Shown here: in pieces, positions 1-24,000 of the stretch | How the letters are laid out: every line of letters begins with the position of its first letter | Numbering within the stretch: the stretch's first letter is position 1 | NCBI GenBank assembly: GCA_030535975.1 | Contig: JAUNQW010000004.1 | Coordinates: 34,590 to 58,589 of the forward strand | From: Atopococcus tabaci | Lineage (GTDB): Bacteria; Bacillota; Bacilli; Lactobacillales; Carnobacteriaceae_A | DNA: 24,000 nucleotides | Reading direction: 5' to 3' | Notes under the pieces: generated by a model | Database searches by the model: none | The model's input: only the letters and a program-made list of their open reading frames with translations | What the model was told of the DNA's origin: nothing | Translations under genes and position numbers: made by a program

Positions 1-1109
1 CTGGGAGATTCTGCAGGGATTTGAAGACCCGCCTGTCCCATGATTTGAAGAAGTCCTAATGTTTTTAGGACAATCGTTTTACCACCTGTATTCGGCCCGG
101 TCACGATGACAGCCTCGTAGTCTTCACCAATTGTTATATCATTGGGAACTACTGTTTCTGTATCAAGCAGGGGGTGACGGGCTTGATGCAGGTCGACATA
201 ATTATCCAGGCTGACTTGAGGACGTACGGCTCCTATGCTTCGAGCATATTTAGCTTTAGCTGAGATAAAATCTAAATGGGTCAGTAAGACTTGGTTTTTT
301 TCAATAACTTTAGTATTCTGGGCAAGCTTAAATGAGATTTCACTTAATACTCTTTCCTCTTCTTTTTGGGCATCAATAGTAAGCTGGCGTAAACGATTAT
401 TAAGATCCACTACCCGTTGAGGTTCCACATAAATGGTCTGTCCAGAGGAACTTTGGTCATGGACTACCCCGCCAAATTGCTTCCTGTTTTCAGCCTTGAC
501 GGGTAATACAAAGCGGTCATTCCTCATCGTAATCAGAGTATCGGTCAAATACTTGGCATCCTTACCCTTCACTATCCCATTCAAAACTTGTCGAATAGAA
601 GCTTGGGCAGATTGAATCTGACCCCGGACTTGTCTAAGGGCAGGAGAGGCAGAATCCAAAACATAGCCTCCCTCATCAACTGTCCGTTCAATTTCTTTGA
701 GAATCTCAGGCAGTGCATCCAGATGATCAGAGGTAGAATTCAATTGCTTTAATTGAATATCACCCTCTTCTCTTATATTTTCAAAATAACGGATGATGTC
801 ACGAGCAATCTTGAGCAGCCGGCCCACTTGAGCGACTTCTTCTCCGTTTAACGAGGCACCGATTTCAAGACGCTTTAAATGAGCTTGTACATCTTCAAAG
901 ACCGCAATCGGTATGCCGTCTTTTCTCTCTAAAAGTACCACTCCATCCTCAGTTTCATTTTGTGAGGATTTAATTTGATCAATATCGGCCGACGGTTTTA
1001 ATTGTTTAATCTTTCTTTTAGTCGTTTGTGAACTGGCAAAACTTATTAATTGATTAATCACTTTTGGAAATTCTAGTGTTTCCAATGTTTTTGTATCAAA
1101 AACTGACAA
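1..1109 (-). CDS. mutS2: Endonuclease MutS2, N-terminal ~369 aa (gene continues past window start)
   Basis: Absent from the ORF track because it runs off the edge. Reverse-strand translation from TTG at 1109 (AAGGAGG at 1120-1126; in-frame TAA just upstream) gives LSVFDTKTLETLEFPKVINQL...KPSADIDQIK... It ends at the window edge in YEAVIVTGPNTGGKTIVLKTLGLLQIMGQAGLQIPAESP, which carries the MutS-family Walker A. zapA-cvpA-mutS2 synteny is typical of Bacilli. Confidence 0.9.
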   Translation of the reverse strand, partial: MSVFDTKTLETLEFPKVINQLISFASSQTTKRKIKQLKPSADIDQIKSSQNETEDGVVLLERKDGIPIAVFEDVQAHLKRLEIGASLNGEEVAQVGRLLKIARDIIRYFENIREEGDIQLKQLNSTSDHLDALPEILKEIERTVDEGGYVLDSASPALRQVRGQIQSAQASIRQVLNGIVKGKDAKYLTDTLITMRNDRFVLPVKAENRKQFGGVVHDQSSSGQTIYVEPQRVVDLNNRLRQLTIDAQKEEERVLSEISFKLAQNTKVIEKNQVLLTHLDFISAKAKYARSIGAVRPQVSLDNYVDLHQARHPLLDTETVVPNDITIGEDYEAVIVTGPNTGGKTIVLKTLGLLQIMGQAGLQIPAESP

Positions 1110-1143
1110 ATTCAGTCTTCCTCCTTAGTAAATCAAGTTGGGA

Positions 1144-1689
1144 TTAGACAAGAGACGAAATAAATTCATTGAAAAATAAACGGGATAAGACAGGTGTACG
1201 TTCAATGATCAATCTCACCCAGGCATTATCGGCTATTAATTCCTGTATACTCTCAACAGCCATGGTAGACATCGCAAAAAATACCAGGAAAATAATAATA
1301 GACACTGTGATCAGGTTTAGAACTGCTCCCCCAATAATATCTAAATAGATATTTTCCTCAAAGCGCTTTAGAGGCTCTATAATATATAAAAGAAGCTTAG
1401 ATAAAAGCCAAAAAAATAAAAAGATAAGTAAAAATGATAATATAAGATAAAAAGATTGATCCAGCATAAAGGCATATTCTTCTGGATACAAGACAAAAGC
1501 TTGTGCTGTTGTCGGTGATGGATAAGGTACCAGAACTTCTAAAGTATTAGTGATGGCTGGAGCTGAGATGAAAGACAGCCAAAAGCCAAGAATAATGACC
1601 AAAAATGAAATCAATTGATTTAAAAATCCATTTCTAATTCCTTCATAAACAGCGATTATATATATGAATATAAGCAATAAATTAATCAT
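1144..1689 (-). CDS. cvpA: CvpA-family integral membrane protein (YshB-like)
   Basis: 181 aa, strongly hydrophobic multi-TM protein. Its position between zapA and mutS2 matches B. subtilis yshB. The N-terminus MINLLLIFIYIIAVYEGIRNGF is typical of the CvpA family. Confidence 0.75.
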   Translation of the reverse strand: MINLLLIFIYIIAVYEGIRNGFLNQLISFLVIILGFWLSFISAPAITNTLEVLVPYPSPTTAQAFVLYPEEYAFMLDQSFYLILSFLLIFLFFWLLSKLLLYIIEPLKRFEENIYLDIIGGAVLNLITVSIIIFLVFFAMSTMAVESIQELIADNAWVRLIIERTPVLSRLFFNEFISSLV

Positions 1690-1699
1690 GTGCCCTCCT

Positions 1700-1996
1700 T
1701 TAATCTTGCTGATCAGTTTCTTCTGTTACATGATCTTCTTCTCTATCATCTTCTTTTGACAGAATATCTTCCTGCATTTCAATTTGGTTCGATACAGCAT
1801 TTACAGCCGCTAAAATAGCAGCTTCTTCATTCGATATTTTTTCAGATAACTTTTTAATCTGCTCTAATTGTTGGTTAATAGTATCAATAACGACATCCAT
1901 ATGGGCATCACTTTTAGTCCCTACTATCGTATAGTCTTTCCCCTGGATAGTTGCTTTATAGCGCTTTTTCATGTTATTCACACACGATCCCCCCAT
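1700..1996 (-). CDS. zapA: Cell division protein ZapA
   Basis: The core KATIQGKDYTIVGTKSDAHMDVVIDTINQQLEQIKK...AILAAVNAVSNQ matches the ZapA pattern (xIxGxxYTIVG...H). The track start at 2041 has no SD. The ATG at 1996 has GAGGT (2005-2009) 8 nt upstream, so the start was re-called there. Confidence 0.8.
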   Translation of the reverse strand: MGGSCVNNMKKRYKATIQGKDYTIVGTKSDAHMDVVIDTINQQLEQIKKLSEKISNEEAAILAAVNAVSNQIEMQEDILSKEDDREEDHVTEETDQQD

Positions 1997-2117
1997 TATT
2001 TCATACCTCACCATATTACCATGAAAGCGGGCCTTCTTCATCCTGCTTTTAGTTCCCGATTAAAATTAACTTTATTTTTGTTAAACTGGTAGAAAGTGAT
2101 AATGGAGGTAGGAAAAT

Positions 2118-3044
2118 ATGCAGACTATCACGTTAACGATGAATCCTCAAGAATTAAAGAAAGCAGAAAAATACTATGAAGGTCATAAAAAAGCAAAAAA
2201 ACCGGATTACAGTATTTTTCAAGCTAAAAAAGATAAAGTGACGATTACGGCCTATCACACAGGAAAAGTAGTCTTTCAAGGTCAATCTGCTGAAGAAGAA
2301 GCAAGTATCTGGGGAACGCTTCCGCCCCCTAAAAAAGAAAATAGTAAACAGACCTCCCTCCCTCACGGCTTCGATCAATGGTCTGTTTTAGGCAGTGATG
2401 AGGTAGGGAACGGCTCTTACTTCGGTCCACTGACTGTTTGTGCAGCCTATGTCTCCAGAAAAAATCTCTCTCTCATAAAAGAATTAGGTGTCAGAGACTC
2501 TAAGAGTCTCAGTGATGTACAGATTCGATCTATTGCCCAAGATATAAAGGCCTGTATTCCTTATAAACTCTTAGTTGTCAAGCCCGCAAAATACAATCAA
2601 ATCCAGCCCCAAATGACTCAAAATAAAATGAAAGCTCTCCTGCACAATCAGGCGCTTGGCTTTGTCTTGAAAGAAGTTTCCCCTGAAGAACCTGAGGCTG
2701 TCTTAATTGATCAATTTGAAGCCCCAAAAAATTATCTCAAGCATATCGAAGGAAGTCCTGACCCTGTCACTCAAAAGCTTTATTTTGCAACCCAGGGGGA
2801 GTCTGTCCACCTGGCTGTGGCTGCAGCTTCTATCATCGCAAGAGATCAATTTCTCGAAGAAATGGATATCCTGTCCGAGCAGGCCGGCATGAAATTGCCA
2901 GGAGGAGCCAATGCTTTAGTCGATGAAACAGCTGCTAAAATCCTCTTGAATCCTCATTTAAAACTTGGAAAATTTGCTAAATTACATTTTGCTAATACCC
3001 AAAAAGCTCAGAAAATCGTCCAAAAAATTCGAAATAGAAGCTGA
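2118..3044 (+). CDS. rnhC: Ribonuclease HIII
   Basis: 308 aa. It has the N-terminal DUF3378-like region followed by the RNase HII/HIII catalytic motif GSDEVGNGSYFGPLTVCAAYV. GGAGG lies upstream of the ATG. Synteny next to pheT and zapA matches Bacilli. Confidence 0.9.
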   Translation: MQTITLTMNPQELKKAEKYYEGHKKAKKPDYSIFQAKKDKVTITAYHTGKVVFQGQSAEEEASIWGTLPPPKKENSKQTSLPHGFDQWSVLGSDEVGNGSYFGPLTVCAAYVSRKNLSLIKELGVRDSKSLSDVQIRSIAQDIKACIPYKLLVVKPAKYNQIQPQMTQNKMKALLHNQALGFVLKEVSPEEPEAVLIDQFEAPKNYLKHIEGSPDPVTQKLYFATQGESVHLAVAAASIIARDQFLEEMDILSEQAGMKLPGGANALVDETAAKILLNPHLKLGKFAKLHFANTQKAQKIVQKIRNRS

Positions 3045-3066
3045 CATATTCCCTGCTTGCCAGAAG

Positions 3067-3531
3067 TTATTTCCTGGGGTAATGCGATTCTCTATATTGC
3101 TTGATGGATGCTACCAAAGGTAAAACTAAAGGAGCTAAAATGAGAGTAAAGACATTTGTAGCTAGAAATAGAGAGACTATTGTTACCAGAATGGTCAGCC
3201 AGAGCGGGAGTTCCAAATCTTTTCCCAGCACAAAGGGCTCCAGCAGGTAGTGAGTGAGCTCGACAACCAGCCACAAAATTAATAGATAAAAGCCTGTTCT
3301 CGTATCCCCCCAGATCCACTCATAGAGGGTCCAAGGAATTAAGACGAGAGCTGAGCCTATCAAAGGTAACATATCCACGACTGCTATCGCCAAAGCGATG
3401 ACAATTGCCCATTCTATTCCGATCCAATATAAGCCGATAGCCAGCAGAATAAAGCCTGTTAAAAATAATTTACCTTGAGCTTTTATGAAGCTCACCGTAT
3501 TTTTTAAGAATAGTTGTAGAAATTCCTGCAT
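3067..3531 (-). CDS. Small integral membrane protein resembling the C-terminal half of AI-2E/PerM (YtvI-like) transporters
   Basis: 154 aa, about 4-5 TM segments. VVDMLPLIGSALVLIPW...LLEPFVLGKDLELPLWLTILVTIVSLF resembles the conserved C-terminal block of PF01594 proteins. It has its own SD (AGAGGAGG) and ATG. Confidence 0.5.
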   Translation of the reverse strand: MQEFLQLFLKNTVSFIKAQGKLFLTGFILLAIGLYWIGIEWAIVIALAIAVVDMLPLIGSALVLIPWTLYEWIWGDTRTGFYLLILWLVVELTHYLLEPFVLGKDLELPLWLTILVTIVSLFLATNVFTLILAPLVLPLVASIKQYRESHYPRK

Positions 3532-3594
3532 GAGAGACCTCCTCTTTTTTATTTATTAATGACAACTGTAACATTTTATTCTGGTAAGCAGAAT

Positions 3595-3632
3595 AAAAAC
3601 CCCAAAAAATCAAAAGATTTTTTGGGGTTTTT
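3595..3632. terminator. Intrinsic terminator downstream of pheT (symmetrical, A-run/T-run on both sides)
   Basis: AAAAACCCCAAAAAATC-AAAA-GATTTTTTGGGGTTTTT: a long perfect stem flanked by A and T tracts, 30 nt after the pheT stop. A second small hairpin, ATTCTG-gtaag-CAGAAT, abuts it at 3578-3594. Confidence 0.8.
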
Positions 3633-3662
3633 ATGTCAAATACTATTTAATTCTTGTGAAGT

Positions 3663-6077
3663 CTAGCGAATCTGTGCATTTAACTCATTTTTTAAAGACT
3701 TAAGCACACGCTCAAAATCTTCTTGTACTTCTTCTTCTAATAAAGTTGCGTTAGGATTTTGATAGAAAAGGGAATAAGCCAATGATTTTTTCTTATCATC
3801 TATCCCCTCTCCTTCATAGTAGTCAAATAAATTCACTGACTGCAGCCAAGGGCCGGCTACTTTTTCAATCACTTCAACTATCTCTGAATGAGAGATTCTT
3901 TTATTCACTAGAACAGCTGCATCTCTGGTAATCCCCGGGTACTTAGGAATGTCTTCGACTACTCGGGAAGCTTTTTCTGCATCATGAATTAACTGCAGAT
4001 CAAATTCAAAGACATAGACATCTTCTAAATCTAAAGAATTTGCTAATTTAGGATGAATTTGTCCTATGAAGCCGAACTCATGACCGTGTAAATGCATCCC
4101 AGCTGTCCGACCCGGATGCATGCCTTTTTTCACTGTTAAGGGGCGGAATTCAACTTCTTCAGCCAGATTATATGACTCAAGTAACCCTTCCAGAATCCCT
4201 TTCAGAGTAAAGAAGTCCATCTCTACTACTTCATTGGTCCAGTCTTCGATATAATTTCCCGTCGCCAGAGCAGATACATGCTCCAACTCATCCAGAAGAG
4301 AATCTCCTGGTGTTCCGTGATAGATACGTCCTGTCTCATATAAGAAGATACTGTCAGTAGAACGGGCTCGGTTATACTTTGCGCTGTCTAACAGACCGGG
4401 AAGAATAGATTTCCGTAAAGTTTCATGTTCTTCGCTTAAAGGCATCGCTAAGTTCGTGTCATCACTCTCTGCGATAGAAAATTGATTTGCTTTTTCTTTA
4501 GTCGTTAAGGAATAAGTAATGGCTTGATTAAAGCCGGAACCTTCCATGTAGCGATTGGTTTGGCGAATCATTTTCTGCAGGACGCTTAATTTCCCGGGAA
4601 TAGAGGCTCCTACAGGTAAAGTATTGGGTAAATTATTGTAGCCATAAATACGAGCGACTTCTTCAGCCACATCAGCTTTAATCTTAATATCCCAGCGGCG
4701 CGGAGGTATGATAACCGTGAAGCTGTCACCCTCTCCATCTTTATAGTCAAACTGCAGACGATCAAAGATATCAAAGATAATAATCTTTGTCAGATCCACC
4801 CCGATCACATTATTTAAATAGGATACTGTTAAATTGATTTCAGTATTTTCTGCTGTGACATGGGCAACTTGGCTCATCCCGGATACAACTTTCCCGTCTC
4901 CTAACTGGGATAAGAGCTGGGCAGCATGATTCAAAGCATCAGTTACAACAGCTAGGTTAATCCCTTTTTCGAAGCGGGAACTAGCTTCACTGCGTAAGTT
5001 CAGTTTACCTGCAGTTCTTCTAATCTGCAGAGGATTAAAAACAGCAGCCTCTAAAGCAACATGTTGGGTTGAATGAGAAATATGTGTATTCTCGCCTCCC
5101 ATGACCCCACCCAGAGCAATGGGCTTTTCACCATCCGTAATGACAATATTTTCTGGATCTAATTGTCTTTCTTTGCCGTCCAAAGTAATCAGTCTTTCGC
5201 CTTCTTCTGCTCGTCGGACAACTATTTGATCAGTTCTAATCAAGTCCTTATCAAAAGCATGCAGCGGCTGTCCGTATTCCATCATAATATAGTTGGTAAT
5301 ATCAACTAAATTATCGATCGGACGCATCCCGACAGCCATCAATTTACGCTGCAGCCACATGGGACTTTCTTGAACCTGTAAGTCTTCTATGATCCGCATG
5401 CTGTAAATAGGAGCATCTTCGGCATTATCTACACCGACAGTCAGTATCTCTTCGATGTGACGCTCTTTATTTTCGGTCAGTTCAATTTTTTCAAATTCAG
5501 GAATTTGACTTAAAATCGCCCCTACCTCATGAGCAACACCACGCATACTCAATGCATCTGACCGGTTAGGCGTGAGATCAAAGTCAAAGATGGTATCATC
5601 TAAGCCCAGCACAGGTTTGGCATCTTCTCCCACCATAATGTCATCTGGTAAAACGTAAATTCCTTCAACATATTGTTTAGGAACTACTTTTTCAGGGAAG
5701 CCGAGTTCCTGCAGAGAACAAATCATTCCATTCGACGGATAACCCTGCATTTCACGCTCGCCGATTTCCATTCCTCCAGGCAGACGCGCTCCAGGCATGG
5801 CTACAATAACCTTTTGCCCCTGAGCAACATTGGGAGCACCACAAACAATTTCCTGCAGCTCATCGCGGCCTACATTCACTTTTGCAGCGTGGAGATGGGT
5901 ATCTGGAATAGGTGTACATTCTATAATTTCTCCAACTAGCAGACGAGAAATATCTTCACCTGGTTGATAGACATGTTCGACTTCAATTCCGGTCAAGGAC
6001 AGCTGGTCACCTAATTCTATAGGATCGACATCACTTAAATCTAAATACTCTTTTAACCAATTGAATGATACTAACAT
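3663..6077 (-). CDS. pheT: Phenylalanine--tRNA ligase beta subunit
   Basis: 804 aa. It begins MLVSFNWLKEYLDL, with tRNA-binding, B3/4, B5 and FDX-ACB regions recognisable. It lies immediately downstream of pheS. Confidence 0.97.
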   Translation of the reverse strand: MLVSFNWLKEYLDLSDVDPIELGDQLSLTGIEVEHVYQPGEDISRLLVGEIIECTPIPDTHLHAAKVNVGRDELQEIVCGAPNVAQGQKVIVAMPGARLPGGMEIGEREMQGYPSNGMICSLQELGFPEKVVPKQYVEGIYVLPDDIMVGEDAKPVLGLDDTIFDFDLTPNRSDALSMRGVAHEVGAILSQIPEFEKIELTENKERHIEEILTVGVDNAEDAPIYSMRIIEDLQVQESPMWLQRKLMAVGMRPIDNLVDITNYIMMEYGQPLHAFDKDLIRTDQIVVRRAEEGERLITLDGKERQLDPENIVITDGEKPIALGGVMGGENTHISHSTQHVALEAAVFNPLQIRRTAGKLNLRSEASSRFEKGINLAVVTDALNHAAQLLSQLGDGKVVSGMSQVAHVTAENTEINLTVSYLNNVIGVDLTKIIIFDIFDRLQFDYKDGEGDSFTVIIPPRRWDIKIKADVAEEVARIYGYNNLPNTLPVGASIPGKLSVLQKMIRQTNRYMEGSGFNQAITYSLTTKEKANQFSIAESDDTNLAMPLSEEHETLRKSILPGLLDSAKYNRARSTDSIFLYETGRIYHGTPGDSLLDELEHVSALATGNYIEDWTNEVVEMDFFTLKGILEGLLESYNLAEEVEFRPLTVKKGMHPGRTAGMHLHGHEFGFIGQIHPKLANSLDLEDVYVFEFDLQLIHDAEKASRVVEDIPKYPGITRDAAVLVNKRISHSEIVEVIEKVAGPWLQSVNLFDYYEGEGIDDKKKSLAYSLFYQNPNATLLEEEVQEDFERVLKSLKNELNAQIR

Positions 6078-6080
6078 TTT

Positions 6081-7127
6081 TTACCCCCTGGCCTTGAATT
6101 GTGATAAGAAGCGCTGGTCATTTTGATAAAAGTTTCGAATGTCATTGATTCCATATTTCAGCATGGCCACACGTTCTATACCCATTCCAAACGCAAATCC
6201 ACTATATTGTTCTGAATCTATGCCGGACATTTCCAACACATCTGGATGAACGACACCTGCACCTAAAATTTCAATCCATCCGGATTGCTTACAAATCCGA
6301 CAGCCGCCACCGCCACAGTTAAAGCAAGATACATCCACCTCCACGGAAGGTTCAGTGAATGGAAAGTAGGATGGACGAAGACGAATTTCTCGATCTTCAC
6401 CGAATAATTCTTTAGCAAATAAATTTAATGTTCCTTTTAAATCTGCCAGGGAAATATGATGGTCCACCACGAGTCCTTCAATCTGCTGGAATTGATGGGA
6501 ATGTGTCGCATCATCACTATCGCGTCGGTAGACTTTACCGGGACTGATCATTTTGAGCGGTCCTTCATTAAAATCATGAACATCCATCACACGCGCCTGG
6601 ACAGGTGATGTATGTGTACGCATCAATAGATTATGACCAATGTAAAACGTGTCCTGCATATCGCGGGCTGGATGGTCTTCAGGTAAATTCATCCGCTTAA
6701 AGTTGTAATCATCTTGTTCAACCTCAGACCCGTCGACAACCATATAACCCATTCCGAGAAAAAGTTCTTCAATCTCTTCACGAACCTGAGTGAGTATATG
6801 ACTCGACCCTTTAGGTAACTTTCGGCCTTGCAAGGTGACATCCAAGGTTTCTTCTTTCAGCCGAATATTTAAGAGATCAGCTTCAAACTGTGCCTGCTTT
6901 TCTTCCAAGCTCAAAGTGATCGCGTTTCTTACCTCGTTGCTCAGCTTACCTATCAGTGGTTTTTCTTCATTGGACAGCTGCGACATACCTTTCATGGCAG
7001 TGGTGATCTGTCCCTTACGCCCAAAGTAATCTACTCGTATAGCTTCCAATTCATCTAAATCACTTGCCTGCTCGATAACCGCTAAAGCAGCATCTCGAAT
7101 TTGTCCTAATTCTTGTTCCATCCCCAT
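6081..7127 (-). CDS. pheS: Phenylalanine--tRNA ligase alpha subunit
   Basis: 348 aa. Class II aaRS motifs are present ([39 protein letters not shown]). AAGGAG lies 8 nt upstream of the ATG. Confidence 0.97.
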
Positions 7128-7374
7128 ATTCTATTCTCCTTAAATTTTAAATCAAAAAAACTCGCCCCTGCAAGGGACGAGTTTCCGCGGTTCCACCCTA
7201 ATTTAATTAAAAATTAATTACACTTAAGCATAACGGTGCCGACCGGTTGATGTAACAACTCCAGAATGAATTCATTTAACTTGTGACGCAAAATCTCCCA
7301 GCATTTGATTTTACTCTCTTAGTCATAGTCTTAAACTACTACTTTCCTTCAACGTTTTTAATTATTCGTTTGAT
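7128..7374 (-). promoter_or_regulatory. T-box leader (Phe specifier UUC) controlling pheST
   Basis: On the minus strand the elements appear in canonical order. They are GA/K-turn plus AGUA (GAAGGAAAGUAGUA), the AG bulge UAAGAGAGU, the distal loop GCUGGGAGA, and the specifier loop GAA-UUC-A (UUC at 7268-7270). The F-box CCGUUA follows, then the T-box AAAUUAGGGUGGAACCGCG (7183-7201). The terminator is CUCGUCCC-uugca-GGGGCGAG plus U7 (7154-7183). Confidence 0.92.
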
Positions 7375-7380
7375 ACATCT

Positions 7381-7409
7381 ATCTTACGAAATCATCAAAT
7401 TTAAATCAA
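7381..7409 (-). promoter_or_regulatory. Putative sigma-A promoter of the pheST T-box leader
   Basis: Minus strand TTGATT (7404-7409) - 17 nt - TAAGAT (7381-7386). Confidence 0.55.
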
Positions 7410-7438
7410 GGCTTGGTTAAAGATTGAAATTTGTAAAT

Positions 7439-7801
7439 TTATTTAGTTTCTTGACATTCTTCATTACAGACCCATTCATCGGCCCATTCTTGGACTTCAT
7501 TCATCACCTTATGCAGTGCTTCTCCTTTTTCCGTCAAGCAATAACCTGCTCGAACGTTATTAGGTCCGCCTGCCCGTTGAATAATACCTAAAGATTCAAG
7601 TTCTTTTAAACGTTCGGTTAGGACACGATCACTAACACCTTCAATAGAGTTTGATAAATCGATAAAACGCAGAGTGCTTTCACCTTCAAGAAGTACCTCA
7701 ATGATTAGACCATTCCATTTTTTTCCTAAAATACCAAAAGTAAACTCAAACTTTGGACAAATTGCCGGTTGTTCATTACTAGCTATTATTTTAGACATCA
7801 T
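7439..7801 (-). CDS. HxlR-family winged-helix transcriptional regulator
   Basis: CPKFEFTFGILGKKWNGLIIEVLLEG...RFIDLSNSIEGVSDRVLTERLKELESLGIIQR is the HxlR (PF01638) signature. The track start at 7807 is the GTG inside the SD GAGGTG. The real start is more likely one of the tandem ATGs at 7801 or 7798. Confidence 0.85.
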   Translation of the reverse strand: MMSKIIASNEQPAICPKFEFTFGILGKKWNGLIIEVLLEGESTLRFIDLSNSIEGVSDRVLTERLKELESLGIIQRAGGPNNVRAGYCLTEKGEALHKVMNEVQEWADEWVCNEECQETK

Positions 7802-7973
7802 TTTCACCTCAAATCAATCATATAAAGTACTGAAGTATACTCTTTTTACCCTTAAAGTATTGGTCTATTTATATTCATAATAATGCAAATATAGAAAAAA
7901 GACAAAAATATAAATTCTAATCAATAAGTCTAAAAGACTCTCAGTACTCAATCAGACTATTTCTACAAGAATA

Positions 7974-8004
7974 AATAAAAAAGAAGCTGAGAATACTCAA
8001 CCTC
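7974..8004 (-). terminator. Intrinsic terminator after the HD-domain gene
   Basis: Minus strand GAGGUUGAG-uauu-CUCAGCUUC (9 bp including 2 GU) followed by UUUUUUAUUUAUU. Confidence 0.6.
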
Positions 8005-8016
8005 TTGTTAACTTCT

Positions 8017-8541
8017 TTATACGTTAGGCACTATAAAGTTTTTGAGACTATCGACTGTTTGATTATACACACGATTGGCCGGTGTTAAAAATTCAGTTAT
8101 AGCACATTGCTTATCTACATAGGAGAGCAGGAAGCTTTCCTTATACTTCGGCTTTGGACTTTTCAGACACGATAAAAACATGTGGCTTAAAATAATATCG
8201 CCTTCTAAGTCAGAGATAGTTGTTAAATCTCTTGCATTTTCAAAAGCAATCTTCGGGTGAGCTTCACCATGAGAACCCATATCTAAATCTGCTATTTCTT
8301 CTCGATCTTCCAGGAAAAAGTCATGTAAAACCCCTGCACGAGCAATGGATTTATGATCTAAGCGGCGCATCTTAGCAAATTTATAACTGATGTAAGAAAC
8401 ACTAAGGCTGTGGCGTAAACGGGTGGTATGATAGTGATGAGTAATTTCATCCATAGCTTGTAATTTATCATTAGTTATTAAGTCACCAACAATGTCCATA
8501 TACTCTGTATCAGTTTGAATATGTGTAGGAATAAATTCCAT
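8017..8541 (-). CDS. HD-domain metal-dependent phosphohydrolase, function unknown
   Basis: H...HD pattern (RLRHSLSVSYIS...AGVLHDFF). The track start at 8553 overlaps the GGAGG. The ATG at 8541 (MEFIPTH...) sits 5 nt after GGAGG. An extended -10 TGgTATAAT lies at 8580-8588. Confidence 0.7.
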   Translation of the reverse strand: MEFIPTHIQTDTEYMDIVGDLITNDKLQAMDEITHHYHTTRLRHSLSVSYISYKFAKMRRLDHKSIARAGVLHDFFLEDREEIADLDMGSHGEAHPKIAFENARDLTTISDLEGDIILSHMFLSCLKSPKPKYKESFLLSYVDKQCAITEFLTPANRVYNQTVDSLKNFIVPNV

Positions 8542-8623
8542 TATAACCTCCATTATTTGCCTGACTTGCTGACTAGATAATTATACCATTTTCTAATAAA
8601 TTATAAAGGGAAAAAACTTTTTT

Positions 8624-9388
8624 TTAACGAGTGTCATATAAATGAAACATTAAAATACCCGCTGCAATGGAGACATTCAAAGATTCAACGTGGTCTGCCA
8701 GTGGAATATACAAATTACTATCCGTTAATTCAAGTAAATTCGAGCTGATGCCCTGACCTTCATTTCCTACCATCAGAGCAAAAGGAGCAGAAGCAGGGGC
8801 AATCGAAGTATAAGCTTCAGCCTCCTGATCTAATGCTGTACCAAAAACCTTCAAGCCCTGGTTTTGGAAATAGAGTATCCACTCTTCTAAACTACCTTCA
8901 TAAACACCAAGATTAAAATGCATCCCCTGACTCCCTCGCAGAGCTTTCATATTATAAGGATCAACGCTCCCTTTTCCACAGACTACCCCTTCAAATCCAG
9001 CGGCAGCTGCTGTACGGATTAATGCTCCCATATTTCCCGGATCTTGAACAGCGTCGAGAAATAAATACGGCCGGTGAATGGTCTGAGGAAGCTCTGCCGG
9101 CTTTTTTTCGATAACCGCAAACATACCTTGGGTCGTTTCTGTTTCTGCAAGTTCCATGGCCACCTTCTCTCCCACCCAAACAATTTTTTCTTTGGGAAAA
9201 TTTGAAACATTATCTTTATATTCTTCTACCAAAATGAAATTTTGAATGTCCCTTTCTGGAAGTTTCTCAACAGCTTCCCTTACTAAGTGTTCGCCTTCTA
9301 CGAGATATAAATTTTCTTGCTGCCGTCCTTTTTTGGTTTTCAGTTTTTTCCATAATTTAACTTGTTTATTTTGAGTTGATTCAATCAT
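8624..9388 (-). CDS. SpoU/TrmH-family RNA 2'-O-methyltransferase (YsgA/RlmB-like)
   Basis: 254 aa. It has an N-terminal substrate-binding domain plus SpoU motifs (LDAVQDPGNMGALIRTAAAAG, LMVGNEGQGIS, IPLADHVESLNVSIAAGILMF). Confidence 0.85.
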   Translation of the reverse strand: MIESTQNKQVKLWKKLKTKKGRQQENLYLVEGEHLVREAVEKLPERDIQNFILVEEYKDNVSNFPKEKIVWVGEKVAMELAETETTQGMFAVIEKKPAELPQTIHRPYLFLDAVQDPGNMGALIRTAAAAGFEGVVCGKGSVDPYNMKALRGSQGMHFNLGVYEGSLEEWILYFQNQGLKVFGTALDQEAEAYTSIAPASAPFALMVGNEGQGISSNLLELTDSNLYIPLADHVESLNVSIAAGILMFHLYDTR

Positions 9389-9496
9389 AAGATCGTCCTT
9401 CTTTTCTTTTTATATAGAGATGACTACAGATATCACACTTATTTTATCACATGTGTATCCTATGTTATAATAGAGGACAAGAAAGCAGGTGAGAAC

Positions 9497-10666
9497 ATGA
9501 TTTATGAACTTAAAATTGAGTTGTTTGGCGGTCAAGTTCCAGTTACTCGTATTCTTCATGTAAACTCAGAAATCAGTTTTAAACAGCTGCACTATGTCAT
9601 TCAGACAGCTTTTGACTGGTCCGGCTTGCGACCCCATATATTCCTCCTTCATGAAAAAGATAAAGTCCAAGCGCTTACAAAACTTAATGAAATGAATCAA
9701 CCTGCTTTGGAATATTTTAGAGAGTGGCATGTCTTTGAAGAAAAAAATCATAAGATAACTACTTTTCTTAATGAACCGGGTGACAGTATCATTTATGAGT
9801 ATTATCAGAATTATAAGAAACGCCGTTATCATCTGGTGGAACTAGTTGATATTATCGAAGCTGAGCCTGGTAAAGTCTATCCTTATTGTGCGGGCGCTGA
9901 ATACCTGTCACCCAAAGAAGCCCATGCTTCCAGAACCTCTAAAAGCCATCAAAGTTTAAACTCGGATAATGTCTGTTCACTTACAGATCAAATTAATTAC
10001 CTTCTTTTAGAAGAAACGATTATTCTATCCGAACCGATGATTGATAAAGAGACTTACTATCAAAAAAAGCTTCAAAAGGCAGCTGTTGAATTCCTTTATC
10101 AAAAAAACTGGGAAATTTTATCTGAAGACCAAATATTTAGTGTGATAGACTACAATACAGGGATTCAGCTCTTTTGTTCTGTTTCCGGATCGGATGGAGA
10201 TGATCCGGGGCTCAGCATCTTTGTAGGAGACAGCTCATTCCTTGAACTGCAAAACAGCTCTAAATTTTATCACGAAACGAATAATGCTATGGAGACACTC
10301 AACCAACTTCAGAACTTCTACGGCATAGGTATCGTTTTTAAGGATGAAAAACTTTTCCCAGAATCCATGCAGAGTCTGGTGAGTCAATTTAGAGAGTTAC
10401 GGAATCCTCATCCTCTAGAGACCACCAAAGAACTTGCTCCCATCTACTTTTCTTATAAAAGTAATGCACCTTCTACAGAAAAACTAACGAGCAGCGAGAT
10501 GCGCTGGCTGCTTCTTTGTTTAGAACAAGTCCGCGAAGTTAGTGACTTAGTCAAAAAAGGACTCATCGTTCCTTCTATCAGTGGATCCAATACACTACTT
10601 GAACGTGCTTATTCTTTGATTTACAAACAATTCATCAATCAAGAAATTTATTTGACACGCCGTTAA
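9497..10666 (+). CDS. Hypothetical protein with N-terminal pRiA4b-ORF3-like domain
   Basis: The N-terminus IYELKIELFGGQVPVTRILHVNSEISFKQLHYVIQTAFDWSGLRPHIF fits the PRiA4_ORF3 (PF07929) pattern (YxLKVxL.....WRRI.V....L.LH..IQ.A.GW...HLH.F). I could not assign the C-terminal ~250 aa. An extended -10 TGtTATAAT lies at 9463-9471. Confidence 0.6.
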   Translation: MIYELKIELFGGQVPVTRILHVNSEISFKQLHYVIQTAFDWSGLRPHIFLLHEKDKVQALTKLNEMNQPALEYFREWHVFEEKNHKITTFLNEPGDSIIYEYYQNYKKRRYHLVELVDIIEAEPGKVYPYCAGAEYLSPKEAHASRTSKSHQSLNSDNVCSLTDQINYLLLEETIILSEPMIDKETYYQKKLQKAAVEFLYQKNWEILSEDQIFSVIDYNTGIQLFCSVSGSDGDDPGLSIFVGDSSFLELQNSSKFYHETNNAMETLNQLQNFYGIGIVFKDEKLFPESMQSLVSQFRELRNPHPLETTKELAPIYFSYKSNAPSTEKLTSSEMRWLLLCLEQVREVSDLVKKGLIVPSISGSNTLLERAYSLIYKQFINQEIYLTRR

Positions 10667-10716
10667 ACTTTCGGGCCTTCAAGTGGACCAGATATTTAAT
10701 AGATAAAAGCAAGCAC

Positions 10717-10756
10717 AAAAACAACCTTGGAAATACCATCTCCAAGGTTGTTTTTA
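10717..10756. terminator. Bidirectional intrinsic terminator between convergent genes (hypothetical / ald)
   Basis: AAAAACAACCTTGGA-aataccatc-TCCAAGGTTGTTTTT: perfect 11-bp GC-containing stem with flanking A and T runs. Confidence 0.85.
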
Positions 10757-10766
10757 TGTCATTTAA

Positions 10767-11885
10767 TTAAGCTTCTACTTCTTCTAAAGGGGTGTATTCA
10801 AAATCCAAGGCTCCAGCTACTGCTTCATTTGTGCATTTGCCTTTATAAATATTGACACCTTTTTTCAAGCCCGGCAGCTGTTTAATCGCATCATGAAGCC
10901 CATGTTTTGCGATAAGGGCAGCGTACTCTACTGTGTTCCCTGCCAAGGCCTGCGTAGCTGTATTAGGGACAGAACCCGGCATATTAGAAACTCCGTAGTA
11001 TAGGACACCGTATCGTTCGATGATCGGGTGATCATGACTCGTTGCCTGATCAAAGCCTTCAAAGTTTCCACCTTGGTCTATAGCTGGATCAACCAGAACA
11101 CTTCCCTTTTCCATACTTTTAATCATATCAATGGTCACTAATTTCGGGGTTTTTCCTCCTGAAAGCAGGACGGATCCTATCACCAGGTCCGAGTCTCTAA
11201 CGGATTCCGCAATCGTCACAGGATTGGATGTTAAAGTCTGAACTTGTGTACCGAAAACCGATTGAATGAAGCGTCTCCGGTCAGGATTTACTTCCAGAAC
11301 ATTAACATGGGCGCCTAAACCCAGTCCCATACGTGCTGCATTATACCCTACCGTTCCTCCACCGATGATCGTAATTTGACCCCGCTTGGTTCCAGGTACT
11401 CCTCCTAGTAAGATTCCTTTTCCTCCATTGATTTTCTCCAAATACTGGGCCCCGATCTGCACCGTCATACGACCCGCTACCTCAGACATAGGTTCTAAGA
11501 GAGGTAGATTGCCATTTCGATCTTCAATCGTTTCGTAAGCAACAGCTGTCACTCCTCGATCAATTAAAGCTTGGGCCACTTCTTTTTCATTGGCCAAATG
11601 GAAATAAGTAAAAAGAATTTGTCCTTCTCTCATTTTAGAAAATTCTGTGTGCTGCGGTTCTTTTACTTTCATAATCATGTCTGCTTTTTCCCACACATCA
11701 TCTGCATGATCTAAGATATTTCCACCATATTTGGCATAATCTTCGTCAGAAAAGCTGGAATTGACCCCGGCCTTGCTTTCGATAATCACTTCATGGCCTG
11801 CATCTACTAAAGCACCTACACCTATAGGGTCCATCCCTACACGGTTTTCATTGTTTTTTACTTCTTTTGGAATACCGATAATCAT
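10767..11885 (-). CDS. ald: Alanine dehydrogenase
   Basis: [18 protein letters not shown]..., NAD-binding [20 protein letters not shown], 372 aa from the ATG at 11885. The track start at 11912 adds 9 residues with no SD, and the canonical Ald N-terminus is MIIG(V/I)PKE. Confidence 0.92.
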
Positions 11886-11988
11886 ATTTTTAATTCCTTT
11901 CGATCCTGTCATCTATGTTATAAGATAAGAATATAATTATTTTAAATCTAACTCAACCAAAAATATAGAAAAAGGAAAATAAAATATT

Positions 11989-12741
11989 ATGTATGATTTT
12001 AAGAGCACTTACTTATTTTCTAGTGTTGTCACTCAGACACCTTATTTCACCCAATACTACCAAGCTAAAATGCCCGATGTCAGACAGACTAATTTTATGT
12101 CCTTTCATTTTAATCCAATATTGGAGAACTTTCAATTTTTAGAATCTTTTCAAAAAGACTTTCATCAAGATACGGATCAAAGTTTTCTCAGATTCCATTG
12201 GCCCCAGGATGAAGGGATTTATCCCGAAATTTTTTCTTATCTGCACGAAAATAACTATCAACTCGGCCGGATGGAATTACTCAAGATAAATCCTCAGGAC
12301 TTTATGATGTCTTCAAGTCAGCCCGAGATTACTATAACAAGCTTAAATAAAAATAATATGGAAGATTATCTTAACTTAAATTATGAAGCAGATTTGGAGC
12401 ATGGCAGGATTTATGCTGAACAAAAACAAATCCAATACCAAGGCTATCTTAAGCGGCCTCATATCCAACCTTATCTGGCCTTTCATAACAATCATCTGGT
12501 CGCCAGTATCGACCTTATCGTCCTCAAAAGCAGTATTGAGATTAACAGCTTATATGTGGCACCTAAATACCGCCGCCAGGGCATCGCATCCGCACTCCAA
12601 GAAAAAGCTGTGGAAATCGCTGAAGAACATAAAAGCGTCCTTATTTTGATTGCCGATGCGGAAGATACACCTATCGACATGTATGAAGAACAAGGATATG
12701 ACTCTCTGCATTCTATAATTATTGCAGAGAAACAACTATAA
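11989..12741 (+). CDS. GNAT-family N-acetyltransferase with an uncharacterised N-terminal domain
   Basis: The C-terminal ~100 aa carry GNAT motif A (LYVAPKYRRQGIASALQEKAVEIA). I did not recognise the N-terminal ~140 aa. Confidence 0.7.
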   Translation: MYDFKSTYLFSSVVTQTPYFTQYYQAKMPDVRQTNFMSFHFNPILENFQFLESFQKDFHQDTDQSFLRFHWPQDEGIYPEIFSYLHENNYQLGRMELLKINPQDFMMSSSQPEITITSLNKNNMEDYLNLNYEADLEHGRIYAEQKQIQYQGYLKRPHIQPYLAFHNNHLVASIDLIVLKSSIEINSLYVAPKYRRQGIASALQEKAVEIAEEHKSVLILIADAEDTPIDMYEEQGYDSLHSIIIAEKQL

Positions 12742-12746
12742 AAAAA

Positions 12747-12804
12747 CTCTTTGTGCTAAGACAAGCCCAGGTTATCCACAGGGCACTATCTTAACCACAA
12801 AGAG
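12747..12804. terminator. Long imperfect hairpin between convergent GNAT and CBS-ACT genes (probable bidirectional terminator)
   Basis: CTCTTTGTG-c-TAAGA-caa-GCCC-[12 nt]-GGGC-acta-TCTTA-ac-CACAAAGAG, preceded by A6 and followed by a T-rich run. Confidence 0.55.
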
Positions 12805-12807
12805 ATT

Positions 12808-13443
12808 TTAAATAGTCTGCGCTTCGTAGCCTTTATTTTCTAAAACTTGTAAAACTTCCTGGCTGTCTTCGTTATCCGTTTGAATAACGAGTGTAGAAGT
12901 TGTTCCATCCCGACTGGAGATATAAAGATGGCTGATTCCTACACCTAAACCGGATAAAATACCAGACATTTCATGCAGAACACCTACTTGGTCTGCTACT
13001 TTAACTTCAAGTCGTGCACCGGGTTGACGGTAACCTGTAAGTTCAATTAAAGCAGCAAAGATATCTTTATCCGTAATAATTCCAATGACCTTGTCCTGCT
13101 CATCTACAACGATTAAGACTGATAGACCATAATCATGCATTTGTGCAGCGGCAGCCTCTATCACAATATCTTGACTGATAGTCTGGGCTTCTTTAGTCAT
13201 GAGTTGACCGGCAGTTTGTTTATCCAGAAGATAGTTCATTTCATAGATAGATAAACTTGAGGCGCTCGATGGAGAATTATTAGCAATAATAGCCTCTGTA
13301 ATTAAGCCTTGATAGACATTATTGACATCTACAACAGGGACCCTGTGGAAATCATTGCTTTCCATAATAGAAACAACTTCCGTTAAACGGACATCCGGCT
13401 CTACAGTGACAACGTTTTTTGTCATATAGTCTTTTACTCTCAT
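12808..13443 (-). CDS. CBS-CBS-ACT domain protein (AcuB-like), last gene of the liv operon
   Basis: 211 aa. It has two CBS repeats (MTKNVVTVEPD...HRVPVVD; MTKEAQTISQD...LIVVDEQDKVIGIITDKDI) and a C-terminal ACT-like fold (ARLEVKVADQVGVLHEMSGILSGLGVGISHL). The ATG lies 3 nt after the livF stop, and the SD GGAGG is inside the last livF codons. Confidence 0.8.
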   Translation of the reverse strand: MRVKDYMTKNVVTVEPDVRLTEVVSIMESNDFHRVPVVDVNNVYQGLITEAIIANNSPSSASSLSIYEMNYLLDKQTAGQLMTKEAQTISQDIVIEAAAAQMHDYGLSVLIVVDEQDKVIGIITDKDIFAALIELTGYRQPGARLEVKVADQVGVLHEMSGILSGLGVGISHLYISSRDGTTSTLVIQTDNEDSQEVLQVLENKGYEAQTI

Positions 13444-13446
13444 TAT

Positions 13447-14151
13447 TTATCCTCCTAAATATGCTTTCTGGACCTCATCACTCGCAAGAAGTTCTTTTCC
13501 TGTACCCGCTGCTACAATTTTACCTGTTTCAAAAACATAGCCGCGATCAGCAATTTCAAGAGCAACATTTGCATTTTGTTCAACTAAAAGAACAGTAGTA
13601 CCCCTTTTGTTAACCTCTTCTATAATATTGAAAATTTCCTGAATAAATAAAGGAGCCAGTCCCATAGAGGGTTCATCTAAAAGAATTAAATCAGGGCTGG
13701 ACAGTAAAGAGCGGCCCATAGCTAGCATTTGTTGTTCTCCCCCGGATAGAGTGGCTGCGTCCTGGTTCAAACGTTCTTTCAATACAGGGAAGCTGCGAAA
13801 AATCCGATCTAAATCTTCTTCAATTGCTTTGCTGTCTTTTCTTAGAAATGCTCCCATATCTAAATTTTCTTTGACAGACATCCCGCCGAAAACATGACGT
13901 CCTTCAGGAACATGCGATATACCTGCTTTAACAATCGTTCGTGCATCAGCTTTTGTAATATTGCGTCCTTTAAAGGTAATACTGCCATTGGAAGAGCGAA
14001 GTAAGCCGGAAATAGTTTTGAGAATCGTTGTTTTTCCTGCACCATTTGCCCCGATCAGGGTAACAATCTCACCTTCATTGACCTCAAAGGATACACGTTT
14101 GATGGCTTCAATTACGCCGTAACGCACACTCACATCTTTAATTTCTAACAT
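13447..14151 (-). CDS. livF: BCAA ABC transporter ATP-binding protein LivF
   Basis: 234 aa. Walker A GANGAGKTT, signature LSGGEQQML, C-terminal EVQKAYLGG typical of LivF. The start is directly adjacent to the livG stop codon. Confidence 0.9.
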   Translation of the reverse strand: MLEIKDVSVRYGVIEAIKRVSFEVNEGEIVTLIGANGAGKTTILKTISGLLRSSNGSITFKGRNITKADARTIVKAGISHVPEGRHVFGGMSVKENLDMGAFLRKDSKAIEEDLDRIFRSFPVLKERLNQDAATLSGGEQQMLAMGRSLLSSPDLILLDEPSMGLAPLFIQEIFNIIEEVNKRGTTVLLVEQNANVALEIADRGYVFETGKIVAAGTGKELLASDEVQKAYLGG

Positions 14152-14925
14152 TTAAACACCACCTAAGTATGCACGAATAACTTCATCGTTAGTTTGAATT
14201 TCTGAAGGAATGCCCTCTGCAATCAACCGCCCGTATTCTAAAACATAAATTCTTTCACAAACATTCATAACCACATTCATATCGTGTTCAATTAATACGA
14301 TCGTGAGATTAAATTCTTTGTGGATACGTTGAATTAACTGGGTCAGTTCTGCACTTTCAAAAGGGTTCATTCCTGCTGCCGGCTCATCCAAAAATAATAG
14401 TTTAGGATTAGTAGCCATCGCACGAACAATTTCTAATTTTCTTTGATCCCCATAAGGAAGATTCTTAGCTTTTTCATCATACACTTCAGTTAAATCAAAA
14501 ATATCCAACAGATGGAAAGCTTGTTCAGTAATCTCTTCTTCAGAACGATAAAAGGCCGGAGTACGAAAGAAACTCGCAAACAGCCCTGCTTGCTTTTCTG
14601 TATGCATACCTATTTTGACATTATCTATAACTGATAAATCACCGAATAAACGGATGTTTTGAAAGGTTCGGGCGATTCCTTTTTCAGATATATTATATGT
14701 CTTTTCTCCGTCAATTTTTTCTTTATTCCCATCGACCTTGAAAAAAACTTCGCCTTCACTGGGCTGATAGACACCTGTTAACAAGTTAAAGAAGGTTGTT
14801 TTTCCTGCCCCGTTAGGTCCGATCAGGCCAATAAGTTCACCTTCTTGGATCTCCATACTTACATTTGAAACTGCGGTTAGACCGCCAAAATTCTTCGTTA
14901 AGTCATTTACTTTTAATAAAGTCAT
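14152..14925 (-). CDS. livG: BCAA ABC transporter ATP-binding protein LivG
   Basis: 257 aa. LTKNFGGLTAVSNVS, GPNGAGKTTFFNLLTG, LPYGDQRKLEIVRA, C-terminal EVIRAYLG. Confidence 0.9.
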   Translation of the reverse strand: MTLLKVNDLTKNFGGLTAVSNVSMEIQEGELIGLIGPNGAGKTTFFNLLTGVYQPSEGEVFFKVDGNKEKIDGEKTYNISEKGIARTFQNIRLFGDLSVIDNVKIGMHTEKQAGLFASFFRTPAFYRSEEEITEQAFHLLDIFDLTEVYDEKAKNLPYGDQRKLEIVRAMATNPKLLFLDEPAAGMNPFESAELTQLIQRIHKEFNLTIVLIEHDMNVVMNVCERIYVLEYGRLIAEGIPSEIQTNDEVIRAYLGGV

Positions 14926-14939
14926 TCAAACACCCCTTC

Positions 14940-15923
14940 CTAATCTTTTTTCTTAAGGCTTTTTATAAATCCAGGACGATCTTCTTCTCTGCCCAGCAAA
15001 GTAGATAAGCTGAATTCACGTCCTCCAAGTAAACCAGATGGCTTGAATATCATGATGCCAATCAAAGCAATGGCGTAAATAATCATGCGCAGTGCGCCAA
15101 ATTGCTGCAGGTAAAGATTGAGAATACCCAAAATAAAACCAGCCACAATAGAACCTGTGATTGATCCTATCCCACCAAAAACCACTGTAATTAGAACATC
15201 AATGGAGCGGTCAAAACCAAACTGAGAAGGGTTGATGACCCCTAAGTTGGTAGCATGAACCGATCCTGCAACAGCAGCAGCCATTGCTCCAATAACAAAG
15301 GCAGCTACTTTCATTTTTGTTGTATTGATACCTAGAGATTCAGTTGCGATTTCATCTTCCCGTACGGCAATAGTTGCTCGTCCACGGGAGCTGCGAATAT
15401 AATTCAGCACAAAGATGACAACAATAACTGTAAAGACAGTGGCTGTCCGCCAATTCATTAGATAGATAGGTATACCACTTAAGCCTGCTGCTCCATTTGT
15501 TAATCCTTCCATATTTAAGATCGCGACACGGATAATTTCAGCAACTCCCAGTGTGGCAATGGCTAAATAATCTCCTTTTAATCTTAACGTGGGATATCCG
15601 ACGATAAAAGCAACAATCCCTGCAATCACCGCTCCTGCCAGAACACTTAGAATAAAACTAATAAAGTTGGGACTTTGCCGGGTCATAATACCTGTAGCAT
15701 ATGCTCCAATGGCCATGAATCCTGCATGCCCTAAAGCTAACTGACCAGAGAAACCGACAATCAAGTTCAGGCCGACAGCTAACATAATATTAATCATAAT
15801 AGTAACTAGAGTCTGCTGCATGACCGGCGAAGTAAAGCCGGTAGTGACACCAATCTCAAGTAAAACAAATGTTAATATAATAAGAATGAGCCAAGTGATA
15901 TTCGTACGATTAAATAATTTCAT
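14940..15923 (-). CDS. livM: BCAA ABC transporter permease LivM
   Basis: 327 aa polytopic membrane protein. GQLALGHAGFMAIGAYA is the LivM hallmark. Confidence 0.9.
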   Translation of the reverse strand: MKLFNRTNITWLILIILTFVLLEIGVTTGFTSPVMQQTLVTIMINIMLAVGLNLIVGFSGQLALGHAGFMAIGAYATGIMTRQSPNFISFILSVLAGAVIAGIVAFIVGYPTLRLKGDYLAIATLGVAEIIRVAILNMEGLTNGAAGLSGIPIYLMNWRTATVFTVIVVIFVLNYIRSSRGRATIAVREDEIATESLGINTTKMKVAAFVIGAMAAAVAGSVHATNLGVINPSQFGFDRSIDVLITVVFGGIGSITGSIVAGFILGILNLYLQQFGALRMIIYAIALIGIMIFKPSGLLGGREFSLSTLLGREEDRPGFIKSLKKKD

Positions 15924-15932
15924 ATGATCACC

Positions 15933-16829
15933 CTACACTTTCTCATTTTCATTTTTACCAAGCAGTCCGGCTGGTTTTACTAGTAAAATAATAATTAAAA
16001 TTAAATAGACAACCGCATCACGAATCATCGAATTACCGTAAGCAGTAATCATAACTTCAACCATACCGATCAAGTAGCCCCCGAGAACCGCTCCTGGAAT
16101 CAAACCGATTCCACCAATTACGGCTGCGACGAAAGCTTTTGTACCATATCCAGCACCCATCAATGGGTTCATTGAGTTATAATACATTCCTACCATGACT
16201 CCGCCTGCACCGGCCAGCATAGATCCAAGAAGGAAAGTAAAAGCAATAACAGCATTCGCGTTAATTCCCATTAACTGGGCTGCTTCCTGGTCAATACTTA
16301 CAGCTCGCATGGCTTTCCCCATTTTAGTCTTTTGAACAACAAACTGTAATAAAATCATTAAAATAATCGTCGTTGACAGTAAAATAATCTGCATCATAGA
16401 AATTGAAATGCCGCCTAAACTGACCGATTGGTTAACAAAACCTGGTGTCTGTTCGAAAGCTGAAAGAAAAGATTTCGTTTCCGGACCGACGATAGCTGTC
16501 ATTCCATTCTGCAGTAAATAAGACACTCCGATAGCTGTAATTAACACAGACAGTCGTGGAGCATTCCTCAAAGGTTTATAGGCTATCTGGTCAATCACTA
16601 CTCCTATAACTCCTGTCACAATCATCGTCAATATAATCGTAGGGAATAAGCCTAAATTCAAATTCTGAATAATATAATAGCCTACAAATGATCCCACCAT
16701 GAAAATATCTCCGTGAGCAAAGTTTAATAATTTAATAATACCGTAAACCATGGTATAACCCAGGGCAATAAGTGCATACACACTGCCTAAGGTCAGACCA
16801 TTGATTACTTGCTGGATAAAAACAGCCAC
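15933..16829 (-). CDS. livH: BCAA ABC transporter permease LivH
   Basis: 298 aa. QQVINGLTLGSVYALIALGYTMVYGIIKLLNFAHGD is the LivH N-terminal signature. GTG start. Confidence 0.9.
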   Translation of the reverse strand: MAVFIQQVINGLTLGSVYALIALGYTMVYGIIKLLNFAHGDIFMVGSFVGYYIIQNLNLGLFPTIILTMIVTGVIGVVIDQIAYKPLRNAPRLSVLITAIGVSYLLQNGMTAIVGPETKSFLSAFEQTPGFVNQSVSLGGISISMMQIILLSTTIILMILLQFVVQKTKMGKAMRAVSIDQEAAQLMGINANAVIAFTFLLGSMLAGAGGVMVGMYYNSMNPLMGAGYGTKAFVAAVIGGIGLIPGAVLGGYLIGMVEVMITAYGNSMIRDAVVYLILIIILLVKPAGLLGKNENEKV

Positions 16830-16876
16830 AATGTCACATCCTTTTCTTTTTCTTATAAAAGACAGAAAGTAAGAAC

Positions 16877-18052
16877 TTATTCAGCTCCTACCTCGTGCGC
16901 CTCTACATCCTCACCATTCTGTACTTCAATGATTGTAACAGTTTTAACTGGATTGTGCATTTCATCAAATGAGAATGTTCCAGTTACTCCGTCAAAATCT
17001 GTCGTTTCAGCTAACGCTTCATTGACAGCTTGTGGATCTGCGCTCCCCGCACGTTCGATCGCTTCTTTCGCTACATATACGCCGTCATAAGCCATTGCAG
17101 CAAACATATCTGCTTCTTTGTCAAATTTTTCTTTGTAGTTTGACATGAATGCTTCTACTTGTTCATTTGCAGATAAGGCAGAGAACTGAGTCGTATAATA
17201 AACATCCGTTAAGCCGGAAGCACCTGCCAATTCATAGAGAGAATCATTTCCAAATCCATCTGGACCTAAAATAGGCTGTGTAATTCCCATCTCGCGGGCT
17301 TGTTTAATGATCGGGCCGGCCTCTTGGTAGTAACCCGGGATAAAGAGGATATCAAAATCTTGTCCTCTTAAGTTAGTAAGAACAGCAGAAAAATCTGTTT
17401 CTCCCGCTGTAAAGTTTTCACTTGCTACTACTTCACCAGGAAAAGCTTCAGTAAATGTCGCAACCAAACCTACTGCATAGTCAGACGAGTTGTCTCCTAA
17501 TACCGCCGCTGTTTGGGCATTTAAGTCCGTCGCAGCAAAATCTGCTAAAGCATTTCCTTGATAAGAGTCCGGATATGCAATTCTCCACCCGTAAGGAATC
17601 ACACTGCCGTCTCCACTTTCAGTAAATGAGTCTAAAGAAGCGGATGGTGACAGTAAAGGCACTTCATGTTGATTAGCTACTTGTAAAGAAGCCACCGCTG
17701 CACCCGAAACATCAGGTCCTAAGATAACGCTTACTTCATCTTCAGTCGCAAGACGCGTCGTTACAGTAGCTGCTTCGGAATCTTCTGAACCATAATCATA
17801 TTCCACAACTTCCACCTGTTTGCCATTGATTCCGCCTGCTTCATTAATTTCTTCCGCGGCTAATTGAACGGCCTGTGCTTGAGGAAGTCCATAAGCAGAA
17901 ACCTCTCCTGATTGTGCGAAAACGGAGCCCAGCTTAATAGTATCAGCTTCATCATAATTGATGTCCGCAGTTCCCCCTCCTGAACACCCCGCTGCCAGAA
18001 GTGCTCCTCCTGCTAAAAGGCCTAATAAACCTTGTCTCAATCTATTCTTCAT
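16877..18052 (-). CDS. livJ: BCAA ABC transporter substrate-binding lipoprotein (LivJ paralog 1)
   Basis: 391 aa. Lipobox LLAAGC, type-I periplasmic binding fold (Peripla_BP_6-like). First gene of the liv operon. SD GGGGAG lies 7 nt from the ATG. Confidence 0.88.
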   Translation of the reverse strand: MKNRLRQGLLGLLAGGALLAAGCSGGGTADINYDEADTIKLGSVFAQSGEVSAYGLPQAQAVQLAAEEINEAGGINGKQVEVVEYDYGSEDSEAATVTTRLATEDEVSVILGPDVSGAAVASLQVANQHEVPLLSPSASLDSFTESGDGSVIPYGWRIAYPDSYQGNALADFAATDLNAQTAAVLGDNSSDYAVGLVATFTEAFPGEVVASENFTAGETDFSAVLTNLRGQDFDILFIPGYYQEAGPIIKQAREMGITQPILGPDGFGNDSLYELAGASGLTDVYYTTQFSALSANEQVEAFMSNYKEKFDKEADMFAAMAYDGVYVAKEAIERAGSADPQAVNEALAETTDFDGVTGTFSFDEMHNPVKTVTIIEVQNGEDVEAHEVGAE

Positions 18053-18086
18053 CTAAAATCTCCCCTTTTTTAATAATAAGTTATCG

Positions 18087-18122
18087 AAAAAAAGACAAGC
18101 CCGGAAATATTGGGCTTGTCTT
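18087..18122 (-). terminator. Intrinsic terminator (attenuator) inside the livJ-1 leader
   Basis: Minus strand AAGACAAGCCC-aauauuucc-GGGCUUGUCUU followed by a U7 run, 35 nt upstream of the livJ-1 ATG. Confidence 0.85.
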
Positions 18123-18188
18123 ATTATGTGAGCCCAACATTTCTAGTTTAAGTAGAAATAGGACCCTTTCTAAAGAGAAAGAATCCTG

Positions 18189-18278
18189 CTACATAATAAT
18201 AGTGACATTATTCACTTGTGGAAAAAGCGAATGGGTACTATAAAATGGATCCATTTGTTGATGTATTTTAGGGCACAT
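18189..18278 (-). CDS. Candidate leader peptide, 29 aa: MCPKIHQQMDPFYSTHSLFPQVNNVTIIM
   Basis: AAGGAGG lies 7 nt upstream of the ATG at 18278, and the stop TAG is at 18189-18191. The last 8 codons are V-N-N-V-T-I-I-M. The first attenuator hairpin starts 2 nt after the stop. Too short for the ORF track. Confidence 0.45.
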   Translation of the reverse strand: MCPKIHQQMDPFYSTHSLFPQVNNVTIIM

Positions 18279-18319
18279 TTCGCTTCCTCCTTTTTATTCG
18301 AAACCAATATGATATGAAT

Positions 18320-18348
18320 ATTATATGAATAATAAAACAAAAAAGCAA
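18320..18348 (-). promoter_or_regulatory. Sigma-A-type promoter of the livJ-1 leader
   Basis: Minus strand TTGCTT (18343-18348) - 17 nt - TATAAT (18320-18325). Confidence 0.65.
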
Positions 18349-18417
18349 TGCCTTTTCCTTCTTATAGAAAAGATTTAAATAGTAATGGCTGTCCATCGCT
18401 TTTATAAATATCAAAAA

Positions 18418-18485
18418 CCGTGTCATTTATTCTACTGTTCTAAATTGTACGTATAATCTAGATATATATTGAATAGTTGACACGG
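18418..18485 (-). repeat. Long inverted repeat / weak terminator after livJ-2
   Basis: CCGTGTCA (18418-18425) and TGACACGG (18478-18485) enclose 52 nt with a second imperfect arm pair (ACTATTC/GAACAGT). A U5 run follows on the minus strand. Confidence 0.4.
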
Positions 18486-18498
18486 ATTTTATTCTCCA

Positions 18499-19668
18499 CT
18501 AATTTGCAGGATCAACTTCATGAATATCTGATGGTGATCCTTCTTGAATTTCAATAATAGATACTGATTTTACAGGGTTATGGTTTTCATCAAATGAGAA
18601 TGTTCCTGTAACACCTTCAAAGTTTTCAGTCTTTGCAATTTCTTCATTAATAGCAACTGGATCCGTAGAACCCGCACGTTCAACTGCTTCTTTAACAATT
18701 TGAACAGAGTCATAAGCCAGGCCGGTAAACATATCTGGTTCAACATCGAATTGCTCACGGTATGAAGAAACAAATTCTTGAGTTGTTGGATCTTCACTTT
18801 CAACAGCAAAGTGTGAGGTATAGAAAACATTCGTCATATTAGCTTCTCCAGCTAAATCATAGATGATTTCATTCCCAAATCCATCCGGGCCTAAGATAGG
18901 TTGTGTAATTCCCATTTCACGAGCCTGTTTGATGATCGGGCCTGCCTGCTCATAATATCCCGGAACATATAGAACATCGAATTCCATATCTTCAATATTA
19001 GTTAATGAAGCAGAAAAGTCTGTCTGGTCAGCTGTAAAGTTTTGTACCGACACAATTTCACCTTGGAAGGTATCTTCGAATGTTTGAGTTAAACCTTGAG
19101 CATAATCACTGGAGTTATCTGCAAAGATAACTGCGTTTTCAGCTTGTAAATTTTCATTAGCAAACTGAGCTAATGCTTGTCCTTGATAAGAGTTGGTGAA
19201 ACATGCTCTGTATGCAAAGTCATACACACTGCCGTCTTCTCTTTCTAAAACACTGTCATCTGTTGCTGTTGGTGAAATGATAGGCACTTGGTTTTGATCT
19301 GCAATAGGAATAGCAGCTTGGAAAGTACCTGTTAATGCAGGCCCTACAATAGCTGATACCTCGTCACCCGTGGTTAAGGTTGTCGTTGATTGAGCAGACT
19401 GCGTTTCATCGGATTGAATATCATATTCAAAAATTTCAAGTTCTTTACCATCAATTCCGCCTTCGTCATTGATTTCTTCAACTGCCATCTTAACGGCATT
19501 GTTCATAGAAGTACCATACCCGGCAGCAGAACCTGTCAGCTCAAACATGGATCCTATTTTAACCGTGTCATCGGAATCGGTCTCTGCTTCTTGACCCCCA
19601 TTAGAACATGCTGCCAGCAACAAACTTGCGGCTACCAGGCCACCTGCAATATATTTTTTTATCTTCAT
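18499..19668 (-). CDS. livJ: BCAA ABC transporter substrate-binding lipoprotein (LivJ paralog 2, orphan)
   Basis: 389 aa. Lipobox LLLAAC. Clearly paralogous to 16877-18052, with an identical block AGPIIKQAREMGITQPILGPDGFGN. No permease or ATPase genes of its own. Confidence 0.88.
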   Translation of the reverse strand: MKIKKYIAGGLVAASLLLAACSNGGQEAETDSDDTVKIGSMFELTGSAAGYGTSMNNAVKMAVEEINDEGGIDGKELEIFEYDIQSDETQSAQSTTTLTTGDEVSAIVGPALTGTFQAAIPIADQNQVPIISPTATDDSVLEREDGSVYDFAYRACFTNSYQGQALAQFANENLQAENAVIFADNSSDYAQGLTQTFEDTFQGEIVSVQNFTADQTDFSASLTNIEDMEFDVLYVPGYYEQAGPIIKQAREMGITQPILGPDGFGNEIIYDLAGEANMTNVFYTSHFAVESEDPTTQEFVSSYREQFDVEPDMFTGLAYDSVQIVKEAVERAGSTDPVAINEEIAKTENFEGVTGTFSFDENHNPVKSVSIIEIQEGSPSDIHEVDPAN

Positions 19669-19696
19669 TTCTTTTCCCCCTTTTTTATCCTAAAGA

Positions 19697-19730
19697 AAAA
19701 TAAAAAGCGAGCCTTTAACCGGCTCGCTTT
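19697..19730 (-). terminator. Intrinsic terminator (attenuator) inside the livJ-2 leader
   Basis: Minus strand AAAGCGAGCC-gguuaaa-GGCUCGCUUU followed by UUAUUUUU, about 30 nt upstream of the livJ-2 ATG. Confidence 0.8.
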
Positions 19731-19797
19731 AATTAGTTAGAAGAGCCTCTTTTCCAATACGAAATGAGACCTCCACCAACATTCTGGTAAGGACTCT

Positions 19798-19869
19798 CTA
19801 CATAACTAATAATAAGAAATCTTCTTTTTGAACAGCAGATGACACGGTTAATTTTATTGTATTGTTCAT
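19798..19869 (-). CDS. Candidate leader peptide, 23 aa: MNNTIKLTVSSAVQKEDFLLLVM
   Basis: AAGGAG lies 8 nt upstream of the ATG at 19869, and the stop TAG is at 19798-19800. The last codons are UUA-UUA-UUA-GUU-AUG. The G of the stop codon is the first base of the first attenuator hairpin. Confidence 0.45.
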   Translation of the reverse strand: MNNTIKLTVSSAVQKEDFLLLVM

Positions 19870-19907
19870 ATCATCCACTCCTTTTCCATTTTCTCTAGAT
19901 GAAACTT

Positions 19908-19935
19908 ATTATATAAGCTTTTAGTTTTTTTGCAA
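19908..19935 (-). promoter_or_regulatory. Sigma-A-type promoter of the livJ-2 leader
   Basis: Minus strand TTGCAA (19930-19935) - 16 nt - TATAAT (19908-19913). It starts 1 nt after the stop of the upstream ABC ATPase gene. Confidence 0.65.
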
Positions 19936-19936
19936 G

Positions 19937-20611
19937 CTAAATAAATTCTGCAGAACTCAAAACGCGTGTGCTGTACTCCTCAGCGAAGTTGATATCATGT
20001 GTAACTACGATAATTCCTGTACCTTCTGCAGCAATGCTTTGAATCATCTCTCCCACAATACTTGCCGAGTCTTTATCTAAAGCAGACGTCGGCTCATCAA
20101 AGCATAATACTTTCGGATCCAGCATCATGCTTCGAGCGATAGCAACTCTCTGGGCCTGCCCTCCGGACAAGGTCTTTGGCATAGCATTAATTTTCTCACC
20201 TAAACCCATCTGCTCCAATAAAGCAACAGCTTTTTCACGAATCGCTTGTTTAGAAAGAATTTTTTGTGCTAAAGGTGCTTCCATCAGATTTTCTAAAGCG
20301 GACATATTAGGAAAGAGTTGATAATCCTGGAAAACCATACCAATCTCATTGTCGTAAGCCCAGCGTTCACTTCCACTTGTATAAGTGACCTGTCCATTTT
20401 CGTCTGTATCCACTAATTTAGCATCATTGATCATTACACAGCCCTGGTCAATTGGAATTAAAGAATTTAAGATTCGAATAAAAGTTGTTTTACCTGTCCC
20501 TGACTCACCAACAAGTGCAACAATTTCTCCTTCTTCCATTTTAAAACTAAAATTATCTAAAATGACTGCATCATCAAATTTTTTAGATAGATTCTTTACT
20601 ACTAAAGTCAT
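19937..20611 (-). CDS. Polar amino acid ABC transporter ATP-binding protein
   Basis: 224 aa. Walker A GESGTGKTT, signature LSGGQAQRVAIAR, Walker B LCFDEPTSALD. SD AGGAGG. Confidence 0.9.
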   Translation of the reverse strand: MTLVVKNLSKKFDDAVILDNFSFKMEEGEIVALVGESGTGKTTFIRILNSLIPIDQGCVMINDAKLVDTDENGQVTYTSGSERWAYDNEIGMVFQDYQLFPNMSALENLMEAPLAQKILSKQAIREKAVALLEQMGLGEKINAMPKTLSGGQAQRVAIARSMMLDPKVLCFDEPTSALDKDSASIVGEMIQSIAAEGTGIIVVTHDINFAEEYSTRVLSSAEFI

Positions 20612-20620
20612 GACGGCCTC

Positions 20621-21256
20621 CTAATATTCCACTCTCTGTTCAACTTTATTCAATGCAAAAGTTACGACTCCGGTCACCAGTAAATAAAGGACTCCTACCG
20701 CTAAGAATGGCACCAGCGTAGCGTAAGTATTTACTGCAATCTGACCTGCACGCAGCAGCTCCCCGATCCCTATAACATACACAAGTGAAGTGTCCTTAAC
20801 CAAGGAAATAACTTCATTTCCCACCGAGGGCATAACAACCCGGAAGACCTGGGGCAGAATAATTCTTCTGAACCCTCTAACTTTACCGATTTGCAAAACA
20901 TGGATGGCTTCAAACTGACCAGCTGGAATGGAATTAATACCTCCTCGGAAAATTTCAGCAAAATAAGCTGCATAATTTAGAATGTAAGCGAGCAGGGCTG
21001 CTGAAAAACGAGCCATGGAGATTCCCACAAAAGGGAGTCCAAAGAAAACAAACATAAGTTGAAGCATTAAGGGCGTTCCACGCATCACATATATATATAT
21101 TCCAATCAACCCTTGCAGCCATTTAGGTCCAAAGACACGCAGTACACCTAAAATCAAACCTAAAGGCAGACTCGCTAGGAGAACAATAGTAAATAAAGAT
21201 AGAGTTGTTTGTAGACCATTCATTAAAGATGGCCATATTTGTATGATTAAGTCCAT
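20621..21256 (-). CDS. Polar amino acid ABC transporter permease (HisM/GlnP family)
   Basis: 211 aa, 5 TM segments, with an EAA-like loop (ALLAYILNYAAYFAEIFRGGINSIPAGQFEA). Confidence 0.9.
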   Translation of the reverse strand: MDLIIQIWPSLMNGLQTTLSLFTIVLLASLPLGLILGVLRVFGPKWLQGLIGIYIYVMRGTPLMLQLMFVFFGLPFVGISMARFSAALLAYILNYAAYFAEIFRGGINSIPAGQFEAIHVLQIGKVRGFRRIILPQVFRVVMPSVGNEVISLVKDTSLVYVIGIGELLRAGQIAVNTYATLVPFLAVGVLYLLVTGVVTFALNKVEQRVEY

Positions 21257-21284
21257 GTTTTTTATTCCTCAATTCTGATGAGCT

Positions 21285-22088
21285 TTATTCTTCAGAGAAC
21301 CACTTACTATAAATTTCATCATAAGTGCCATCTTCGATAATTTCTTGTAAAGAAGCGTCAAACTCTTCTTTGAAAGCTGTGTCTTCCTGGCGCATACCTA
21401 CAGCATAGACTTCTTCGCCAAAATTATCCTCCAAGACACGGTAAGCAAAGTCATCATTCAAGCTCATGTAATAACGCCCCATCACTTCATCCACAACAAT
21501 GGCTTCAGCACGGCCGCTGATCAAATCATTGAAAACATCGTTATTTGACGGGTACTGCACAACTTCTCCATCGGCGAATAAAGCTGGATAATCTCCCTCA
21601 TCATCATTGATTGCATCTACTGCACTTGATGATTGTTGAGCGGCAACAACTTTACCTTCTAAATCCTCTTTCGTCTGGATATCACTATCTTCAGCTGTTA
21701 CGATCATTTGACTATTTTCCATATAAGCTTCTGAAAACAGTACTTTTTCTTCACGCTCAGGTGTTACTGTGTATCCATTCCAAATTAAATCGATATTACC
21801 AGCATCTAACTCAGTTTCTTTTAGAGACCAGTCGATGGCTTGAAAATCCATTTCAATGCCTAATCTTTGACCCACTTCCTTAGCCAGATCAATATCAAAT
21901 CCAACCAGTTCACCATTATCATCTCTAAAACCCATCGGCGGGAAAGTATCATCCAATCCAACAATTATACTTTCATATGAAGCTGAGGAATCACCAGCTC
22001 CTTCCTCACTCGTTTCACCATTACCACAAGCAGCTAAAACTAAACTTACCGACAAAATCGACATGAAACTTACTAACCATTTTTTCAT
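21285..22088 (-). CDS. Polar amino acid ABC transporter substrate-binding lipoprotein (SBP family 3)
   Basis: 267 aa. Lipobox VLAAC. GLDDTFPPMGFRDDNGELVGFDIDLAKEV and DLIWNGYTVTPEREEKV are typical of the family. Confidence 0.88.
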   Translation of the reverse strand: MKKWLVSFMSILSVSLVLAACGNGETSEEGAGDSSASYESIIVGLDDTFPPMGFRDDNGELVGFDIDLAKEVGQRLGIEMDFQAIDWSLKETELDAGNIDLIWNGYTVTPEREEKVLFSEAYMENSQMIVTAEDSDIQTKEDLEGKVVAAQQSSSAVDAINDDEGDYPALFADGEVVQYPSNNDVFNDLISGRAEAIVVDEVMGRYYMSLNDDFAYRVLEDNFGEEVYAVGMRQEDTAFKEEFDASLQEIIEDGTYDEIYSKWFSEE

Positions 22089-22425
22089 TTATATTCCCCC
22101 TTATTAAATTTATCATTTGATTTACAAAAAAATAAAATCGTCCTTTAATGAGCTGGCCTTTTTCAGCTCATTAAAGGACGACTCTGCTAAGGAGCGTGTT
22201 CCCACCTTTTTTTACAGCTTTTTTACAAAAGCTGCCTCTGTGCGTCTTTTCAGACGCTAACCTGCTAACGGAAGGCTCCGGAAATGTTTACTTTTCAAAT
22301 GATTCAACATTCTGCTCCAAAGATGTGTTTCAAAGTCTGATTGTCATCATTTTCACCGGGCATGATGTCTCTAAAAGCAACACGACTTCTACTCTTTCTT
22401 TTCACTGCATTATAAAGATATTACA
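22089..22425 (-). promoter_or_regulatory. T-box leader (predicted His specifier CAC) controlling the polar amino acid ABC operon
   Basis: On the minus strand: GA/AGUA elements (GUGAAAAGAAAGAGUAGAAG), AG bulge UUAGAGA, and stem CAUCAU/AUGAUG capped by the distal loop GCCCGGUGAAA. The specifier loop is UUGAAA-CAC-A (CAC at 22325-22327). The antiterminator is AAAGG-[UGGGAAC]-ACGCUC...GAGuCGU-CCUUU (T-box core 22194-22210). The terminator has a perfect 18-bp stem (22138-22155 / 22164-22181) followed by a U run. Confidence 0.85.
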
Positions 22426-22431
22426 TCGATA

Positions 22432-22459
22432 ATTATAGCAAATTCGAGTATATTGTAAA
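22432..22459 (-). promoter_or_regulatory. Putative promoter of the His T-box leader
   Basis: Minus strand TTTACA (22454-22459) - 16 nt - TATAAT (22432-22437). Confidence 0.5.
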
Positions 22460-22528
22460 GCTTTAATTAAAGCTGTTCCGCCCTAATAAAAATTAAAGTA
22501 ATATTTGCTAGTTTTTTAAGATATTCTT

Positions 22529-22537
22529 TGCTACAAT
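22529..22537 (+). promoter_or_regulatory. Putative extended -10 promoter of pckA
   Basis: TGcTACAAT on the plus strand. There is no good -35 at 17 nt spacing. Confidence 0.45.
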
Positions 22538-22546
22538 ACGATTGTT

Positions 22547-22561
22547 ATGAAAGCGCTTTCT
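22547..22561 (+). promoter_or_regulatory. Catabolite-responsive element (cre, CcpA site) in the pckA 5' UTR
   Basis: ATGAAAGCGCTTTCT matches the consensus WTGNAANCGNWNNCW at every constrained position. The core GAAAGCGCTTTC is a perfect 12-bp palindrome lying between the -10 and the SD. Confidence 0.65.
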
Positions 22562-22575
22562 AAGGAGGAATAATT

Positions 22576-24000
22576 TTGTCAACGGTAGAATCTTATACCA
22601 GAAACACCATAACTAACAAAAACACTCTTTTTTCACCCATGAAATCAACGGTAGAAACTTCGTTTTATATGAATAATACCAAACACTTGTGTTCGGTTTC
22701 CCAAGCTTACGAATTATCTCTATTAAATAAAGGGATGATTGTCTTAGATCGAGAAGTATCTCATCCAGAGGAATTAGGCTTACCTGAGGGAGCAAAAATA
22801 CTAGTGGATAATGGTGGAGCTGTTACAGGTCGTACAGCAGCCGCGCGTCGCATTAAGGGAGATAACCCTAATGAAGATAAAGCGATAGAAAAGATTGCCC
22901 GCCAGGCTATTTTCGACAACCGTTTTCGTACTTTATATAATGCCTCAGCTTATGTCGGCTTAGATAAAGAATTTATGGTAAAGGCACATTTGAATATTCC
23001 GGAAGAATACGTAGGAAACCTTTACACATGGTTAATGAACTTCCAAGCCTGCAATGAAGCTTATGATGAACTTTACGAAAAATCCACTCACTATGAGAAG
23101 GAAAGTGACATTTTTGTCTACTGTGATCCAGATTGGCAGCACGAGGATTATCCGAATGGACTGGCTTATTTTGATGTCCTTCACAACACTGCGATTATCT
23201 TAGGCTTACAGTACTTTGGAGAGCTCAAAAAAGGAACGCTGACCTTAGCCTGGGCAACCGCTGAAAGAAATAATTATGTTCCCTGTCATGGCGGTCTAAA
23301 AATATTTAACCGCGAGAAGGATTCATATGTTGCATCGTTCTTTGGTTTATCCGGATCAGGTAAGTCCACTTTAACTCATGCCAAGCACGAGGATAAATAT
23401 GACATCAAGGTCTTGCATGATGATGCATTTATTATCGATAAAAAAGATGGCTCTTCTATCGCTCTAGAACCAGCTTACTTCGATAAAACCAATGATTACG
23501 CTGGAGGTCATCCGGCTCAGGACTATTTCGTCACTATTCAGAATATAGGTGTCGTTCCTGATGAAGAAGGTAAATTAGCCATTCAAGCAGATGACGTTCG
23601 AAATGGTAACGGACGGACAATAAAGTCACGTTACTCTACCGACAACCGAGTGGACCGTATTGAAGAAGGAATTGATTCTATTTTCTGGATCATCAAGGAT
23701 AATGCCTTCCCCCCAATTACTAAGATAACTAATTCTGCCTTAGCGACAGCATTTGGTTTAACCTTGATGACCAAACGTTCAACAGCTGAAAATTTAGTAG
23801 GCGGGCAGAAGCCGGGAGAAAAATTAGTGATTGAACCTTTCGCTAACCCGTTCCGTGTCTATCCTTTGATTAATGACTACAAAAACTTCAAATCTTTATT
23901 TGACAGTGACGTAGATTGCTATCTAATCAATACGGGAGACTTCATGGACCAGGATATTCCAAAAGAAGTCACTCTATCCATCTTAGAATCAATTGTTGAA
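22576..24000 (+). CDS. pckA: Phosphoenolpyruvate carboxykinase (ATP), N-terminal 475 aa (continues past window end)
   Basis: Not in the ORF track because it runs off the edge and starts at TTG. The frame is open from TTG 22576 (AAGGAGG 7 nt upstream, in-frame TAA at 22561) to 24000. It contains FFGLSGSGKSTLTH (PEPCK kinase-1a/P-loop), followed by LHDDAFIID and NGNGRTIK. Confidence 0.85.
   Translation, partial: MSTVESYTRNTITNKNTLFSPMKSTVETSFYMNNTKHLCSVSQAYELSLLNKGMIVLDREVSHPEELGLPEGAKILVDNGGAVTGRTAAARRIKGDNPNEDKAIEKIARQAIFDNRFRTLYNASAYVGLDKEFMVKAHLNIPEEYVGNLYTWLMNFQACNEAYDELYEKSTHYEKESDIFVYCDPDWQHEDYPNGLAYFDVLHNTAIILGLQYFGELKKGTLTLAWATAERNNYVPCHGGLKIFNREKDSYVASFFGLSGSGKSTLTHAKHEDKYDIKVLHDDAFIIDKKDGSSIALEPAYFDKTNDYAGGHPAQDYFVTIQNIGVVPDEEGKLAIQADDVRNGNGRTIKSRYSTDNRVDRIEEGIDSIFWIIKDNAFPPITKITNSALATAFGLTLMTKRSTAENLVGGQKPGEKLVIEPFANPFRVYPLINDYKNFKSLFDSDVDCYLINTGDFMDQDIPKEVTLSILESIVE

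Follow-up and report, generated by a model that had tools for sequence, protein, structure and literature searches.

The livJ2HMGF genes of Atopococcus tabaci are preceded by a leader that we read as a ribosome-mediated leader-peptide transcription attenuator, which would induce the operon in response to a shortage of charged tRNA-Ile and probably also of charged tRNA-Val. We put the probability of this reading at about 85%, and comparison with related sequences strongly supports it. The region upstream of livJ2 very probably combines a translated sensor ORF with switchable RNA hairpins that turn the operon on at isoleucine shortage. It very probably also belongs to a previously undescribed leader family, of which relatives of A. 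tabaci have distinct versions for leucine, isoleucine and valine. Within the window (the whole stretch of 24,000 nucleotides that was analysed), the livJ2 leader is, judged by its codons, of the Ile type, and a Leu-type leader separately precedes livJ1.

Elements of the livJ2 leader

Table 1. Genes and leader elements in the window, with positions counted from its first nucleotide
Feature	Position	Strand	Elements	Basis
livF	13447-14151	-		ORF and Pfam matches
livG	14152-14925	-		ORF and Pfam matches
livM	14940-15923	-		ORF and Pfam matches
livH	15933-16829	-		ORF and Pfam matches
livJ2	16877-18052	-		ORF and Pfam matches
Regulated gene block livJ2HMGF	13447-18052	-		ORFs and Pfam matches
livJ2HMGF leader promoter	18320-18348	-	-35 TTGCTT 18348-18343, 17-nt spacer, -10 TATAAT 18325-18320	Read directly
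Leader ORF	18189-18292	-	RBS AAGGAGG 18292-18286, 7 nt, ATG 18278, 29 codons, stop TAG 18191-18189	
Regulatory codons	18206-18192	-	GUC ACU AUU AUU AUG; peptide tail V-T-I-I-M, then UAG	
RBS/AUG-sequestering hairpin	18220-18290	-	5' arm GGAGGAAGCGAA 18290-18279; 3' arm UUCGCUUUUUCC 18231-18220, within the short ORF	MFE fold
Helix P0, anti-antiterminator	18121-18199	-	UUAUUAUGUAGC 18199-18188 with GCU-C-ACAUAAUAA 18133-18121	MFE fold
Hairpin P1 (A:A')	18161-18186	-	GGAUUCUUUCU-cuuu-AGAAAGGGUCC, 2 nt after the stop	Read directly, and fold
Hairpin P2	18139-18159	-	AUUUCUA-cuuaaac-UAGAAAU	Fold
Helix H	18130-18166	-	GGGUCC 18166-18161 with GGGCUC 18135-18130, stacked on P2	Read directly
Antiterminator	18104-18143	-	GAAAUGUUGGGCU 18143-18131 with AGCCCAAUAUUUC 18116-18104, 13 bp	
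Intrinsic terminator	18087-18122	-	AAGACAAGCCC, 9-nt loop, GGGCUUGUCUU, U-run; 11-bp GC-rich stem	MFE fold
livJ1	18499-19668	-	Gene downstream of the Leu-type leader	
livJ1 Leu-type paralogous leader	19696-19935	-		Read directly
livJ1 leader promoter	19935-19908	-	TTGCAA/TATAAT	Read directly
livJ1 leader short ORF	19869-19798	-	MNNTIKLTVSSAVQKEDFLLLVM, then stop; UUA UUA UUA at 19815-19807	
livJ1 leader P0 3' strand	about 19747-19733	-		Read directly
livJ1 leader terminator	19730-19696	-		Read directly

The genes placed under the leader, and the elements described below, are listed in Table 1; a CBS+ACT gene (12808-13443, minus strand) that follows livF probably belongs to the same operon. For the promoter, the hexamers, spacer and coordinates of the initial annotation hold, while the distance from the -10 hexamer to the AAGGAGG is 27 nt and not about 35 nt. 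Its -35 hexamer agrees with TTGACA at only three of six positions, which explains its absence from the consensus scan list, and orthologous leaders have TTGACA-17-TATAAT at the equivalent position. The ribosome-binding site, the 29-codon ORF (peptide MCPKIHQQMDPFYSTHSLFPQVNNVTIIM) and its Ile/Val tail lie on the minus strand exactly where they had been annotated. The tail holds only two Ile codons, together with Val and Thr, and orthologues carry three to five Ile; the orthologous ORFs span 29, 29 and 31 codons, with tails ..VTII[M/V] or ..VIVIIM before the stop.

Downstream of the ORF, hairpin A:A' (here P1) and helix H are present on the minus strand at the coordinates first assigned to them, and the annotated terminator and U-run were found at 18122-18087. 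The terminator, which the scan had missed on account of its 9-nt loop, is contained in the MFE fold. The proposed antiterminator of 13 bp is likewise present (duplex of -19.5 kcal/mol, recovered by RNAfold of the last 58 nt), but its length is specific to this genome. It is only 5-6 bp in many orthologues, and in a cognate-versus-non-cognate test the 5-bp core GGGCU:AGCCC is invariant and the extensions are idiosyncratic between species. An additional helix, P0, has a 5' strand made up of the Ile codons, the Met codon and the stop, plus C, and closes a three-way junction. These elements are mutually exclusive, helix H for instance excluding both P1 and the antiterminator. For the 261-nt leader as a whole the folding energy is -77.9 kcal/mol, whereas shuffled sequences give -47.8 +/- 4.3 (z = -7.0; none of 200 shuffles as good).

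Conservation and codon class in related leaders

The comparison covered 29 related leaders, drawn from the Carnobacteriaceae genera Atopococcus, Atopostipes, Trichococcus and Marinilactibacillus. The initial annotation had held that orthologous leaders should keep the short ORF as well as the hairpins, and this is borne out: all 29 have the RBS, the ATG and an open frame, and in all 29 a run of branched-chain codons (Leu, Ile, Val or a mixture) lies 1-3 codons 5' of the stop. Among the 23 leaders in which stop codons were counted, frame 0 contains none, compared with 59 in each of the other two frames. The N-terminal sequence of the peptides drifts freely and the C-terminal run is kept, with the end of the ORF 0-4 nt from P1 across the family. 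Gene callers have called these short ORFs in public assemblies, calls that are not evidence for translation.

Conservation of the ORF bears on a different explanation of the leader, namely that it senses a ligand, a protein or a tRNA directly (whether as a riboswitch, as a degenerate T-box or through a TRAP-like protein site on the UUA repeats) and that the ORF is an untranslated by-product of the helices. In its favour are the burial of the RBS and AUG in a conserved hairpin, the strongly conserved GGAUUC, GAGUCCUAUUU and GGGCUC of the three-way junction, the use of the codon run as one strand of a helix and the presence, at the operon's end, of a gene for a CBS+ACT protein of unknown function. 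It is nevertheless improbable, given the universal ATG at RBS spacing, the frame-specific lack of stops and the fixed position of the stop codon relative to P1. Moreover, it is the reading frame and not the repeat sequence that splits Leu from Ile leaders and tracks the LivJ clade, and Rfam gives no T-box or riboswitch match at any threshold tried.

The codon class of the run follows the downstream gene. Leu runs are found upstream of the LivJ1 clade, Ile or Val runs upstream of the LivJ2 clade and mixed branched-chain tails upstream of ilvE, and every target of the family is a branched-chain amino acid gene. One and the same polymer, UUAUUAUUA, encodes Leu in 8 cases and Ile in 12, and it encodes Tyr in none. 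Orthologues of the livJ1 leader have peptide tails ..EDVLLLVI and ..NDLLLLV before the stop. A covariance model matches 19699-19825 in the livJ1 leader, which was outside the training set, with 42.9 bits (E = 1.5e-4); the livJ2 leader region, whose sequence was in the training alignment, scores 112 bits (E = 5e-17).

A leader peptide of this kind could also report general translation capacity or stress, such as slowed ribosomes or antibiotics, and not Ile or Val. ermC-type leaders work by general ribosome slowing, and the livJ2 copy has only two Ile codons in a tail that also holds Val, Thr, Asn and Met codons. In relatives, however, the run can be a homopolymer of 4-5 Ile, 4-5 Leu or 4 Val codons, run class correlates with binding-protein clade and the targets are confined to branched-chain genes, all of which makes this very unlikely.

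Covariation of the helices was assessed in a model-guided realignment (A3), in which both sides have changed in 27 of the 37 model pairs. The share of paired cells is 79% and does not rise above 55% when partners are slid, and none of 500 shuffles reaches the observed values, although fitting A3 to the model structure inflates the pair counts somewhat. The initial annotation had looked to orthologues for compensatory changes; in A3, changes on both sides were found in 7 of 11 pairs of P1 and 9 of 11 pairs of the terminator (95% of cells paired), as well as in 4 of 7 pairs of P2. The base of P1, GGAUUC/GAGUCC, is kept in sequence across leaders, and in one leader (L052) elements 1, 2 and 3 have changed together to AGAUUC, GAGUCU and AGGCUC. 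The strongest covariation of the leader is that of P0, whose partner segment, just 5' of the terminator, changes with codon identity. By RNAduplex, the cognate P0 duplex beats all partners of other amino-acid classes in 19 of 23 leaders, with a mean z of -3.8 against shuffles. These duplex tests and the realignment replaced a MAFFT alignment (A1) in which P0 and several Leu leaders were misaligned. A metagenome pattern scan returned 37 loci; about two thirds of them were chance matches, mostly to one human-gut coding sequence, and these were discarded on inspection.

It is scarcely plausible that the hairpins are merely a terminator or insulator of livJ1 next to a constitutive promoter, unregulated and with a coincidental ORF and pairings, since, even though the region sits between two same-strand genes and short ORFs and UUA/AAU complementarity arise readily in AT-rich sequence, livJ1 has its own terminator farther upstream (~18406-18489), the same architecture precedes livJ1 itself and, in other genera, ilvE, and the fold z of -7, the covariation and the frame statistics speak against coincidence.

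Returning to the attenuator, we tentatively suggest, at less than even odds, that a single scaffold has been reprogrammed, through the codon run and its complement alone, into Leu, Ile, Val and mixed sensors wired to LivJ paralogues or ilvE, with a one-shot gate at the RBS and AUG. In some cases nothing but the frame in which an identical UUA repeat is read would have changed. Since each sensor would control either ilvE or a different one of the LivJ paralogues that serve a single LIV ABC transporter, codon class would predict the ligand preference of LivJ. If this is true, the cell measures three branched-chain amino acids independently at the level of uptake, and the RBS/AUG hairpin acts as a one-shot gate at which only a co-transcriptionally loaded ribosome decides.

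Proposed switching

In the scheme that follows we infer that the ORF is translated, how far the ribosome footprint extends, and both the kinetics and the in vivo response of the livJ2 leader. A sigma-A-type promoter would start a leader of about 225 nt, on which a ribosome would load at AAGGAGG-7-AUG and translate 29 codons ending GUC ACU AUU AUU AUG UAG. In untranslated RNA, the codon run and stop would pair with the segment starting GGGCUC to form P0, closing the three-way junction with P1 and P2; because this leaves the 5' arm of the terminator free, the terminator would form and the operon would be off. P0, which was missed at first, would thus supply the default 'off' state. A ribosome stalled on the Ile/Val codons would occupy the 5' strand of P0 with P1 still intact, and the GGGCU freed in this state could pair with AGCCC in the 5' arm of the terminator (the antiterminator), resulting in read-through. 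A ribosome at the stop would also cover GGAUUC, the 5' arm of P1, which begins 2 nt past the stop. The freed GGGUCC could then zip onto GGGCUC (helix H on P2), and since helix H blocks the antiterminator, termination would follow.

Masked MFE folds are consistent with this order of events. In four leaders (L002, L053, L064 and L072) and the Leu-type leader of the window, the predicted structure passes from the three-way junction to the antiterminator to helix H as the ribosome is absent, has its A site on the run and has it on the stop. The switching logic put forward in the initial annotation is reproduced in the folds of orthologues, which give P1 and the antiterminator with the ribosome on the run and helix H without the antiterminator at the stop; helix H is the MFE structure in orthologues when the mask is at the -1 codon or at the stop. 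The mean paired probability of the terminator 5' arm rises from 0.56 without a ribosome to 0.77-0.79 when the A site is on the run and is again 0.56 when it is at the stop, with little change in this equilibrium proxy in about a third of the leaders.

For the livJ2 leader itself, when the transcript is cut before the terminator 3' arm, the 13-bp antiterminator wins at equilibrium in every ribosome state, so that the switch here would depend on kinetic trapping. It is heuristic barrier estimates that point to such trapping: starting from the stalled state, the findpath barrier to the antiterminator is 4.3 kcal/mol, whereas it is 13.3 from the free and 12.4 from the at-stop state, and being lowest from the stalled state it agrees with the logic originally proposed for this leader. 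Truncated-transcript folds and barrier estimates took the place of full-length masked equilibrium terminator probabilities, in which the terminator dominates everywhere.

Overlooked in the earlier reading was a conserved hairpin predicted to bury the RBS and AUG of the short ORF, the equivalent of which, with a different sequence, is found in 22 of 23 leaders. Since it pairs the ORF's own RBS and AUG, at equilibrium this hairpin would inhibit the very translation that the model needs; its probable effect is that only a ribosome loading during transcription can take the decision.

Relation to known regulatory leaders

In sequence and predicted structure, the livJ2 leader has the features of a leader-peptide attenuator: an RBS and ORF, cognate codons, a terminator, an exclusive antiterminator with an upstream blocking helix, and a kept frame. 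The enterobacterial attenuators (trpL, leuL, ilvL/ivbL, hisL and thrL) likewise have a short ORF with regulatory codons clustered near its end, a codon segment that pairs with the next segment (1:2, here P0), which can pair with the terminator 5' arm instead, and an untranslated leader that terminates (super-attenuation logic). For the his leader, chains of alternative pairings over several segments are known as well. In contrast to the enterobacterial leaders, the family has no sequence or covariance-model likeness to them (no Rfam leader match), has P1 and P2 inserted between segments 1 and 2 to give a three-way junction, belongs to a lactic acid bacterium and has as its targets uptake genes (binding protein, liv permease) and ilvE instead of a biosynthetic operon. 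Also unlike in those attenuators, P1 appears to discriminate a ribosome on the run from one on the stop.

Closer at hand are the Firmicute attenuators of the branched-chain response, which share with the family a leader peptide, an antiterminator and a terminator. In Listeria monocytogenes, Rli60 is a ribosome-mediated branched-chain attenuator whose start-codon and RBS mutants super-attenuate (PMC5864092), as the livJ2 leader model predicts, and S. aureus ilvD has a leucine-rich attenuator peptide (PMC5794164). These two and the Lactococcus leu leader (leu/phe-leader in Rfam) control ilv-leu biosynthesis through mixed branched-chain codons and act jointly with CodY, whereas the family precedes uptake and aminotransferase genes, comes in distinct Leu, Ile and Val versions built on one scaffold, fits no Rfam model and has no CodY box nearby. 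The window has three CodY-box matches at up to three mismatches, against 4.4 by chance, and none is near the leaders.

The liv genes of E. coli are under the protein regulator Lrp. They belong to the same transporter family as those in the window, with two binding-protein paralogues (one Leu-specific and one broad for Leu/Ile/Val) that share one permease in livJ/livKHMGF (PMC6123439), and no leader peptide is described for liv genes in the review or in the literature searched. For liv or other branched-chain uptake genes, and for Carnobacteriaceae, leader peptides are likewise not described in the full-text literature searched, in which most subscription journals are not covered, so that absence is not proof.

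With this family, leader-peptide attenuation in Firmicutes would reach the genes of amino-acid uptake, often T-box-controlled in that phylum, and the family defines a new kind of cis-regulatory RNA in Carnobacteriaceae. With three specificities on one scaffold and a complement that covaries with the codons, it would offer a compact system for the conversion of ribosome position into an RNA folding decision. For annotation, it would make it possible to predict from sequence alone which branched-chain amino acid a given LivJ paralogue serves. As the attenuation mechanism is textbook, the advance is incremental and not conceptual.

In Firmicutes, the expression of amino-acid transporters is usually tied to tRNA charging by T-box leaders (RF00230), which act through antitermination. 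The livJ2 leader differs in having no Stem I, specifier loop or T-box sequence, and it would sense by translation of codons and not by tRNA binding. The initial annotation had allowed that a known ligand- or tRNA-sensing RNA might explain the structure, and no Rfam covariance model does so: the livJ2 leader matches no T-box, leu/phe-leader, Leu/His/Thr/Trp leader, livK, ykkC/ppGpp or rli60 model up to E = 10, the livJ1 leader none of these up to E = 1, and 12 related loci none at the gathering score. An Rfam scan of 20 distant livJ homologue loci (Clostridia and other groups) gave no match, to a T-box or otherwise, and a switch from T-box to leader peptide cannot be claimed. The scan of the window does find two T-boxes elsewhere, at 113-115 bits, one before pheST and one before a polar amino-acid ABC transporter.

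The livJ2 leader and its neighbours

Two binding-protein paralogues, livJ1 and livJ2, lie in tandem in the window, and the livJ2 leader is the intergenic region between them. Downstream of livJ2 are livH, livM, livG and livF, followed by a gene for a 211-aa protein that combines a CBS pair with an ACT domain. Because its start lies 3 nt past the livF stop, this gene probably closes the liv operon. ACT domains commonly bind amino acids.

The initial annotation had proposed an Ile/Val leader-peptide transcription attenuator before livJ2. Reading the minus strand, we found the promoter, ribosome-binding site, short ORF, hairpins, antiterminator and terminator where they had been placed. The -35 hexamer is present but shares just 3 of its 6 positions with the consensus, and the promoter was therefore not listed by a consensus scan; the terminator fell outside the scan's pattern because of its 9-nt loop. 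The ribosome-binding site does follow the promoter, at 27 nt from the -10 hexamer and not the ~35 nt suggested earlier. The 261-nt leader, which contains only two Ile codons, folds at -77.9 kcal/mol versus -47.8 +/- 4.3 kcal/mol for shuffled sequences (z = -7.0).

livJ1 is preceded by another leader built in the same way, so that the window has one Ile-type and one Leu-type leader. The terminator of livJ1 itself is an unusual long-loop hairpin whose outer stem is kept in a related locus (L001); on the plus strand its region matches Listeria rli51 weakly and below threshold (23.8 bits; gathering score 48).

Table. Positions of genes and RNA features in the window
Feature	Position	Strand	Details	Basis
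livJ2-leader -35	18348-18343	minus	TTGCTT; 17-nt spacer	sequence reading
livJ2-leader -10	18325-18320	minus	TATAAT	sequence reading
Ribosome-binding site	18292-18286	minus	AAGGAGG; 7 nt to ATG at 18278	sequence reading
Short ORF	18191-18189 (stop)	minus	29 codons, MCPKIHQQMDPFYSTHSLFPQVNNVTIIM, stop TAG	sequence reading
P0	18199-18188 with 18133-18121	minus	UUAUUAUGUAGC with GCU-C-ACAUAAUAA	part of MFE fold
P1	18186-18161	minus	hairpin (A:A')	sequence reading
P2	18159-18139	minus	small hairpin	sequence reading
Element 3	18135-18130	minus	GGGCUC	sequence reading
Antiterminator	18143-18131 with 18116-18104	minus	13 bp	sequence reading
livJ2-leader terminator	18122-18087	minus		sequence reading
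livJ1 leader (Leu-type)	19696-19935 (examined 19669-19936)	minus	own promoter, ribosome-binding site AAAGGAG, hairpins	
Leu-leader short ORF	19869-19798	minus	23 codons, MNNTIKLTVSSAVQKEDFLLLVM then stop; UUA x3	sequence reading
Leu-leader terminator	within 19696-19935	minus	AAAGCGAGCC...GGCUCGCUUU, then U's	sequence reading
livJ1 terminator	~18406-18489		CCGUGUCA, ~50 nt, UGACACGG, five U's	
livJ1	18499-19668			
livJ2	16877-18052			
livH, livM, livG, livF	13447-16829			
CBS+ACT gene	12808-13443	minus		
T-box	7170-7361	minus	upstream of pheS (6081-7127) and pheT (3663-6077)	Rfam
T-box	22171-22414	minus	upstream of polar amino-acid ABC transporter (21285-22088, 20621-21256, 19937-20611)	Rfam

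Conservation of the short ORF and its codon runs

The nearest genomes are Atopococcus MAGs, with LivJ2 identities of 90% and 77%. We collected 29 leaders, comprising both leaders from each of two Atopococcus relatives; the others lay on contigs with LivJ2 homologues of 55-77% identity or were picked up in metagenomes by a pattern derived from the RNA core. They represent perhaps a dozen lineages of one family (Carnobacteriaceae), many as MAGs or metagenome contigs; judged by neighbouring proteins, the genera include Atopostipes, Trichococcus and Marinilactibacillus. The proposed short ORF is kept throughout: 29/29 leaders have an ATG behind a ribosome-binding site and an open frame that stops 0-4 nt short of P1. 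In the 23 leaders counted, there are no stop codons in frame 0 and 59 in each of the other two frames.

The N-termini of the leader peptides diverge freely (e.g. MCPKIHQQMD... vs MSCRNHQQLN... in the 90%-identical genome), and each tail is encoded by a run of codons for branched-chain amino acids. Before livJ these are of an Ile class (..VTIIM, ..VIVIIM, ..KIVIIIV, ..NIIIIIK, ..VVIIIIT), a Leu class (..FLLLVM, ..DLLLLV, ..NLLLLVK, ..NLLLLLVK), a Val class (..NNVVVVM) or mixed (..TLLLIIIP, ..KLLILIIT). In a neighbour-joining tree of the LivJ proteins encoded downstream, the clade with Leu leaders stands apart from the clade with Ile or Val leaders. Furthermore, (UUA)n and (AUU)n describe one and the same polymer; in the 20 leaders with at least three repeats, translation from the ATG would read it as Leu in 8, as Ile in 12 and as Tyr in none. 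Neither the clade split nor this frame reading is expected of an untranslated RNA element, and both favour translation of the short ORF. The conserved junction described below, together with a ribosome-binding site held in a hairpin, leaves some room for an RNA-only sensor that works without such translation. The stop-codon counts by frame and the match of reading frame to LivJ clade weigh heavily against such a sensor.

On one related contig (L053, 864-5283), at least four livJ paralogues stand in tandem, one behind an Ile5 leader (..ENIIIIIK) and one behind a pure Val4 leader, the sole Val-type seen.

RNA architecture and predicted switching

All livJ leaders share one order of elements 3' of the stop: a 0-4 nt spacer, P1 (element 1, GGAUUC; a variable hairpin top; element 2, GAGUCC), P2 (UAUUUSU...ASAAAU), element 3 (GGGCUC), the complement of the codon run, a linker, and a terminator with AGCCC (element 4) at the end of its 5' arm and GGGCU (element 5) at the start of its 3' arm. 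Elements 1-3 are conserved in sequence, as expected if element 2 pairs alternately with 1 and 3; in one related locus (L052) they have changed jointly to AGAUUC, GAGUCU and AGGCUC. The ribosome-binding-site hairpin, found in 22/23 leaders, pairs the ribosome-binding site through AUG with the middle of the short ORF; its arms are unrelated in sequence among leaders and keep their complementarity.

The hairpins of the initial annotation are present, but its structure set lacked P0, in which GCUC and the segment after it pair with the end of the ORF, from the last codons through the stop to 1-3 nt beyond. The 3' strand of P0 varies along with the codons, as in a Val leader (5' CGUUAUG / 3' CAUAACG) and an Ile leader (5' UUAUUAUUAUUAAG / 3' CUUAAUAGUGAUAA) of L053 and the Leu leader of L072 (5' UUAGUUAAG / 3' CUUAACUAA). 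By RNAduplex energies, the cognate duplex exceeds every other-class partner in 19 of 23 leaders (mean z vs shuffles -3.8). The leader ORFs end in UAG, not UAA or UGA, in 27/29 cases; this choice seems to be constrained by RNA structure, since the AG of the stop and the next C pair with the GCU of GGGCUC in P0.

We built a covariance model from the proximal part of P0 together with P1, P2 and the terminator. In the window it has just two hits, at 18087-18215 (112 bits) and 19699-19825 (43 bits), the latter being the Leu leader, which lay outside the training set. It recovers every Carnobacteriaceae-type leader and has no match in 49 loci with distant LivJ homologues or in Atopococcus tabaci GCA_029267875.1 (L057, 2282-2500). 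That genome has a single livJHMG locus without a leader of this family, and its LivJ branches outside both leader-bearing clades. In the model-guided alignment, which is fitted to the structure, 79% of cells pair versus at most 55% with slid partners, and 27/37 pairs have both-side changes; 0/500 shuffles reach the observed values.

We folded transcripts cut before the terminator 3' arm, representing the ribosome by a mask that spans A-18 to A+11 (A, the ribosomal A site). Without a ribosome, the terminator 5' arm was paired with a mean probability of 0.56; this rose to 0.77-0.79 for an A site at codons -5 to -2 and was again 0.56 at the stop. Such energy models take account of the ribosome, RNA polymerase and co-transcriptional order only through crude masks. 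In masked MFE structures of four related leaders (L002, L053, L064, L072) and the window's Leu leader, the ribosome-free RNA forms a three-way junction of P0, P1 and P2 with the terminator 5' arm free. When the A site lies on the run, P1 and P2 are accompanied by a GGGCU:AGCCC antiterminator that pairs this arm; when it lies on the last codon or the stop, P1 is melted, GAGUCC:GGGCUC (helix H) stacks on P2 and the arm is again free. At equilibrium, the unusually long antiterminator of the window's Ile leader (-19.5 kcal/mol) is favoured in every ribosome state. Direct-path estimates suggest that its switch is recovered kinetically, with barriers to the antiterminator of 13.3 kcal/mol from the three-way junction (free RNA), 4.3 kcal/mol from P1 + P2 (ribosome stalled on the run) and 12.4 kcal/mol from H + P2 (ribosome at the stop). 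The predicted folds and barriers thus agree with the initially proposed logic of read-through upon stalling and termination upon reaching the stop.

P0 would be the default off state of untranslated RNA. A ribosome stalled on the run would leave P1 intact and allow the antiterminator to form, and one at the stop would melt P1, with helix H replacing the antiterminator. We suggest that the ribosome-binding-site hairpin may admit only a co-transcriptionally loading ribosome. All of this evidence is computational; that the short ORF is translated, how large the footprint is, how the ribosome is timed against RNA polymerase and what this hairpin does are inferred.

Known RNA families and attenuators

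No known family accounts for the structure: Rfam 15 gave no match to the leaders at gathering score in the window and 12 related loci, and nothing relevant on either leader at E <= 10 or E <= 1. The same scans found two genuine T-boxes elsewhere in the window (113-115 bits). The genome therefore appears to combine T-boxes at some genes with leader peptides at those for branched-chain amino acid uptake. There is no CodY box near the leaders.

The proposed mechanism is classical attenuation, as in trpL, leuL, ilvL and hisL. An ilv-leu leader-peptide attenuator is documented or predicted in L. lactis. Others in Firmicutes, likewise documented or predicted, are those of ilv-leu in Listeria (Rli60, PMC5864092) and S. 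aureus (PMC5794164), as well as those of his genes (PMC2965389, PMC9413887). No attenuator of a transporter is mentioned in a 2018 review covering branched-chain amino acid transport and regulation (PMC6123439), and full-text literature searches returned no leader peptide for liv genes or in Carnobacteriaceae. Given a classical mechanism and no counterpart in Rfam or in these searches, we class the leaders as a new RNA family of a known kind. Notable features are the targets, which are uptake and aminotransferase genes, the separate Leu, Ile and Val versions on one scaffold, and the apparent sensing of ribosome position by P1 and helix H.

The same scaffold precedes the branched-chain aminotransferase gene ilvE in three Trichococcus-like loci (L069, L073, L084) and a Marinilactibacillus-like one (L079), with mixed tails (..DALVILEVI, ..SALLYIVSP) and a P0 that is short or otherwise arranged. 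In L079 it is followed by a gene for a 350-aa membrane protein and then ilvE.

Follow-up and report, generated by a model that had tools for sequence, protein, structure and literature searches.

We read the livJ-2 leader of Atopococcus tabaci as a ribosome-mediated (leader-peptide) transcription attenuator that would tie livJ-2 expression to the supply of charged tRNA-Leu. The probability of this reading, which draws on sequence comparison and on structure models, is put at roughly 0.85. The leader lies in a window of 24,000 nt, the whole stretch of DNA that was analysed, and it has the features of its class: a promoter, a short open reading frame (sORF) behind a Shine-Dalgarno (SD) sequence, a codon run that is conserved in meaning, an intrinsic terminator, and helices that exclude each other. 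A Leu-sensing attenuator with its own promoter and with the helices A:A', H2, antiterminator and terminator had been suggested in a first-pass annotation. All its elements are present on the minus strand (19935-19696), and sequence comparison and folding support it.

Locus and transcription unit

The upstream boundary, the expression signals, the sORF and the gene are arranged as follows.

19939-19937, minus strand: stop codon TAG of the ABC ATPase gene, separated by 1 nt from the promoter
19930..19935, minus strand: -35 hexamer TTGCAA, a consensus match
19908..19913, minus strand: -10 hexamer TATAAT, at a spacing of 16 nt from the -35 hexamer
19878..19883, minus strand: Shine-Dalgarno sequence AAGGAG, 8 nt before the ATG of the sORF
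19798..19869, minus strand: leader sORF of 23 codons, MNNTIKLTVSSAVQKEDFLLLVM*, ending UUA UUA UUA GUU AUG UAG
19807..19815, minus strand: regulatory codons UUA UUA UUA (three Leu), followed by GUU AUG UAG
18499..19668, minus strand: livJ-2 (ATG at 19668), lipoprotein substrate-binding protein of a branched-chain amino-acid ABC transporter (Peripla_BP_6)
18485-18413: terminator-like hairpin of the livJ-2 unit (z = -4.2)

TTGCAA-16-TATAAT is the best of nine sigma-70-like matches in the region 17900-20100, agreeing at 10 of 12 positions; the promoter is called from sequence only, as a match at the level of the consensus. The distance from TATAAT to AAGGAG, previously given as about 32 nt, is actually 24 nt. 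In genomes this rich in AT, UUA is presumably the most frequent Leu codon, and the Leu run of the livJ-2 leader would then contain no rare codons.

The earlier description of livJ-2 as an orphan does not fit the locus. The gene forms a unit by itself, has a terminator-like hairpin of its own and is located directly upstream of livJ-1-livHMGF. The placement of the promoter 1 nt past the stop codon of the ABC ATPase gene agrees with the coordinates (19937 versus 19935). It is also correct that no terminator separates this stop codon from the leader (none from 19937 to 19730). Read-through from the upstream, T-box controlled operon into the livJ-2 attenuator is thus structurally possible, and the leader hairpin would also stop transcripts of this operon. 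This raises the question whether the terminator merely closes the upstream ABC operon, in which case livJ-2 would depend on leaky read-through or on a promoter that has escaped recognition, and the sORF and the helices would be present by chance. We regard this as extremely unlikely. A promoter-like site precedes the terminator, and the 35 nt left between the terminator and the start of livJ-2 are too few to hold a promoter. The gene order with a T-box operon upstream of a livJ leader is seen only in the window and in L001, and the same module of promoter, sORF, hairpin and terminator is found before livJ genes that have unrelated or divergent upstream neighbours (L002, L024-L031). The conserved feature is the leader's own promoter, and not the order of the upstream operon. 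Chance, finally, is excluded by covariation and by the cross-detection of leaders with covariance models (CM). The two T-boxes of the window (RF00230; 7170-7361 and 22171-22414) are both away from the livJ-2 leader, and the Rfam scan detected none at 19669-19935.

Alternative helices and the predicted switch

The RNA segments downstream of the Leu codons are the following.

About 19790..19811, minus strand: 5' strand of helix P1, comprising the last Leu codons, GUU, the unpaired AUG, the stop codon and the start of arm A
19785..19798, minus strand: arm A, GAGAGUCCUUACCA, the 5' arm of hairpin A:A', its first base being the G of the sORF stop codon
19766..19778, minus strand: arm A', UGGUGGAGGUCUC, which pairs with A or, alternatively, with B (H2)
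19751..19764, minus strand: small hairpin P3, UUUC-guauug-GAAA, kept in both states
19749-19738, minus strand: segment B, GAGGCUCUUCUA, which together with S2, AACUAAUU, spans about 19751-19731
About 19751-19731, minus strand: 3' strand of P1, made up of B and the pre-terminator segment
19704..19730, minus strand: intrinsic terminator AAAGCGAGCC-ggttaaa-GGCTCGCTTT (as RNA, AAAGCGAGCC-GGUUAAA-GGCUCGCUUU), with a 10-bp stem of -17.2 kcal/mol
19696..19706, minus strand: U-run of the terminator, UUUUUAUUUUU

The segments B and S2 have three partners, namely A' (in H2), the end of the sORF (as the 3' strand of P1), and the 5' arm of the terminator, where GGCUC of B and S2 targets GAGCC (in the antiterminator). 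The proposed chain of A:A', H2, antiterminator and terminator is supported, but it lacked the covarying helix P1, a long-range pairing that joins the end of the sORF, stop codon included, to the stretch immediately 5' of the terminator. The A':B helix is likewise present, but its extent had been underestimated at 10 bp, since constrained folds reach about 17 bp (UUGGUGGAGGUCUCAUUUC..GAAAAGAGGCUCUUCUAAC). The antiterminator had been singled out as the weakest link of the model, and rightly so. At 5 bp and -6.9 kcal/mol, against -17.2 kcal/mol for the terminator, it is minimal in the livJ-2 leader, and it is the weakest of the leader family; in three sister leaders (L028-L030), antiterminator and terminator are equally strong. 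The minimum free energy fold of 19815-19696 combines P1, a three-way junction and the terminator (-39.5 kcal/mol). With z = -5.1, it was not equalled in stability by any of 200 shuffled sequences.

According to our model, regulation would operate by a relay of overlapping segments: S1 (the sORF end with the stop codon), A, A', B, S2, C and D, with C and D designating the 5' and 3' arms of the terminator. The leader would be transcribed from its own promoter (19935-19908), a ribosome would load at AAGGAG/AUG, and the 23 codons of the sORF would be translated while the RNA polymerase makes the next 100 nt. When Leu is plentiful, the ribosome would reach the stop codon and cover arm A with its footprint, so that A' would pair with B in H2. 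C would then be free, C:D would form, and transcription would stop 35 nt before livJ-2. When the ribosome has left, or when the leader is not translated at all, S1 would pair with B and S2, and this P1 helix would close the three-way junction. As P1 would make B unavailable and the terminator would form, termination is the predicted default in a ribosome-free leader. When charged tRNA-Leu is scarce, the ribosome would stall with a UUA codon in the A-site, covering the 5' strand of P1 and leaving arm A exposed. A:A' would form, B would be freed, and GGCUC would pair with GAGCC before the 3' arm of the terminator exists, allowing the polymerase to read through into livJ-2.

Folding with ribosome masks is consistent with this sequence of events. 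Masks were applied to transcripts cut before the 3' arm of the terminator, with footprint edges from +9 to +15. Throughout this range, an A-site on UUC or on any of the three UUA codons gave A:A' with the antiterminator in the livJ-2 leader, whereas an A-site on GUU, AUG or the stop codon gave H2 and a free terminator arm. The positions that favour the antiterminator thus coincide with the Leu run (19807..19815). When the A-site is placed three codons upstream of the stop codon, an antiterminator hairpin of B with the terminator arm is predicted in 24 of the 28 leaders introduced below. The constrained folding that had been suggested as a check therefore bears out a switch that depends on ribosome position in cut transcripts, but not in the full-length leader, which at equilibrium retains the terminator under every ribosome mask. 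It follows that the switch must be kinetic, and we infer that it works in this way in vivo, with Leu as the signal. In several siblings (e.g. W1, L013, L030), the truncated, ribosome-free fold already favours the antiterminator, and default termination in such leaders would hence depend on P1 forming first. Hairpin A, followed by AUUUC, may also make the polymerase pause and so couple it to the ribosome. A NusG-type pause motif (TTNTTT) has no exact match at this place in most leaders, and the interpretation as a NusG-type pause is therefore speculative.

A family of Leu-type and Ile-type leaders

Homologous leaders (n = 28) were collected from Atopococcus, Alkalibacterium, Aerococcus and metagenomes. 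They comprise 13 Leu-type leaders (that of the window included), 13 leaders with an Ile run, and two with mixed branched-chain runs. A pattern scan of metagenomes contributed only two real new leaders (L022, L023); a further pattern match, L021, was rejected as a chance match in GC-rich coding DNA. The whole arrangement of the livJ-2 leader recurs in the 12 other Leu-type leaders and in the 15 siblings. Promoter-like -35/-10 pairs are found at the equivalent place in 26/28 leaders, and all 28 have an SD sequence, a start codon and an open frame of 23-39 codons. The branched-chain run (Leu, Ile or mixed) always falls within the last eight sORF codons, and the N-terminal part is variable. Conservation of the sORF and its Leu run in related genomes had been named as a check, and the run is indeed kept in 13/13 Leu-type leaders. 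Their sORFs (23-37 codons) have only this C-terminal run of 3-6 Leu codons in common, as illustrated by ...KEDVLLLVI* in L001 and ...NNDLLLLV* in L002, and the runs exchange the synonymous codons UUA, CUU, CUC, UUG and CUA. In Aerococcus, the Val codon GUU that follows the run is replaced by GCU, and its P1 partner changes to match, from AAC to AGC.

The sORF could alternatively encode a functional small hydrophobic peptide, or the terminated leader could serve as a trans-acting small RNA, with attenuation being secondary. Attenuator-derived RNAs with functions in trans are known, an example being rnTrpL of Sinorhizobium (PMC6614838), and some of the leader sORFs are annotated by gene callers. 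Nevertheless, we consider this very improbable, because neither the length (23-39 amino acids) nor the N-terminal sequence is conserved and the terminal run alone is kept. Moreover, a role in trans would supplement an attenuator acting in cis, and would not replace it.

The type of the run is largely tied to the gene that follows. Leu-type leaders precede an orthologous or first-copy livJ in 13/13 cases, whereas 12 Ile-run leaders precede a second livJ and one (L024) a CBS+ACT gene. The LivJ proteins behind the two leader types form sister clades in Carnobacteriaceae. The window contains both types, the Ile-type leader being that of livJ-1-livHMGF.

18087..18348, minus strand: Ile-type leader of livJ-1-livHMGF, with promoter, sORF, hairpin A, P3, B, S2 and terminator
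18278-18189, minus strand: sORF of the Ile-type livJ-1 leader (...NNVTIIM*)
18120-18087, minus strand: terminator of the Ile-type livJ-1 leader

The Leu and Ile runs of the window are one (UUA)n repeat read in two frames, and are set apart by one additional G in front of the shared UUAUGUAG. This suggests that a frameshift could turn an Ile sensor into a Leu sensor.

Judged by covariance models, Leu-type and Ile-type leaders are one RNA family, as models built from either type find the other. Against model R1, for which 15 Ile-type or mixed leaders were used, the livJ-2 leader (19699-19819, minus strand) scores 35.1 bits (E about 2-3e-5). Conversely, model R2 was made from Leu-type leaders alone and detects the Ile-type ones, with a score of 44.9 bits for the livJ-1 leader. 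In a scan against Rfam 15, no leader reached the gathering score of any family, and the same was true for 13 related loci. At E <= 10, there was no match to Leu_leader or to the Lactococcus leu/phe leader at the livJ-2 leader. Only two leader families matched in overlap with the element, and both were dismissed as being at chance level, namely Phe_leader (opposite strand, 18.6 bits, gathering score 55) and L20_leader (minus strand, 17.7 bits, gathering score 58.7).

Covariation was assessed on 25 CM-aligned leaders (set A4), in an alignment fitted to the structure under test. Of its cells, 87.4% are paired, whereas shuffles reach 70.3% and slid controls 39-51%. In this set, double changes occur at 25/32 pairs overall. 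The terminator helix covaries at 13/13 pairs, P1 has compensatory changes at six of seven, and A:A' is 88% paired, with double changes at 5/10 pairs. In L001, an A-U pair at the base of hairpin A is replaced by G-C. A second, alignment-free test compared duplex energies of cognate and non-cognate strands, permuted within type. For P1, the energy is -15.8 kcal/mol for cognate and -12.5 kcal/mol for permuted duplexes, and 0/20000 permutations were as good; for the antiterminator, the values are -14.2 and -12.6 kcal/mol, with 18/20000 permutations as good. H2 can form in 96-97% of cells, and RNAalifold chose it on two independent alignments. For H2 and the antiterminator taken together, pairing is possible in 87-100% of cells, but both are mostly invariant, and since their cores hardly vary, covariation cannot prove either of them. 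Given plain MAFFT alignments, RNAalifold recovered H2 and the terminator alone, because register shifts of 1-4 columns between subclades obscure P1 and A:A' there. Owing to such shifts in the Leu-type alignments A1 and A5, P1 was tested by duplex energies and on the CM-based alignment, rather than column by column.

The conservation of sequence blocks across genera, beyond the needs of a single helix, might also point to a riboswitch or to a leader recognised by an RNA-binding antiterminator protein. The binding site would then be the three-way junction (GGAUUCU / RGUCCUAUUUC / GGGCUC), which adjoins the terminator as in many riboswitches, and the sORF would be incidental. The blocks are, however, explained by a double pairing requirement on each segment, as A' has to match both A and B, and B both A' and C. 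A riboswitch or protein target would leave unexplained why an SD sequence and a start codon are present in 28/28 leaders, why the run changes from Leu to Ile between paralogues, and why Leu codons are exchanged for synonymous ones. In addition, no leader reaches the gathering score of an Rfam family. We therefore think it highly unlikely, and favour leader-peptide attenuation.

Relation to known systems and biological meaning

The enterobacterial leu leader allows read-through when the ribosome stalls at the Leu codons of the leader peptide (PMC6123439). Consecutive Leu codons in a short peptide, alternative hairpins and an intrinsic terminator are common to leuL and the livJ-2 leader. However, the Rfam model of leuL does not match even at E <= 10, and the livJ-2 leader is from Lactobacillales. 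Furthermore, leuL controls biosynthesis and the livJ-2 leader an uptake binding protein, and in the latter the Leu run is two codons from the stop codon, which abuts the first hairpin. The his leader of Salmonella and E. coli works by a relay of A:B, C:D and E:F versus B:C and D:E. It resembles the livJ-2 leader in having many segments, each with two partners, that pass the ribosome position on to the terminator. The sequences are unrelated, and the livJ-2 leader differs by the additional P1 helix with its three-way junction, and by the location of the run at the very end of the sORF.

Among Firmicutes, the closest parallels are the leader peptides of Staphylococcus aureus ilvD and Listeria ilv-leu, which are rich in Ile and Leu, precede a terminator and respond to branched-chain amino acids (PMC5794164; PMC6123439). 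Like the livJ leaders, they combine a leader peptide containing branched-chain amino-acid codons with a terminator. In contrast to the livJ leaders, they belong to biosynthetic operons, contain a mixture of Ile and Leu codons and work in concert with CodY. The livJ leaders mostly target transporter binding proteins, and come in separate Leu-only and Ile-only versions on tandem paralogues.

A search of 19669-19960 for the CodY box AATTTTCWGAAAATT gave no match with up to three mismatches. CodY binds Ile. The livJ loci of Trichococcus and Carnobacterium involve the same gene family in the same genomic role, with branched-chain amino-acid status as the input. They differ in lacking both sORF and terminator, in matching neither R1 nor R2, and in carrying a CodY-box-like AATTGTCAGAATATT over the promoter (two mismatches in the Trichococcus homologue). 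As these loci have the CodY-box-like site and lack the leader, the control system appears to have been exchanged between relatives, with related genera replacing the livJ leader RNA by CodY.

The mechanism is classic leader-peptide attenuation, but our literature search did not find this RNA family, or attenuation acting on such a gene class, described. According to a survey of 2010, very few ABC transporters were known to be under attenuation control (PMC2965389). In Gram-positive bacteria, amino-acid-specific leader-peptide attenuation has been reported mainly for biosynthetic operons, and would here extend to uptake binding proteins in relatives of the lactic acid bacteria. For practical purposes, the leaders provide seed alignments for a new RNA family, and may yield two compact orthogonal sensors, for charged tRNA-Leu and tRNA-Ile.

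On balance, it seems probable that the livJ leaders of Carnobacteriaceae and Aerococcaceae are an RNA family, one that our search did not find described, whose specificity has been re-tuned between tandem gene copies, so that the limiting charged tRNA picks the binding protein for one transporter. The leader with the Leu run would drive one binding protein, and the leader with the Ile run the second one together with the shared permease and ATPase genes. This would represent a natural swap of specificity, in which homologous leaders differ functionally only in having Leu or Ile codons, mostly in keeping with the paralogue that they precede. It predicts different ligand preferences for the two LivJ paralogues.

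Layout and conservation of the livJ-2 leader

The leader in front of livJ-2 is, with a probability of roughly 85%, a leucine-sensing ribosome-mediated attenuator. This interpretation, put forward in the first-pass annotation, is supported by comparison and folding, with refinements. The minus strand was read from 19500 to 20100 and each element was placed by script; all those proposed earlier were located.

Elements of the livJ-2 leader (all on the minus strand)
19939-19937, stop codon TAG of the ABC ATPase gene
19935-19930, -35 hexamer TTGCAA
19913-19908, -10 hexamer TATAAT (spacer 16 nt)
19883-19878, Shine-Dalgarno (SD) sequence AAGGAG, 8 nt before ATG
19869-19798, leader sORF of 23 codons, MNNTIKLTVSSAVQKEDFLLLVM*
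19798-19785, arm A of hairpin A
19778-19766, arm A'
19764-19751, small hairpin P3, UUUC..GAAA
19749-19738, segment B, GAGGCUCUUCUA
19730-19704, terminator AAAGCGAGCC-GGUUAAA-GGCUCGCUUU, U-run to 19696
19668, livJ-2 ATG

The only two discrepancies are trivial: the -10 hexamer and the SD are separated by 24 nt, not about 32 nt, and H2, the alternative helix A':B, exists but is longer than drawn. In a consensus scan the promoter was the top match in the region (10/12 positions), and the terminator was also recovered. For the segment 19815-19696 the folding energy is -39.5 kcal/mol (z = -5.1 relative to dinucleotide shuffles).

Homologous leaders, 28 in number, were collected from species-representative genomes, a metagenome pattern scan, LivJ homologues and the contigs encoding them. 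Their sources, besides unnamed assemblies, are Atopococcus, Alkalibacterium iburiense and Aerococcus; the closest relative is an uncultured Atopococcus (L001, LivJ identity 92%). Each of the 28 has an SD and a start codon, and its sORF is 23-39 codons long with a branched-chain codon run within the last 8 codons. At most a few nt after the sORF come hairpin A, the small hairpin, a GGGCUC-like segment B and the terminator, again in all 28. The N-terminal sequence of the sORF is not conserved. The Leu codons vary synonymously (UUA, CUU, CUC, UUG, CUA), which is a signature of selection for codon meaning.

sORF endings by gene context
Before the first livJ (n=13): LLLVM*, LLLVI*, LLLLV*, LLLLLA*, NLLLL(L)VK*, LLLLYVK*, LLLLLLVR*
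Before the next livJ (12 loci) or a CBS+ACT gene (L024) (n=13): TIIM*, TIIV*, IVIIM*, IIIIIN*, VIIIIV*, IVIIIV*, VIIIIT*, VVIIIT*, IIIVIV*, IIILIV*, VIIIM*
Before livJ-livHMG, locus L022 (n=1): LLLIIIP*
Before a class IV (branched-chain) aminotransferase gene, L023:928-1056, minus strand (n=1): ALVILEVI*, mixed Leu/Val/Ile codons

The Leu and Ile types are members of a single RNA family. The covariance model R1, for which Ile-type and mixed leaders alone were used, detects all Leu-type leaders, including that of livJ-2 (35.1 bits, E about 3e-5), and R2, made from Leu-type leaders alone, detects Ile-type ones. The search found no additional copy in the window. In an Rfam scan, suggested in the first-pass annotation, no family in Rfam 15 reached its gathering score at these leaders. 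Comparison of relatives' loci and searches with R1 and R2 indicate that the leader is absent from Trichococcus, Carnobacterium jeotgali, Lacticigenium and Atopococcus tabaci.

Alternative helices and the folding of the proposed switch

The earlier structural model is supported in its helices, which are refined here, but missed P1, found by MFE folding and covariation. In P1, the last sORF codons and the stop codon pair with the segment immediately 5' of the terminator. The same MFE structure, P1 around hairpin A and the small hairpin followed by the terminator, was obtained for 27/28 leaders; the window leader adopts it only when the far upstream sORF is omitted. The strand sequences indicate that P1 covaries across leaders. 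In L023, P1 directly sequesters segment B.

P1 strands (5' strand; 3' strand)
Ile-type sibling leader in the window (W1): UUAUUAUG; CAUAAUAA
L022: UUAUUCCG; CGGAAUAA
L024: GUUAAGUAGGA; UCCUACUUAAC
L025: GUUAAGUAAGA; UCUUACUUAAC
Aerococcus: AUUAGCU; AGCUAAU
L023: CCCAG; CUGGG

Cognate and non-cognate duplex energies were compared for 19 non-redundant leaders, with permutation within type.

Duplex energies (kcal/mol; cognate, permuted, permutations as good)
P1: -15.8, -12.5, 0/20000
A with its partners: -16.8, -13.7, 0/20000
Antiterminator: -14.2, -12.6, 18/20000
Terminator (control): -19.5, -13.0, 0/20000

In an alignment of 25 leaders that is based on the covariance model, and hence fitted to it, the paired fraction of cells is 87.4%, compared with 70.3% for shuffles and 39-51% for slid controls, and double changes occur at 25/32 pairs (P1 6/7, A:A' 5/10, terminator 13/13). 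H2 was chosen by RNAalifold on both plain MAFFT alignments; it is pairable in 95.6-97.4% of cells, its core being nearly without variation. The antiterminator core, GGCUC of B with GAGCC of the terminator 5' arm, is invariant and pairable in 100% of Leu-type cells; in the Ile type, 87.4% of antiterminator cells are paired versus 79.9% in shuffles, with double changes at three pairs.

At equilibrium the full-length RNA kept the terminator in every case, so that in this model the switch must be kinetic. The terminator is likewise the more stable helix in the trp leader. Mechanism folds were run on transcripts ending before the terminator 3' arm, with everything up to the A-site + 12 nt masked.

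Predicted folds of the window leader
No ribosome: free terminator arm
A-site on UUC, UUA, UUA or UUA: A:A', P3 and GGCUC:GAGCC
A-site on GUU, AUG or stop: extended H2, free terminator arm

The pattern is robust to footprint edges from +9 to +15 and no less sharp in L024, L026, L027 and L031; there, too, the permissive A-site positions coincide with the Leu run. When the A-site is placed three codons ahead of the stop codon, the antiterminator hairpin, B into the terminator arm, is the predicted fold in 24/28 leaders. In several siblings the truncated fold favours the antiterminator already without a ribosome. Default termination in these would need P1 to form first, as could happen because its 3' strand is transcribed ahead of the terminator arm.

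The antiterminator had been called the weakest link. This holds for the window copy (-6.9 kcal/mol vs -17.2 for the terminator), but not for the family: in L028-L030, where S2, the stretch that follows B, also pairs with AUUAAGAGG, which mimics the sORF end, the antiterminator reaches -18 to -22 kcal/mol, on a par with the terminator. The window and L001 copies are therefore a trimmed version.

The Ile-type sibling and the gene neighbourhood

Features around the livJ-2 leader
18087-18348, minus strand, sibling leader of the livJ-1-livHMGF operon
18278-18189, minus strand, its sORF, ending ...NNVTIIM* (Ile codons)
18413-18485, minus strand, long hairpin closed by CCGUGUCA:UGACACGG, then UUUUU, right after the livJ-2 stop codon (z = -4.2)
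12808-13443, minus strand, CBS+ACT domain gene, last of the liv operon
19937-22088, polar amino-acid ABC transporter (SBP_bac_3, permease, ATPase)
22171-22414, minus strand, T-box leader preceding this transporter (113 bits)
7170-7361, minus strand, second T-box leader, before pheS and pheT in the usual arrangement (115 bits)
6081-7127, pheS
3663-6077, pheT

The sibling antiterminator, GAAAUGUUGGGCU:AGCCCAAUAUUUC (13 bp), is far stronger than that of the livJ-2 leader. The Leu run UUA UUA UUA (within 19800-19815, minus strand) and the Ile run AUU AUU (within 18189-18200, minus strand) are one (UUA)n repeat in different frames, and the Leu leader has one additional G, measured from the common 3' end UUAUGUAG. 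A 1-nt indel could thus change the sensed amino acid. The shared repeat may also have arisen by chance, UUA and AUU presumably being frequent codons in AT-rich genomes.

The product of livJ-2 is a Peripla_BP_6 lipoprotein. The hairpin behind the gene, also kept in L001, is probably a terminator that sets livJ-2 apart as a single-gene unit; downstream follow the second leader, livJ-1, livH, livM, livG, livF and the CBS+ACT gene, in this order. In A. iburiense (L024:4565-5197) a gene of this kind directly follows an Ile-type leader, without intervening livJ or livHMGF, and its product may be a regulatory protein linked to branched-chain amino acids. Upstream of the livJ-2 leader lies the transporter operon, whose T-box, read by eye in the Rfam alignment, has GAA-A-CAC-A at the specifier position, which suggests a His (CAC) specifier.

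Origin and relation to known systems

Among Carnobacteriaceae, LivJ proteins with Leu leaders and those with Ile leaders form sister clades. In Aerococcus (L013:2700-7079 and L014) livJ occurs as three tandem paralogues: a Leu leader (LLLLLA*) precedes the first, an Ile leader (NIIIIIN*) the second, and no leader the third. The three proteins group together in an NJ tree, and the Leu/Ile split of Aerococcus may therefore have originated independently of that in Carnobacteriaceae. Leaderless livJ loci of Trichococcus (L006:2886-2900 and others) carry AATTGTCAGAATATT, CodY-box-like with 2 mismatches, adjoining the -10 region. Related genera appear to have swapped one control system for the other. 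A CodY-box-like AATTTTCAGATAATA, seen by eye, also lies immediately upstream of the -35 of a Leu-type leader (L025:~2640-2656), and some family members may combine CodY control with attenuation.

The livJ-2 leader follows the logic of classical leader-peptide attenuation, and the multi-segment relay of the livJ leaders resembles that of the his leader. S. aureus, Listeria, Lactococcus, Streptococcus and Corynebacterium have leader peptides, known or predicted, for the biosynthesis of branched-chain amino acids (PMC5794164, PMC6123439). Our literature search found no paper on leader peptides for livJ or in these lineages; the livJ leaders are therefore classed as a new RNA family with a known mechanism, whose targets are mostly transporter binding proteins. 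The result is solid comparative genomics, and the mechanism itself is unsurprising. What is most interesting about the family is that tandem paralogues carry paired versions of the leader, one for Leu and one for Ile.
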